Shown in pieces: positions 1 to 10,528 of a stretch of DNA of 10,528 nucleotides; positions within the stretch are counted from its first letter, which is position 1; every line of letters begins with the position of its first letter. The stretch lies in the IMG/VR virus record IMGVR_UViG_2565956629_000002, positions 1 through 10,528 of that record, one strand, 5' to 3'. A program made the translations under genes and the position numbers. This DNA comes from a virus (lineage: Duplodnaviria; Heunggongvirae; Uroviricota; Caudoviricetes). Under the pieces are notes generated by a model, which had not been told where the DNA came from, did no database searches, and was given only the letters and a program-made list of their open reading frames with translations.

Positions 1-63
1 ATTGAGTGGGAATGATTAATAGCTAACTCATAGCAAATCATTTCTATTCAGACACTAACTCAA

Positions 64-94
64 CCCTCTGTTTTTACAGAGGGTTTTTGTTTTT
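64..94 (+). terminator. Rho-independent terminator of an upstream (off-window) plus-strand transcript
   Basis: Stem CCCTCTG (64-70), loop TTTTTA, stem CAGAGGG (77-83), followed by TTTTTGTTTTT. The reverse strand has no T-tract after the hairpin, so it looks unidirectional. Confidence 0.5.
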
Positions 95-143
95 ATGTAT
101 TCATTTCTATTCACTCTACACCATATTTTTCGGCGGTACAGGT

Positions 144-178
144 GACGGTATTACCTTAAAGGTATACTCTCATACCGT
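144..178. promoter_or_regulatory. Nested inverted repeats upstream of int, including an operator-like TTACC-N5-GGTAt site (151-165)
   Basis: GACGGTAT (144-151) and ATACCGTC (171-178) form a perfect 8-bp inverted repeat. Inside it, TTACCttaaaGGTAt matches the operator motif found in the immunity region with one mismatch. Sits about 30 bp upstream of the int start. Confidence 0.3.
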
Positions 179-207
179 CATGAAAATGGTTTCTATACGG
201 GTGAATT

Positions 208-1458
208 GTGCTTACCGATACAAAATTAAAAAACCTCAAGCCGCAGGACAAACTGTACAAGGTCTCCGATCGTGACGGGCTGTATGTAGCTGTGCTTACG
301 TCAGGCACGGTCTCGTTTCGCTACGACTACCGTATCAACGGTCGCCGCGAAACGCTGGTAATCGGGCAGTATGGGCGTGACGGTATCAGCCTGGCAGAAG
401 CGCGAGAAGAACTGATTGCTGCAAAGAAGCTGCTTAAAGCAGGCCAGTCACCGGCTGCGGCTAAACGTGACGGTATCAAAAAGATTCGTGGTGCCGAGAC
501 GTTTGCGGTACATACCGACAGTTATATGAAACACGTCATCCTGGCTGACAGTACCCGCGCAATGAAACAGGCGGTGATCGACCGTGACATACTTCCGGTT
601 CTTGGCAATAAAATGATGGCTGAAATTACCACATCGATGGTTCGTGATTTGTGTGACCGGATTGTCGAACGCGGTGGCCGGGCAACAGCAGTGCAGGCCA
701 GGGAGATCATCAGTAGCGTATACCGTCACGCCAATGACCGTGGTCATGGTTTGTTTAATCCTGCGGCTGACATTAAACCTTCGTCTATCGCCATATTTAA
801 ACCAAGAGAGCGAACACTGACACCAGAAGAAATTGGCCTGTTCTTCCGCACGCTGGATGCCATTGGTGCTATGGGCACTATGAAAATGGCTTTAAAGCTG
901 GTGCTTATCACTATGGTTCGTAAAGGCGAATTCACCAACGCAACGTGGGATGAAATAGATTTTAAAAAATGGACATGGACCATTCCTTCAGACCGCATGA
1001 AGGGAAGCCGGGCGCACGTTATTTACCTGCCTAAACAGGCTCAGGATATATTGGTCGGATTGCAGATGTGCGCTGGTGGAAGTGAATATCTGGTTCCTGG
1101 TCGTTACAATTTCCGGAAGCCATTATCTAATGCCGCGCTGAACTCTCTGATCGACAGAACGGTGAAAATAATAAATGAAGATGGTGAGCATATTCAGGGC
1201 TTCACCGTACACGATATGCGCCGTACAGCCAGTACATTGTTGCATGAGGCTGGTTATCCTTCAGACTGGATTGAAAAGGCTCTGGCACATGAGCAGAAAG
1301 GTGTGCGCGCCGTATATAACAAAGCGGAATACGCCAGACAGCGCGCCTACATGTTGCAGCAGTGGGCCGATATGATTGATTCCTGGATTGACGGGGAGCA
1401 TACGGATCTGATTCCGTTCTCCCCGTCGAAGTTTGAGAAGTGGATGGCGGGGGAATAA
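208..1458 (+). CDS. int: Tyrosine site-specific integrase (P4-like phage integrase family)
   Basis: 416-aa ORF with a GTG start at 208. N-terminus MLTDTKLKNLKP...DGLYV...FRYDYRINGRRE is typical of the P4-type integrase arm-binding domain. C-terminal catalytic signature includes HDMRRT (H-x-x-R) and VRAVYNKAEY (catalytic Tyr), plus the conserved WADMID tail. Confidence 0.93.
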   Translation: MLTDTKLKNLKPQDKLYKVSDRDGLYVAVLTSGTVSFRYDYRINGRRETLVIGQYGRDGISLAEAREELIAAKKLLKAGQSPAAAKRDGIKKIRGAETFAVHTDSYMKHVILADSTRAMKQAVIDRDILPVLGNKMMAEITTSMVRDLCDRIVERGGRATAVQAREIISSVYRHANDRGHGLFNPAADIKPSSIAIFKPRERTLTPEEIGLFFRTLDAIGAMGTMKMALKLVLITMVRKGEFTNATWDEIDFKKWTWTIPSDRMKGSRAHVIYLPKQAQDILVGLQMCAGGSEYLVPGRYNFRKPLSNAALNSLIDRTVKIINEDGEHIQGFTVHDMRRTASTLLHEAGYPSDWIEKALAHEQKGVRAVYNKAEYARQRAYMLQQWADMIDSWIDGEHTDLIPFSPSKFEKWMAGE

Positions 1459-1461
1459 CGT

Positions 1462-1656
1462 TTAATTATTCTGCTGATTTTCTTCCATCTCGGCTTCTGC
1501 TGCCAGTGATTCAATTTTATCTGTGAATATTGCTGACAGTGTTGCAAATTCAGCATCAGTGACAGCGGGAATTGGAACAAACCTGATCCCGCTGTGTGCA
1601 AGCATGTTTGCAGTTTCAAGGCATTTCCTTAAATCTGCTGGTGATGCCCTGTTCAT
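1462..1656 (-). CDS. Small hypothetical protein (64 aa) with acidic C-terminal tail, last gene of the cargo cassette
   Basis: ATG at 1656-1654 overlaps the methyltransferase stop (ATGA overlap). GGGAG lies 8 nt upstream. Protein MNRASPADLRKCLETANMLAHSG...AEAEMEENQQNN. The longer 104-aa track ORF (start 1776) would overlap the MTase out of frame and is disfavoured. Stop is 3 nt from the int stop. Confidence 0.4.
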   Translation of the reverse strand: MNRASPADLRKCLETANMLAHSGIRFVPIPAVTDAEFATLSAIFTDKIESLAAEAEMEENQQNN

Positions 1657-2300
1657 GCTGCACGCTCCCGCCCCTGGTTGTCTGTTGGTGACAGCGGAGC
1701 ATTGCTGAATGCATTTGTTAATCCGGCAATATACAACGCGTATCCAGGGTGTAGTTGCACTGCTGGGTCTTCGCACTGATTACCCCAAACATCGAAGCCA
1801 TGAGACGTTTGGCGGGCGAACAGTTCAATGCGAGAAACATCGCCTAACAATTGCACAAGTTTTTCACGAACGACATCTGGTTTTCTTGAATGCTCAAGCC
1901 GCGGTGCGGTAAATGACTGAACGATACCTGCATTAATGCGCGGAGGTAGTTTTCCCTTTACCGCAAACAGGCAATCTTCACTGTTGGCGCGAGTCATGTG
2001 TCCCATCCCCATAACCAGTTTATCTGGTTGTCGACTACCACATTTTATCCACGTGAAGCCCTTCATGGTCATCAGACGAAATCCCCAGGCTTCAACAACT
2101 TTTAGTGCTTCGAGTGGTTGTGTTGGCACCCACCACATGGCCAACAGACAGTTTTCATCGGCCAAATCCCACACAGGAAGGCGGCAGATATCCAGCACAC
2201 TCATAACCGGATATTTAAAACCGGCACCGCGATTACCATCTGCGGCTTTGTCCCGGTATACCCAGGGTGGATCTGCATAGATTAGCGTGTATTTTTTCAT
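1653..2300 (-). CDS. MT-A70 family N6-adenine DNA methyltransferase (215 aa)
   Basis: Start ATG at 2300 (internal Met of the track ORF) with GGGAG 7 nt upstream. MKKYTLIYADPPWVY carries the DPPW catalytic motif close to the N-terminus, as in MT-A70-type enzymes. ELFARQTSHGFDVWGNQ near the C-terminus is also typical. Start overlaps the stop of the upstream DndB-like gene (ATGA). Confidence 0.85.
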   Translation of the reverse strand: MKKYTLIYADPPWVYRDKAADGNRGAGFKYPVMSVLDICRLPVWDLADENCLLAMWWVPTQPLEALKVVEAWGFRLMTMKGFTWIKCGSRQPDKLVMGMGHMTRANSEDCLFAVKGKLPPRINAGIVQSFTAPRLEHSRKPDVVREKLVQLLGDVSRIELFARQTSHGFDVWGNQCEDPAVQLHPGYALYIAGLTNAFSNAPLSPTDNQGRERAA

Positions 2301-3364
2301 TGTTCTGCTCCCAGACTTCCTTTGGTAAAGGCTTGTATCAGCCTGTTTGCTGCCGCTTTCTGTGCTGCTACATTGGCAATAACTGATAGTTTTTCCTGGC
2401 TTGCTTTCGTGCAGATCCCAACCCAATTATCCATTAGGAAAAAATTCTCTCTTTCTGCGAAGTCAGTATTTGCACATAATGTTTCAATCATTGAAATTAT
2501 TTCTTTTATTGAGTGATTAACCATCATTTGCTGAACAGCATAGCCAAAAGCGTTAATCATCACTGCATGAAACTGGATATATTCTCTTTTGTATTCTGAT
2601 TGCTTTGTACCATGGCGAATTGCTTCTAGTTGTGTAAGACATAACCATGATTCCCATACTGACTCGATGTTACCAATTTCTAGTTTTTTCCCATTATGAA
2701 TACAAAATTTTGATGTTGAATCACTTAATGCTTTGAAACTCACCCACATGTTTGACTTTGACGGAACAACGTTGTGCTCGAAGTCAGTGACTTCTGCAAA
2801 AGTGTCATGTTGCGACAGGAAAGACACCATTTCTTGGGCAACATCGTTTCGTCCGTCATACGCCATATTAATTGCTGCAGATGGTTTTGAAACATTATTA
2901 TTAATGTCAGAAAAGAACTGCTGACGCGCCTTCAAAGGAAGGTTATGCGTAAGCATAAGAGGAATCATAATTGTTTCGCCATAATTACGGCAGAACTCAG
3001 CTAATCCTGCAGCACGATGCTGTCCATCAAATAATTTTATTTCTGCATCCATAGGAAATCTAGCTAAACCGACATTAGTATTTCCAATCTCATGGAACTC
3101 TATTTCTGAGTTACAATTTCCGACCAATGGTGGAACAATAAATGGTTCCTTTTTCTCGTAAGCGTTGACTAAATATTGATAAAACTTTTTTACCCTGGTT
3201 GGATTAATTTCACGTTGAGAACGTTCAAGGGTACTTCCCGTATTGTCGGTTGCCAATACTCTCGATAGTGCTCTTGCTGGTACTGTCATCATAAGTATTA
3301 CAGTGCTTCCCTGCGTTCCTCGTGATGCGGGAAATTCAAAGAAATAATCGCCTACCTTGCTCAT
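2297..3364 (-). CDS. DndB-like DGQHR-domain protein (ParB/Srx-fold, DNA-modification-associated family)
   Basis: Contains the name-giving motif LFDGQHRAAGL and an N-terminal YFFEFPASRGTQG segment as in DndB/DGQHR proteins. Start placed at ATG 3364 (MSKVGDYFF, AGG about 7 nt upstream). An in-frame ATG at 3400 would add 12 N/Q-rich residues and is the alternative. Gene is visibly more AT-rich than its neighbours. Confidence 0.82.
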   Translation of the reverse strand: MSKVGDYFFEFPASRGTQGSTVILMMTVPARALSRVLATDNTGSTLERSQREINPTRVKKFYQYLVNAYEKKEPFIVPPLVGNCNSEIEFHEIGNTNVGLARFPMDAEIKLFDGQHRAAGLAEFCRNYGETIMIPLMLTHNLPLKARQQFFSDINNNVSKPSAAINMAYDGRNDVAQEMVSFLSQHDTFAEVTDFEHNVVPSKSNMWVSFKALSDSTSKFCIHNGKKLEIGNIESVWESWLCLTQLEAIRHGTKQSEYKREYIQFHAVMINAFGYAVQQMMVNHSIKEIISMIETLCANTDFAERENFFLMDNWVGICTKASQEKLSVIANVAAQKAAANRLIQAFTKGSLGAEQ

Positions 3365-3392
3365 GATATTACCTTTTACATTATTGTTTTGA

Positions 3393-3692
3393 TTATTCAT
3401 AAACCACCCCGCAACATCCTATGCCGCTATAGTCGCCACGGCGAAGGCCGTTACCTTTTGTGATACATTGGTCCCTGCGAACCGCGATCCTTGCACGTTC
3501 AACATCACCAGAAGCAACATCCATACACTGAAGCCAAAGGTGAGCGGCAATGCGGAATTGCCCTTTTTTCTCTCTTTCAATCGCGCGTTTTTCGATCTCT
3601 ATCGCCGCAGGAGTAACGGCGACAATCTTTGACGGACTGCGCATTGAAACCTTATTCATGTGATATTTTTCAAGTCGGCTTAACTTTCTCAC
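3393..3692 (-). CDS. Hypothetical small protein, possible first gene of the cargo cassette
   Basis: Only long ORF on either strand in this 300-bp segment. GTG start at 3692 with GAGGG about 9 nt upstream; alternative internal ATG starts at 3659 and 3644. Stop TAA at 3393-3395 lies within the ATGAATAA context of the 3400 alternative start. No recognisable domain. Confidence 0.4.
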   Translation of the reverse strand: MRKLSRLEKYHMNKVSMRSPSKIVAVTPAAIEIEKRAIEREKKGQFRIAAHLWLQCMDVASGDVERARIAVRRDQCITKGNGLRRGDYSGIGCCGVVYE

Positions 3693-3801
3693 TTAATCCA
3701 ACCCTCTCTGAAAATTAATGCCAGCAGATAAAGCCATGCTGAAACAGAGGCCAGGAATAAGTACCATCCTGACCATTTGCTCCAGTGCCTTAGCAGCACA
3801 C

Positions 3802-4050
3802 TCATGCAGCGTTGCTCACAGGACGATATACACGTTGCTGAACAGGAGGCTTTTTACCCTGGAACTCTGCCGGGCTTGCTGCCTGACGTTCATCAAGCCA
3901 ACGCTCAACTTCGTCACGGTTCCATGCGCAGCGTTTGTCAGTGATATACCAGCGTTTAGGAAATTCACCTGCGCGCTCCATACGGTCGATAGTGCTCCAT
4001 GACAGTGGCACCACCGCCAGGAGTTCCTTCTTACCTAATGCACCTTTCAT
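3802..4050 (-). CDS. AlpA/Xis-family excisionase-like DNA-binding protein
   Basis: 82-aa protein with LLAVVPLSWSTIDRMERAGEFPKRWYITDKRCAWNRDEVERWL, the typical MerR-like winged-helix signature of AlpA-type prophage excisionases/regulators. RBS GAGAGGT 5-6 nt upstream of the ATG. Confidence 0.85.
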   Translation of the reverse strand: MKGALGKKELLAVVPLSWSTIDRMERAGEFPKRWYITDKRCAWNRDEVERWLDERQAASPAEFQGKKPPVQQRVYRPVSNAA

Positions 4051-4072
4051 AAATACCTCTCTTGGTTGCAGT

Positions 4073-4091
4073 GCGGCGCGCGTGGCGCCGC
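4073..4091. repeat. GC-rich perfect palindrome (7-bp stem, 5-nt loop) between recT and the excisionase gene
   Basis: GCGGCGC gcgtg GCGCCGC. No T-tract follows on either strand, so it is not a canonical intrinsic terminator. Confidence 0.4.
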
Positions 4092-4099
4092 GGTGGTGG

Positions 4100-5017
4100 T
4101 TACATAGATGTTTCGTTTAATTCTTCCCGACGAACGCTGTAAACGTCGGTGGCTTTTGCCAGCAGTTCGTCATCATCTGAAAGTTTTTGTGCAATGTATT
4201 TGTAAGCCTTATCCAGTTCGGAGACAGTGCTGTAATTCATCGCTGCGCTGGTAAAGGCCATCAGCATTTCTTCTGGATCACGGCTATCCGCTTTACGCGT
4301 TTGCTCATCAGGCTTTTTCACTGTTTTAGCGTTGATCAGACTGTTCATGCTGGATGCTGTGCCGTGCTTTGCCTGACTTCTTGGAGTTACGTCACGTTCA
4401 ATAATGTCAGGTGAGTCGATATATTTACCTTCCATTTCCTCAGCTGTGGCTTGTTGACCAATCTCCGGCCATGCTTTACGTAATGCCTGTGCCTCTGCGC
4501 ATTTTGCCAACTGCGCATAAGGGCGCTTTTTCCACATGGCATTTGGTGCCGATGTGTCACGCCCCCCAGTTGCATAGTTCTCAATCCAGTATTCTTTGGC
4601 GCTAAACTCTACGATTTCCCCGCTTGCCATTCGCTTGCTGACGGTGTACTTACACCACTGAGGGAAGGTAACCTCCACGCCTGAAAGCGTTTGTGTTACA
4701 TCTGGACCGAACTCAGGTTCATTAGCGCCTGCGTAATCGCCGGAACGGTAGGCCTGAATGCGATAAAGTCCAATGCCAGGCATGACCACGTCGCGCCATT
4801 CATTCTTTCCACTCTTCGAGTCTTTAACACTCATTGGTACCAGGTGTACCGGCTTAAGAAGAGGATCGAGTTGACGCGCCCGGCAGTAATCGACTGCCAT
4901 CATTACCGATTCATCTTTTGCCCCAGGGTAAATACTGTTTTTCAGAGCGCTCCATGTAACTTCATCGATTCCCCGAATAGCCAACACATCATTGGTGATT
5001 GCAATTTCGTTGCTCAT
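4100..5017 (-). CDS. recT: RecT-family single-strand annealing recombinase
   Basis: Start ATG at 5017 (internal Met of the track ORF; AGGA 9 nt upstream) overlapping the exonuclease stop (ATGA). A GTG at 5044 is the alternative. SKSGKNEWRDVVMPGIGLYRIQAYRSGDYAG resembles the conserved RecT core as recalled from Rac RecT. Confidence 0.88.
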   Translation of the reverse strand: MSNEIAITNDVLAIRGIDEVTWSALKNSIYPGAKDESVMMAVDYCRARQLDPLLKPVHLVPMSVKDSKSGKNEWRDVVMPGIGLYRIQAYRSGDYAGANEPEFGPDVTQTLSGVEVTFPQWCKYTVSKRMASGEIVEFSAKEYWIENYATGGRDTSAPNAMWKKRPYAQLAKCAEAQALRKAWPEIGQQATAEEMEGKYIDSPDIIERDVTPRSQAKHGTASSMNSLINAKTVKKPDEQTRKADSRDPEEMLMAFTSAAMNYSTVSELDKAYKYIAQKLSDDDELLAKATDVYSVRREELNETSM

Positions 5018-5835
5018 ACGTACATATCCTGTTTGCGTGCCCACTCAGGGCGTTTAATAATTTCCACGCCGCCCCATTCATCGCTGATGCGGCATTCGTG
5101 ATAGGTATTCAGATCCCGGCGGAACAGAGCGTGCCCGGCATCGACATCCGGCGCATCCAGCCCGAACACGCGTACCGGATACCGACCACAATCAATGCTT
5201 TCGCTCACGGCAAGAAAGAAAAAACCATGCGGCTGACCAGTAATCCTCATTGCGCCTTCGCGGTACATTGCGTCCTGCACGTGGTAGCGGAATTCCTCGA
5301 TGTGACGTGCAAAACGGTCCATATCTGCAACCTTTTTCACGTCGACGATCACGTTGTGCTCGTTCAGCCATTTGTCTGGACGAATTCGGCACAACTCACC
5401 CGTCTCTTCATCGTTCCAGTACATTGATGCTTCGCAGTAACCAGGTGCTTCCAGCATCCAGCGTGCCGCCGGGTGAGCCATTGCGCTATCACGCATCAGC
5501 TCCAGTTTCCGCCACTGCTCGGCATCAAGTACCGTAATCCCCATATCCGCTACATCACGAAGAAATGCTTCTTCGTCAGCTTTACCTTGTTTCGTCCGAC
5601 GATCGAACTTCGGTGAAACAATGAAGCGTTTGTCGAATTCTCCAGGCTCCAGAAGCAGACAGTGCAATGCGGTTCCCATATCCAGTGCAGACTTTTTCTC
5701 TTCGTCTTCTGGTGCTGCCTGAACCCATTTAAGAAGCGCCGGATTCTTGGCAACCATGTCCAGTTGCGACTTACTCACGCCGTCACCGGCGTGGTAGTCT
5801 TCGTTGCTGATGTCGAAATAAATTCCCGGTTTCAT
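5014..5835 (-). CDS. RecE-like PD-(D/E)XK exonuclease (exodeoxyribonuclease VIII-like), partner of RecT
   Basis: 273-aa ORF immediately upstream of and translationally coupled to RecT. Sequence features recall the C-terminal nuclease domain of prophage RecE-type exonucleases. ATG at 5835 overlaps the upstream gene stop (ATGA). Confidence 0.8.
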   Translation of the reverse strand: MKPGIYFDISNEDYHAGDGVSKSQLDMVAKNPALLKWVQAAPEDEEKKSALDMGTALHCLLLEPGEFDKRFIVSPKFDRRTKQGKADEEAFLRDVADMGITVLDAEQWRKLELMRDSAMAHPAARWMLEAPGYCEASMYWNDEETGELCRIRPDKWLNEHNVIVDVKKVADMDRFARHIEEFRYHVQDAMYREGAMRITGQPHGFFFLAVSESIDCGRYPVRVFGLDAPDVDAGHALFRRDLNTYHECRISDEWGGVEIIKRPEWARKQDMYV

Positions 5836-6131
5836 GCCGCTTCCCTCTGCCCATCAAGCTGATCCGCCAGATCCCAGCGCGCTATAATTGCCATTGCCTC
5901 GCGCCGGTAGGAATCCATCAGTTCTTCGAACTCAGGGCTGTCTTTAGCAGCCTCCAGCACTTCCTGACGAACGCCTTTGCCTGTTACAACGTCGAAAGTT
6001 GAGGACAGTTGATGAAGTCGGATGCTCTCAATCAGTTCAACTTGTCGGTCATATAGCTGTTCTGACAGGCGGTAGTCCTTGTCGAATGCCAGCATGATTT
6101 TTTGAAGATTTTTCTGCTGATTAACGTTCAT
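5832..6131 (-). CDS. Hypothetical early-left-operon protein (99 aa)
   Basis: Start ATG at 6131 with strong GGAGG 7 nt upstream (an ATG at 6146 is less likely). Stop overlaps the exonuclease start. No recognised domain; occupies a position analogous to gam/abc-type genes in lambdoid phages. Confidence 0.7.
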   Translation of the reverse strand: MNVNQQKNLQKIMLAFDKDYRLSEQLYDRQVELIESIRLHQLSSTFDVVTGKGVRQEVLEAAKDSPEFEELMDSYRREAMAIIARWDLADQLDGQREAA

Positions 6132-6133
6132 TA

Positions 6134-6286
6134 TCAGCCCTCCCATATCTCGTTATCGTTGGCCACATCGCGAGCTTCTTTGCTGACGAAAGCCCACTTA
6201 ATGCCTTCCTGTAAGGTGCGGAACTTCCAGCTCATGAATCCGCATGCAGTAACGCAGTACCAACCGTTGATGATTTTCCACTGCAT
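6134..6286 (-). CDS. Small W/C-rich hypothetical protein (50 aa), first gene after the pL-like promoter
   Basis: Not in the supplied track (under 60 aa). ATG at 6286 with GAGGT 8 nt upstream. Hand translation: MQWKIINGWYCVTACGFMSWKFRTLQEGIKWAFVSKEARDVANDNEIWEG. Stop TGA at 6134-6136 is followed after 2 nt by the next gene's ATG. Confidence 0.5.
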   Translation of the reverse strand: MQWKIINGWYCVTACGFMSWKFRTLQEGIKWAFVSKEARDVANDNEIWEG

Positions 6287-6305
6287 AACTTGTTACCTCG
6301 GTCTG

Positions 6306-6382
6306 TTACCGTTGAGGTAATAATTATGCGTATTTGGTTTGATGTCAATAGATATGAGTTAAAAAAATTACCCATAAGGTAA
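6306..6382. promoter_or_regulatory. OL-like operator pair: two perfect TTACC-N5-GGTAA palindromes flanking the pL-like promoter
   Basis: TTACCgttgaGGTAA (6306-6320) and TTACCcataaGGTAA (6368-6382), 62 bp centre to centre. Confidence 0.6.
6320..6348 (-). promoter_or_regulatory. pL-like early leftward promoter
   Basis: On the minus strand: TTGACA (complement of 6343-6348), 17-nt spacer, AATTAT abutting the 6306-6320 operator. The second operator lies 19 bp upstream of the -35. Confidence 0.45.
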
Positions 6383-6393
6383 TCTTGTTGGCA

Positions 6394-6418
6394 ATAAAAA
6401 AGCCGCCATGAGGCGGCT
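6394..6418 (-). terminator. Rho-independent terminator downstream of the repressor gene
   Basis: Stem AGCCGCC (6401-6407), loop ATGA, stem GGCGGCT (6412-6418). On the minus strand the hairpin is followed by TTTTTTAT (plus-strand A-tract 6394-6400). Confidence 0.65.
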
Positions 6419-6439
6419 TACTTACTGAAAACTATAGTT

Positions 6440-7024
6440 TTATTGTTTGCTTCTTTCGTTCTGGCTGATGACAAATTCAATGTAACTTTCGATCTTTGCC
6501 TTCTCTGTTTCGGGTAACAATGCGTAGCGCGAGCGGTCATAGTTGATAGTCGCAGGGTCGTGCGGGTGAATCAGTAATTCATAGCCGTGACGCCCGAATG
6601 CGGATGCAACATTCTCCAGGGTGGAAATGGAAACGCTGACTTCATTGTTTAACAGGCGGCTGATTGTCACCTGGGCGACGCCGGATGCGCGGTGTAGTTT
6701 TCCCTGCGTTGAAAGGTCGCGGCTTTCGCTCATCCAGCGTTCCAGGTTGTGAGCCGCCAGCTGACCAATGTCGCTTGGGCCGACAGGCTGAAACCCCTCC
6801 TGAGAAAGCGAGCGATCGATATCAAGCCAGTTACGGGGTTTATTGGCGGCAGCTTCAATTTTTCGCGCAACCTGGTCGCCGATAACCTTCTTGCCAAGAG
6901 CCCAGCGGTTTACCAGATTTGCCTGAGTTCCAAGTTTTTCTGCCATCCGCGTCTGAACACCATTGAATTCACGGTCGATCAAGTCGTTGAGATTTTGCCT
7001 GCGGACGTCCTGGATACTTTTCAT
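6440..7024 (-). CDS. Prophage repressor-like protein with two HTH domains and no S24 peptidase domain
   Basis: 194 aa, transcribed divergently from the cro-like gene across an operator-rich region. Two HTH-like segments (QTRMAEKLGTQANLVNRWALGKK and LHRASGVAQVTISRLLNNEVSVS). No LexA-type Ala-Gly cleavage site or Ser/Lys peptidase module recognisable. Confidence 0.8.
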   Translation of the reverse strand: MKSIQDVRRQNLNDLIDREFNGVQTRMAEKLGTQANLVNRWALGKKVIGDQVARKIEAAANKPRNWLDIDRSLSQEGFQPVGPSDIGQLAAHNLERWMSESRDLSTQGKLHRASGVAQVTISRLLNNEVSVSISTLENVASAFGRHGYELLIHPHDPATINYDRSRYALLPETEKAKIESYIEFVISQNERSKQ

Positions 7025-7079
7025 TTTCTGGAAAATCGCCTCATATATGAATCAGTAGATGATTCAATTTAAAGCAATA

Positions 7080-7142
7080 TTACCCAACAGGTAAATGCAC
7101 CTCATAGGTAACTATCCTTGATTTTTGTTACCTTATGGGTGA
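7080..7142. promoter_or_regulatory. OR-like operator cluster between the repressor and cro-like genes
   Basis: TTACCcaacaGGTAA (7080-7094, perfect), gcACCtcataGGTAA (7097-7111, degenerate), TTACCttatgGGTgA (7128-7142, one mismatch). Confidence 0.6.
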
Positions 7143-7153
7143 ATATTTATTAT
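7125..7153 (+). promoter_or_regulatory. pR-like promoter for the cro-like gene
   Basis: TTGTTA (7125-7130), 17-nt spacer, TATTAT (7148-7153). The 7128-7142 operator overlaps the -35 and spacer. Confidence 0.35.
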
Positions 7154-7178
7154 CTGAAATAAATATCAGGCAATAGCT

Positions 7179-7409
7179 ATGAGCGATAACGGACATTTCG
7201 ATTTCAAAAAGCACTGGCTTGCACTTACTCCGGATGAGCGTGAAGCCTTCGCACAGGAAGCCGGAACGACGAGTCACTATATCCAGACTCACTTAACAGG
7301 TAAGCGCAAAATGCCAGGTAAAGTATTGATGAATGGGCTTTTTAAAGCCTGTAAAACAAGACAATGGCTGCGCTCAAAAGCAGAACTGGCATACTTCTTC
7401 TACTCATGA
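7179..7409 (+). CDS. Cro-like small HTH regulator (76 aa)
   Basis: Divergent from the repressor, immediately right of the OR-like operators. HTH-like segment REAFAQEAGTTSHYIQTHLTGKRKM. Followed by a terminator. Confidence 0.75.
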   Translation: MSDNGHFDFKKHWLALTPDEREAFAQEAGTTSHYIQTHLTGKRKMPGKVLMNGLFKACKTRQWLRSKAELAYFFYS

Positions 7410-7431
7410 TATCCAGCTACAACCCTCTGTA

Positions 7432-7453
7432 GACCGCCACCCGGCGGTCTTTT
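7432..7453 (+). terminator. tR1-like rho-independent terminator after the cro-like gene
   Basis: Stem GACCGCC (7432-7438), loop ACCC, stem GGCGGTC (7443-7449), then TTTT (short T-tract). Confidence 0.5.
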
Positions 7454-7557
7454 CATATCTATTCGTACCTCAAAGGTAATAAAAAACCAAATCTGGTTGA
7501 TCAAATTTTCCAATTGTGCAAAATATCCAATATCAATAACAAAAAGAGGCGGAAAAA

Positions 7558-7770
7558 TTGAAGATAGTAACCAGAATGGAGGCCGCAAAAGCCGGGTTAA
7601 ATCGCTATTTCACAGGAAAGCGGTGCCGTCACGGCCATCTCTCTGAAAGGTATGTTCTGAACGGAACATGTGTTGAATGTGCAATGAATAGCGCCAACCG
7701 CCATCGTAATGAATTTGCTTGTGCACTAAAGAGTGCAAGAGGGGAAACCTATGGCAAGCAGCTGGATTAA
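7558..7770 (+). CDS. Small zinc-finger-like protein at the CII position
   Basis: KRCRHGHLSERYVLNGTCVECA has a Cys/His cluster (C-x-H-x-H ... C-x-x-C). TTG start at 7558 with GAGG 8 nt upstream; the first ATG is at 7576 without an obvious SD. 3' end overlaps the next gene. Confidence 0.6.
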   Translation: MKIVTRMEAAKAGLNRYFTGKRCRHGHLSERYVLNGTCVECAMNSANRHRNEFACALKSARGETYGKQLD

Positions 7771-8575
7771 GGTTGAAGTTATCACTCCTGATAAACCTGA
7801 AATTTTTCAGATAGCAGAAATTCTGGGTATTGATCCAGATGCTGTTCTTGGAAAGCTGGTTCGTATATGGGCATGGGCTGACCAGCAAACAATAGACGGT
7901 AACGCTGGCAGCGTTACAAAAGGAGTACTTGATAGACTCGCTTTTATTACAGGATTTGCTGACGCCCTCATTAGCGTCGGATGGCTTGCTTATCATGACG
8001 GCAAACTAATTCTTCCAAACTTTGAGCGACACAATGGAGAATCATCGAAAAAACGTGCACTTACGAATAGAAGAGTGGCAGAGCATCGAAAACGAGTAAC
8101 GCAAAAAGTAACGCCAACAGCGTTACAAAAGGAGTTACCAGAGGAAGAGGAAGATATATATAAAACCCCACACATAGCGCACGTGCGCGAGGGTGCTCCG
8201 ACCAGTGAAGCGAACGGTATGCCGTTGCAGGTGGCTGAACCTGAATTTCTGGATGGCCTGAGTGAACCCATCGGGAAATTTCCGATGACCGATGGCTGGC
8301 ATCCGTCGCCGGATTTTCGACGGCGTGCTGCGCTGTGGGGAACGGCCCTGCCGGAACCGGAATTTACACCTGCTGAACTTGCTGCATTCCGGGATTACTG
8401 GATGGCTGAGGGCAAAGTGTTCACGCAGGTTCAGTGGGAACAAAAATTCGCCAGGCACGTAAATCATATCAGGGGAAAATCAAAAAACGCCGGGAAAAGC
8501 GATGAGCTTGACTGGAATAACACTGACTGGATAGAAGGGGTGTGGGATGAAATCAACTCCAGAACTTCTCAATGA
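7751..8575 (+). CDS. Replication initiator (O-analogue; DUF1376/YdaU-like N-terminus with DnaT-like C-terminus)
   Basis: ATG at 7751 with GAGGGG 8 nt upstream. N-terminus MASSWIKVEV...LGKLVRIWAWADQQ and C-terminus PMTDGWHPSPDF...FRDYWMAEGK recall the prophage replication-initiation family found upstream of P/DnaC-like loaders. Contains internal iteron-like repeats. Confidence 0.75.
   Translation: MASSWIKVEVITPDKPEIFQIAEILGIDPDAVLGKLVRIWAWADQQTIDGNAGSVTKGVLDRLAFITGFADALISVGWLAYHDGKLILPNFERHNGESSKKRALTNRRVAEHRKRVTQKVTPTALQKELPEEEEDIYKTPHIAHVREGAPTSEANGMPLQVAEPEFLDGLSEPIGKFPMTDGWHPSPDFRRRAALWGTALPEPEFTPAELAAFRDYWMAEGKVFTQVQWEQKFARHVNHIRGKSKNAGKSDELDWNNTDWIEGVWDEINSRTSQ
8096..8168. repeat. Iteron-like repeats plus AT-rich tract inside the initiator gene: candidate replication origin
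   Basis: GTAACGC at 8096-8102 and 8108-8114, inverted GCGTTAC at 8120-8126, at a 12-bp period. Followed by GAGGAAGAGGAAG and the AT-rich tract GATATATATAAAA (8156-8168). A similar GTAACGC-N5-GCGTTAC palindrome sits at 7907-7925. Confidence 0.4.
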
Positions 8576-9323
8576 GTACGATCGCTTACGTGAGCATGGT
8601 GTTGCTGTGCATGAAGAGCGGCGTGACAGCAATGGCAAAAAGGAGCATGTCGCTAGAATTTTCAATGAACTATTTGTCCAGTTACAGGCTGCATTTCCCG
8701 CAAGCGTTTCGACCATAAGGGAGCAGAACAAACTTAATGAATTCCGTAAGCAATGGATGCTTGCGTTTCTGGAGAATGGGATCACTACAATGGAACAGGT
8801 TAACGCTGGTATGCGCCACGCCCGCGCCAGTGAGTCTCCGTTCTGGCCGTCGCCAGGGCAATTCATCAAGTGGTGTAAAGACAGCAAGATGGTTCTTGGC
8901 GTCACCATTGACGATGTGATGGCAGAGTTTCACCGGTACAGCAAGGAAAAAAGTTTATATCCTGGTGGTCCCGAAAGATTCCCGTGGCGGCACCCGGTTA
9001 TGTACTGGGTCGTATGTGATACCCGCCGTGCAATGTATCAGCGCCAGCTTAGCGAGATTGAGGTTGAGAAACACGCGCGCAGGCTGCTCGATGATTGGGC
9101 GAAAAAGGTGGCTTCAGGACAGCAGATACCCGATCCGGTGATCAGCATACAGGCAAAGCCAGAACCCATGAGTACGCCTCCGGACACAGGGAGAGACGTT
9201 TACCATCCACCAGGGCGAAGTTTCGGGTGCATGCCTAACGCCGCCACCCTTGGGGGAATAACACCGGCGCAGTGGCTGATGGAGGAATACAGGCGGGGAA
9301 AGGCGGCAGGATTTATCAAGTAA
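8547..9323 (+). CDS. Lambda P-like replication protein (DnaB helicase loader)
   Basis: The stretch QLQAAFPAS...EQNKLNEFRKQWMLAFLENGITTMEQVNAGMRHARAS...PFWPSPGQFIKWC closely parallels the conserved core of lambda P as recalled (FPAS, QW.LAF.ENGITTMEQVNAGMR, PSPGQF..WC). Confidence 0.88.
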   Translation: MKSTPELLNEYDRLREHGVAVHEERRDSNGKKEHVARIFNELFVQLQAAFPASVSTIREQNKLNEFRKQWMLAFLENGITTMEQVNAGMRHARASESPFWPSPGQFIKWCKDSKMVLGVTIDDVMAEFHRYSKEKSLYPGGPERFPWRHPVMYWVVCDTRRAMYQRQLSEIEVEKHARRLLDDWAKKVASGQQIPDPVISIQAKPEPMSTPPDTGRDVYHPPGRSFGCMPNAATLGGITPAQWLMEEYRRGKAAGFIK

Positions 9324-9360
9324 TACCAGCGCGATAGCGCATTTTTTTACGTCTCGATAA

Positions 9361-9437
9361 TTACCTGTGAGGTAATAAAATATTCTAAACTCTATTGATT
9401 TCGTGTCTTATGTGGTTTTTAATTACCTCAGGGGTAA
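9361..9437. promoter_or_regulatory. Third operator pair (O3) flanking a promoter downstream of the replication genes
   Basis: TTACCtgtgaGGTAA (9361-9375) and TTACCtcaggGGTAA (9423-9437), both perfect, 62 bp centre to centre: the same spacing as the OL pair. Confidence 0.55.
9395..9423 (+). promoter_or_regulatory. Candidate repressor-controlled rightward promoter (P3)
   Basis: TTGATT (9395-9400), 17-nt spacer, TTTAAT (9418-9423) abutting the downstream operator. The upstream operator ends 19 bp before the -35, the same geometry as the pL-like promoter. Confidence 0.45.
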
Positions 9438-9440
9438 ATT

Positions 9441-9785
9441 ATGAGAAAACAGATACAGGCTCTTGGTCGACTCAAAACAGGCCAGATGAACAAAACAGAA
9501 TCTGCGTATTGCCAGCACCTTGAGCTGCGTAAACGTGCAGGGGAAATCGCCTGGTATCGATTTGAGGGTATCAAGCTGCGATTAGCTGACAACACGTTCT
9601 ATACGCCCGATTTTGCTGTGATGCTCGCCACCGGCGAGATGGAACTGCACGAAGTGAAAGGTTTCTGGACCGACGACGCCAGGGTGAAAACCAAAGTCGC
9701 CGCAGATCAGTATCCGTTCCGAATCATCGGGGTAACGGTTAAACCAAAGAAAGCAGGTGGTGGCTGGAACATCGAAGAGTTCTGA
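9441..9785 (+). CDS. DUF1064-like phage protein (possible PD-(D/E)XK-type nuclease fold)
   Basis: 114-aa ORF with GGGG about 8 nt upstream. YTPDFAV...EMELHEVKG resembles a D...E.K nuclease-type motif. Family name is from recollection, not a search. Confidence 0.75.
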   Translation: MRKQIQALGRLKTGQMNKTESAYCQHLELRKRAGEIAWYRFEGIKLRLADNTFYTPDFAVMLATGEMELHEVKGFWTDDARVKTKVAADQYPFRIIGVTVKPKKAGGGWNIEEF

Positions 9786-9846
9786 ATCGACGATCTTTTT
9801 AGTTATCAATGTAATCAATAAGTTATGTGGATAAGCGAGGGTAAAG

Positions 9847-10284
9847 ATGGAAAGTAATATCAAAGGGTTAGTTGCCGCCGGGCATGAGATGGCTTCGGAA
9901 CTGAAAGCAGAATGTGGTGCCGTTGATATGCGCAGTGTGGCAAAGCTGATCAGCTATTTGGCAACGCAACTGGAAGTGCAACTGGTGCGTGCTAATGCGC
10001 TGGCTGCGGAGAATGCGCTGGCTCGTAAAGCAGTTCAGGCATTTTGCGATGTTGTTGGCGACAGCACCGAGGTTATCTGCGAGGAGATTGGGCGAGATGG
10101 CGTTCTGGTTATTTTGGAGGCAATGAAGGCAACAGGAAATATGCCAGCCACCGATGCTTTCCTGTCTGAAGTGCGGGCGCAGGGGGTAGAGATGATGCGC
10201 GAACATCCATCAATCAAACTTTGTTCTTTGACGCACATATGTGATGAGTTAGCCGCCCAGCTTCGCAAAGGAGGCAGCCAGTGA
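9847..10284 (+). CDS. Hypothetical phage protein (145 aa)
   Basis: Clean ORF with GAGGGTAAAG RBS 5' of the ATG. Alanine-rich, helical-looking. Stop overlaps the next gene's GTG start (GTGA). Confidence 0.7.
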   Translation: MESNIKGLVAAGHEMASELKAECGAVDMRSVAKLISYLATQLEVQLVRANALAAENALARKAVQAFCDVVGDSTEVICEEIGRDGVLVILEAMKATGNMPATDAFLSEVRAQGVEMMREHPSIKLCSLTHICDELAAQLRKGGSQ

Positions 10285-10528
10285 GCGAAATTAATTACCA
10301 GGCATTGCGTGAGGCGGCAGAGAAAGCAACGTGGGGAGACTGGGACTCATATAAACCACACCGTGGCGCACGTGGTTATGAGGTCCGACTAAGTAGTCAG
10401 GCCATTGCGCAACACGTTCTGAAAAACAACGCTGAATTTATTGCTGCCTTTAATCCAAAGGTTGCTTTGGCACTACTGGATGAACGGGAAAAAAACCAGC
10501 AATACATCAAACTCCGCGACCAGGAGAA
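10281..10528 (+). CDS. Ea22-like family protein, 5' partial (continues beyond window end)
   Basis: GTG start at 10281 with GGAGG 6 nt upstream. Hand translation VSEINYQALREAAEKATWGDWD...ALALLDEREKNQQYIKLRDQE matches the N-terminal signature of enterobacterial prophage Ea22-like proteins as recalled. No stop codon before the window ends. Confidence 0.6.
   Translation, partial: MSEINYQALREAAEKATWGDWDSYKPHRGARGYEVRLSSQAIAQHVLKNNAEFIAAFNPKVALALLDEREKNQQYIKLRDQE

Follow-up and report, generated by a model that had tools for sequence, protein, structure and literature searches.

Two nested inverted repeats lie immediately upstream of the integrase gene (int) near the left end of a prophage, and the question this locus raises is which regulator, if any, acts through them. 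The stretch of DNA analysed, referred to here as the window, comprises the whole 10,528 nucleotides of IMGVR_UViG_2565956629_000002:1-10528. An earlier note on it had offered two readings, an operator that would couple int expression to the immunity repressor, or a binding site for integrase or excisionase. Both are partly supported, each for a different part of the structure. The inner palindrome matches the operator motif of the phage's own immunity region, and the outer arms are copies of another word that behaves as an arm-type integrase site.

The repeats themselves are real, as confirmed by the sequence and by a repeat search. The outer repeat is formed by TGACGGTAT (143-151) and ATACCGTCA (172-180), with perfect 9 bp arms and 20 nt between them. 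It had been described as an 8-bp repeat, and the left arm given for it, GACGGTAT at 144-151, stands, but its right arm is at 172-179, one base to the right of the 171-178 first assigned. The inner element, TTACCTTAAAGGTAT, occupies 151-165 as described and holds the perfect palindrome TACCTT-A-AAGGTA (152-164). Rather than being strictly inside the outer repeat it abuts the left outer arm, since T151 is common to both. Neither repeat goes beyond chance by geometry alone: the window has seven perfect 9-bp inverted repeats with loops of at most 40 nt, against 1.9 +/- 1.9 in dinucleotide shuffles, and five 6+1+6 palindromes, against 2.9 +/- 1.8 in shuffles. The identity of the repeated words, on the other hand, is far beyond chance.

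The attachment core at the end of guaA

The prophage belongs to the phiV10/epsilon15-like podoviruses (Uetakevirus) and sits at the guaA 3' end in E. coli; the window covers its left end. Over positions 1-1500 the nucleotide identity is 98% with phiV10 and 82% with epsilon15, and several avian-pathogenic E. coli chromosomes, annotated there with guaA, a DUF1382 gene and a tyrosine integrase, are 100% identical to the window. The main features of this end are as follows.

1-17, plus strand: attL core, ATTGAGTGGGAATGATT, placed by empty-site genomes, the attR copy, the phage attP alignment and phage vB_EcoP_ZX5
62-95, plus strand: phage-borne intrinsic terminator, with a stem (62-71 / 76-85) followed by a T-run
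208-1458, plus strand: int, encoding a P4-type tyrosine integrase (PF13356, PF22022, PF00589)

Comparison with empty-site genomes, which the earlier note had proposed as a way to place attL, puts the core at 1-17, about 125-165 bp from the nested repeats, which therefore lie that far into the int-side arm (P'). The guaA part of the window is matched by all 5,426 complete E. coli genomes, and in prophage-free genomes the match ends at position 17; the K-12 sequence after GAATGATT is unrelated to the window. Positions 1-15 are the final five codons of guaA (…IEWE), with the TGA at 13-15. The 17-mer ATTGAGTGGGAATGATT is repeated at attR, 40.2 kb to the right (29701-29717 of L062), where it is followed by the native guaA terminator and yfgI, and it is invariant across seven phage attP sites. 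For vB_EcoP_ZX5, a 98%-identical phage, attB, attL and attR have been PCR-amplified and sequenced, and the core is given as attgagtgggaatgatt (PMC9782041). According to the same paper this core is also that of phiV10 and epsilon15 (PMC9782041). The empty-site genomes, the attR 17-mer and vB_EcoP_ZX5 thus overturn the earlier view that the attachment core was not identifiable in the window, and the boundary, thought to lie probably at or left of position 1, is a host junction at position 17. A tRNA or tmRNA as the insertion target was considered and discarded, none being present in the window; the target is the guaA 3' end.

In the lysogen, transcripts of guaA would stop at the terminator at 62-95, whose stem has the same sequence as that of the native guaA terminator in K-12 and at attR; the terminator is also annotated in phiV10 and epsilon15. 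The integrase gene is convergent with the leftward early operon, and with the terminator at 62-85 on its other side, it needs a promoter of its own between about 86 and 207.

Candidate arm-type sites of the integrase

The outer arms of the nested repeat are most likely copies of TGACGGTAW that serve as arm-type sites for the N-terminal domain of the integrase. Residues 2-87 of Int match the Arm-DNA-bind_3 family (Pfam PF13356, E 4e-20). The candidate sites on the int side of the core, including those within int, are listed below.

131-139, plus strand: degenerate arm-type site CGGCGGTAC, with CGGTA invariant, 12 bp upstream of the next site
142-151, plus strand: arm-type integrase site GTGACGGTAT, the left outer arm, invariant in 17/17 aligned sequences and predicted in the epsilon15 record
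172-180, minus strand: inverted arm-type site ATACCGTCA, the right outer arm, from the repeat search and motif match
377-386, plus strand: intragenic GTGACGGTAT (codons R57-D58-G59-I60), marked as an integrase site in the epsilon15 record
467-476, plus strand: intragenic GTGACGGTAT (codons R87-D88-G89-I90), marked as an integrase site in the epsilon15 record
720-729, minus strand: intragenic inverted GTGACGGTAT, conserved only in some relatives

With at most one mismatch allowed, GTGACGGTAT has five matches in the window where 0.35 are expected, a number reached by 0/200 shuffles. All five lie within 600 bp; the matches at 142, 377 and 467 (plus strand) and at 720 (minus strand) are exact, and the one at 172 (minus strand) has one mismatch. 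The epsilon15 GenBank record, whose annotations are predictions, carries a 'protein_bind: integrase' label on the same 10-mer at positions equivalent to -80, 142, 377 and 467; the copy inverted at 172-180 and the second one in the P arm are unlabelled there.

The motif is distinct from the core and is repeated on both sides of it, as a pair in the P arm and as the copies at 131-139, 142-151 and 172-180 in the P' arm. At attR of this prophage the P-arm pair consists of GTGACGGTAT and AACGGTAT, 12 bp apart and about 80 bp left of the core, and the same pair is found in the circular record pNADC1036guaAphage. The 12-bp tandem spacing is common to the two arms (131-139 and the copy at 143 in the P' arm). 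An alignment of seven free-phage attP regions has CCGGTGACGGTATATAAAACGGTA invariant in variable surroundings. The site at 131-139 is a perfect TGACGGTAT in the Klebsiella relatives BUCT711, KpST512 and Kpn13883. Conservation of the right outer arm at 172-180 is weaker than that of the left: Tyrion, BUCT554, Klebsiella and others have mismatches in it, and since it is imperfect in several relatives it may be dispensable. An inverted copy at the equivalent place is present in distant relatives as well.

A scan of species-representative genomes gave 47 loci with related integrases, taken with 1.5-kb flanks, of which 29 with 47-91% identity were analysed; their hosts range from Citrobacter to Chromobacterium, Rhodocyclaceae, Cupriavidus and Caulobacter. 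Among these 29 relatives the density of ACGGTA is 14.3 per kb within the 260 nt preceding int and 0.45 per kb elsewhere (32-fold), and the consensus built from the flanks of the ACGGTA sites is TGACGGTAW. The usual array consists of a tandem pair of direct copies, an inverted copy and, close to the start codon, a further direct copy. Where relatives have kept the array, the Int arm domain (aa 1-56) is 66-88% identical, compared with 45-70% for residues 111-416. For integrase homologues with 30-39% arm-domain identity, TGACGGTAW-type sites upstream of int were not found. The presence of TGACGGTAW tracks the conservation of the arm-binding domain of Int in hosts from Enterobacterales to Caulobacter.

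The intragenic copies at 377 and 467 appear, from the constraint on their synonymous sites, to be under selection as DNA. Codon use is uniform at these sites, with GGT for G59 and G89 and GAC for D58 in 17/17 diverse sequences. The remaining seven invariant Gly columns of Int use three to four codons each, the commonest at 29-65%, and other invariant Asp codons of Int also vary in the 17 sequences.

Operator-like palindrome and probable int promoter

The inner palindrome is most likely a copy of the phage operator TTACC-N5-GGTAA. This motif belongs to an immunity region whose repressor and operator sites are listed here together with the inner palindrome.

151-165, no strand: operator-like palindrome TTACCTTAAAGGTAT, matching TTACC-N5-GGTAA at 14/15 positions
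6306-6382, no strand: PL-region operator pair, TTACCGTTGAGGTAA (6306-6320) and TTACCCATAAGGTAA (6368-6382), 62 bp apart
6440-7024, minus strand: repressor, homologue of Salmonella phage SPC32H Rep (PDB 5D50, E 2e-41; HTH_3)
7080-7142, no strand: operators between the repressor and cro-like genes, at 7080-7094, 7097-7111 (GCACC..GGTAA, two mismatches) and 7128-7142

The window has 16 matches to TACCTTAAAGGTA with at most three mismatches, where 1.8 are expected, and eight sites for TTACC-N5-GGTAA with at most one mismatch, where 0.23 are expected and 0/200 shuffles reach eight. All eight fall between annotated genes. The PL-region pair is downstream of the repressor gene and flanks a minus-strand TTGACA -35 for the leftward operon. 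The repressor gene and the cro-like gene are separated by a 154-bp gap holding the 7080, 7097 and 7128 sites; a single site at 7465 follows the cro-like gene, and sites at 9361 and 9423 precede the DUF1064 gene, which is at 9441. The rest of the prophage has seven further operator sites, most of them between annotated genes, with several single copies in the late region.

The same regulon layout, including the pairs 62 bp apart, is found in epsilon15, Tyrion, BUCT711, BUCT554 and PAT1, and each of these has exactly one site upstream of int, located as in this prophage and always ending in GGTAT. The operator half-sites are identical in all phages examined. A scan of IMG/VR gave only integrases that are at least 99% identical; nearly all of these loci have the same operator regulon, and most are cut at the start of int. 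One locus, L131, is without any operator site, and its int-upstream region is absent too. Repressor sites of the form ATTACC-N5-GGTAAT are marked in the epsilon15 record, both in its PL region and at other places, and the operator upstream of int is left unmarked.

When 17 int-upstream regions are aligned, TTACC and GGTAT never change, while four of the five spacer positions do. Invariant half-sites around a variable spacer are the footprint that would be expected of an operator with two half-sites. TTACC seems not to belong to the integrase site: in distant relatives TGACGGTA is followed by varying bases, and only in the Uetakevirus group does TTACC directly follow TGACGGTAT. The invariance of GGTAT could partly reflect a -10 element, and that of TTACC an extended integrase site. 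For SPC32H Rep, the tetramer is reported to be the form that binds DNA, with the dimer binding only weakly (PMC9638917). The 62-bp pairing of operators fits a tetrameric repressor. The PL-region operators and those before 9441 are paired in this way, and a search at +/-62 bp of the operator upstream of int found no partner.

The promoter that int needs may, judging from the sequence and the alignments, be GTGACG/TATACT, with a putative ribosome binding site further downstream.

163-168, plus strand: -10-like hexamer TATACT of the putative int promoter, read from the sequence and alignments
199-204, plus strand: Shine-Dalgarno-like GGGTGA for int, from alignments and from an RBS at the corresponding position in the Tyrion record

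TATACT is the only good -10-like hexamer and overlaps the right half of the operator palindrome. Its equivalents are TATAAT in epsilon15 and, in three others, TATATT, TATATC or TATATG. Among -35 candidates GTGACG (142-147) is the best, though poor, a 4/6 match that is part of the left arm site at 142-151 and is separated from TATACT by a 15-bp spacer. A standard sigma-70 consensus scan of 1-600 found no promoter, this pair being passed over because of its spacer. Other -35 hexamers picked by eye (TTCACT at 110-115, TTCATT at 100-105 and GGTACA at 135-140) are worse or have impossible spacers. At the Shine-Dalgarno-like site the word ACGGGTGAA is invariant in seven phages, and its last two bases vary in 1/17 sequences. 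If the promoter is right, its -35 would be covered by the left integrase site, its spacer and -10 by the operator, and its start region by the integrase site in inverted orientation.

The reading we favour, and regard as probable, is that 131-180 is a composite control region in the P' arm, in which integrase sites enclose one Rep operator over the probable int promoter. The comparisons show the motifs with their statistics, their placement relative to core and gene and their conservation, along with the domains of Int and Rep; the assignment of proteins to motifs, the promoter and the direction of regulation are what we infer from them.

It is also conceivable, though a good deal less probable, that only the integrase sites are functional, that the palindrome is conserved through the -10 element and through contacts flanking the integrase site, and that Int and the directionality factor control int. 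This would account for an operator upstream of int that is single and has its last base off consensus in every relative, with the GGTAT of the palindrome overlapping TATACT. The reported binding of SPC32H Rep as a tetramer, and only weakly as a dimer (PMC9638917), favours it too, as do a 6+1+6 palindrome that is not rare by chance and distant relatives such as L024-L045, which have the integrase-site array without such a palindrome. However, the chance of an operator with at most one mismatch in the 190-bp spacer upstream of int is about 0.004, given 0.23 expected per 10.5 kb. The restriction of TTACC after TGACGGTAT to the Uetakevirus group shows a word that is not integrase-site sequence, and the pattern of constant half-sites and changing spacer is what an operator predicts. 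Being single is also no peculiarity of this copy, since the same phage has other single operators, at 7465 and at several places in the late region.

Another protein might bind the outer arms. The phage encodes a candidate directionality factor, and a second repeated word in the P' arm could be a site for it.

38-50, plus strand: 13-mer TCATTTCTATTCA, copy 1, in the P' arm, from the repeat search and conserved in relatives
101-113, plus strand: 13-mer TCATTTCTATTCA, copy 2, 63 bp from copy 1 and conserved in relatives
3802-4050, minus strand: AlpA/Vis-like small HTH protein, candidate recombination directionality factor (PF05930, E 3e-05)

The AlpA-like gene is in the leftward operon and is not co-transcribed with int. 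The 13-mer has four matches in the window against 0.36 expected, and TCATNTCTATTCA is a candidate site for an accessory factor, for example the AlpA-like protein; by inspection it does not fit the IHF consensus. That TGACGGTAW is itself bound by the AlpA/Vis-like factor or by some other accessory protein, and not by the Int arm domain, seems improbable. An AlpA-family gene is present, and in KplE1 directionality-factor sites do lie near the int promoter (PMC2951348). But TGACGGTAW is found on both attP arms, whereas the five TorI sites of KplE1 are all in attL (PMC2951348). The position of the sites on both arms and the correlation of the motif with the Int arm domain make binding by AlpA unlikely, and the 13-mer at 38-50 and 101-113 is the better candidate for an accessory factor.

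The least probable reading, which we reject for lack of covariation, is that the inverted repeat acts as RNA, folding within the int leader into a hairpin that RNase III cuts or that otherwise governs translation or stability. The epsilon15 record does label the nested repeat in this sense ('protein_bind RNaseIII, mRNA processing' at the equivalent of window 143-181, 39 nt), and RNA 135-190 folds at -16.1 kcal/mol (z = -2.4; 3/200 shuffles fold as well), but the 17 sequences (14 distinct) have 0 compensatory changes, with the left arm invariant and the pair-breaking substitutions (6 cells) and both wobble changes all in the right arm; distant relatives keep the words as sequence and not the pairing, with loops of at least 30 nt; and the same 9-10-mer occurs as unpaired direct copies across the core and inside int. 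This fold has no more than moderate stability, and the stem of 10 + 5 bp has a 7-nt asymmetric interruption; such a stem is short for an RNase III substrate. A -10 at 163-168 would place the start of the transcript within the right arm and leave the left arm untranscribed, a further point against a hairpin. Rfam has no family over the repeat, with only two sub-threshold matches (E about 0.7).

Proposed control of int and related systems

For the composite control region that we favour, the following sequence of events can be proposed. In the lysogen Rep would occupy the operator at 151-165 and keep int off. On infection of a naive cell, or on inactivation of Rep, the int promoter would fire, and newly made Int would bind the arm sites and form a recombination complex with the core at 1-17. 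Int at the arm sites may also damp its own promoter, as do KplE1 IntS and P4 Int. A bolder version, which we hold only tentatively, is that the int promoter is a three-input switch embedded in the Uetakevirus att site. With a single Rep operator between arm-type sites of opposite orientation, Rep occupancy and assembly of the P'-arm intasome would then be mutually exclusive or otherwise coupled, and the intragenic sites (377, 467 and 720), preserved through selection on synonymous positions, would extend the attP/autoregulatory region to about 800 bp, perhaps by looping or as a roadblock.

The closest systems are phiV10 and epsilon15 (DQ126339.2 and AY150271.2), whose homologous region has the same 17-bp guaA core, terminator, GTGACGGTAT copies and nested repeat. 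In phage P4, Int and Vis negatively regulate int. The prophage resembles P4 in its P4-type integrase (cd00801 in the phiV10 annotation), in an attP directly upstream of int and in a small protein of the AlpA/Vis family; unlike P4, which targets a tRNA gene, it inserts at the end of a protein-coding gene. The likeness to lambda lies in a heterobivalent integrase with arm-type sites and in the proposed tie between int expression and the lysis-lysogeny circuitry. Lambda int is expressed from PI, which is activated by CII, and from a PL transcript subject to RNase III-dependent retroregulation by sib. In this prophage, unlike lambda, int cannot be read from PL because it is convergent with the leftward early operon, and the immunity link proposed is that the repressor acts directly on int, through an operator within its promoter.

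Among systems that have been tested by experiment, KplE1 (CPS-53) comes nearest; its attL overlaps the intS promoter, and intS is repressed by IntS as well as by TorI, the directionality factor (Panis et al. 2010, PMC2951348). The present prophage likewise has int next to attL, reading away from the core, and encodes its candidate directionality factor at another place, in a separate transcription unit. The KplE1 arm site P'1 overlaps the -10 of the intS promoter (PMC2951348). In this prophage the arm sites bracket the only plausible -10, the hexamer at 163-168 of the putative promoter. As described there, KplE1 differs in its tRNA gene target and in an unrelated arm-site motif (PMC2951348). 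The portions of the account drawn on here mention no immunity-repressor operator at the KplE1 int promoter (PMC2951348), whereas in this prophage an operator copy lies between the arm sites. Regulation was demonstrated for KplE1 and is proposed for this prophage.

The integrase of the genomic island GIsul2 targets GAGTGGGA at the guaA 3' end, and the island carries alpA (PMC9376610). The prophage shares the GAGTGGGA target at the guaA 3' end and an alpA-type gene. GIsul2 differs in being a genomic island and not a phage, and its description includes no arm sites or int promoter (PMC9376610).

The kinds of element found here (arm-type sites, an operator, an int promoter embedded in attL) are known, and no component mechanism is new. 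The epsilon15 record already has the left arm as a predicted integrase site. The Rep-type operator between arm sites and the synonymous constraint on the intragenic copies appear to be unannotated, although the primary epsilon15 and SPC32H literature may hold an earlier description. The present reading corrects the 'RNase III' label given to the nested repeat in the epsilon15 record. For the phiV10/epsilon15 group it also gives a complete attP, made up of the core at 1-17, two putative P-arm sites, three in the P' arm and the intragenic copies, a definition that would be useful for integration vectors and reporter phages. The TGACGGTAW array may serve as a recognisable signature of an integrase clade, many members of which are at the guaA 3' end, in several bacterial classes.

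Temperate phages that have int beside attL and outside the early operons still need a link between integrase synthesis and the lysis-lysogeny decision. If confirmed, an operator inside the int promoter would provide this tie, with int autoregulation layered on top. The three-input switch, if true, would solve how an int of the KplE1 type, outside the early operon, is turned on at induction.

Phage-borne terminator and the guaA 3' end

Immediately past the att core, the phage carries an intrinsic terminator whose 10-bp stem (AACCCTCTGT/ACAGAGGGTT) shows no difference from that of the native guaA terminator, the sole change being in the loop, TTTT in the phage versus TACT in the native copy.

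Terminators compared
Window 62-85: phage-borne intrinsic terminator
L003 (comparison sequence) 1941-1966: native guaA terminator
L062 (sequence with the attR end and late region) 29737-29765: native guaA terminator

Integration of the prophage moved the native terminator to attR. More distant relatives have other terminators in the equivalent position. CAACCCTCTGT is found again at window 7421-7431.

The guaA 3' end (…GAGTGGGAATGA/TAA) also directly precedes many of the distant integrase relatives among L024-L045, loci from species-representative genomes, the hosts being Pantoea, Morganella, Edwardsiella, Oceanimonas, Tolumonas, Methyloversatilis and Rhizobacter. The GIsul2 resistance island has the same GAGTGGGA target (PMC9376610).

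Repeated motifs and cargo around int

The 13-mer TCATNTCTATTCA has four copies in the window versus 0.36 expected, and is kept in epsilon15, Tyrion and BUCT554.

Copies of the 13-mer (window)
38-50
101-113
6345-6357 (-)
7453-7465

The first two form a pair in the P' arm with 63 bp spacing, one on either side of the terminator. One copy overlaps the TTGACA -35 of the leftward promoter, and one abuts the operator at 7465. The 13-mer could be a site for the AlpA-like candidate directionality factor or for another regulator; an IHF site was also considered, and the motif does not match the IHF consensus.

The coding sequence of int itself holds three integrase-type 10-mers, predicted arm-type sites, at distances of 360-710 bp from the core.

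Intragenic 10-mers (window)
377-386
467-476
720-729

The first two both encode RDGI, with synonymous positions kept in 17/17 diverse sequences. The intragenic 10-mers might extend attP, take part in autoregulatory looping or act as a roadblock.

Between int on one side and the PerC-like and AlpA-like genes on the other are a gene for a methyltransferase of the MT-A70 family and one for a protein with a DGQHR domain (window 1653-3364, minus strand); both are variable cargo by comparison with epsilon15 and pNADC1036guaAphage.

Predicted operator copies across the phage

Directly past the operator at 7128, the leader of the cro-like gene contains an inverted repeat whose 9-bp arms, ATATTTATT/AATAAATAT, are perfectly complementary and enclose a loop of 6 nt (window 7143-7166). 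Other operator copies, predicted sites of the Rep repressor, are paired or scattered.

Operator copies
Window 6306/6368: pair, PL region
Window 9361/9423: pair, before the gene at 9441
L062 1840, 1858, 5009, 21988, 23033, 23126, 24247: further copies

Both pairs have a spacing of exactly 62 bp, as in every relative examined, and the seven additional copies are scattered over the late region, some of them around the BRO-N (antirepressor-like) gene and ahead of the gene for the tailspike. Together, the pairs and the late-region copies suggest that Rep silencing is phage-wide, and not merely the control of a two-promoter switch.

Follow-up and report, generated by a model that had tools for sequence, protein, structure and literature searches.

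A low-GC DGQHR-domain gene in the early-left operon of a phiV10-like Escherichia coli prophage as a probable horizontal acquisition

The low-GC stretch described here is, in all likelihood, a single horizontally acquired accessory gene that occupies a recombination-prone slot in the early-left operon of a phiV10-like prophage. The DNA analyzed (10,528 nt of IMG/VR record IMGVR_UViG_2565956629_000002, called the window below) is identical to the phiV10-like (Uetakevirus) prophage adjoining guaA in E. coli APEC E19035. The gene (positions 2297 to 3364, minus strand; 355 amino acids) encodes a DGQHR-domain protein of the DndB family with a ParB/sulfiredoxin fold. RefSeq names the product "DGQHR domain-containing protein" (WP_001312000.1), its coordinates agree with ours, and the start of the protein, MSKVGDYFF, is kept in orthologues. 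Relatives show the empty site, the junctions could be placed to within a few bases, and the neighbor is resident; as phage mosaicism, the insertion is thus a clean textbook example that serves well as a worked illustration but holds no surprise.

Composition of the DGQHR gene

The preliminary description of this DNA held, by eye, that the DndB-like gene was lower in GC than the integrase, RecT, and exonuclease genes. Computation bore this out: the GC content of the gene is 0.390 (GC1 0.478, GC2 0.371, GC3 0.320), compared with 0.500, 0.484, and 0.526 for those three genes, 0.495 for the adjacent methyltransferase (MTase) gene, 0.48 for the PerC open reading frame (ORF), and 0.487 for all bases of the window outside 2297 to 3400. 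The AT-rich runs that had been pointed out near 2440 to 2720 and 3040 to 3200 are indeed the most AT-rich parts of the gene (GC 0.324 and 0.348, respectively), and runs of at least 8 nt composed of A and T only are found at 7.3/kb within the gene versus 3.4/kb outside it.

The gene also stands out on a sliding-window scale. The 1,096-nt block from 2297 to 3392 has a GC content of 0.385 (2 × 2 chi-square, P = 2.7 × 10−10), which lies well below that of same-length windows of the stretch (z = −4.27; 7,242 non-overlapping windows of 1,096 nt each; mean 0.487, SD 0.024, minimum 0.416). Elsewhere in the window, GC content over 1.1 kb never drops so far, and the lowest-GC 1,096-nt window in the whole sequence begins at 2308. 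A two-change-point fit gave 2425 to 3403 as the best segment (GC 0.37), with the upper change-point within ~10 nt of the insertion junction described below. The final 129 nt of the gene are less AT-rich (GC 0.47), which we attribute to Ala/Gly-rich coding. An internal crossover in these 129 nt was considered and rejected, given that GC3 is still 0.37 there and that inspection by eye showed no clear resemblance in nucleotides to other alleles.

Codon usage gave a divided answer. Synonymous codons of the DGQHR gene differ from those of the other phage genes (G = 98.9, df 41, P = 1 × 10−6), and no difference was detected for the genes encoding the MTase (P = 0.2), PerC (P = 0.34), RecT (P = 0.26), or the exonuclease (P = 0.15). 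Codon adaptation was less informative: a CAI-like index is low in the DGQHR gene (0.458) but not uniquely so, since the replication genes fall at 0.43 to 0.47, and this index, whose reference consisted of three host genes (guaA, guaB, and xseA), does not discriminate.

The slot between perC and the methyltransferase gene

The gene lies between a PerC-family transcriptional activator gene upstream (3393 to 3644, minus strand, by the RefSeq start, with the ORF extending to 3692; Pfam PerC, E = 6 × 10−7; phrog_868), which belongs to the phage backbone and is 99% identical in DNA to that of phiV10, and the MTase gene downstream. In phiV10 and the gene-less E. coli copies, the flanks are ~98% identical to those of the window and the perC stop codon directly overlaps the MTase start. 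Only the flanks are matched by phiV10 and a further 16 phage records, in which they are contiguous. Among 561 E. coli genomes that hold the region, the DGQHR gene is present in 21 and missing from ~540 (~96%). A ~1.1-kb low-GC block (38% GC), consisting of the DGQHR gene and a 28-nt leader only, fills the perC/MTase junction exactly. The content of this slot varies among relatives: nothing in phiV10, a short ORF in epsilon15, DUF1317 with a winged helix-turn-helix gene in Tyrion, and DUF1317 with a DGQHR gene in SPN1S. Thus, the gene is missing from relatives that share both flanks, its junctions are sharp, and its composition and codon usage differ from those of its surroundings, as is characteristic of an accessory gene. 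The earlier proposal that it had been acquired is supported by the gene-less state of phiV10, several relatives, and most E. coli copies between the same flanks and by the variable slot content. We infer the direction of change (gain here versus loss elsewhere) from frequency and composition and not from a rooted phage phylogeny.

The junctions were mapped to 3392 to 3396 and ~2297 to 2300. At the left junction (ATGAATAA, 3393 to 3400, minus strand, from the alignment of the window with phiV10), the perC stop codon at 3395 to 3393 overlaps an ATG at 3400 to 3398. This ATG is the MTase start codon in phiV10, where the perC and MTase coding sequences overlap by 8 nt; here it opens an alternative DGQHR ORF that is 12 codons longer. 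The sequence common to the window and phiV10 runs to ...GGGGTGGTTTATGA and diverges thereafter. What follows is the AT-rich leader (3365 to 3392, minus strand; GC 0.21), with an AAAGG Shine-Dalgarno-like motif ~8 nt ahead of the ATG at 3364. The alignment shows no such leader in phiV10; judging from this, it arrived together with the insert. At the right junction (ATGA, 2297 to 2300, minus strand), the TGA stop codon of the DGQHR gene overlaps the ATG of the MTase gene, a translational-coupling geometry that suggests co-translation. The same TGA/ATG overlap was found in SPN1S and in a Citrobacter prophage (the loci with this overlap include L010 and L025). Identity of the phiV10 type is back by position 2297; the MTase gene begins with ATGAAAAAATAC, a start of the donor type, in the window versus ATGACTAAGAAATAC in phiV10, and its mismatches are evenly spread, up to 2295.

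An alternative history would make the DGQHR gene ancestral to a Uetakevirus perC-DGQHR-MTase order and precisely deleted in phiV10-type phages, its low GC being due to gene-specific pressure (e.g., amino acid composition or selection for AT-richness, as in H-NS silencing) and not to foreign origin. The orthologue in the Salmonella Uetakeviruses SPN1S and SPC32H, which is 76% identical in protein and of the same PHROG, speaks for it by lying, like the window gene, between perC and the MT-A70 gene and by its TGA/ATG overlap; the Citrobacter orthologue likewise shares position and overlap, and the divergence between the window and SPN1S is alike for the DGQHR protein (76%), the MTase (78%), and PerC (78%). 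The SPN1S copy has a GC content of 0.51 and a GC3 of 0.59 that match its own genome, is preceded by DUF1317, and is 69% identical in nucleotides to that of the window. Against deletion, its protein is 91% identical to Enterobacter-type alleles (the window protein is 73 to 75% identical to all of these), which points to exchange and not to vertical descent. The empty or otherwise filled slots of phiV10, epsilon15, Tyrion, and most E. coli copies also stand against deletion, as does the insert being less diverged among carriers (99.3 to 100% identical) than the flanks (96.4 to 99.7%).

Pressure from amino acid composition fares no better against the orthologues. Those with the same conserved residues have a GC3 of 0.52 to 0.72, which shows that the protein can do without AT-rich codons. 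At third positions of conserved residues, A/T here with G/C in an orthologue was counted 88 to 124 times versus 19 to 29 times for the reverse (~3:1). Across 93 homologous loci, gene GC ranges from 0.43 to 0.56 and mostly stays within a few points of flank GC; compared with these, the window allele, at 0.10 below its flanks, is the sole such case. Fairly AT-rich, too, is the allele of another E. coli prophage (GC 0.43), which would fit an ancestral gene. A midpoint-rooted neighbor-joining tree groups the two AT-rich E. coli alleles; we do not take this as a sign of kinship, as raw identity between them is 73 to 74% versus 76 to 78% to others, and compositional attraction is the likely cause. 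On balance, we regard ancestry followed by deletion as improbable.

Horizontal acquisition raises the question of the donor. No allele at 78 to 99% identity and no low-GC host turned up in 50,697 phage records (tblastn), in 5,426 E. coli genomes (megablast), or in scans of GTDB species representatives and IMG/VR; a search of 5.8 billion nonredundant proteins, a collection that takes in metagenome sources, gave a next-best match of just 78% identity, and cluster members at ≥90% identity came exclusively from Escherichia. With the donor absent from these searches, composition is the one line of evidence that points to a low-GC origin. The GC content by codon position (47.8, 37.1, and 32.0%) looks like equilibrium in a genome of ~35 to 39% GC. 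The earlier suggestion of a recent arrival from a lower-GC donor is therefore supported indirectly, by the lower divergence of the insert relative to the flanks, the codon-position GC, and the third-position bias.

Acquisition may have proceeded as follows. The block would have entered by recombination with a temperate phage that already had the DGQHR-ATGA-MTase order, with one crossover at the microhomology between the perC stop and ATGA and the other no more than ~15 nt into the MTase gene. Before that, the donor lineage would have been long resident in a background of ~35 to 40% GC, and the allele would since have spread among phiV10-like prophages without ameliorating.

Morons and other accessory genes of atypical GC are familiar in temperate phages from Hendrix-type mosaicism. 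Like them, the DGQHR gene is a single extra gene present in some, though not most, close relatives, with sharp boundaries at gene junctions and a composition unlike that of its flanks. Unlike them, it has no detected promoter or terminator of its own and appears to be coupled in translation to a neighbor in an operon that was already there; it therefore resembles a slot exchange by recombination more than an autonomous moron. A second variable slot lies between the MTase and integrase genes, where the window holds a DUF1382 gene (1462 to 1656, minus strand; Pfam DUF1382; GC3 0.34) and other E. coli prophages have a Ser/Thr phosphatase gene, or a hypothetical gene with Ant, in its place.

The neighboring methyltransferase

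The gene at 1653 to 2300 (minus strand) encodes an MT-A70-family N6-adenine DNA methyltransferase with a DPPW motif (Pfam MT-A70, E = 5.7 × 10−22; PADLOC MTase_II, E = 2 × 10−76). It is 97% identical in protein and ~98% in DNA to that of phiV10, up to the third codon, and was found in all five Uetakeviruses examined, among them phiV10, epsilon15, Tyrion, and SPN1S. By these comparisons, the MTase is a resident gene of the phage backbone. The idea that the cassette is itself mosaic, with an MTase closer to the local composition, thus stands: the MTase is native by distribution, by identity to phiV10, and by its local GC, and the identity matrices of the two proteins are incongruent.

Joint gain of the DGQHR and MTase genes as a two-gene modification module related to Dnd or restriction-modification would account for the 4-nt ATGA overlap, with the co-translation it suggests, for the PADLOC matches to the DndB and MTase_II models, and for the gene order in relatives, where a DNA MTase gene lies next downstream of 32 of 53 distinct DGQHR alleles (families MT-A70, Dam, N6_N4, and C5). 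We nevertheless consider it highly improbable. The normal GC and codon usage of the MTase gene and its near identity to that of the DGQHR-less phiV10 argue against it, and by the same phiV10 comparison the 5′ region of the MTase gene is not donor-derived over hundreds of bases. In addition, neither a restriction gene nor dndC, dndD, or dndE turned up in the ORF list of the window or a Pfam scan of nine of its ORFs, and the DndB operator motif is absent.

Nor did the two proteins show a common history. A Mantel test over 19 paired DGQHR/MTase loci gave r = 0.71, a value that owed its size to near-identical loci; when each clade was reduced to a single representative, r fell to 0.40 (P = 0.07), and the matrices were clearly incongruent. 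Co-evolution of the DndB-like protein and the MTase, a point raised in the preliminary description, is accordingly not borne out between clades. SPN1S provides an example, in that the MT-A70 proteins accompanying the Enterobacter-type alleles share just 50% identity with its own MTase. The shared history and composition that would mark the partners of a two-gene cassette were not found. Because relatives so often lie upstream of DNA MTases, the juxtaposition may still be functionally favored despite separate histories. However, the MTase occurs without the DGQHR gene in most prophages, and 21 of the 53 alleles have no MTase nearby; hence, neither gene needs the other.

Protein family, expression, and possible function

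The DGQHR protein scored above the cut-offs of PF14072 (Pfam DndB; 158.3 bits versus 29.1) and TIGR03187 (DGQHR domain; 192.4 bits versus 58.85) and below that of the DndB equivalog TIGR03233 (110 bits versus 328). Its translation contains the signature motifs listed for the family (QR pair, DGQHR pentapeptide, and FxxxN; PMC4619093) as SQRE, FDGQHRAAG, and FSDIN. Across 42 homologues, D113, G114, Q115, and R117 never vary, and conservation of H116 is 90% or higher. Fold comparison indicated a ParB/sulfiredoxin-type fold; a sequence search of the PDB gave no match at E values up to 1. PADLOC matched the protein to its DndB model only, and Pfam revealed no nuclease or other effector domain. The PHROG is phrog_7901 (E = 1.9 × 10−226), which carries no assigned function and whose members are frequent in E. 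coli, Salmonella, Klebsiella, and Enterobacter prophages.

The protein shares PF14072, TIGR03187, the QR/DGQHR/FxxxN motifs, and the ParB/sulfiredoxin-like fold with DndB/DptB, the regulator of dndBCDE in Salmonella Cerro 87 (PMC4507180). In contrast to that regulator, besides falling short of the equivalog cut-off, its gene sits in a phage early operon adjoining an adenine MTase gene, and no dnd genes (dndCDE or dndFGH) were found near it in the window ORF list, a Pfam scan of nine ORFs, or the RefSeq annotation, which give PerC, the MT-A70 MTase, DUF1382, and the integrase as its neighbors. The operators to which DndB binds in its own promoter have the form TACGN10CGTA (PMC4507180); this motif has no exact occurrence in the window, and its four one-mismatch occurrences (2.2 expected) do not exceed chance, with none upstream of the DGQHR gene. 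The gene is not part of a dnd phosphorothioation system.

A role in defense could also be imagined, with the gene acting as an anti-phage or superinfection-exclusion moron that is expressed in the lysogen and AT-rich like many defense-island genes. Its sporadic, accessory distribution and atypical composition would fit, as would the location of relatives near RexAB or SieB in other prophages and the presence of a ParB/DGQHR-like fold in the defense proteins GmrSD/BrxU and SspE (PMC4619093 and fold comparison here). Yet a consensus scan of 1400 to 4150 found no sigma-70-like promoter and no terminator flanking the gene on its own strand; the three terminator-like sites that it did find all lie on the other strand. 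An autonomous moron was rejected on this outcome. Moreover, the gene overlaps its neighbors in an early-left operon that would be repressed in the lysogen by analogy with epsilon15 and lambda, and, as noted above, Pfam showed no effector domain and PADLOC matched DndB only. Defense is thus an unlikely function.

We tentatively favor another role, in which the DGQHR protein, quite possibly binding nucleotide and DNA, may act as a switch or regulator tied to phage DNA methylation or anti-restriction; it would be co-translated with the MTase that follows it in the early operon. Binding of ATP and GTP has been reported for a bacterial DndB-like protein, and fusions of ParB-fold and MTase domains are reported to be common in phages (PMC12704722). 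Those fusions likewise combine a ParB/sulfiredoxin-fold module with a DNA MTase in prophages; here, in contrast, the genes are separate though overlapping (ATGA), the module is of the DGQHR/DndB subfamily and not PF02195, and MTases of the window type lack a DGQHR gene in most related prophages; the partnership is putative. That DGQHR genes repeatedly precede MTases of four unrelated families suggests that phage methylation or anti-restriction may be linked to an NTP-binding protein of the ParB fold. More speculatively, and with considerable doubt on our part, stand-alone DGQHR proteins of temperate enterobacterial phages could be trans-acting ParB-fold partners of orphan MTases, that is, split ParB-MTase fusions. 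Such a protein would be loaded onto phage DNA or mark it, perhaps with a need for NTP, and direct or regulate the downstream MTase of whatever family. If true, this would explain both why 32 of the 53 alleles precede MTases and why a foreign allele became fixed exactly at the MTase start codon. Near-identical prophage pairs with and without the DGQHR gene provide natural test material for the methylation link.

Composition of the DGQHR gene and its neighbors

The ORF list and family scans show that the window is the left arm of a temperate phage. An integrase gene (208-1458, +) is followed on the opposite strand by a DUF1382 gene (1462-1656, −), an MT-A70 adenine methyltransferase gene (MTase; 1653-2300, −), the DGQHR/DndB-family gene (2297-3364, −), a PerC gene (3393-3644, −), an AlpA/Xis-like gene (3802-4050, −), a RecT gene (segment 4100-5044, −), and a PD-(D/E)XK exonuclease gene (5014-5835, −), with immunity and replication genes beyond the exonuclease. 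Positions 1400 to 4100 are 100% identical to a prophage adjoining guaA in Escherichia coli O2:K1:H5 APEC E19035, in which RefSeq already labels the gene "DGQHR domain-containing protein." The backbone is ∼98% identical to that of Escherichia phage phiV10 (genus Uetakevirus, epsilon15-like).

The preliminary description judged by eye that the DGQHR gene was lower in GC than the integrase, RecT, and exonuclease genes, and the computed values agree (0.390 versus 0.500, 0.484, and 0.526, respectively; rest of window, 0.487). GC by codon position was 0.478 (GC1), 0.371 (GC2), and 0.320 (GC3), and the two AT-rich stretches singled out by eye had GC contents of 0.324 and 0.348. The block from 2297 to 3392 (1,096 nt; GC 0.385) was extreme relative to 7,242 other windows of the same length (z = −4.3; minimum 0.416), the lowest-GC window of that length in the entire sequence begins at 2308, and a two-change-point likelihood scan placed the low-GC segment at 2425-3403. 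Synonymous codon usage also departed from that of the remaining phage genes taken together (G = 98.9; df 41; P = 1 × 10−6). No such departure was detected for the MTase, PerC, RecT, or exonuclease genes (P = 0.15 to 0.34), and the MTase, with a GC content of 0.495, is indeed nearer to the local composition, as had been proposed. Codon adaptation was less discriminating: a CAI-like index (reference genes guaA, guaB, and xseA) was low for the DGQHR gene but not uniquely so in the window. The DUF1382 gene likewise has a low GC3 (0.34). Elsewhere in the window, low GC (0.31 to 0.42) is confined to short noncoding intergenic regions around the immunity and replication genes (7025-7178, 6147-6439, and 9324-9440).

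Probable exchange at the perC-MTase slot

The junction between perC and the MTase gene is empty in phiV10, contains a short ORF in epsilon15, DUF1317 and a winged-helix gene in Enterobacter phage Tyrion, DUF1317 and a DGQHR gene in SPN1S, and the low-GC DGQHR gene in the window. All five of these phages carry the MT-A70 gene, and the window MTase shares 97% protein identity with that of phiV10. The slot is therefore variable and the MTase resident, so the earlier suggestion of a mosaic cassette was correct. The interval between the MTase and integrase genes is a further variable slot: the place of DUF1382 is taken in other E. coli prophages (L098 and L099) by a Ser/Thr phosphatase gene or by a hypothetical gene plus the Ant antirepressor gene.

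phiV10 and 16 other phage records matched the query flanks only, and both flanks adjoin in those records. Among 5,426 complete E. coli genomes searched, the region was found in 561 and the DGQHR gene in only 21. Compared with most relatives, the window thus carries the gene as an insertion. The perC stop and the MTase start overlap in phiV10 (…GGTTTATGACTAAGAAATACAC…). The window has the same left flank (…GGTTTATGA), followed by a 28-nt AT-rich leader and the DGQHR ORF, after which the sequence (…CAATGAAAAAATACAC…) returns to backbone identity. Mismatches to phiV10-type MTases are evenly distributed as far as position 2295, placing the right crossover within the first ∼15 nt of the MTase gene.

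The ATG at 3400 would begin a DGQHR ORF reading 12 codons longer than that from the conserved start common to orthologues (MSKVG… at 3364); this ATG is the ancestral MTase start codon. The same triplet (3398-3400), the MTase start in phiV10, still overlaps the perC stop (3393-3395; ATGAATAA), so that the insertion has left a possibly functional signal for translational coupling ahead of the new gene. At the other end, the DGQHR stop and MTase start overlap as ATGA, the same arrangement as in Salmonella phage SPN1S, a Citrobacter werkmanii prophage, and an IMG/VR contig. The MTase 5′ start differs between the window (ATGAAAAAATAC) and phiV10 (ATGACTAAGAAATAC), suggesting that a DGQHR-MTase junction was already in place in the incoming DNA and that the recombination may have been resolved within the 5′ end of the MTase gene, where the two are homologous. 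A gene-slot exchange between two temperate phages describes the event better than a free-standing insertion does, and it is an ordinary case of phage mosaicism.

Upstream of its ATG, the MTase frame (1653-2426, −) has no stop for a further 42 codons, as far as a TTG at 2426, and this extension overlaps the DGQHR gene at its 3′ end; MTases of phrog_359 have an N terminus ∼118 residues longer than that of the window MTase. Elsewhere, the match of the recT segment to phiV10 is limited to 249 nt (99%), but that of the exonuclease gene spans its full length (98%), so the recombination module is either also mosaic relative to phiV10 or differently annotated. The phiV10 annotation has one RecE-RecT fusion CDS.

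Origin of the allele

The 93 homologous loci compared (drawn from phages, GTDB genomes, IMG/VR, and contig look-ups) had gene GC contents of 0.43 to 0.56, in most cases differing from flank GC by a few points at most; the window allele (0.385 to 0.39) was the only one ∼0.10 below its own flanks. Its nucleotide identity to any other allele was 64 to 71%. More than half of conserved residues use a different codon, and at those residues, third positions that are A/T in the window allele but G/C in its orthologue were 3 to 6 times commoner than the reverse. Amino acid content also differed from that of the GC-richest alleles (FYMINK, 0.318 versus ∼0.285; GARP, 0.214 versus ∼0.26). Under the Lawrence-Ochman codon-position regressions, GC1, GC2, and GC3 correspond to a genome of roughly 34 to 38.5% GC, with no sign of GC3 drifting ahead of GC1 and GC2, suggesting that amelioration has not occurred. 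Identity among carriers was 99.3 to 100% for the insert and 96.4 to 99.7% for the flanks, which fits arrival after backbone diversification. Composition and insert identity lend indirect support to the proposed recent acquisition from a lower-GC donor, but the searches did not find that donor: the 90% cluster of the protein contains Escherichia sequences only, and the best protein outside it among 5.8 billion searched was 78% identical.

Co-evolution of the DGQHR and MTase genes, raised in the preliminary description, was compared over ten paired loci (six clades with both genes). The Mantel correlation over all 19 paired loci (r = 0.71) reflects the inclusion of near-identical loci; with one representative per clade, it was 0.40 (P = 0.07). 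SPN1S DGQHR is 89 to 92% identical to Enterobacter-type alleles, but its MTase is only ∼50% identical to the MT-A70 proteins adjoining those alleles. The window DGQHR protein is 73 to 75% identical to all other alleles compared, and its MTase is 76% identical to that of SPN1S and 47% to the others.

Protein family and genomic context

Scores of the DGQHR protein exceeded the cutoffs for Pfam DndB and for the TIGR03187 DGQHR model but fell far short of that for the DndB equivalog model (110 versus 328 bits), and it belongs to phrog_7901, a PHROG without known function. It contains the QR, DGQHR, and FxxxN motifs, with DGQ-R invariant in 42 homologues. An AlphaFold2 model (pLDDT 83) predicts an N-terminal half of mixed alpha/beta structure and a C-terminal half made up of helices. 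The ORF list, the RefSeq annotation, and a Pfam scan covering nine of the window's ORFs revealed no dnd genes, nor was the DndB operator motif enriched in the window. Neither a sigma-70-like promoter nor a same-strand terminator was found flanking the gene; as the region is syntenic with epsilon15 and lambda, expression as part of the early-left operon is most likely.

The most interesting remaining point is the adjacency of DGQHR genes to MTases of whatever family. Of 53 distinct alleles for which sufficient downstream sequence was available, 32 have a DNA MTase no more than 2.5 kb downstream, drawn from four unrelated Pfam families (MT-A70, Dam [PF05869], N6_N4 [PF01555], and C5 [PF00145]); examples are L006, L024, L027, and L029, among others, with DGQHR at ∼4001-5062 and MTases at ∼5526-7705. 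In Enterobacter-type phages, the DGQHR gene is followed by MT-A70, Dam, or N6_N4 plus C5, usually with a conserved 154-amino-acid ORF without a Pfam hit in between. DndB itself represses by binding DNA (PMC4507180); a published survey found ParB-fold-MTase fusions to be common in prophages and reported ATP and GTP binding by a bacterial DndB-like protein (PMC12704722). Our working model is that the DGQHR protein may be a DNA-binding, nucleotide-dependent switch acting with or on phage DNA methylation or antirestriction. Positional conservation of the "MTase slot" could, however, be the source of part of the association; 21 of the 53 alleles lack an MTase, and most prophages have an MTase without DGQHR.

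In Klebsiella prophages (L094/L095, 5325-6347; L004, 4570-5478), a ParB-HTH gene precedes the DGQHR gene and a dATP/dGTP pyrophosphohydrolase-family gene (PF04447, formerly DUF550) follows it, a neighborhood that differs from the others but is also nucleotide or DNA related. The common E. coli lambdoid allele (GC 0.43) has gam/DUF1317 on one side and a TraR-like gene on the other. The DGQHR protein encoded on a 5.5-kb contig labeled as a "Bacillota bacterium" MAG (L008; JAEWTL010000063.1) occurs in identical form at 11 IMG/VR loci; its allele falls in the AT-rich group (GC 0.43) with the E. coli lambdoid-prophage allele P0020, and the contig is probably a misbinned enterobacterial phage.

Follow-up and report, generated by a model that had tools for sequence, protein, structure and literature searches.

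Lambda Kil, Rac KilR, Qin DicB and T7 gp0.4 are division inhibitors, and these Kil-type proteins are not homologous to one another. Phage P1 makes a small antirepressor, Coi, from a repressor-controlled promoter that adjoins the repressor gene, and T7 Ocr is an anti-restriction protein expressed from a first-expressed gene. The closest described counterparts of the gene studied here are phiV10 gp39 and epsilon15 gp37, which occupy the same slot, between the repressor and gp36, and are all labelled 'hypothetical protein'. Here, we analyze this gene, which we call orf50, in a 10,528-nucleotide stretch of DNA from a Caudoviricetes virus record (the window). We find that the window derives from a Uetakevirus (epsilon15/phiV10-like) prophage in which orf50 is the leading cistron of the early-left (pL-type) operon, itself under repressor control, and we discuss what its product could do.

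A catalogued gene at the head of the early-left operon

The orf50 reading frame extends from an ATG to a TGA codon on the minus strand (6134..6286) and encodes 50 aa, MQWKIINGWYCVTACGFMSWKFRTLQEGIKWAFVSKEARDVANDNEIWEG, of which five are Trp and two are Cys. The protein is 100% identical to phiV10 gp39 (YP_512294.1) and to TL-2011b gp09, and 79% identical to its epsilon15 ortholog, gp37 (NP_848245.1). Epsilon15 gp37 and the related proteins of Salmonella and Enterobacter phages are 79–85% identical to orf50; for further homologs in Klebsiella and Enterobacter phages, identities are 70–84%, counted over the matched part only. The match of orf50 to PHROG 898 is full length (E = 1.9e-38, residues 1–50 on profile positions 1–50 of 50), all of the 34 aligned relatives match the same family, and the protein has a RefSeq E. 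coli entry (WP_001198620.1). orf50 is an already catalogued hypothetical gene, known as phiV10 gp39, epsilon15 gp37 and PHROG 898, and the word 'unannotated' in the earlier note applies only to a track with a 60-aa threshold, as annotations exist in phiV10, TL-2011b, RefSeq and PHROG. Among 5,426 complete E. coli genomes, 558 contain its DNA, in almost every case under the label 'hypothetical protein', and the protein occurs on at least 1000 contigs.

The family is small and taxonomically compact. Three word-indexed searches and one exhaustive HMMER profile search, covering 1.84 billion representatives, returned only ~60 clusters, all of them proteins of ~46–54 aa or frameshifted variants, and the exhaustive profile search together with two further profile iterations found nothing beyond the orf50 family. 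Named records, genome matches and phage matches all belong to prophages or phages of Enterobacterales, with Escherichia, Salmonella, Klebsiella, Enterobacter, Citrobacter, Kluyvera, Raoultella, Scandinavium, Hafnia, Serratia, Buttiauxella and Erwinia as the genera represented. Outside the PHROG 898 family, we found no homologs in Pfam (no family with E ≤ 0.01), NCBIfam, PADLOC or PDB sequences. A literature search found no paper mentioning the orf50 accessions or its PHROG; the paper on phage ZX5 deals with the repressor, antirepressor and integrase only.

Transcription of orf50 is expected to start at a pL-type sigma70 promoter, TTGACA-17-AATTAT (6348..6320, minus strand), which matches the consensus at 10 of 12 positions, lies 33 nt 5' of the orf50 ATG and is the top-scoring sigma70-like promoter in the entire window. 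Two operators, both perfect TTACC-N5-GGTAA palindromes, flank this promoter: TTACCGTTGAGGTAA (6306..6320) abuts the −10 element and spans the expected transcription start, and TTACCCATAAGGTAA (6368..6382) lies upstream of the −35 element. The same palindrome occurs at eight sites in the window, against 0.23 expected, including two at the divergent promoter (7080–7094 and 7128–7142), and the equivalent interval of epsilon15 contains three annotated repressor-binding sites. Just upstream of pL, a strong intrinsic terminator (6400..6419, minus strand), which corresponds to an annotated terminator in phiV10, ends the repressor transcript. The repressor itself, a 194-aa Rep-type protein with two HTH domains, is encoded at 6440..7024 on the minus strand. 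The order Rep, terminator, pL, orf50 holds in 20/20 loci examined, and in all 20 orf50 is the first ORF 150–550 nt 3' of a Rep homolog (41–78% identity) on the same strand. Because orf50 begins 33 nt 3' of the −10 element of an operator-flanked promoter, we expect it to be silent in the lysogen and to yield the earliest protein product after infection or derepression. The earlier note had placed the ORF directly downstream of a pL-like promoter, which this arrangement bears out, and had likened its position to the kil/cIII region of lambdoid phages, which it does not: orf50 comes first after pL, in the slot held by N in lambda, and is not mid-operon.

The palindrome also recurs elsewhere in the window. 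Two more perfect TTACC-N5-GGTAA copies (9361–9375 and 9423–9437) lie just upstream of a DUF1064 gene (9441..9785), a pairing that suggests a third repressor-controlled promoter at that position. A copy with one mismatch (7465–7479) directly follows the intrinsic terminator at 7431–7450, which itself follows the cro-like gene.

Translation signals are well formed at both ends of orf50. A Shine-Dalgarno element, GAGGT (6295..6299, minus strand), lies 9 nt 5' of the ATG; GAGGT is kept in relatives, where the spacing is 6–9 nt. At the 3' end, just 2 nt separate the stop codon (6136–6134) from the start codon (ATG, 6131) of the following gene, which has its Shine-Dalgarno sequence, GGGAGGG, within orf50 codons 48–50, such that the tail codons of one gene double as the ribosome-binding site of the next. 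The ORF, its good ribosome-binding site and its abutment on the following gene had all been described in the earlier note and are confirmed. Across 20 loci, the junction is always tight (an overlap of 4 nt or a gap of a few bases, never more than 4 nt), and the gene that follows varies, being a 99-aa gp36-like gene, an unknown gene of ~330 aa, a gene for a 94-aa protein or a gene for a RecE-type exonuclease of 492–550 aa. orf50 is translationally coupled to whichever gene comes next.

Coding status and predicted properties of the protein

An ORF of 50 codons is not beyond chance in a 10.5-kb window that holds 125 ORFs of at least 30 aa, and we accept orf50 as a real gene because of its conservation, not its length. 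Conservation of the reading frame in related prophages, which the earlier note had proposed as a check, is observed: the ORF is uninterrupted in 36 phage records and in 20/20 related loci examined. Aligned codons from eight phages show nearly saturated synonymous change (pS 0.5–0.76) and almost no amino-acid change in codons 1–25 (pN 0.02–0.07, dN/dS 0.01–0.19); the C-terminal half is less constrained and occurs as two tail types. Substitutions of this kind indicate purifying selection on the encoded protein. The 661 bases around orf50 are 96–97% identical to phiV10, TL-2011b, ZX5 and other E. coli podophages. In Salmonella phages, DNA conservation is confined to the orf50 ORF and thus reflects constraint at the protein level. 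In some homologs (P0001, P0007, P0040, P0012 and P0018), the C-terminal tail is frameshifted or extended, or nine residues are duplicated internally, while the N-terminal 25 residues are intact.

These data bear on the notion that orf50 is not a functional protein at all, the locus acting instead through an antisense ORF of 72 aa, through an RNA element or as a leader ORF in which translation alone matters. Tight coupling to the next cistron would suit a leader ORF, and the record of phage Tyrion (NC_031077.1, locus L004) annotates the opposite strand. Nevertheless, the antisense ORF (6102..6320, plus strand) contains stops in 6 of the 18 sequences compared, whereas the sense frame is open in all of them, and we rule out the antisense ORF as a real feature on this basis. 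Its third codon positions fall on those of orf50, and for this reason periodicity by itself does not tell the two frames apart. An RNA element is likewise ruled out, as no Rfam family matches the orf50 region and its RNA folding energy is unremarkable (z = −0.55). Strong selection on amino acids, with synonymous sites saturated, also argues against this family of explanations, and we consider them highly improbable. In the Tyrion record, the antisense gene is BI095_gp39 (2905–3117, minus strand) and the orf50 homolog (3001–3150, plus strand) is omitted; given the stops in other sequences, this annotation is probably wrong.

Residues G8 and T13 are invariant in the orf50 family, and W3, V12, G16, S19, K21, F22, W31, F33 and A38 are nearly invariant. 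The two cysteines behave differently: in distant members, C11 is replaced by L, F, Y, H or R and C15 by S. As neither is conserved, a zinc or other metal site is unlikely, and we dropped a zinc or Cys motif from consideration. The description 'Trp/Cys-rich', given in the earlier note, therefore stands for the five Trp and two Cys residues of this protein, but Cys-richness is not a property of the family. The N-terminal hydrophobic stretch has a summed Hessa insertion energy of +4 to +11 kcal/mol (best 17–19-residue window) and a mean Kyte-Doolittle hydropathy of about 0.7, and D, E, H or R substitutions occur within it among relatives. These hydrophobicity values and charged substitutions rule out a transmembrane peptide. 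We predict that the product is a 5.9-kDa soluble cytoplasmic mini-protein (pI 6.1) that lacks a transmembrane segment, conserved metal ligands and a catalytic motif.

With an alignment of 34 diverse sequences, AlphaFold predicts strands at residues 2–6, 9–14 and 18–22 and a helix at residues 25–48 (pLDDT 69), and an N/D/E-G dipeptide of the kind typical of a tight hairpin turn is found at positions 7–8. Three of the five models from this alignment were poor, with scores of 52–56, and a model computed from a shallow alignment, a helical hairpin with a pLDDT of 55, was discarded as low-confidence. A fold in which three short beta-strands pack on one C-terminal helix is moderately supported by this modeling. 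Foldseek searches with the better model against the PDB and BFVD gave no match with E below 0.5. The earlier note held that function could not be assigned from sequence, and our homology, profile and Foldseek searches, none of which gave an assignment, agree with it.

Operon context and candidate functions

Following orf50, the operon contains a gp36-like gene for a 99-aa protein (5832..6131, minus strand; PHROG 856), which starts 2 nt after the orf50 stop, then genes for a PD-(D/E)XK RecE-like exonuclease (5014..5835, minus strand) and a RecT-family annealing protein (4100..5044, minus strand), and then genes for an AlpA-type excisionase and PerC. The exonuclease and RecT genes are separate ORFs here, with an overlap of 31 nt; the annotation of phiV10 has one RecE-RecT fusion CDS of 1761 nt at this point and that of TL-2011b two genes. 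The early-left operon of the window also carries a DndB-like gene (2297..3400, minus strand; Pfam PF14072, 3.5e-46; PADLOC DndB, 2.3e-37) that adjoins a gene for an MT-A70-type methyltransferase (1653..2426, minus strand). The DndB-like gene had no megablast match among 50,697 phage records, and phiV10, TL-2011b and the E. coli 4/1-1 prophage all lack it. Such a distribution suggests that the gene was inserted as cargo.

Pairwise identities of orf50 correlate with those of AlpA (rho 0.81), gp36 (rho 0.63) and Exo (rho 0.61), but not with those of the adjacent Rep (rho −0.12). That orf50 tracks AlpA, gp36 and Exo but not Rep points to a recombination boundary at pL and, as judged from these patterns of divergence, orf50 is part of the early-left backbone, not of the immunity cassette. 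There are two implications for a binding partner. First, the lack of co-variation makes a Rep-specific partner unlikely; because orf50 does not follow the Rep allele, its partner would probably be a conserved protein, either of the host or of the phage backbone. Second, the correlation with AlpA, gp36 and Exo may result merely from the shared descent of the operon backbone, which leaves room for a phage-encoded partner.

We favor a reading, to which we give a probability of roughly 0.45, in which orf50 is an early host-directed binding protein with a conserved host partner and serves as an accessory for host takeover or against host defense. A host-targeting product, at which the earlier note hinted, is thus plausible. 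The tiny size of the protein, its nearly invariant aromatic sheet and its lack of catalytic features make partner binding the most likely activity. In this model, orf50 would be made first from pL on infection or derepression and would act stoichiometrically: its aromatic N-terminal sheet, which hardly varies, would contact a conserved partner, with W3, G8, W9/Y10, V12, T13, G16, S19, K21 and F22 as putative binding residues. The partner would most likely be a host protein common to Enterobacterales, and orf50 would act as an early host-takeover or anti-host-defense accessory rather than as a switch component matched to a repressor allele. Retention throughout the lineage, always at the head of the operon, would be as compatible with a core regulatory role as with a host-directed accessory role.

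More broadly, orf50 is an ordinary conserved hypothetical gene that is already in public annotation. About one-tenth of complete E. coli genomes carry it, as do all of the epsilon15/phiV10-like phages examined. Identifying its partner would help to complete the picture of early events in phages that are used for the detection and typing of O157 and Salmonella, and orf50 could join the small phage proteins that modulate a host machine.

The operon context also suggests a role in recombination, with orf50 as a partner or modulator of the exonuclease/RecT pair or as an anti-RecBCD factor, in the manner of P22 Arf or Abc1/Abc2. orf50 is always in the same operon as a recombination exonuclease and within ~1.5 kb of it, directly overlaps a large RecE-type gene at two loci (L015 and L105), and shows the correlation in divergence with gp36 and Exo (rho ~0.6). 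Yet orf50 is unchanged while the recombinase differs (that of epsilon15 is annotated as lambda-Exo-like, and others are RecE-type enzymes), the slot beside the exonuclease is held by gp36 or a Gam-like protein and not by orf50, and, with its pI of 6.1, the protein is not acidic, unlike a DNA mimic. We regard a recombination accessory as rather unlikely.

The slot between orf50 and the exonuclease is itself variable. It holds the unknown ~330-aa gene at some loci (among them L009, 5150–6196), and at a Hafnia-type locus (L013, 4240–4524) a 94-aa protein with a precomputed Pfam GamL label takes the place of gp36. By analogy, this shared slot hints that gp36 may be a positional counterpart of an anti-RecBCD protein; no sequence similarity was found between gp36 and the GamL-labeled 94-aa protein.

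Comparison with known early-left proteins

Profile comparisons of orf50 with lambda Kil, CIII, N, Ral, Ea10, Gam, orf28, orf60a and orf63 and with Rac KilR, YdaE, YdaF, YdaG, RacC, RcbA and RalR were all insignificant. RalR scored best of these 16 lambda and Rac proteins, and against a 67-sequence Lar alignment the orf50 profile (A5) scored 18.5, with column-shuffled queries scoring 9.5 ± 2.1 and 1 of 200 shuffles reaching the score. One could therefore picture orf50 as a metal-free descendant of a Lar/RalR-type zinc ribbon (PF14354) that works as a first-expressed anti-restriction or anti-nuclease factor, a role to which a first-expressed gene is suited, as T7 Ocr illustrates. In such an alignment, orf50 residues 7–30 pair weakly with a strand, the second Cys knuckle (Cys-Gly) and the S/T-x-x-E-A-I helix of Lar. 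Sub-threshold matches to PF24184 (Phage_zn_bind_5) in 7 of 34 family members (best E-value 0.0011) point the same way, although the window protein gives no match and the best score, 15.1 bits among 10 members scanned one by one, compares with a curated cut-off of 27 bits. Lar proteins match PF14354 and not PF24184, however, which means that neither of these weak signals strengthens the other. Moreover, orf50 lacks the first CPFC knuckle, the WNxR motif and conserved cysteines and has no Pfam Lar match, and the hhalign probability is 9%, which is not significant after ~18 family comparisons. We keep the Lar relationship as a lead only and consider descent from such a ribbon improbable.

Rac YdaF (DUF1391), at ~51 aa and in an early operon beside racR, resembles orf50 in size and in its location near a repressor. 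Both proteins have the motif F-[KR]-T-x-x-[GE]-x-x-x-W after a D/N-G hairpin. Kinship was rejected, as the likeness is limited to this 10-residue motif, with an hhalign probability of 0.05–0.3%, which is not significant; orf50 has no Pfam match to PF07151, the family that YdaF itself matches at 1.9e-28. Weak DUF2985 matches, seen in 10 of 34 family members and all under the cut-off, were taken as compositional.

As the first cistron from pL beside the immunity region, orf50 holds the position of lambda N, is universally kept and is never displaced from this slot; in addition, an intrinsic terminator (7431–7450) follows the cro-like gene. These features would suit a regulator of the phage programme, whether an elongation or antitermination factor in the N position that lacks an arginine-rich motif, a CIII-like protease inhibitor or a Coi-like antirepressor providing feed-forward commitment to lysis. 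By contrast with N, orf50 has no N-terminal arginine-rich motif (it has two Arg, neither of them N-terminal, and four Lys), is predicted to be folded rather than disordered, and follows a leader of ~27 nt that is filled by the operator and the Shine-Dalgarno element and is too short for a nut site (boxA/boxB). No terminators are predicted inside the left operon, and orf50 shows no similarity to N (hhalign probability 0.3%) or to CIII (0.7%). The likeness to P1 Coi, also a small protein from a repressor-controlled promoter beside the repressor gene, is by description only, and the uncorrelated divergence of orf50 and the neighboring Rep (rho −0.12) argues against an allele-specific antirepressor. 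Furthermore, an Ant antirepressor has already been described for this epsilon15/phiV10-type phage group (PMC9782041). Taken as a whole, a regulatory role is as improbable as descent from Lar. Within it, we rate as very improbable a version in which orf50 is a folded, non-arginine-rich antiterminator in the N position that binds RNA polymerase or a termination factor, passes the terminator at 7431–7450 and times the delayed-early genes. If true, this would add a protein antiterminator that is related to none of N, Q and Xp10 p7.

The likeness to Kil leads to a further alternative, in which orf50 blocks assembly of the FtsZ ring or another divisome step during early lytic growth. Like the FtsZ inhibitors lambda Kil (47 aa) and Rac KilR, orf50 is small and belongs to a repressor-controlled early-left operon. 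It shows no similarity to either protein (hmmsearch scores below 0 bits, hhalign probabilities of 0.2–0.3%), although, because Kil-type inhibitors are mutually non-homologous, missing similarity is compatible with such a role. Setting and distribution also speak against it, and we judge a Kil-like function unlikely and prefer the early host-directed binding protein. Lambda Kil is encoded mid-operon, after N, ral, ea10 and cIII, and Kil-type genes are dispensable and patchy in occurrence, whereas orf50 is the first cistron of its operon and is universal in its lineage, kept in every member examined and always in first place.

Follow-up and report, generated by a model that had tools for sequence, protein, structure and literature searches.

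The operator system closest to the locus analysed here is marked in the genome record of bacteriophage epsilon15 (NC_004775.2; Kropinski et al. 2007), in which seven ATTACC-N5-GGTAAT palindromes are annotated as 'protein_bind: repressor', including a pair 62 bp apart at the leftward early promoter PL and the distal site of a third promoter past the replication genes. The OR cluster and the promoter-proximal site of the third promoter are left unmarked in that record. A related regulatory circuit is the Rep/Ant/LexA switch of Salmonella phage SPC32H, with a two-domain Rep, a small Ant and a LexA box at the ant promoter (Kim & Ryu 2013; Kim et al. 2016; PDB 5D4Z, 5D50). In the secondary literature, SPC32H Rep is described as a tetramer on palindromic sites, with its DNA-binding domains paired in trans, that is disassembled by Ant (PMC9638917; PMC9986798). 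Overexpression of ORF21, the repressor of the E. coli phage vB_EcoP_ZX5, blocks lytic growth, and the study of that phage treats repressor-operator control with the sites unnamed (PMC9782041).

The window, a stretch of 10,528 nucleotides analysed here as a whole, covers the left part of a prophage of 40 kb that is integrated in guaA and belongs to Uetakevirus (epsilon15/phiV10-like). The sequence at the first position of the window, ATTGAGTGGGAATGATT, has a second copy 40.2 kb further along the identical APEC E19035 prophage and is the att core given for ZX5, phiV10 and epsilon15 (PMC9782041). Counts for the complete prophage and PGAP gene calls were taken from this 100% identical APEC E19035 prophage. 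Conservation was examined across the genus in six genomes covering four host genera (members from E. coli, Enterobacter, Klebsiella and Salmonella) and among 80 close relatives with repressors 98-100% identical. The features are collected in Table 1.

Table 1. Regulatory sites, promoters and associated genes in the window (strand left empty for palindromic sites).
Feature	Position	Strand	Basis or remark
att core (attL), guaA 3' end, left prophage boundary	1-17	+	ATTGAGTGGGAATGATT
Possible weak operator over possible int promoter; ambiguous	151-165		One mismatch, TTACCTTAAAGGTAT; upstream of int
PL promoter-proximal operator, perfect	6306-6320		Abuts/overlaps leftward -10; covers expected start site
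PL-like sigma-70 promoter, leftward early operon (gp37-like, gp36-like, exonuclease, Bet and others)	6320-6348	-	Promoter scan
PL distal operator, perfect	6368-6382		19 bp upstream of -35; 62 bp from proximal site
Intrinsic terminator downstream of repressor gene	6400-6419	-	Also annotated in phiV10
Rep, prophage repressor	6440-7024	-	PDB 5D50 match; Pfam/PHROG matches; 98.5% identity to ZX5 ORF21
OR site a, perfect	7080-7094		Closest OR site to rep start
OR site b, GCACC-N5-GGTAA	7097-7111		2 mismatches; 17 bp from site a
PR-like promoter, cro-like gene	7118-7153	+	-35 TTGATT 7118-7123; -10 candidates 7141-7153
OR site c, TTACC-N5-GGTGA	7128-7142		1 mismatch; within PR core promoter
Cro-like small HTH protein, epsilon15 gp39 homologue	7179-7409	+	phrog_35 'transcriptional repressor', E 5.6e-13
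Intrinsic terminator past cro-like gene	7431-7450	+	Sequence scan
Weak operator GTACC-N5-GGTAA, ahead of replication genes	7465-7479		One mismatch
Third-promoter distal operator, perfect	9361-9375		19 bp upstream of -35-like TTGATT (9395-9400)
Third promoter-like element, TTGATT-17-TTTAAT	9395-9423	+	Read from sequence; kept in six genomes
Third-promoter proximal operator, perfect	9423-9437		62 bp from distal site
First gene of third transcription unit (DUF1064 / resolvase-like)	9441-9785	+	Pfam PF06356; phrog_190

A preliminary description of this DNA had listed five perfect copies of the palindrome TTACC-N5-GGTAA and three copies with one mismatch, and exactly these were found again. The five perfect copies compare with none in 200 dinucleotide-preserving shuffles, and the eight sites with at most one mismatch with 0.23 expected in the window. 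The chance rate stated earlier (about 0.01 per 10.5 kb) holds for a ten-base palindrome (about 0.9 per Mb from the host base composition). A scan of the full prophage and host, which had been suggested as a check, gave 11 perfect sites in the 40.2-kb prophage and none in 159 kb of host chromosome. Nine of the 11 fall in the 8.2% of the prophage left intergenic by PGAP, including, as described, all five in the window; the remaining two closely precede terS if its start is placed as in ZX5 and epsilon15. Sites outside the window occupy the late, tail-fibre and antirepressor regions. The palindromes are very probably operators of Rep, a homologue of the SPC32H and epsilon15 repressors, a putative assignment drawn from sequence comparison.

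The perfect sites adjoin promoter-like elements, in agreement with the earlier observation. The PL-proximal site abuts a sigma-70 match, TTGACA (6348-6343)-17-AATTAT (6325-6320) on the minus strand, identified by the promoter scan with 10 of 12 positions matching and kept in position and hexamers in five genomes. The third promoter was not called by the consensus promoter scan and is weak by consensus, since the second position (-11) of its -10 hexamer, TTTAAT, is not the canonical A. PL and the third promoter have a common layout, operator-19 bp-(-35)-17 bp-(-10)-operator. The paired sites are 62 bp apart at PL in five genomes (63 bp in BUCT711) and at the third promoter in all six. In epsilon15, the orthologue of the distal third-promoter site (35906-35922) carries a repressor-binding annotation. 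The right half of the proximal site (GGGGTAA) also supplies the Shine-Dalgarno sequence for the gene starting at 9441, with 3 nt between it and the ATG.

As reported before, the repressor gene (minus strand, start 7024) and the cro-like gene (start 7179) are divergent, with the OR cluster between them. Site b, missing from the preliminary description, completes a cluster of three sites; its counterpart in epsilon15, SPC32H and BUCT711 is a perfect site in the same position. No clade has a perfect copy of site c (these three phages have TCACC or ACACC), and the cluster spacing is 17+30/31 bp in the six genomes. The PR hexamer TTGATT is kept in all six; the scan match there is TTGTTA-17-TATTAT (9/12), and the -10 would lie among the candidates of Table 1. 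The weak site past the cro terminator is located 17 bp upstream of a conserved -35-like GGTTGATC (7495-7502), and a degenerate site occurs at this position in all six genomes. The site at 151-165 has a -10-like TATACT (163-168) beside it and overlaps an Int arm-type repeat GTGACGGTAT (142-151), of which an inverted copy lies at 170-179. Its mismatch is identical in six of six genomes, but this is not discriminating because the whole attP region is conserved there too. The three promoter regions named earlier are all present, but their number was undercounted: the window has at least four operator-bearing regions (PL, OR/PR, the weak site past the cro terminator and the third promoter), with the int promoter as a possible fifth.

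Rep is a full-length homologue of SPC32H Rep (PDB 5D50, E 4.5e-42, residues 1-190), with an N-terminal HTH DNA-binding domain (about residues 1-70) and a C-terminal oligomerisation/Ant-binding domain; its C-terminal half aligns with the C-terminal domain of SPC32H Rep. Residues for the SPC32H-type tetramer and trans pairing are conserved in part. Peptidase_S24 was not found in Rep, the Pfam matches being HTH-type only. The homology to SPC32H Rep, the 98.5% identity to the ZX5 repressor and the 'repressor' annotation of the epsilon15 sites support the earlier proposal that the product of this gene is the likely binder. The identical APEC E19035 prophage encodes, outside the window, an Ant homologue with 88% identity to SPC32H Ant, and a perfect LexA box, CTGTATATTTATACAG, lies directly upstream of ant, with a Rep-motif site also upstream.

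The resemblance to epsilon15 extends to the neighbouring genes, homologues of gp37, gp38 and gp39. The epsilon15 locus differs in a third PL site, located 76 bp beyond the pair and absent from this prophage, in more A/T-rich spacers and in a repressor 42-43% identical to Rep. The SPC32H genome has the same operator motif in the same layout. The present system differs in its host, E. coli instead of Salmonella, and in a strongly diverged Rep C-terminal domain. As in lambda and P22, three palindromic operators (7080, 7097 and 7128) overlap PR between divergent repressor and cro-like genes, and a second operator region governs the leftward early promoter just past the repressor gene. Unlike in those phages, Rep is without an S24 autocleavage domain, the paired operators stand 62 bp apart around a promoter instead of adjacent, further operators occur at the third promoter and in the late, tail and ant regions, and the operator sequence is not diversified among relatives (half-sites are the same with repressors 42-45% identical). 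Single repressors acting on many genome-wide operators include P1 C1 and mycobacteriophage L5 gp71, with an antirepressor route of induction in P1. The operators of these unrelated proteins are asymmetric, whereas those of this prophage are symmetric 15-17-mers and its repressor has a Cro/CI-type HTH.

In the proposed mechanism, each half-site would be read by one N-terminal HTH domain, the half-site centres being separated by 10 bp, one turn of the helix. At PL and the third promoter, one operator on the -10/+1 and a second 62 bp upstream (about six turns, same face) would bracket the core promoter, and at OR one perfect and two degenerate sites, the weakest inside the PR core, would act between rep and the cro-like gene. 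Occupancy by Rep would silence both early transcription units, leftward and rightward, and the third unit in the lysogen and, outside the window, the terminase, head, tail-fibre and antirepressor units. Induction would proceed through the LexA-controlled small Ant encoded elsewhere in the prophage and not by RecA cleavage. A single Rep tetramer may hold two operators at once, as suggested by the SPC32H tetramer, but 62 bp makes a short loop for one tetramer to bridge. It is only tentatively that we consider each 62-bp pair to be clamped by one Rep tetramer into a tight micro-loop round the core promoter, with all Uetakeviruses forming one immunity group at the level of DNA recognition, since the half-sites are invariant genus-wide, and with specificity residing in Rep-Ant steps rather than in the operators.

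The preliminary description had further held that the motif defines immunity specificity. Operator half-sites do differ between immunity types in lambdoid phages, and the ten specified bases could likewise set this prophage apart from heteroimmune relatives. The N5 composition differs between clades: Salmonella and Klebsiella members have A/T-rich spacers, whereas those of E. coli and Enterobacter members are more mixed. The residues just before the invariant putative recognition helix NLVNRW also vary by clade. Nevertheless, the window sites have the half-sites and spacing of the seven annotated epsilon15 sites, and the PL pair, the OR cluster and the post-replication pair recur with spacing kept at orthologous intergenic positions across the six genomes, with identical half-sites even though the repressors are 42-78% identical to that of the window. 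Half-site columns are invariant at 40 of 40 positions in these genomes against 57 of 154 other columns (Fisher 1e-14). Among the 80 close relatives, variable columns number 4/80 in half-sites, 24/40 in N5 and 86/452 in other intergenic DNA, so that N5 is the most variable part of the operator regions even with repressors 98-100% identical and is therefore unlikely to carry specificity. The claim is left unsupported because repressors just 42-45% identical use the same ten bases, and a role of these bases as immunity determinant appears very improbable. A link between domain and site, in favour of Rep as the reader, comes from distant repressors that have only the Rep N-terminal domain in common with it: the palindromes flanking them are related and differ along with the helix (TTACC-N4-GGTAA in PseuP_224, TAACC-N5-GGTTA in Turba and TTAGT/ACTAA in Acinetobacter).

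The motif could instead be the site of another regulator (the Cro-like gp39 homologue, a late/PerC-type activator or a gp49-type regulator), with Rep binding elsewhere and the sites before the terminase, head and tail-fibre genes activating lytic promoters. Several sites do precede late genes, the distal sites precede the expected start by about 61 bp, as would be typical of a class I activator, and the Cro-like protein is highly conserved (76% identity to epsilon15 gp39, 76-84% across the genus, with AGTTSHYIQ in its HTH invariant), matching the invariant half-sites. The Cro-like protein being equally conserved, sequence analysis does not separate it from Rep as reader of the motif. The proximal sites on the -10/+1 and OR site c within the PR core are, however, repressor positions; the same or related half-sites flank relatives of the Rep N-terminal domain in unrelated Pseudomonas phages, and the epsilon15 curators gave the sites to the repressor. 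Cro proteins normally bind the operators of their cognate repressor, and the Cro-like protein is probably a second reader of the Rep operators during lytic growth, which would supplement Rep binding and not replace it; exclusive use by another regulator is considered improbable. Least probable of all, to the point of being negligible, is the possibility that the palindromes function in RNA, as attenuator or RBS-sequestering hairpins, or are chance or compositional repeats. Every site can fold a 4-5 bp stem and the proximal third-promoter site includes a Shine-Dalgarno sequence, but the stems are weak (-2.6 to -3.9 kcal/mol), the distal sites lie upstream of promoters and would go untranscribed, and the half-sites are invariant, with no compensatory changes seen in the six genomes or the 80 close relatives. 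Chance is excluded by the shuffles.

The reading of the palindromes as operators of Rep is, at the level of sequence comparison, well supported, and the system is one already known, annotated in epsilon15 and common to the whole genus, rather than as an immunity-specific signature. A new kind of system is not implied, and the practical value lies in annotation: the operators are unannotated in the records of phiV10, ZX5 and TL-2011b-type E. coli phages and in thousands of such E. coli prophages. The site map (PL, OR, weak post-cro, third promoter, late, tail and ant) would be of direct use for transcription start site mapping, reporter assays and phiV10-based reporter phage engineering. The genus-wide invariance of the operators, in combination with the 62-bp bracketing, may provide a simple test bed for the action of a trans-pairing tetrameric Rep, as in SPC32H, on two operators.

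A total of five perfect copies of the palindrome TTACC-N5-GGTAA, in which two half-sites with ten specified bases flank the spacer, were identified by pattern search in the window, exactly at 6306, 6368, 7080, 9361 and 9423, and none in 200 dinucleotide-preserving shuffles. Allowing one mismatch gives eight sites against 0.23 expected, the additional ones being at 151, 7128 and 7465. These are the five perfect and three one-mismatch copies of the preliminary description, recovered at the same positions, and its chance estimate is also correct: with the base composition of E. coli, a ten-base palindrome should turn up about 0.9 times per Mb, or about five times in a whole genome. All eight sites listed in it are real, but one was overlooked: allowing two mismatches adds one further intergenic site, GCACC-N5-GGTAA at 7097-7111, which lies 17 bp from the 7080 site in the OR cluster (sites a, b and c). 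The whole 40.2-kb prophage in the avian strain APEC E19035 carries 11 perfect and four one-mismatch sites, compared with no perfect and ten one-mismatch sites in 159 kb sampled outside it on the same chromosome. Nine of the 11 perfect sites lie within the 8.2% of the prophage left intergenic by PGAP, and the remaining two just 5' of the terminase small-subunit (terS) start as used in Escherichia phage vB_EcoP_ZX5 (ZX5) and epsilon15. With no perfect site in the host sample, the motif is not common in the host, and a chance or host-wide motif is ruled out by the shuffles, the one-mismatch enrichment and the host sample.

The six genomes scanned for the motif were the window, ZX5, Enterobacter phage Tyrion, Klebsiella phage BUCT711, epsilon15 and SPC32H. 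Gapless alignments of the leftward promoter (PL) and third-promoter (9361-9437) regions, covering five to six genomes, have invariant columns at 40 of 40 half-site, 3 of 20 N5 and 54 of 134 other positions (half-site versus all other columns, 57/154 invariant, Fisher p = 1e-14). Among 80 IMG/VR relatives, whose repressors are 98-100% identical and which served as a test of micro-evolution and were of no use for covariation, 4 of 80 half-site columns are variable, as are 24 of 40 in N5 and 86 of 452 elsewhere (half-site versus all other columns, p = 1e-4). The ten specified bases are thus, at the level of sequence, strongly constrained and the spacer essentially free, the signature of a protein reading two half-sites one helical turn apart. 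The palindromes could also be read as RNA hairpins; however, the predicted stems are weak (-2.6 to -3.9 kcal/mol) and the half-sites invariant, with no compensatory half-site changes in the aligned genomes, and this reading is rejected in favour of a DNA-binding protein.

The motif occurs at matching places in all six genomes. The two PL sites stand 62 bp from each other, or 63 bp in BUCT711; spacings within the OR cluster are 17 and 30/31 bp; past the cro terminator there is a degenerate site; and the pair after the replication genes is exactly 62 bp apart. More sites precede terS, others the gp3-like head gene, and some lie in the tail-fibre/ant region. A site before the lysis genes is present in epsilon15, Tyrion and SPC32H and was not found in the motif scan of ZX5. 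All seven 'protein_bind, repressor, lysogeny' features of the epsilon15 RefSeq record read ATTACC-N5-GGTAAT. The window sites are orthologues of these annotated sites and belong to the repressor system already characterised in SPC32H; the feature is therefore already known. Repressor sites in this record cover PL, the late genes and the stretch that follows the replication genes; the three-site OR cluster (33341-33402) and the promoter-proximal site at 35969 are unmarked, apparently through gaps in the annotation. The repressor encoded at 6440-7024 (Rep) is 78% identical to that of Tyrion, 45% to that of BUCT711 and 43% (~42-43%) to those of epsilon15 and SPC32H. The N-terminal domain is its most conserved part and contains the invariant NLVNRW (residues 36-41); for the cro-like proteins the identity is 58-84%, and their AGTTSHYIQ segment does not vary. 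The earlier suggestion that the motif defines the immunity specificity is not supported, since the same half-sites recur genus-wide though the repressors are only 43-78% identical.

Features of the window, of the ant region of the same prophage (L009, APEC E19035) and of four loci with distant repressors (L090, L093, L094, L095)
Feature	Position	Strand	Remarks
att core ATTGAGTGGGAATGATT	1-17		Within guaA 3' end; window begins exactly at core (APEC E19035 comparison)
Site 151	151-165		One mismatch; overlaps Int arm-type repeat GTGACGGTAT (142-151) and inverted copy
int	208-1458		First gene
Methylase/DGQHR/PerC/AlpA cargo genes			After int
Bet and exonuclease, then two small genes			Between cargo and rep
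PL, TTGACA-17-AATTAT	6348-6320	minus	Consensus scan, 10/12 matches
rep	6440-7024	minus	
OR site a	7080		Perfect
OR site b	7097-7111		Two mismatches
OR site c	7128		One mismatch
cro-like gene	7179-7409		After rep
Site 7465	7465		After cro-like gene terminator (7431-7450); 17 bp upstream of conserved GGTTGATC
Small gene, then DnaT-like and P-like replication genes			Between cro-like and DUF1064 genes
DUF1064 gene	9441-9785		After replication genes
ant region	L009:4654-5003		~34.7 kb right of window start; LexA box 4934-4949; predicted Rep operator 4989-5003
Palindromes flanking distant repressors	L090:2922-2974, 3797-3836; L093:1924-1985; L094:1905-2000; L095:1888-2000		

At PL, the 6306 site starts on the final base of the -10 hexamer and so covers the expected start site; 19 bp separate the -35 from the 6368 site upstream of it. 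The third region repeats this layout base for base (site 9361, 19 bp, TTGATT, 17 bp, TTTAAT, site 9423). Because the canonical A is missing from position 2 of its -10 and the consensus scan called no promoter there, the element is regarded as a putative promoter, a reading supported by its conservation. The DUF1064 ATG follows the 9423 site by only 3 nt, so that GGGGTAA doubles as the ribosome-binding site. The half-site GGTAA doubles as part of a Shine-Dalgarno sequence at 9431-9443 and 6286-6297, the lone TTACC at 6293-6297 being the reverse complement of GAGGTAAC, which precedes a minus-strand gene with its start at 6286; the order operator, 3 nt, ATG is also seen before terS in ZX5 and epsilon15. 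In OR, site b has a perfect counterpart in epsilon15, SPC32H and BUCT711, and site c falls in the rightward promoter (PR), with the conserved -35 TTGATT (7118-7123) on one side and the -10 candidates on the other. For rep, the consensus scan gave no convincing sigma-70 promoter, the equivalent of PRM, in 7025-7110. A possible -10 of int, TATACT (163-168), likewise falls partly within site 151, whose role as an operator is ambiguous owing to the overlap with the Int arm-type repeats. The repeat GTGACGGTAT, an integrase binding site in the epsilon15 annotation, occurs in direct and inverted copies around and inside int (142-151, 170-179, 377-386, 467-476 and 718-727).

Rep has 194 residues, of which 1-190 align with Rep of Salmonella phage SPC32H (PDB 5D50, E 4.5e-42) and the C-terminal half with PDB 5D4Z; its Pfam matches are of HTH type only, with no S24 peptidase. 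SPC32H Rep, as summarised in citing papers, is a tetramer on palindromic DNA that pairs N-terminal DNA-binding domains from different dimers, and the tetrameric antirepressor Ant takes the Rep-DNA complex apart (PMC9638917; PMC9986798). No template in complex with DNA came up in PDB searches, whether the query was the Cro-like protein or the N-terminal domain of Rep. Rep is 98.5% identical to ORF21 of ZX5, a repressor that blocks the lytic cycle when overproduced (PMC9782041). When the literature was searched for accounts of operators in phiV10 or Uetakevirus, only that ZX5 paper came up, and it does not define operators. Among distant repressors, which come from unrelated phages, Pseudomonas PseuP_224 cI (39% identity to Rep residues 4-68; helix SANYISRC), whose N-terminal domain is fused to a different C-terminal part unalignable with that of Rep, has its gene flanked on both sides by TTACC-N4-GGTAA sites, three of them perfect and two degenerate. 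The repressors of the Pseudomonas phages JBD68 (SYVSRC; TAACC/TTACC-N4-GGTAA-like sites) and Turba (QAQVSSF; TAACC-N5-GGTTA) and of an Acinetobacter prophage (AAYLSQI; TTAGT/ACTAA palindromes) have only the N-terminal domain in common with Rep. In this small series the palindromes change along with the putative recognition helix, which links the half-site to the N-terminal HTH and shows that the predicted operator specificity can shift in the wider repressor family and is unshifted within Uetakevirus.

The TTACC-N5-GGTAA sites are thus very probably operators, an interpretation put forward earlier and well supported by their placement, genus-wide conservation, the epsilon15 annotation and the homology of Rep. 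Each 15-mer would be bound by paired Rep N-terminal domains, with the promoter-proximal sites occluding -10/+1 at PL and the third promoter and OR site c occluding PR. A distance of 62 bp corresponds to 5.9 turns, on the same helix face, and the tetramer on the proximal site, or several that cooperate, would probably hold the distal sites as well and enclose the promoter. The cro-like protein would probably compete at OR. Judging from the degeneracy of two OR sites and the weak site past cro, occupancy may be graded, as it is in other switches.

The window is 98% identical to Escherichia phages HEMP4, ZX5 and TL-2011b and is a close relative of phiV10, in the genus Uetakevirus (type phage epsilon15); positions 1-10286 are 100% identical to a prophage of avian E. 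coli chromosomes. In APEC E19035 a second copy of the att core ATTGAGTGGGAATGATT lies 40.2 kb downstream, marking the prophage limits. The last ~240 bases (10287-10528) diverge from these otherwise identical prophages and the best matches end at 10286-10292, which points to a mosaic junction where the 9847-10284 gene ends. The cargo genes are unlike those of ZX5 and phiV10, with Bet (4100-5017) in place of RecT. On the minus strand, an MT-A70 family methyltransferase (1653-2300) adjoins a DGQHR-domain protein (2297-3364), and this cargo (1653-3364) looks like a mosaic module, possibly defence- or modification-related.

The antirepressor in the ZX5 paper is the BRO-type ORF4 (PMC9782041). The SPC32H-type Ant homologue of ZX5 (2089-2346; LexA box at 2368) is annotated as hypothetical. 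Beyond the window, the prophage to which it belongs has a gene for an 85-residue homologue of SPC32H Ant; the two proteins are 88% identical, although Rep shows only ~42% identity between the E. coli and Salmonella phages. Immediately 5' of ant there is a perfect LexA box, CTGTATATTTATACAG, with a Rep site 40 bp further, and each of the six genomes has a LexA box in the equivalent position. In the scheme reportedly proposed for SPC32H by Kim and Ryu in 2013, SOS induces Ant, which inactivates Rep. By analogy, the Ant homologue, the LexA box and the Rep site lead to the expectation that lysogeny in this prophage would likewise be ended through SOS, Ant and the inactivation of Rep.

Follow-up and report, generated by a model that had tools for sequence, protein, structure and literature searches.

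An SPC32H-type Rep repressor without an autocleavage domain in a guaA-integrated Uetakevirus prophage of E. coli

The window (the whole stretch of viral DNA that was analysed, 10,528 nucleotides) encodes on its minus strand, at 6440-7024, a protein that sequence comparison identifies as the immunity repressor, Rep, of a phiV10/epsilon15-like (Uetakevirus) podovirus prophage at guaA. This Rep is very probably a non-cleavable repressor of the kind that is inactivated by a small antirepressor, Ant. The initial annotation had proposed that induction probably does not proceed by RecA-stimulated self-cleavage and may depend on an antirepressor encoded outside the window, and this proposal is supported by the homologous Rep of phage SPC32H and by the ant gene of the closest relatives. 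SPC32H, whose switch was described by Kim and Ryu (2013, J Virol) and Kim et al. (2016, PNAS), has rep at the same gene position, and the product is likewise a two-domain helical protein with no S24 peptidase. The Rep/Ant switch discussed here is an already characterised Uetakevirus system, and no new mechanism is implied.

The features that place the repressor in its prophage are these:
1-17, plus strand: attL core ATTGAGTGGGAATGATT, at the exact prophage boundary with which the window begins
6440-7024, minus strand: rep, 194 aa from an ATG start; immunity repressor, orthologue of SPC32H Rep
Rep protein layout: an HTH domain at the N-terminus (residues ~1-70) and an HTH_3-like one at the C-terminus (~85-193), joined by a disordered linker (72-82); no S24 peptidase
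7179-7409, plus strand: cro-like gene, 76 aa, divergent from rep; matches phrog_35 "transcriptional repressor" (E=5.6e-13)

The prophage of the window, phiV10 and ZX5 are all guaA-integrating Uetakeviruses with a common att core; the same core is given for ZX5, phiV10 and epsilon15 in PMC9782041. Positions 1-10286 of the window differ by a single base from the 40.2-kb guaA-side prophage of E. coli APEC E19035 (locus L001, whose coordinates are used below), while the diverging last 240 bases, which no complete E. coli genome matches above 88%, are the start of a mosaic ead/Ea22-like gene. Gene order is that of SPC32H and epsilon15, with a recombination module (Bet, PD-(D/E)XK exonuclease) to the left of rep and replication genes (DnaT-like, P-like) to the right. 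The repressor gene, divergent from the cro-like gene and lying between these two modules, does occupy the cI position that had been assigned to it. An Rfam scan of the window gave no RNA family match.

Homology searches tie the protein closely to SPC32H. In a phmmer search against PDB sequences, Rep residues 1-190 align with residues 2-197 of 5D50_A (E=4.5e-42), and 5D4Z, which holds the C-terminal domain only, is found at E=4.6e-20; 5D4Z is SPC32H Rep crystallised alone, and 5D50 is SPC32H Rep crystallised together with its antirepressor Ant. An AlphaFold model of the window's Rep, with 47 homologues as input, has 12 helices and 0 strands at a mean pLDDT of 79, with the linker at 72-82 disordered. 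Foldseek, run with this model against the PDB at E<=0.001, matches only chains of 5D50 and 5D4Z, and the predicted C-terminal domain scores a TM of 0.72 to 5D4Z. The two HTH-like segments that the initial annotation had seen in the translation are confirmed by this all-helical model and by family matches: Pfam HTH_3 covers residues 106-147 (E=1.2e-9), residues 21-61 give a weak match to YdaS_toxin, an HTH family (E=3e-4, under the curated cut-off), and hits to PHROG repressor families span residues 1-76 (E=3e-11 and 4e-10) and 10-184. The start of the protein is secure, as M1 K2 S3 I4 are invariant across 47 homologues.

Global identity of the window's Rep is 43% to that of SPC32H, 43% to that of epsilon15 and 78% to that of Enterobacter phage Tyrion; in the comparison with SPC32H the N-terminal domains are 54% identical and the C-terminal (Ant-binding) domains 38%. 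In DNA, the rep-cro region shares 96.8-98.3% identity with phiV10, vB_EcoP_ZX5, TL-2011b and further Uetakeviruses of E. coli (97.5-97.8% for phiV10 and ZX5, whose repressors are ORF40 and ORF21). Of 5426 complete E. coli genomes, 541 carry the rep region. Overexpression of the ZX5 repressor ORF21, whose source region is 97.8% identical in DNA to the window's rep region, lowered transcription of endolysin by 99.99% and of endolysin and holin by >99.9%, and abolished free phage (PMC9782041).

Repressors of the LexA and lambda cI (S24) type carry a PF00717 domain and a scissile Ala-Gly (or Cys-Gly) in the linker, whereas the window's Rep has neither. PF00717 gives no Pfam match to Rep even at E<=1, and none is found among 86 Rep homologues, which at full length run to ~190-235 aa. 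Domain search and structure prediction are thus both without an S24 peptidase fold, in agreement with the first reading of the translation. That reading had also reported no Ala-Gly cleavage site; a dipeptide scan of the whole protein bears this out, with AG, CG, GG and cysteine absent from all 194 residues. Repressors of the ImmR/ImmA type have an adjacent protease gene, and the neighbours of rep differ in this respect: Pfam detects no peptidase or metalloprotease domain (ImmA/IrrE, COG2856 type) in the open reading frames at 5832-6146, 6134-6286, 7179-7409 and 7558-7770. The further claim that the operator regions contain no LexA box also stands. The exact motif CTGT-N8-ACAG is absent from the whole window, and the number of sites with at most one mismatch (four) is close to the 3.37 expected; two of the four are within the coding sequences of rep and the cro-like gene, and the operator regions have none.

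The sites that Rep would bind can be predicted as the palindrome TTACC-N5-GGTAA. With at most two mismatches it occurs at 15 sites in the window against 3.24 expected, a count reached in 0 of 200 shuffles, and with at most one mismatch at 16 sites in L001 against 0.75 expected. The epsilon15 GenBank record annotates the same 17-bp element, ATTACC-N5-GGTAAT, as "repressor" binding sites. Sites of this kind in the window, and the transcription signals around them, are listed here from left to right:
151-165: operator-like palindrome with 1 mismatch; the integrase start codon follows 43 bp downstream
6306-6320: left operator, proximal, a perfect palindrome; shares base 6320 with the -10 and covers the expected leftward transcription start
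6320-6348, minus strand: leftward early promoter-like site, TTGACA, 17 nt, AATTAT; 10/12, consensus match only
6368-6382: left operator, distal, a perfect palindrome; 20 bp upstream of the leftward promoter -35
6400-6419, minus strand: intrinsic-terminator-like hairpin and T-run, immediately 3' of rep
7080-7094: right operator site 1, a perfect palindrome, closest to rep
7097-7111: right operator site 2, GCACC-N5-GGTAA, 2 mismatches; 17 bp from site 1
7125-7153, plus strand: rightward early promoter-like site, TTGTTA, 17 nt, TATTAT; consensus match only
7128-7142: right operator site 3, 1 mismatch; overlaps the rightward promoter -35 and spacer
7431-7450, plus strand: terminator-like hairpin, 3' of the cro-like gene
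7465-7479: single operator-like palindrome, 1 mismatch; just past the terminator of the cro-like gene
9361-9437: perfect palindromes at 9361-9375 and 9423-9437, the second operator pair 62 bp apart; between the replication genes and the DUF1064 gene

Epsilon15 and SPC32H share this layout with the window, and Tyrion does so in part. The left pair (6306 and 6368, 62 bp apart), with one site on either side of the promoter-like site that heads the recombination operon, is also present in epsilon15, SPC32H and Tyrion, and a pair of the 9361/9423 type in epsilon15 and SPC32H. The right triple (7080, 7097 and 7128, with spacings of 17 and 31 bp) lies between rep and the cro-like gene, and the position of its imperfect second site is filled in epsilon15 and SPC32H as well. 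SPC32H accordingly has both the same palindrome and the same arrangement as the window, with its 62-bp pairs and a triple spaced by 17 and 30/31 bp. Tyrion has a 1-mismatch palindrome at a distance from its right operators that corresponds to the site at 7465-7479 in the window. A separation of 62 bp is about six helical turns, and would suit a tetramer that grips both palindromes from the same side of the helix. A sigma-70 consensus scan yielded no maintenance promoter for rep and none for ant.

The initial annotation had advised looking for a LexA-controlled antirepressor elsewhere in the prophage. The window ends at 10,528; in the near-identical APEC E19035 prophage such a gene is present, accompanied by a second gene with an Ant-like domain:
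L001 36710-36967, minus strand: ant, 85 aa; immediately ahead of the tailspike gene and ~27.7 kb to the right of rep
L001 34873-35559, minus strand: BRO-N-Ant fusion, 228 aa; BRO-N domain at residues 18-104

The small Ant of L001 matches SPC32H Ant (5D50_E) with E=4.1e-47, at 75 of 85 identical residues (~88%). On the ant strand, 15-34 nt upstream of the ATG, lies the LexA box TACTGTATAAATATACAGTT, which agrees with the consensus at 18 of 20 positions. The 40-kb prophage has no other strong LexA box, its next best site scoring 13/20, and 0 of 50 shuffles reach 16/20. (Exact CTGT-N8-ACAG occurrences at L001 17271 and 21819 have GC-rich spacers, score <=12/20 and fall outside the ten best sites; we attribute them to chance.) The box, followed by a GGAG ribosome site and preceded at ~35 bp by a Rep operator, is kept in APEC E19035, phiV10, ZX5, SPC32H, epsilon15 and Tyrion, and a seventh relative, a Klebsiella phage, keeps the arrangement with one core mismatch. 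SPC32H shares with the window's closest relatives the location of ant beside the tailspike gene, together with the same LexA box and the upstream Rep operator. The records of SPC32H and SPC32N show two differences in the 1610-bp ant region, one of which turns ACAG of the box into AAAG. This change agrees with the LexA-box mutation of Kim and Ryu 2013, which reportedly makes Ant constitutive and the phage virulent. A promoter for ant picked by eye, TGGATA-17-TACTGT, which would put the -10 within the box's left half, is a weak match only and was not retained. LexA-controlled antirepressors in Salmonella phages are covered in the review PMC7380047, which cites Kim and Ryu 2013.

Among complete E. 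coli genomes, 531 have the ant region and 541 the rep region; of 17 E. coli-type phage records with a window-type rep, 16 also have ant. The window's own prophage would be expected to carry ant at the same place, judging by its near-identical relatives; prophages of the Uetakevirus type are mosaic, and the window ends 27 kb short of that position.

Matches to SPC32H Ant (5D50_E, E=1.1e-13) and phrog_450 cover residues 147-223 of the BRO-N-Ant fusion, a segment with 40% identity to the small Ant. The L001 fusion is 83% identical overall to ORF4 of ZX5, and identical from ZX5 residue 71 onward. ORF4 has been tested as the "anti-repressor" of that phage, where its overexpression cut prophage titres from 10^9 to 10^6 (PMC9782041); it would appear that the ZX5 protein acted as an antirepressor because it ends in an Ant-like domain. 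The phiV10 and ZX5 records, like PMC9782041, give the small Ant the name "hypothetical protein" and assign the antirepressor role to the BRO-N protein; the ZX5 paper makes no mention of the LexA box. The leader of the fusion gene holds Rfam matches to isrK (67.4 bits) and to C4 antisense RNA (77.8 bits), two predicted Rep operators lie upstream (L001 35831 and 35924), and the scan of L001 shows no LexA box for this gene. The P1/P7 immI locus (C4 antisense RNA - icd - ant) and the Gifsy-1 isrK locus offer a likeness, as the BRO-N-Ant gene of the relatives likewise sits behind C4 and isrK; unlike in those loci, the protein encoded downstream has an SPC32H-Ant-like domain at its C-terminal end, and the module lies outside the window. 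SPC32H and epsilon15 are without it. Most likely, BRO-N-Ant serves as an amplifier or second input and not as the SOS trigger.

In SPC32H, Ant synthesis is reportedly repressed by LexA, and Rep is said not to be cleaved during the SOS response. On that model, a Rep tetramer in the window's prophage would hold the TTACC-N5-GGTAA palindromes through its N-terminal domains, with the C-terminal domain responsible for oligomerisation, and Rep would remain uncut during SOS. Host LexA would occupy the near-consensus SOS box ahead of ant, beside the tailspike gene and ~27.7 kb from rep. DNA damage would remove LexA and permit Ant to be made; Ant, as in SPC32H, would then bind the C-terminal domains of Rep, reduce the tetramer to dimers and release the operators. 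BRO-N-Ant, behind its two Rep operators and the isrK and C4 RNAs, may reinforce the switch once it has begun. PMC9638917, on Kim et al. 2016, describes SPC32H Rep as binding DNA as a tetramer, with DNA-binding pairs drawn from different dimers, and a tetrameric Ant as binding two Rep dimers and breaking the tetramer; the same article gives Rep oligomerisation as concentration dependent. The window's Rep probably binds Ant in the same way; its identity of only 43% to the tested SPC32H protein, and of 38% in the Ant-binding domain, counts against this.

Other routes to induction have to be weighed against inactivation by the small Ant. The working antirepressor might be BRO-N-Ant, gated by an immI-like C4 RNA and isrK, so that the induction signal would be something other than LexA cleavage. 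The Ant-like C-terminal domain of the L001 protein, matching 5D50_E and joined to a BRO-N domain, the titre drop caused by its ZX5 counterpart, and the isrK and C4 matches in its leader all favour this view. The gene has two Rep operators upstream and no LexA box, however, so that it should stay silent until Rep has already been inactivated. SPC32H and epsilon15, moreover, are regulated by the small Ant without any such module, and every relative examined keeps the small Ant and its LexA box. We consider this alternative improbable.

There is a slimmer chance that induction is mainly spontaneous or driven by concentration, through the dimer-tetramer equilibrium of Rep, that it is independent of SOS, and that ant is dispensable or absent in the window's prophage. 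ZX5 lysogens do shed phage spontaneously, reaching 10^7 PFU/mL with no inducer (PMC9782041), so SOS need not be the sole route of induction; the concentration dependence given for SPC32H Rep oligomerisation in PMC9638917, and the ~10 more E. coli genomes that have the rep region than have the ant region, point the same way. Against these observations, the near-consensus LexA box has been retained in phages of Escherichia, Salmonella, Enterobacter and Klebsiella, which argues for selection on SOS control. Slimmer again is the prospect that Rep is inactivated by proteolysis, either stimulated by RecA at a non-canonical site or carried out by an ImmA-type protease. The one point that could favour it is the linker at 72-82, disordered in the model and hence accessible; Rep has no S24 fold or motif, the neighbouring genes have no peptidase domain by Pfam, and the characterised SPC32H homologue is reportedly (Kim and Ryu 2013) uncut during SOS.

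Inactivation of an uncleaved Rep by a LexA-controlled Ant, the reading we prefer, leaves room for a broader and rather doubtful proposal concerning the E. coli prophages. Compared with SPC32H, the window's host is E. coli, and its Rep is 43% identical while the Ant of its relatives is ~88% identical; compared with both SPC32H and epsilon15, the E. coli relatives carry the extra BRO-N-Ant fusion with isrK and C4 RNAs. It is conceivable, though we would not count on it, that the E. coli circuit has two tiers undescribed for SPC32H, with a LexA-gated Ant as the trigger and BRO-N-Ant as an amplifier or SOS-independent input, and that Ant acts across divergent Reps. The high conservation of Ant, set against 38% identity in the Ant-binding domain of Rep and an unchanged operator, suggests that one Ant might inactivate divergent Reps. 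If so, one Ant might cross-induce co-resident prophages of the Uetakevirus type.

Lambda cI occupies the same position as Rep, divergent from cro and flanked by operators, and has the same role of maintenance repressor. Rep differs from lambda cI and LexA in that it lacks an S24 domain, an Ala-Gly site and the context of a Ser-Lys dyad. SOS is sensed differently as well: in the Rep/Ant system by LexA, at a distant gene, and for lambda cI by RecA acting on the repressor itself. The Gifsy and Fels-2 antirepressors and Tum of coliphage 186 follow the same logic, in which a non-cleavable repressor is paired with a LexA-controlled antirepressor, and belong to unrelated protein families; SPC32H Ant is said to be structurally distinct from all of these.

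The start of rep presents a separate peculiarity. The initial annotation remarked that a convincing Shine-Dalgarno sequence is missing, the nearest GAGG (7042-7039) lying 14 nt before the ATG, and calculation upholds the remark: anti-SD pairing at -17 to -5 amounts to -2.4 kcal/mol, the second weakest among 51 prophage genes, whose median is -6.6. Third weakest, at -2.5 kcal/mol, is the cro-like gene, which is also without a Shine-Dalgarno sequence. Orthologues of rep share the trait (SPC32H -2.1, epsilon15 -3.1 and Tyrion +1.7 kcal/mol) although their upstream sequences differ; the absence in rep is real and conserved among orthologues. Most likely it just keeps Rep synthesis low, or means that initiation is SD-independent. 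The initial annotation's suggestion that it may indicate unusual translation initiation has the conserved absence in its favour, and against it the equally poor cro-like gene and the want of a convincing promoter for a leaderless mRNA. Lambda cI, translated without a Shine-Dalgarno sequence from the leaderless PRM mRNA, is a precedent for weak or SD-independent initiation of a maintenance repressor. A leaderless mRNA for rep itself is unsupported, as GATTTT at -13 to -8 is a poor -10, has no -35 and is unconserved in SPC32H or epsilon15.

The value of these assignments lies mainly in annotation, since about one in ten complete E. coli genomes (541/5426) has a repressor of the window's type. 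RefSeq names for the pair are uninformative, Rep being only a "helix-turn-helix domain-containing protein" and Ant a "hypothetical protein" (in phiV10 and ZX5 as well). The Rep/Ant pair, together with the LexA box, predicts prophages that should be SOS-inducible without repressor cleavage, and some such prophages carry serotype-converting genes or capsule-specific tailspikes.

In the E. coli APEC E19035 prophage locus (L001), the BRO-N-Ant gene has a leader that holds both a C4 antisense RNA and isrK, with a pair of Rep operators further upstream:

L001 34873-35559 (-), BRO-N-Ant gene, outside the window
L001 35608-35693 (-), C4 antisense RNA (Rfam, 77.8 bits)
L001 35718-35794 (-), isrK (Rfam, 67.4 bits)
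L001 35831 and 35924, two Rep operators upstream of the C4/isrK module, 93 bp apart
L012 (locus of E. coli phage ZX5) 1078-1773 (-), BRO-N-Ant gene

The C4 and isrK RNAs in this leader are the point of likeness to P1 immI, and the leader is recognizable as a putative immI-like control module within a Uetakevirus prophage. At its C-terminal end the BRO-N protein carries an SPC32H-Ant-like domain of ~80 residues (E=1.1e-13 against 5D50_E, the Ant chain of Salmonella phage SPC32H), 40% identical to the small Ant. The "anti-repressor" tested in the ZX5 study is this BRO-N-Ant protein (PMC9782041); the true small Ant orthologue is labelled "hypothetical protein" in RefSeq and in the phiV10 and ZX5 records.

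When the E. coli lineage is compared with the Salmonella one, the effector is much better conserved than its target, and the operator motif is the same. E. coli-lineage Ant (L001 36710-36967) is ~88% identical to SPC32H Ant, whereas the window's Rep (6440-7024) shows 43% identity to SPC32H Rep, and 38% in the Ant-binding C-terminal domain. Operator spacing (centre to centre) is fixed in phages of several host genera, at 62 bp for pairs and 17 + 30/31 bp for triples:

window 6306/6368, 7080/7097/7128 and 9361/9423, operator palindromes, the same in the related phage loci L004, L005 and L006
window 151-165, a single operator-like palindrome TTACCTTAAAGGTAT, 1 mismatch

The 62-bp phasing corresponds to about six helical turns, perhaps because one Rep tetramer bridges the two sites. 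Because the integrase start codon lies 43 bp downstream of TTACCTTAAAGGTAT, the palindrome suggests that int is possibly another target of Rep.

An exact CTGT-N8-ACAG at L001 17271-17286, which precedes a Gp49-family gene by ~68 bp, was considered as a LexA box. It falls outside the prophage's ten top-scoring sites, matches the 20-bp LexA consensus at no more than 12/20 positions and has a GC-rich spacer; with this low score and spacer it is probably a chance match.

The L001 prophage is 40.2 kb long and immediately follows guaA:

window 1-17, att core ATTGAGTGGGAATGATT, the window starting exactly at the core start
L001 2271 and 42498, att core

Several poultry isolates are essentially identical to the window over 1-10286; for its last 240 bases (10287-10528, the start of an ead/Ea22-like gene) the best match among the complete E. 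coli genomes searched is 88%. By these comparisons, a mosaic junction lies where the two segments meet.

The L001 prophage, near-identical to the window and resident in an O2:K1:H5 APEC strain, encodes an endosialidase-type tailspike at 37164-40283 (+); K1 capsule is the expected target, whereas phiV10 and epsilon15 have O-antigen-specific tailspikes in this slot. In the early left operon, window 1653-3400 (-) holds two genes, the first for an MT-A70 family methyltransferase and the next for a DGQHR-domain (DndB-like) protein, a pair shared with SPC32H and annotated there as N-6 adenine methyltransferase and DNA-sulfur modification protein.

Follow-up and report, generated by a model that had tools for sequence, protein, structure and literature searches.

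The locus considered here raises the question of what is encoded by a short open reading frame (ORF) that lies in the early region of a prophage, between a cro-position gene with its terminator and the replication genes. A preliminary description had drawn attention to the Cys/His-rich character of the product and had proposed that it could be a lysis-lysogeny or late regulator. The ORF is referred to below as the zinc gene, and the window means the whole stretch of 10,528 nt that was analysed. The features of the locus are collected in Table 1.

Assignment of the Phage and Organisation of the Early Region

Judging by nucleotide identity, the window is the early region of an epsilon15/phiV10-type (Uetakevirus-like) prophage, which is not strictly lambdoid. 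Over positions 6400-8600, the identity is 98.5% with E. coli phage TL-2011b and 98.2% with vB_EcoP_ZX5, and phiV10 is ~98% identical over the left half of the same segment; these relatives are epsilon15-type podoviruses of the genus Uetakevirus. The genes and sites follow in the order Rep, operator cluster, cro-position gene, terminator, zinc ORF, DnaT-domain initiator and λ P-like helicase loader. The cro-position gene is divergent from the repressor gene, with the operator cluster (7080-7142) between them, and its product is 100% identical to the phiV10 counterpart. When the ZX5 repressor ORF21 was overexpressed, an effect on the lytic-lysogenic cycle was seen (PMC9782041), and the ORF21 gene is located within the stretch that is 98.2% identical to the window. 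The zinc ORF had been placed at the "CII position". It does come after the cro-position gene and a terminator, but this is only a positional analogy, the phage being epsilon15/phiV10-like rather than λ-like.

Table 1. Features of the zinc-gene locus (coordinates refer to the window).
Feature	Position	Strand	Remarks
Repressor Rep	6440-7024	-	SPC32H repressor homologue, PDB 5d50 E = 4.5e-42; Pfam HTH_3
cro-position gene, 76 aa	7179-7409	+	epsilon15 gp39 homologue; phrog_35 "transcriptional repressor", E = 6e-13
Intrinsic terminator hairpin after cro-like gene	7431-7450	+	Terminator scan; -15.1 kcal/mol, z = -4.3; followed by TTTTCATATCT
Imperfect repressor operator (putative) GTACCTCAAAGGTAA	7465-7479		One mismatch to TTACC-N5-GGTAA
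Promoter-like element	7497-7525	+	-35 TTGATC 7497-7502, 17-nt spacer, -10-like AAAATA 7520-7525 after TGC
Conserved leader CCAATATCAATAACAAAA	7527-7544	+	Between -10-like element and Shine-Dalgarno sequence; degenerate half-operator at second-operator position
Shine-Dalgarno sequence AGAGG	7545-7549	+	8 nt 5' of TTG; read from sequence
Zinc-protein CDS, TTG start, 70 aa, pI 9.7	7558-7770	+	Orthologue of epsilon15 gp40/phiV10 p42; phrog_1081
Zinc-binding module, residues 1-45 (putative)	7558-7692	+	Four invariant Cys/His ligands
Ligand codons (putative)	C23 7624-7626; H27 7636-7638; C38 7669-7671; C41 7678-7680	+
DnaT-domain replication initiator gene	7751-8575	+	Pfam DnaT E = 6e-19; phrog_2509 E = 3e-127

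The coordinates of the initiator gene are identical in the PGAP annotation. This gene also contains two 28-nt repeats (7899-7926 and 8108-8135), which are 89% identical, lie 209 bp apart and each include the palindrome GTAACGC-N5-GCGTTAC. Relatives with other initiator types possess the palindrome pairs GTCCGC-N7-GCGGAC or TACCGTA-N4-TACGGTA at the equivalent place. It is likely that the palindrome pairs inside the initiator gene are candidate origin or initiator-binding sites.

In the left part of the window, on the minus strand, the gene of a DndB-family protein (2297-3400; Pfam DndB E = 3.5e-46, DGQHR motif) adjoins that of an MT-A70 methyltransferase (1653-2426). Small regulators, PerC-like (3393-3692) and AlpA-like (3802-4050), come after this pair of the 1653-3400 region. 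The pair is possibly a DNA-modification or defence-related cargo of the early-left operon.

For vB_EcoP_ZX5, a tRNA was given at complement 14482..14558 (PMC9782041). This position maps to ~7740-7816 of the window (minus strand), across the junction of the zinc gene and the initiator gene. A tRNA or structured RNA over the 3' end of the zinc gene was rejected, as ARAGORN found none in the window and Rfam none in 7000-8000.

Coding Status and Start Codon

The ORF is almost certainly a real gene, and its translation appears to start at TTG, as revealed by the conserved start position, a pN far below pS, the phrog_1081 alignment from residue 1 and the PGAP call. Of 11 related loci, seven have ATG and three GTG as the homologous start codon, the window having TTG, and a purine-rich stretch is present 5' of the start in every one of them. 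The protein matched the phrog_1081 profile with E = 2.2e-27, residues 1-61 being aligned with profile positions 1-61 of 67. The exact CDS has been called by PGAP in E. coli chromosomes (WP_000706991.1, "hypothetical protein"), and 113 of 5,426 complete E. coli genomes possess the gene. Thus, TTG 7558 holds as the start supported by a Shine-Dalgarno sequence, as the preliminary description had it. An internal in-frame ATG at 7576 is not preceded by a Shine-Dalgarno sequence, and a start there would drop residues 2-6 (K-I-V-T-R). The orthologues keep these residues, which are part of the module consensus "IISRxEA" of the whole family, so initiation at the ATG would truncate the domain.

Orthologues of the zinc gene show pN of 0.02-0.21 against pS of 0.15-1.0, and dN/dS is 0.05-0.13 where calculable; by this comparison the gene is under strong purifying selection. 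It is extremely improbable that the ORF is untranslated, as part of nothing more than a long leader to the replication operon. Such a leader would fit the non-ATG start and the lack of the CDS in the TL-2011b RefSeq and vB_EcoP_ZX5 GenBank records, but it conflicts with amino-acid conservation despite saturated synonymous sites, with the invariant putative zinc ligands, with the ATG start of most orthologues, with the Shine-Dalgarno sequence at 8 nt and with annotation by PGAP and in other phage records. The records that leave the orthologue unannotated are NC_019445 (TL-2011b) and MW722083 (vB_EcoP_ZX5), and the omission is probably due to the TTG start; the orthologue is annotated in GenBank JQ011317, phiV10, epsilon15 and PGAP-annotated E. 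coli genomes.

Control Region Upstream of the Zinc Gene

The terminator hairpin precedes a T-run and is found at the equivalent place in 10 relatives, where the arm sequences differ; the phiV10 record annotates a terminator there as well. In all 11 loci, an imperfect operator and a promoter-like element are situated between the terminator and the zinc gene. The motif TTACCN5GGTAA, allowing at most one mismatch, occurs at eight sites in the window against 0.23 expected, and none of 200 shuffles reached eight; in the epsilon15 record, TTACC..GGTAA sites are annotated as repressor-binding. In 11 of 11 loci, the operator-like site is found 90-96 bp ahead of the start codon, always with one to three mismatches in the left arm and with a perfect right arm GGTAA. 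The enrichment of the motif and the conserved position of the site bear out the earlier reading of 7465-7479 as an operator-like site with one mismatch between terminator and gene.

Perfect TTACC-N5-GGTAA sites are found as pairs 62 bp apart around the leftward promoter (6306 and 6368) and around the promoter of the DUF1064 operon (9361 and 9423), and one perfect operator (7080) belongs to the Rep/cro intergenic cluster. A common layout can be recognised in 6300-6386 (minus strand), in 9357-9443 and upstream of the zinc gene, namely an operator, ~18 bp, TTGAYx, ~17 bp, an A/T-rich -10 element and a second operator, the latter being degenerate in the zinc-gene copy. The promoter-like element of the zinc gene agrees with the consensus at 8 of 12 positions and was missed by a consensus scan. 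Its parts GGTTGATC and AAAAT (7520-7524) are invariant in 10 relatives, with divergence of the 17-18 nt between them.

The conserved imperfect operator and promoter-like element and the layout shared with two other regions make plausible the repressor-sensitive control that had been suggested for the gene. A separate, probably weak promoter, at most partly Rep-sensitive, is a reasonable inference from this arrangement. As no relative has a perfect operator at this place and the second one is degenerate, the control by Rep may be weak or absent.

The leader CCAATATCAATAACAAAA is nearly invariant in the five closest (group A) loci, where the promoter spacer and synonymous sites have diverged, and in an alignment it falls opposite the second operator of both other promoter regions. 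Possible interpretations are a remnant of an operator, a site of autoregulation or an element that serves translation from weak start codons. A repeated autoregulatory target was considered and rejected, the conserved leader motif being found only once in the window.

As for the other operators, the paired sites (6306-6382 and 9361-9437) are exactly 62 bp apart from centre to centre, and the same pairs exist in 10 of 10 relatives. Within each pair, one operator is located ~18-20 bp upstream of a -35 element (TTGACA or TTGATT) and its partner overlaps the -10/+1 region, an arrangement suggestive of DNA looping by Rep, or of its cooperative binding, at several promoters. A one-mismatch operator-like site TTACCTTAAAGGTAT was also found at 151-165, ~45 bp upstream of the GTG (208) of the integrase ORF, and Rep might touch int expression or the att region through it.

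Putative Zinc-Binding Module and Its Predicted Fold

The motif CRHGH...CVEC, noted before as zinc-finger-like, is real with respect to C23, H27, C38 and C41, which are invariant in the orthologues, in 149 multi-module proteins and in 41 diverse modules; the remaining histidine of CRHGH, H25, is not conserved, and most homologues have Asn or a different residue in its place. Such invariance of four Cys/His residues suggests that C23, H27, C38 and C41 hold zinc. They are spaced as C23-x3-H27-x10-C38-x2-C41, with a long helix following, and the module consensus reads h-I-[ST]-R-x-E-A-x3-G-L-x2-Y-F-T-G-x-P-C-x2-G-H-x3-R-x6-C-x2-C. The pI is 9.5-10 across five orthologues.

An AlphaFold2 model built with 20 homologues (pLDDT 88) comprises a helix (residues 6-11), two strands (16-18 and 30-32) and a long helix (39-68); it places C23 and H27 in the loop between the strands and C38 and C41 at the N-terminus of the long helix. 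The predicted order of elements, with two putative ligands in a loop or knuckle and two in the first turn of a helix, would fit that of treble-clef zinc fingers, whereas the ligand set is C-x3-H...C-x2-C instead of C-x2-C...C-x2-C. The module may tentatively be said to resemble a treble-clef finger, and the likeness lies only in the order of predicted secondary-structure elements.

No PDB structure matched the model at E < 1 in a Foldseek search, and searches of PDB sequences (phmmer and two profile searches) gave no credible relative of the module. Pfam contains no family matching the 70-aa protein at E <= 1, and for 41 isolated modules and the multi-module proteins it returned spurious Cys-rich matches only, beyond the nuclease domains of the latter. 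Neither NCBIfam nor PADLOC matched the zinc protein, its sole library match being phrog_1081 ("unknown function"), and the literature search found nothing specific on the motif string or on a described module of such kind. The view of the module as a degenerate HNH core was rejected, as hhalign comparison with HNH cores of the same proteins gave a probability of 0.2% and no Pfam HNH match was found.

Module Family and Nuclease Fusions

The profile search of 1.84 billion representatives yielded 16,407 representatives at E <= 1e-3. The best 149 matches of the 16,407 contain two to four modules per protein. In these 149 the first module begins, by the median, 1% into the protein, and the last one is followed by a tail of 130 aa (median); Pfam recognised HNH in 34 and Endonuclease_7 in 15, and 21 have a tail shorter than 40 aa and represent module arrays without a nuclease. 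In thousands of phage free-standing nucleases, the N-terminal tandem copies range from one to five and are followed by HNH or Endonuclease VII catalytic domains and, by annotation, also by GIY-YIG. Structural matches in BFVD are members of the family, some of them bearing the name HNH or endonuclease VII and one that of a GIY-YIG "group I intron endonuclease". Annotated examples of the module-nuclease architecture are found in a 210-aa protein of Xanthomonas phage Murka, in vB_KsaM-C1 and in a 176-aa protein of Klebsiella phage ZX22. Several module nucleases are lone genes among structural genes, some in the opposite orientation, and free-standing homing endonucleases are likewise lone genes.

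Homing nucleases carry single or tandem DNA-binding modules on different nuclease cores (PMC5714182). Because of this design and the pI of 9.5-10, it is proposed that the module most likely binds DNA, by analogy with such nucleases; the proposal is drawn from domain architecture and charge only.

Family members are also present in phages of Jerseyvirus, Drulisvirus and Jedunavirus. These are virulent genera, which would argue against a lysogeny-specific role of the module.

Stand-alone members of more distant relationship have varied surroundings. One is located directly upstream of a gene for an HTH_36 protein followed by DnaB and SSB in an unrelated phage contig, and another comes after a family-A DNA polymerase; others lie upstream of a DUF1376 protein gene or inside a helicase/primase-polymerase block, and some are situated beside the terminase small subunit or among unannotated genes.

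Synteny, Allele Exchange and Possible Role of the Protein

The tblastn identity of the zinc protein is 53% with epsilon15, 63% with phiV10 and 48% with SPN1S, and the range for orthologues is 48-64%. In all 11 loci, the order is Rep, gp39-like gene, terminator, zinc gene, optional C5-methylase and DnaT-domain initiator. The junction of the zinc gene with the next gene is a 20-nt overlap in the window, where the ATG of the initiator is at 7751, and one of 1-4 nt in epsilon15, Tyrion and Scandinavium; in phiV10, ST11-OXA245phi3.2 and SPN1S it is a gap of 15-42 nt. The scan of genome contigs yielded four loci only.

The alleles of the zinc protein form three groups that assort independently of other modules, including repressor type and initiator type. 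Between phiV10 and the window, Rep is 98%, gp39 100% and the zinc protein 63% identical, and the identity to phiV10 breaks at ~7502. The independent assortment of alleles points to a generic or host-directed target and argues against a partner-specific role. The mosaic joint with phiV10-type phages is intergenic and comes directly after the conserved GGTTGATC (7400-7502 versus 7503 onward); among 5,426 complete E. coli genomes, the part left of the joint is found in 524 and the full 7400-7800 in only 113. The palindrome pairs of the initiator gene were rejected as an origin-site partner of the zinc protein, as they follow initiator type and not zinc-protein allele.

The exchange of alleles as a separate mosaic unit, with the break at ~7502, would also suit a free-standing homing-endonuclease gene of which only a domesticated or decaying remnant is left. 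This remnant would be either functionless or a "site protector", a recognition domain lacking the nuclease that sits on a target site and prevents cleavage there by related endonucleases of competing phages. Homing-type nucleases are the main habitat of the module, and the arrays without a nuclease among the best 149 matches (21, tail < 40 aa) agree with such an origin. Simple decay is nevertheless excluded by the strong purifying selection and by a position and start fixed in 11 divergent loci, and for a site protector neither a cognate nuclease gene nor a target site was identified. An origin and fate of this kind are unlikely for the zinc gene.

A somewhat better chance, though still a small one, is given to a zinc module that binds a protein and acts as an early adaptor or inhibitor here and as a tether in the nucleases; the partner could be a protein of host replication or transcription, or else the initiator or helicase loader of the phage. 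Contacts with proteins are often mediated by treble-clef-type fingers; the recurring association with replication modules, including the presumed translational coupling to the initiator, is in line with them, and the assortment of alleles independent of phage partners fits a conserved host target. Tandem N-terminal arrays before at least two (three by annotation) unrelated nuclease domains are, on the other hand, the usual signature of DNA recognition (PMC5714182), and the high positive charge fits nucleic-acid binding.

The idea of a lysis-lysogeny or late regulator found no support, the family consisting mostly of N-termini of phage HNH/Endonuclease VII-type nucleases. It is quite unlikely that the protein stands in for CII functionally, as a zinc-finger activator of repressor and integrase expression that promotes the establishment of lysogeny, or as a factor that otherwise biases the lysis-lysogeny decision. 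Like λ CII, the zinc gene product is a small basic early protein, its gene lies past a terminator with the cro-position gene before it and the replication genes after it, and the gene is conserved in temperate Uetakevirus-type phages and prophages. However, homology to CII was rejected, with no Pfam Phage_CII match, no helix-turn-helix in the model and no TTGC-N6-TTGC site, the CII-type direct repeat, in the window. The preliminary description was right in finding the protein unlike the λ CII fold, as the predicted structure, which would be zinc-based, is helix, beta, beta, long helix. The role of a CII analogue is also at odds with the prevalence of nuclease N-termini in the family, with its members in the three virulent genera, with alleles that assort independently of the repressor type they would activate, and with a gene that seems translationally coupled to replication or methylase genes and does not stand alone.

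On balance, and with moderate confidence, we regard the zinc protein as a stand-alone single copy of an uncatalogued zinc module associated with nucleases; it would be a small early protein that binds DNA and is produced along with the replication proteins. The basic product of 70 aa would consist of one CHCC module of ~45 residues and a long basic helix, and this small stand-alone protein would bind DNA in a zinc-dependent manner. Its gene would be the first of the replication operon, translationally coupled to the DnaT-domain initiator and transcribed from its own weak promoter past the terminator of the cro gene, with the conserved imperfect Rep operator on this promoter. In a lysogen the gene would be silent or nearly so, and it would be switched on after derepression. 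The bound protein might then aid early transcription or replication or occupy a site. Neither the palindromes of the initiator gene nor the leader motif in the window provided a candidate DNA target.

A broader proposal, which is possible but stays tentative, is that the CHCC module represents a very large undescribed class of tandem-arrayable DNA-recognition zinc fingers that read targets for phage homing-type nucleases. A single copy would have been domesticated in temperate epsilon15/phiV10-type phages as a repressor-controlled early factor acting on DNA at the onset of replication.

Significance

A conserved early gene is hereby defined for this phage group, two of the closest phage records omitting it. 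The zinc gene does not reveal a new lysis-lysogeny switch. The putative fourth operator-associated promoter region adds detail to the Rep regulon as mapped for epsilon15/phiV10/SPC32H-type phages. Pfam, NCBIfam and the PDB all lack the module, yet its representative clusters number more than 16,000. Should it indeed be a modular DNA reader, it would explain the choice of targets in a large class of phage HNH/Endonuclease VII nucleases and could be of practical use as a compact DNA-binding unit.

Comparison with Known Systems

Epsilon15 gp40, phiV10 p42 and SPN1S_0045 (PHROG 1081) are direct orthologues of the zinc protein, with the same position, start position and CHCC residues. The allele of the window, which is shared with TL-2011b, differs from them in its TTG start, in a C-terminus that is 6-9 residues longer and in the overlap with the initiator gene.

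Other small phage zinc-finger regulators, namely P2 Ogr/P4 Delta, Mu Com and the TraR/DksA-like proteins, resemble the zinc protein in size and in a set of four zinc ligands, which are putative in its case, whereas none of their Pfam models matched it at E <= 1 and their genomic position is different. The ligands are arranged as C-x2-C-x22-C-x4-C in Ogr and as C4 in Com and TraR, a spacing unlike that of the zinc protein.

The closest parallel in architecture is provided by the nuclease-associated modules of the NUMOD/AP2 type, which are likewise single or tandem and fused to more than one type of nuclease in phage free-standing endonucleases. The present module constitutes a sequence family separate from NUMOD1-4 and AP2, matches no Pfam family, is N-terminal to the nuclease and also exists as a stand-alone small protein. 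It possesses putative zinc ligands, and NUMOD1-3 and AP2 are not known to have any. If the module is read as a tandem DNA reader, its arrays would be a phage counterpart of eukaryotic zinc-finger arrays.

Follow-up and report, generated by a model that had tools for sequence, protein, structure and literature searches.

The window, a 10,528-nt stretch of viral DNA analysed here at its full length, closely resembles temperate E. coli phages of the TL-2011b/vB_EcoP_ZX5 type, with 98% identity over positions 7400-9400. Its early region runs from an integrase and recombination genes through a two-HTH repressor (6440-7024) and small early genes to two genes concerned with replication:

7751 to 8575, plus strand: replication initiator gene, 274 aa, encoding a winged-helix-like N-domain, a disordered linker and a DnaT-type ssDNA-binding C-domain
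8547 to 9323, plus strand: helicase-loader gene of the lambda P family (Pfam PF06992 at 1.7e-55), overlapping the 3' end of the initiator gene

The initial annotation had called these a replication initiator gene and a P-like protein. Both names are correct, since the first product matches phrog_2509 'replication initiation protein' at 2.6e-127 and carries a DnaT domain at aa 177-247, and the gene that follows belongs to the P family.

In an AF2 model of the initiator, the N-domain (aa ~10-118) is predicted with confidence as a set of helices, one of them long and basic (97-118), with a beta-hairpin wing at 80-87, the linker (aa ~120-170) is disordered with pLDDT <50, and the C-domain (aa ~176-250) is again confident. 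The modelled N-domain gave weak winged-helix matches, among them the DnaD-NTD and a plasmid Rep. Pfam returned no family for aa 1-135 at E up to 10, and NCBIfam likewise held none for the N-domain. We considered four established families for the protein and set each aside. Membership of the lambda O family (Phage_rep_O) found no Pfam match, and hhalign of the family profile against lambda O gave a negligible probability. Full-length DnaT was rejected as NF002770 scored 93.6 bits against an equivalog cut-off of 201, with aa 169-250 alone matching; the fold of the C-domain is DnaT-like, and where records of related phages say 'primosomal protein I', the annotation is therefore transferred at the level of a domain. 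K-12 YdaU (DUF1376) aligned at a BLASTP E of 0.95 and with next to no hhalign probability, and its locus lacks the palindromes described below. Finally, there was no Rep_3 or RepC family match to place the protein among the iteron-plasmid Rep proteins, and the sites in the gene are 7-mers, not 17-22 bp direct repeats.

These 7-mers, GTAACGC or its complement, occur six times in the 10.5-kb window where 0.95 would be expected, a count that none of 200 shuffles reached. Five of the six exact copies lie inside the initiator gene, at 7899(+), 7911(-), 8096(+), 8108(+) and 8120(-), and the sole exact copy elsewhere in the window is a lone heptamer at 6249. The operators of the immunity region in the window are without the heptamer. 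All four heptamer pairs of the window with 11/12-bp phasing also fall in the initiator gene, against a shuffle mean of 0.13. Together with the sequences that adjoin them, the heptamers define the following features of the gene:

7899 to 7917, no strand assigned: cluster 1, a palindrome of GTAACGC (7899-7905, plus) and GCGTTAC (7911-7917, minus) around the spacer TGGCA
8039 to 8062, no strand assigned: GAATCATCGAAAAAACGTGCACTTACG, a stretch between the clusters that contains an A6 tract and shows a weaker dip in synonymous entropy (codons 97-104)
8096 to 8138, no strand assigned: cluster 2, GTAACGC (8096, plus), GTAACGC (8108, plus), GCGTTAC (8120, minus) and GaGTTAC (8132, minus) on a 12-bp lattice
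8140 to 8154, plus strand: AGAGGAAGAGGAAGA, a 15-nt polypurine run beginning one base past the last heptamer
8153 to 8165, no strand assigned: GATATATATAAAA, a 13-bp AT tract that with the polypurine run makes up the least stable 30-mer of the gene

The initial annotation had recorded three heptamers at a 12-bp period (8096-8126), and our analysis bears this out and extends the lattice by a fourth copy, the one-mismatch GAGTTAC at 8132(-), so that cluster 2 forms a nested 43-bp imperfect palindrome. The palindromic pair that it had noted is also real, except that the position then given, 7907-7925, was wrong by 8 nt. That palindrome sits in the coding region of the structured N-domain, away from the AT tract, and encodes the loop G50-N-A-G-S-V-T56, while cluster 2 (V116..L129), the polypurine run and the AT tract all fall in the sequence coding for the disordered linker. 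The two clusters share a 28-nt direct repeat, GTAACGCnnnnnGCGTTACAAAAGGAGT, whose copies at 7899-7926 and 8108-8135 are identical at 25/28 positions and lie 209 bp apart, where chance would supply none. The first copy is read from codon position 2, as GNAGSVTKGV, and the second from position 1, as VTPTALQKEL. As the copies are read in different codon phases, the repeat is not a protein repeat.

One could suppose that the repeats arose by chance or from coding constraint, through a repeated peptide or codon bias, and cluster 1 does coincide with the conserved peptide GNAGSVT. The shuffle counts and the two frames of the 28-nt repeat speak against this, and synonymous sites do so more directly. 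We aligned 39 non-redundant genes by codon and computed normalised synonymous codon entropy from the alignment. Synonymous sites across the N-domain are saturated, with an entropy of 0.75 for codons 1-115 outside the sites; Thr12 and Pro13, for example, use all four codons. In cluster 1 (codons 50-56) entropy falls to 0.14 against that value of 0.75 (p=4e-5), with GGT in 38/39 genes, AAC in 38/38, AGC in 35/35 and GTT in 38/39. In cluster 2 (codons 116-130) it falls to 0.09 (p=2e-8), with TTA in 38/38 and CCA in 39/39. Four-fold and six-fold degenerate codons are thus fixed only at the sites, while their neighbours use all synonyms. Because entropy drops at the sites and the flanking synonymous sites are saturated, both coding constraint and recent exchange are ruled out, and the explanation by chance or coding is effectively refuted. 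Judged from these codons, the heptamer repeats are under strong selection at the DNA level, independent of the protein code. The weaker dip over codons 97-104, where Leu104 is CTT in 33/33 genes and Lys101 is AAA in 34/34, may mark the stretch at 8039-8062 as possibly a bend or an accessory site.

To see how far the arrangement extends, we assembled 80 IMG/VR loci, 80 metagenome loci and several single contigs, which reduced to 92 distinct genes. Nearly all of these carry heptamers at +149/+161(/+173) and at +346..+427 of the gene. The hosts of the homologues range in GC from 0.37 to 0.64 and include Planctomycetes and Betaproteobacteria: the same words at the same positions occur in enterobacterial phages, in a Planctomycetes prophage (CP036432), in a 41-kb circular phage-like element of Pusillimonas, and in marine, freshwater and gut metagenomes. 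Successive exact words are most often 12 bp apart (169 cases), and otherwise 11 bp (30), 22-24 bp (52) or 33-34 bp (19). Clusters in the family contain anything from 0 to 6 exact words, with gain or loss in 12-nt (four-codon) steps, and the words of cluster 2 are split almost evenly between reading frames, with 109 in frame 0 and 121 in frame 1 among the 92 distinct genes. Since the word stays unchanged across very distant phages whatever the frame, we interpret the heptamers as a probable array of binding sites for the initiator itself.

Closer relatives share only the 5' part of the gene. Enterobacter phage BUCT554 (83% nucleotide identity), a Klebsiella phage (79%) and the gene labelled ydaU in 'Escherichia phage Rac' (MN652886, host E. 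coli 442/2; 67%) all lose homology at ~8154-8169, at or just past the AT tract. In all three, every arm of both palindromes is exact and the 5-nt spacers vary. In the Rac-442/2 type, site 1 is preceded by an additional 12-nt half-site, and a third palindrome lies immediately 5' of the ATG. Cluster 2 of this type is translated in the alternative frame, giving GNAASVT, and an 11-nt insertion restores the frame. The distance from cluster to cluster is 209 bp in the window, or 20 helical turns. We attach no meaning to this figure; it varies from 198 to 231 bp in the family, and the length of the protein constrains it in any case.

Variant words occur in a few lineages, and mostly both clusters of a genome share them. 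Loci L094-L097 have GTGACGC/GCGTCAC in both clusters, L099 and L154 have words of the GTTGCGC/GCGCAAC type in both (L128 in cluster 2), and L090 has the asymmetric, non-complementary pair GTGACGC..GCGTAAC in both. Variant words alter residue 51 of the protein because site 1 overlaps that codon, and the otherwise invariant Asn51 becomes Asp, Cys or Tyr as the heptamer varies. That residue 51 changes exactly with the DNA word is a further count against chance or coding constraint, and from these sequences the DNA word appears to dictate the residue. In the AF2 model it lies in a loop of lower confidence. Beyond N51, which is forced by the overlapping DNA, V109M/T is the only N-domain change that covaries with the heptamer variants. 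Because the variant lineages may form a single clade, V109M/T and the sharing of variants between clusters are suggestive only, and this evidence for coevolution is thin.

What accompanies the sites is the N-domain. Lineages exchange the C-domain and the helicase loader but keep the N-domain with its heptamers. In 36/36 cases the gene after a DnaT-type C-domain is P-like, and a Rac-type C-domain precedes a DnaC/YdaV-like gene (14) or a gene with no BLAST match (18), never a P-like one. Phage phiV10 (Uetakevirus) presents the reciprocal arrangement. It has the same context, a C-domain 46% identical over 83 aa and a P-like loader, together with an unrelated HTH_36 N-domain. It also has a mid-gene array of its own, six lambda-like copies of ~18 nt (ATCCCAAAAACGGGAT) that are unrelated to GTAACGC and unannotated in its record. 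By sequence, phiV10 and the window look like a clean swap of the N-domain plus its sites. The N-domain and its DNA sites therefore form one exchangeable unit, as C-domain and loader vary and the phiV10 N-domain brings its own iterons. Such a unit is as expected if the N-domain reads the sites.

It is also conceivable that some other host or phage factor binds the heptamers, or that they are recombination junctions between mosaic modules. The homology of BUCT554 and the Klebsiella phage does break just past the array, and the same word is present in phages of very different hosts. We nevertheless regard this as highly improbable. The N-domain is the sole gene companion that always accompanies the sites, neighbouring genes differing from locus to locus; the saturated flanking synonymous sites mean that the conservation does not reflect recent exchange; site variants are common to both clusters within a genome; and cluster 1 falls mid-domain rather than at a junction.

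A reading in which the inverted heptamers act as structures, whether as a cruciform, a single-strand hairpin for primosome assembly (ssi) or an mRNA hairpin, draws on the favourable single-strand folding of the two palindromes (-8 to -8.8 kcal/mol, z -3.6 to -4.8). On the minus strand of the initiator gene, the terminator-like predictions are nothing but these palindromes beside A-rich spacers. The C-domain is moreover DnaT-like, and DnaT is a primosome component. The symmetric arm changes (GTGAC/GTCAC) of the GTGACGC/GCGTCAC lineages retain complementarity and would fit a hairpin too, but L090 holds the same non-complementary pair in both of its clusters. Many heptamers in the family also repeat in one direction with no inverted partner, as in + + + - or - - -, while adhering to the strict 11-12-bp lattice; it is the N-domain, not the replaceable DnaT-like C-domain, that the sites accompany; and Rfam, scanned with 7000-9000 at E up to 1, returned no hit. 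We therefore consider a purely structural role quite improbable, and return to the heptamers as probable sites for the N-domain. A promoter scan found nothing above chance inside the initiator gene.

Directly downstream of cluster 2, the DNA is purine-rich and of low stability. The window contains only two homopurine/homopyrimidine runs of at least 14 nt, and the run at 8140-8154 is one of them. The 30-mer at 8135-8165 is the least stable duplex of the gene and ranks within the lowest 1.6% of the window for stability; every listed stretch that is less stable lies outside the initiator gene. An AT-rich tract had been placed here in the initial annotation, at 8156-8168. The tract exists, 3 nt away from that position and only 13 bp long. 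Across the family, a polypurine run of at least 10 nt stands at the equivalent point in 88/92 distinct homologues, typically AGAGAAGAGAAGAGAAGAGAAGAG followed by TA-rich bases and usually directly after a final GCGTTACC, and most relatives continue with TATAAATA or a TAATA-type sequence. In enteric phages the combination is (GAGGAA)n plus TATAAATA, read as EEEEEDI. In GC-rich relatives the tract beside the heptamers is purine-rich, not AT-rich. What is conserved downstream is the polypurine (GAAGAG)n/(GAGGAA)n run, and not AT-richness in itself.

The acidic linker that had been described from this stretch is likewise a coding stretch that exists, but its acidity is a by-product of the DNA feature, because purine-only DNA is kept while the peptide changes charge, from EEEEED in enteric phages to EKRREEK in distant relatives. 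We regard the polypurine run as a candidate part of an unwinding element. Because the AT stretch is only 13 bp long and GC-rich relatives are polypurine and not AT-rich, an unwinding role for the short AT/polypurine tract is drawn by analogy only.

The initial annotation had compared this arrangement with that of lambda, and on every point testable by sequence the analogy stands: gene position, linkage to the N-domain, conservation at the DNA level, a purine-rich tract of low stability and the parallel in phiV10. Lambdoid iterons differ between specificity types. Cluster 2 occupies +346..+388 of its gene and the lambda iterons +349..+433 of O. In both, dyad-symmetric repeats lie in mid-initiator gene, in the inter-domain linker, with a purine-rich, easily melted tract on the same side, and a P-type helicase-loader gene comes next. 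Lambda has four iterons followed by a purine-rich AT tract (AAAAGAAAAAAGAAAAGATTATT), the same layout as here. Published work describes the lambda origin as lying mid-O and reports that O gains residues from the extra iterons of Stx phages while its DNA binding is unaffected (PMC7466680). The changes in heptamer number within the present family resemble those extra iterons of P27/933W (PMC7466680).

There are also clear differences from ori-lambda. Here the word is 7 bp, on an 11-12-bp lattice and in mixed orientation, whereas lambdoid phages have four to six iterons of 18-19 bp. The sites form two or three clusters separated by ~200 bp, and one cluster falls within the stretch that codes for the presumed binder domain. 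Downstream, a (GAAGAG)n polypurine run with a short AT stretch takes the place of an extended AT-rich region. The initiator has a DnaT-like C-domain and an N-domain with no detectable homology to lambda O. Unlike lambdoid iterons, the word is nearly invariant across phyla.

Cluster 1, ~200 bp from the putative unwinding site and without a counterpart in ori-lambda, could have a regulatory role instead. Iteron plasmids such as pPS10, RK2, F and P1 have winged-helix Rep initiators, and distant clusters of their sites exert control by looping or handcuffing. The present locus shares with them a winged-helix-like initiator, repeated sites beside a candidate unwinding element and distant clusters of sites resembling control clusters. 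An origin within an initiator gene also has a plasmid counterpart in the repABC plasmids, whose oriV lies inside repC (PMC4980987, PMC3155836). Here, by contrast with both plasmid types, the module belongs to a phage and comes with a separate helicase loader. A search of plasmids found two records only, and as both are phage-like circular elements they give no clean evidence for a minimal replicon.

An alternative is that the heptamers bind the initiator for control only, through autorepression, a transcription roadblock or looping/handcuffing copy control, with the origin elsewhere. At least two words lie within 80 nt before the ATG in 14/90 lineages, and the extra palindrome of those lineages, 20-55 nt before the ATG, stands in an operator-like place. 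Such clusters suit autoregulation as well as origin function. The ~200-bp separation of the clusters, with cluster 1 distant from the low-stability tract, likewise recalls plasmid control iterons. The window's own initiator gene, however, has no upstream cluster, and cluster 2 abuts the conserved polypurine/low-stability tract at the gene position that iterons take in ori-lambda and phiV10. An unsystematic look through the loci that we read brought up no further repeat array. Control and origin roles are, besides, not mutually exclusive. A role in control alone is accordingly unlikely.

The reading that we prefer, and consider likely, is a lambda-style in-gene origin belonging to a separate initiator family, with the heptamers as putative iterons of the initiator's N-domain. 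The sequences show that the sites exist far above chance, are conserved as DNA in either reading frame, accompany the N-domain and stand where lambda has its iterons; that the initiator binds them, that the adjoining tract unwinds and that the origin fires here is inferred. On this reading, the initiator would occupy the GTAACGC words, dimerising where two are inverted and lining up next to one another along the 11-12-bp lattice. A nucleoprotein complex would form on cluster 2, possibly looping to cluster 1 ~200 bp upstream and, in some lineages only, accompanied by a third cluster directly before the ATG. Strain would then open the adjoining low-stability polypurine/AT tract, and the DnaT-type C-domain would hold the single strand and/or recruit the P-like loader with host DnaB.

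A more far-reaching and tentative version, which we hold possible though doubtful, treats these loci as a phylum-spanning replicon family with features of its own: a 7-bp lattice, a non-AT unwinding element of (GAAGAG)n for which triplex or strand-asymmetric opening is possible, a site inside the coding sequence of the domain that reads it, and looping clusters that would fire or throttle the origin. With a site inside the binder's own coding sequence, a change in specificity would force an amino-acid change, as when N51 becomes D, C or Y.

The Rac prophage of K-12 offers a further point of comparison, as its oriJ/YdaU region stands at the same point of a lambdoid-type early operon and is followed by the DnaC-like YdaV. 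The 'ydaU' of MN652886 belongs to the window's initiator family and has three GTAACGC palindromes, and through this match the oriJ literature was considered as a guide. We dropped it: K-12 YdaU is non-homologous and lacks GTAACGC sites, so that literature is not transferable to this initiator family. The related phage records that we examined carry no origin annotation, and the searchable literature on the heptamer, on phiV10/epsilon15 origins, on TL-2011b, on DnaT-type phage initiators and on ydaU holds no description of a GTAACGC origin.

If the preferred reading of an in-gene origin is true, it supplies a testable origin for the TL-2011b/ZX5-type prophages of pathogenic E. coli, and an origin for the large uncharacterised initiator family phrog_2509/9474, which extends from enterobacteria to Planctomycetes and marine phages. 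The modular pattern, in which N-domain and sites are constant and the C-domain tracks the loader, would extend the logic of lambda O/P to an unrelated fold. The locus is also a very clean case of a coding sequence that carries an overprinted DNA signal, with a word fixed in two reading frames and one copy of it apparently dictating a residue of the protein presumed to bind it. For the annotation of origins, the signature would be GTAACGC words on a 12-bp lattice that ends in GCGTTACC plus a polypurine run.

The common name ydaU masks a module replacement between the Rac of E. coli 442/2 and that of K-12. In the 442/2 record (MN652886, 'Escherichia phage Rac'; our compared locus L005), the gene designated ydaU (1228-2016) belongs to the family of the window initiator and contains three GTAACGC palindromes. 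The ydaU of K-12 MG1655, in contrast, which encodes a DUF1376 protein (3620-4477 of compared locus L007), is unrelated to the family.

The family extends to a 41-kb circular record from Pusillimonas sp. T7-7 that is typed as a plasmid (NC_015459). Positions 2390-3163 of this record encode an initiator of the window family that shares the heptamer and (GAAGAG)n layout, and a DnaC-like ATPase gene adjoins it. The record also carries the phage genes CII, NinB and Rha; this 'plasmid' is probably a phage or phage-plasmid.

The phiV10 initiator gene (NC_007804, compared locus L001) combines an HTH_36 N-domain with a DnaT C-domain. It contains a lambda-like iteron, about 18 nt long (..ATCCCAAAAACGGGAT..) and present six times, after which the 12-mer AACCAGTCATAT is repeated three times in tandem (L001 3631-3853 and 3785-3820). 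Neither the iterons nor the tandem 12-mers are annotated in the phiV10 record.

Across 39 non-redundant homologues, synonymous variation is suppressed at window positions 8039-8062, a stretch flanked by heptamer clusters 1 and 2. This sequence, GAATCATCGAAAAAACGTGCACTTACG, spans codons 97-104 and includes an A6 tract. Just right of the AT tract lies a perfect 12-bp palindrome, GCGCACGTGCGC (8177-8188), which is not kept in either of the two relatives compared, Enterobacter phage BUCT554 and a Klebsiella phage.

In the family alignment, each of the 12 lineages whose heptamers differ from GTAACGC has Met or Thr where the window initiator has Val109. This position falls in the N-domain's long basic helix; residue 109 may contribute a specificity contact, or it may do no more than mark a clade.

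A consensus scan called a terminator-like site for antisense transcription on the minus strand at 8108-8126 (GTAACGCTGTTGGCGTTAC TTTTTGCG). The call coincides with the cluster-2 palindrome and its A-rich spacer, and is probably a side effect of such A-rich spacers.

Two features were recorded upstream of the initiator gene:

7431-7450, terminator-like hairpin AGACCGCC-ACCC-GGCGGTCT with a T-run, after the ORF at 7179-7409
7576-7770, Cys-rich ORF of 64 aa with motifs …CRHGH…CVEC…, phrog_1081, unknown function

A rho-independent terminator is annotated in phiV10 at the place equivalent to the hairpin, and together the two suggest that an early operon under antitermination control precedes the replication genes. 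The Cys-rich ORF comes directly before the initiator gene, whose start it overlaps.

Follow-up and report, generated by a model that had tools for sequence, protein, structure and literature searches.

The intergenic region at positions 9329-9440 of the prophage DNA analysed here (a stretch of 10,528 nucleotides, referred to as the window) probably contains a sigma-70 promoter, P3, that is repressed by the phage repressor Rep and from which rightward early transcription resumes beyond the terminator behind replication gene P. In the mechanism that we propose, an intrinsic terminator would end the pR transcript of the replication genes after gene P, and some 50 nt beyond it P3 (TTGATT, 17 nt, TTTAAT) would restart transcription into an operon in which a resolvase gene, DUF1064, comes first and Eae/Ead-like genes follow. 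The downstream genes would need a promoter of their own because a conserved terminator lies directly upstream of them, and this promoter would have to be silenced in the lysogen because a constitutive promoter would otherwise precede genes of the lytic cycle. Two predicted Rep operators, O3a (upstream of the -35 hexamer) and O3b (over the start site and the ribosome-binding site), would bracket P3 for Rep; in a lysogen Rep would occupy both of them and P3 would be off, and the inactivation of Rep by the antirepressor Ant would allow P3 to fire together with pL and pR. In complete genomes of relatives the operon behind P3 extends to a regulator gene just before the terminase genes.

On this reading, the early-right genes of prophages of the epsilon15/phiV10 type would not form one antiterminated operon in the style of lambda, and the early-right region would be split into terminator-bounded units, each under its own repressor-controlled promoter. 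Such knowledge might be of practical use in annotating common prophages (the region is carried by 530 of 5426 complete E. coli genomes, ~10%), in predicting which genes are silent in lysogens and in engineering phiV10-based reporter phages. The P3 unit is sound but fairly ordinary and reveals no new kind of regulation; a substitution hot spot at the distal operators and a TGTGGTT element that P3 shares with late promoters, both described below, may outweigh the finding of P3 itself.

The window and its repressor

The window shares 94-98% DNA identity with phiV10, TL-2011b and other E. coli members of Uetakevirus, the genus of epsilon15-like temperate podoviruses. Judged by its sequence, it is the attL-proximal early region (10.5 kb) of a Uetakevirus prophage of the phiV10/TL-2011b type and not part of a lambdoid siphovirus. 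Positions 1-17 read ATTGAGTGGGAATGATT, identical to the attP/attB core reported for vB_EcoP_ZX5, whose integration site is the 3' end of guaA (PMC9782041), and the window therefore begins at a prophage end. The gene order from that end is int, leftward recombination genes, the pL/OL region, rep (6440-7024, minus strand), the OR/pR region and a Cro-like gene (7179-7409); then come a terminator, a small gene and the genes for a DnaT-domain initiator and a lambda-P-type helicase loader (7733-9323), followed by the intergenic region at 9329-9440, the DUF1064 gene (9441-9785) and an Eae-like gene.

The product of rep is the immunity repressor and is expected, from its homology to the Rep protein of Salmonella phage SPC32H, to bind the operators described below. 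The alignment with SPC32H Rep (PDB 5D50) runs over the full length of the protein (E = 4.5e-42), and a Pfam search with the window's repressor returned helix-turn-helix domains only and no Peptidase S24 domain. The window's repressor shares 42-45% identity with those of epsilon15, SPC32H and BUCT711 (~42% with the first two). Repressors of the phiV10 type and of the epsilon15/SPC32H type, 42% identical as they are, use the same TTACC/GGTAA half-sites, and the segment NLVNRW in the N-terminal domain of Rep is kept between them; the operators of the epsilon15 type have A/T-rich centres.

According to two papers that cite the structural study of SPC32H Rep, the protein binds DNA as a tetramer, domains from different dimers touch each palindrome, one tetramer is enough to repress, and inactivation is by the antirepressor Ant and not by cleavage (PMC9638917; PMC9986798). 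The Rep/Ant switch of SPC32H (PDB 5D50, 5D4Z) shares with the present system a full-length repressor homologue and the same O3 unit, at a repressor identity of ~42%; its repressor is described as a tetramer that an antirepressor, and not RecA-driven cleavage, inactivates (PMC9638917).

There are also likenesses to pL/OL and pR/OR of lambda, in that operators overlap early sigma-70 promoters, one repressor would shut several of them, and the repressor gene lies between a pL-type and a pR-type unit. Each operator of lambda consists of three adjacent 17-bp sites, lambda is not known to have a third operator locus, and it reaches its nin genes by N antitermination; in the window, unlike in lambda, two sites 62 bp apart bracket a promoter and the cro and P terminators are each followed by a fresh putative promoter. 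The two-site P3 unit and Rep thus lack the marks of a lambda-type CI operator system, which are three adjacent 17-bp sites and their cooperative binding by dimers of an S24-domain CI that RecA can cleave. The lambda framing of an earlier note on this DNA is accordingly misplaced, the repressor being an SPC32H-type Rep and not a CI with an S24 autocleavage domain.

The P3 unit and its likeness to pL

The palindrome TTACC-N5-GGTAA occurs in perfect form five times in the window (at 6306, 6368, 7080, 9361 and 9423), as compared with 0.00 times in 200 shuffles, and 15 times with up to two mismatches, as compared with 3.2 expected; the same operator family was recovered independently by a repeat finder to which the motif had not been supplied. 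The thought that these might be chance palindromes in AT-rich intergenic DNA draws on the shortness of the motif and on nothing else, and we regard it as refuted by five perfect sites where none is expected and by over 100 distinct units, drawn from several genera, in which the spacing and the half-sites are conserved.

On the plus strand, the unit begins after gene P with a predicted intrinsic terminator (9329-9348), a GCGC-GATA-GCGC hairpin followed by A and seven T residues. The RNA fold of a 39-nt stretch at this place has an energy of -8.4 kcal/mol (z = -2.2), a rho-independent terminator is annotated at the orthologous place in phiV10, and the pattern GCGC-N4-GCGC-N-T(6 or more) lies upstream in 101 of the 103 units of our wider selection; an Rfam search over the whole window gave no match. 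The stem is weak-looking, with a tetraloop and just four G-C pairs, and because of these few pairs much of the downstream expression may be supplied by read-through from pR.

The distal (upstream) operator O3a, at 9361-9375, has perfect half-sites around the centre TGTGA (TTACCTGTGAGGTAA) and is separated from the -35 hexamer by 19 nt (9376-9394). Within this gap, an A-tract of the form YAAAAT (9376-9381, plus strand) adjoins O3a, and its AAAA is present in 55-60 of 60 distinct units. The predicted -35 hexamer, TTGATT (9395-9400, plus strand), agrees with the consensus at 4/6 positions, the spacer (9401-9417) is 17 nt long and ends in the element TGTGGTT (9411-9417, plus strand; T-R-T-G-G-W-T, with T.TGG in 59-60 of the 60 units), and the predicted -10 hexamer, TTTAAT (9418-9423, plus strand), has a 5/6 match to TATAAT. 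The proximal operator O3b, at 9423-9437, is again a perfect site, with the centre TCAGG (TTACCTCAGGGGTAA); it has the last T of the -10 hexamer (position 9423) in common with the promoter, covers the predicted start (~9430) and contains a Shine-Dalgarno sequence, AGGGG, at 9430-9434, which places the latter at the extreme 5' end of a predicted leader of ~11 nt. O3b starts 62 bp, or ~5.9 helical turns, after the start of O3a, and 47 nt separate the two sites. The first gene of the predicted P3 operon, at 9441-9785 on the plus strand, encodes a DUF1064 protein (Pfam DUF1064, E = 3.7e-7; PHROG 190, E = 7e-43).

Every number in the earlier note's account of P3 (an operator, 19 nt, TTGATT, 17 nt, TTTAAT and an abutting operator at 9361-9437) was borne out when the sequence was read again, and so was its statement that the pL unit (6306-6382) has the same geometry and the same 62-bp spacing. 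On the minus strand, pL consists of OL2 (6368-6382), 19 nt, a -35 hexamer TTGACA (6343-6348), 17 nt, a -10 hexamer AATTAT (6320-6325) and OL1 (6306-6320), the same plan as that of P3. The two units resemble each other base for base in layout, down to the one base that the -10 hexamer and the second operator share, and both have CTA before the -35 hexamer. The geometry of pL is genus-wide, with 47 nt between the operators and 48 nt in the Klebsiella lineage.

As a sigma-70 promoter, P3 has both hexamers at a spacing within the 16-18 nt range and has T in place of the A that stricter definitions call for at position 2 of the -10 hexamer. The simple promoter scan that we used demands this A and for that reason did not list TTGATT/TTTAAT. 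O3a and O3b have the attributes of Uetakevirus Rep operators, namely the palindrome, a cognate rep gene, an annotated orthologue and conserved half-sites. No mapped transcription start, reporter assay or footprint for P3 or its relatives was found in the literature searched, in which citing papers and GenBank/RefSeq annotation were the sources on the genus; the paper on vB_EcoP_ZX5 gives four predicted promoters without coordinates or operators (PMC9782041). Two other candidates were rejected: a minus-strand promoter AAGACA/TAGAAT (9409-9382) given by the scan, whose -10 hexamer lies in a stretch that varies between lineages, and TGTGG as an extended -10, in which the TG is 4 nt from the hexamer and not 1 nt.

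The A-tract next to O3a raises the question of a different promoter, working alone or in tandem with P3, that would have its -35 hexamer (TCGATA) at 9354-9359, a 16-nt spacer containing O3a, its -10 hexamer (TAAAAT) at 9376-9381 and its start at ~9388. Its hexamers score 9/12 consensus matches in the scan, YAAAAT is conserved throughout the genus, and some alleles of the upstream hexamer (TTGATA, TCAACA) are good -35 sequences; however, this hexamer falls in the most variable stretch of the region and makes a poor -35 in epsilon15, Tyrion and the Klebsiella lineage, and pL has a T-tract at the corresponding place without any such promoter, so that an UP-like or bending role is the better fit. 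We consider it unlikely that TCGATA/TAAAAT does the work, and possible that it is a lineage-specific extra. Because of the T-tract at the same position in pL, the A-tract is probably an UP-like or bending element of P3, the alternative being the -10 hexamer of a weak tandem promoter.

The operators of P3 are always 62 bp apart, which puts them on about one face of the helix, and Rep is taken to be a two-headed tetramer; because of these two features, a single Rep tetramer probably holds O3a and O3b together with the promoter in a small loop, as it would at pL. LacI, with O1 and an auxiliary operator, and GalR, with OE and OI, provide known examples of operator pairs that bracket a promoter and are closed by a tetramer. 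By analogy, operators that are in phase around a promoter, together with a tetrameric repressor, suggest a small DNA loop here as well; the proteins are unrelated, 62 bp makes a tight loop at the short end of those known, and the present loop is one that we infer. The strict 62-bp pairing amounts to a testable prediction, on the DNA side, for the unusual tetrameric binding mode of SPC32H Rep.

Conservation and variation of the unit

Two collections of P3 units were compared. One, of 101 distinct units, combined a pattern scan of IMG/VR with loci fetched through Rep; the other was a wider selection that added loci from a genome collection and comprised 103 units with 60 distinct inter-operator sequences. 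The unit, with its 62-bp operator spacing, is present in phiV10, Enterobacter phage Tyrion, the Salmonella phages epsilon15 and SPC32H and Klebsiella phage BUCT711, and in Tyrion it is still present in an immunity region that is only 77% identical. The 47 nt between the operators are exact in all 101 distinct units. Among the 60 distinct inter-operator sequences, the hexamers keep their positions in 60/60, the -35 hexamer begins with TTG in 60/60 and continues with A in 59/60, the preceding CTA is nearly invariant, and the -10 hexamer, summarised as T-T-W-A-A-T, is TTTAAT in 33, TTAAAT in 20 and ATAAAT in three. When the genome collection was scanned, with a single genome for each bacterial species, the unit turned up in prophages of Citrobacter, Pseudocitrobacter, Klebsiella, Kluyvera, Ca. 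Erwinia dacicola and Superficieibacter, and Buttiauxella and Pseudescherichia also yielded a matching pL unit; one further match, in Chryseobacterium, lacks the terminator, the A-tract and the start codon and looks like chance.

The P3 unit is constant while its neighbours change. The upstream gene is of the lambda P type in phiV10 and Tyrion; epsilon15 has a DnaT-like gene at this place and SPC32H a different replication gene. Downstream the first gene is always a resolvase gene, of either the DUF1064 or the RuvC type. It can be called a resolvase gene in both versions because PHROGs files the DUF1064 family (PHROG 190) as 'Holliday junction resolvase'. The DUF1064 gene of the window (9441-9785) and the gene for the RuvC-type resolvase (8207-8671 in locus L002, 3222-3686 in locus L003) are positional alternates.

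The closest documented counterpart is the site upstream of the resolvase gene gp43 of epsilon15 (NC_004775.2, 35906-35922), which belongs to the same genus, shows the same 62-bp spacing and is the orthologue of O3a by position and sequence. The order there, a terminator, TTACC-N5-GGTAA, TAAAAT, TTGAAA, TTAAAT, a second TTACC-N5-GGTAA and ATG, is the same as in the window; epsilon15 differs in the upstream gene (DnaT-like as against P), in the downstream gene (RuvC-type as against DUF1064) and in a repressor that is 42% identical. The epsilon15 record annotates the upstream site alone, and O3b, the promoter between the operators, the likeness to pL and the genus-wide spacing are unmarked in the records of phiV10, TL-2011b, Tyrion, epsilon15, SPC32H and BUCT711.

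The fixed positions of the promoter hexamers bear on two other functions that might be given to the O3 sites. In one, the pair would be mainly an anchor for long-range looping, through which Rep at O3 would contact Rep at OR or OL, 2.3-3 kb away, and stabilise the repression of pR and pL in the manner of the OL-OR octamer of lambda, instead of controlling a local promoter; a looping anchor of this sort had been suggested in the earlier note. O3a is 2281 bp from the perfect OR site, similar to the distance between OL and OR in lambda. One paper compares the C-terminal domain of Rep with the looping tetramerisation domain of Rco and p53 (PMC9986798). An anchor, however, would not require a -35 hexamer, a -10 hexamer and a 17-nt spacer at fixed positions, many other operons are preceded by the same operators, and a tetramer has just two DNA-binding heads, both of which the local pair would already fill (PMC9638917). 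Such a primary role is quite unlikely in our estimate; the data can do without it, and nothing specific speaks for it.

The O3 sites might, in the other function, be a roadblock comparable to the stoperators of mycobacteriophage L5, at which Rep would stop polymerase leaking through and between which there would be no active promoter. The sites do lie just 3' of a weak-looking terminator, and the dispersed single sites elsewhere in the genome could act in this way; but pR is itself repressed in the lysogen, leaving little to block, the conserved hexamers at fixed positions mirror those of pL, and the O3 sites are symmetric whereas stoperators are oriented. We hold this function to be very unlikely. 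Direct control of the DUF1064 block by the repressor, which the earlier note had also put forward, is the most likely meaning of the unit in view of its conserved half-sites and layout, with the function itself predicted from sequence.

Variation at short range was examined in 68 distinct near-identical E. coli copies of the region, in which the coding flanks are 97.7% identical on average. The half-sites of both operators have an entropy of 0 in all 68, and in the terminator and the -35 and -10 hexamers it is zero or close to zero. At the centre of O3a, by comparison, which occurs as 28 different pentamers, the entropy is 1.2 bits per position; at third codon positions in the flanking genes it is 0.14 bits. 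Invariant arms around a variable centre are the signature that would be expected of a protein-binding palindrome contacted at its arms only. The centre of O3b is confined to T-N-A-G-R in the 68 copies, in keeping with an additional use as the Shine-Dalgarno sequence, which is AGGGG or AGAGG at 6-8 nt from the ATG.

The variable centre of O3a and the nine nucleotides before it make up a substitution hot spot (9352-9370) in the E. coli copies, in which nearest-neighbour sequences show 0.19 differences per site as compared with 0.020 at third codon positions, a divergence about ten times as high. The same behaviour is seen at OL2, the distal operator of pL, together with its outer flank (6372-6391), but not at the centres of the OR sites. 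The variable centres of O3a and OL2 in the same genome are not coupled and assort independently. In the Salmonella and Klebsiella lineages the centre of O3a is fixed as AAAA(A/G/T). A bound protein that affects mutation or repair could produce the hot spot, as could selection for an adjusted promoter strength. We put forward, tentatively and with less than even confidence, the broader proposal that pL and P3 are versions of one fixed cassette (terminator, distal operator, A/T tract, promoter, proximal operator) in which 62 bp would be the span of a single Rep tetramer enclosing a promoter, and that the hot spot at the distal operators is a true one.

Dispersed operators and a shared spacer element

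The description of O3 as a third operator unit, given in the earlier note, falls short of the number of sites, since further sites lie elsewhere in the window and the genus. The epsilon15 counterpart of O3a was already annotated as repressor-binding. Around pR, the motif and promoter scans placed OR sites at 7080-7094 (perfect), 7097-7111 (two mismatches) and 7128-7142 (one mismatch). Another site with one mismatch, TTACCTTAAAGGTAT, is found at 151-165, ~45 nt upstream of the integrase start (208), and also in TL-2011b (135-149); it is possible that the repressor controls int through it. A weaker single operator, GTACC-TCAAA-GGTAA (7465-7479, one mismatch), lies 3' of the cro terminator (7431-7450), and the repeat finder detected a 35-nt similarity between its surroundings and those of O3a. 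phiV10 and Tyrion retain this operator; in epsilon15, SPC32H and BUCT711 it is degenerate.

The promoter-like pair TTGATC (7497-7502) and CAAAAT (7519-7524), with a spacing of 16 nt, lies 3' of the 7465 operator and before the replication genes; the five lineages compared all conserve this promoter-like part. The segment from 7465 to 7524 has the look of a distinct promoter, influenced by Rep, that would serve the replication genes, and the rightward early region as a whole seems to consist of three units bounded by terminators, with a putative operator and promoter for each. Farther to the right, inside the gene for the DnaT-domain initiator, the repeat finder found the 19-bp palindrome GTAACGC-N5-GCGTTAC within two 28-nt copies (7899-7926 and 8108-8135) that are 209 bp apart; these repeats are candidates for an origin or for initiator-binding sites.

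In TL-2011b, whose complete genome is the closest to the window, 14 sites were counted at up to one mismatch, as compared with 0.87 expected, at ~nine operator-bearing loci, and some of these are pairs or singles just upstream of the small terminase, head and tailspike-like genes. Positions noted in TL-2011b are 11590-11622, 14819, 33333, 34385, 34478 and 35597, and in epsilon15 they are 12, 30, 2932, 19896 and 24704; in the accessory region of TL-2011b a Rep operator lies near a Bro-N gene, and in epsilon15 one lies before the lysis genes. The presence of operators before the terminase, head, tailspike and lysis genes implies that late operons, too, would be under the direct control of the repressor.

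Operator copies are thus placed at many loci outside of the immunity region, and this dispersed design was already recognised by the annotators of epsilon15, whose RefSeq record carries seven 'protein_bind: repressor' features (three at OL and the others at 12-27, 2931-2947, 19895-19911 and 35906-35922). P1 C1, N15 CB and gp71 of mycobacteriophage L5 are comparable cases in which one repressor serves many operators spread over a genome. The dispersal is alike, and the sites of the window differ in being symmetric and in forming phased pairs at pL and P3. Searches of Pfam, the PDB and phage genomes with Rep did not return any of these three repressors.

The spacer of P3 provides a further connection with late genes. 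Its motif (C)ATATGTGGTT recurs ~48-60 nt downstream of Rep operators elsewhere, before the head and tailspike genes of TL-2011b and before the head and lysis genes of epsilon15, and a variant lies before the lysis genes of TL-2011b, where the search for operators with up to one mismatch gave none. The TGTGGTT element may be the site of a second regulator and, as it is common to the promoters of late genes, P3 may therefore not be a simple constitutive promoter. Outside of the window, the motif is located at 14878, 35644 and 39274 in TL-2011b and at ~2990 and ~24755 in epsilon15.
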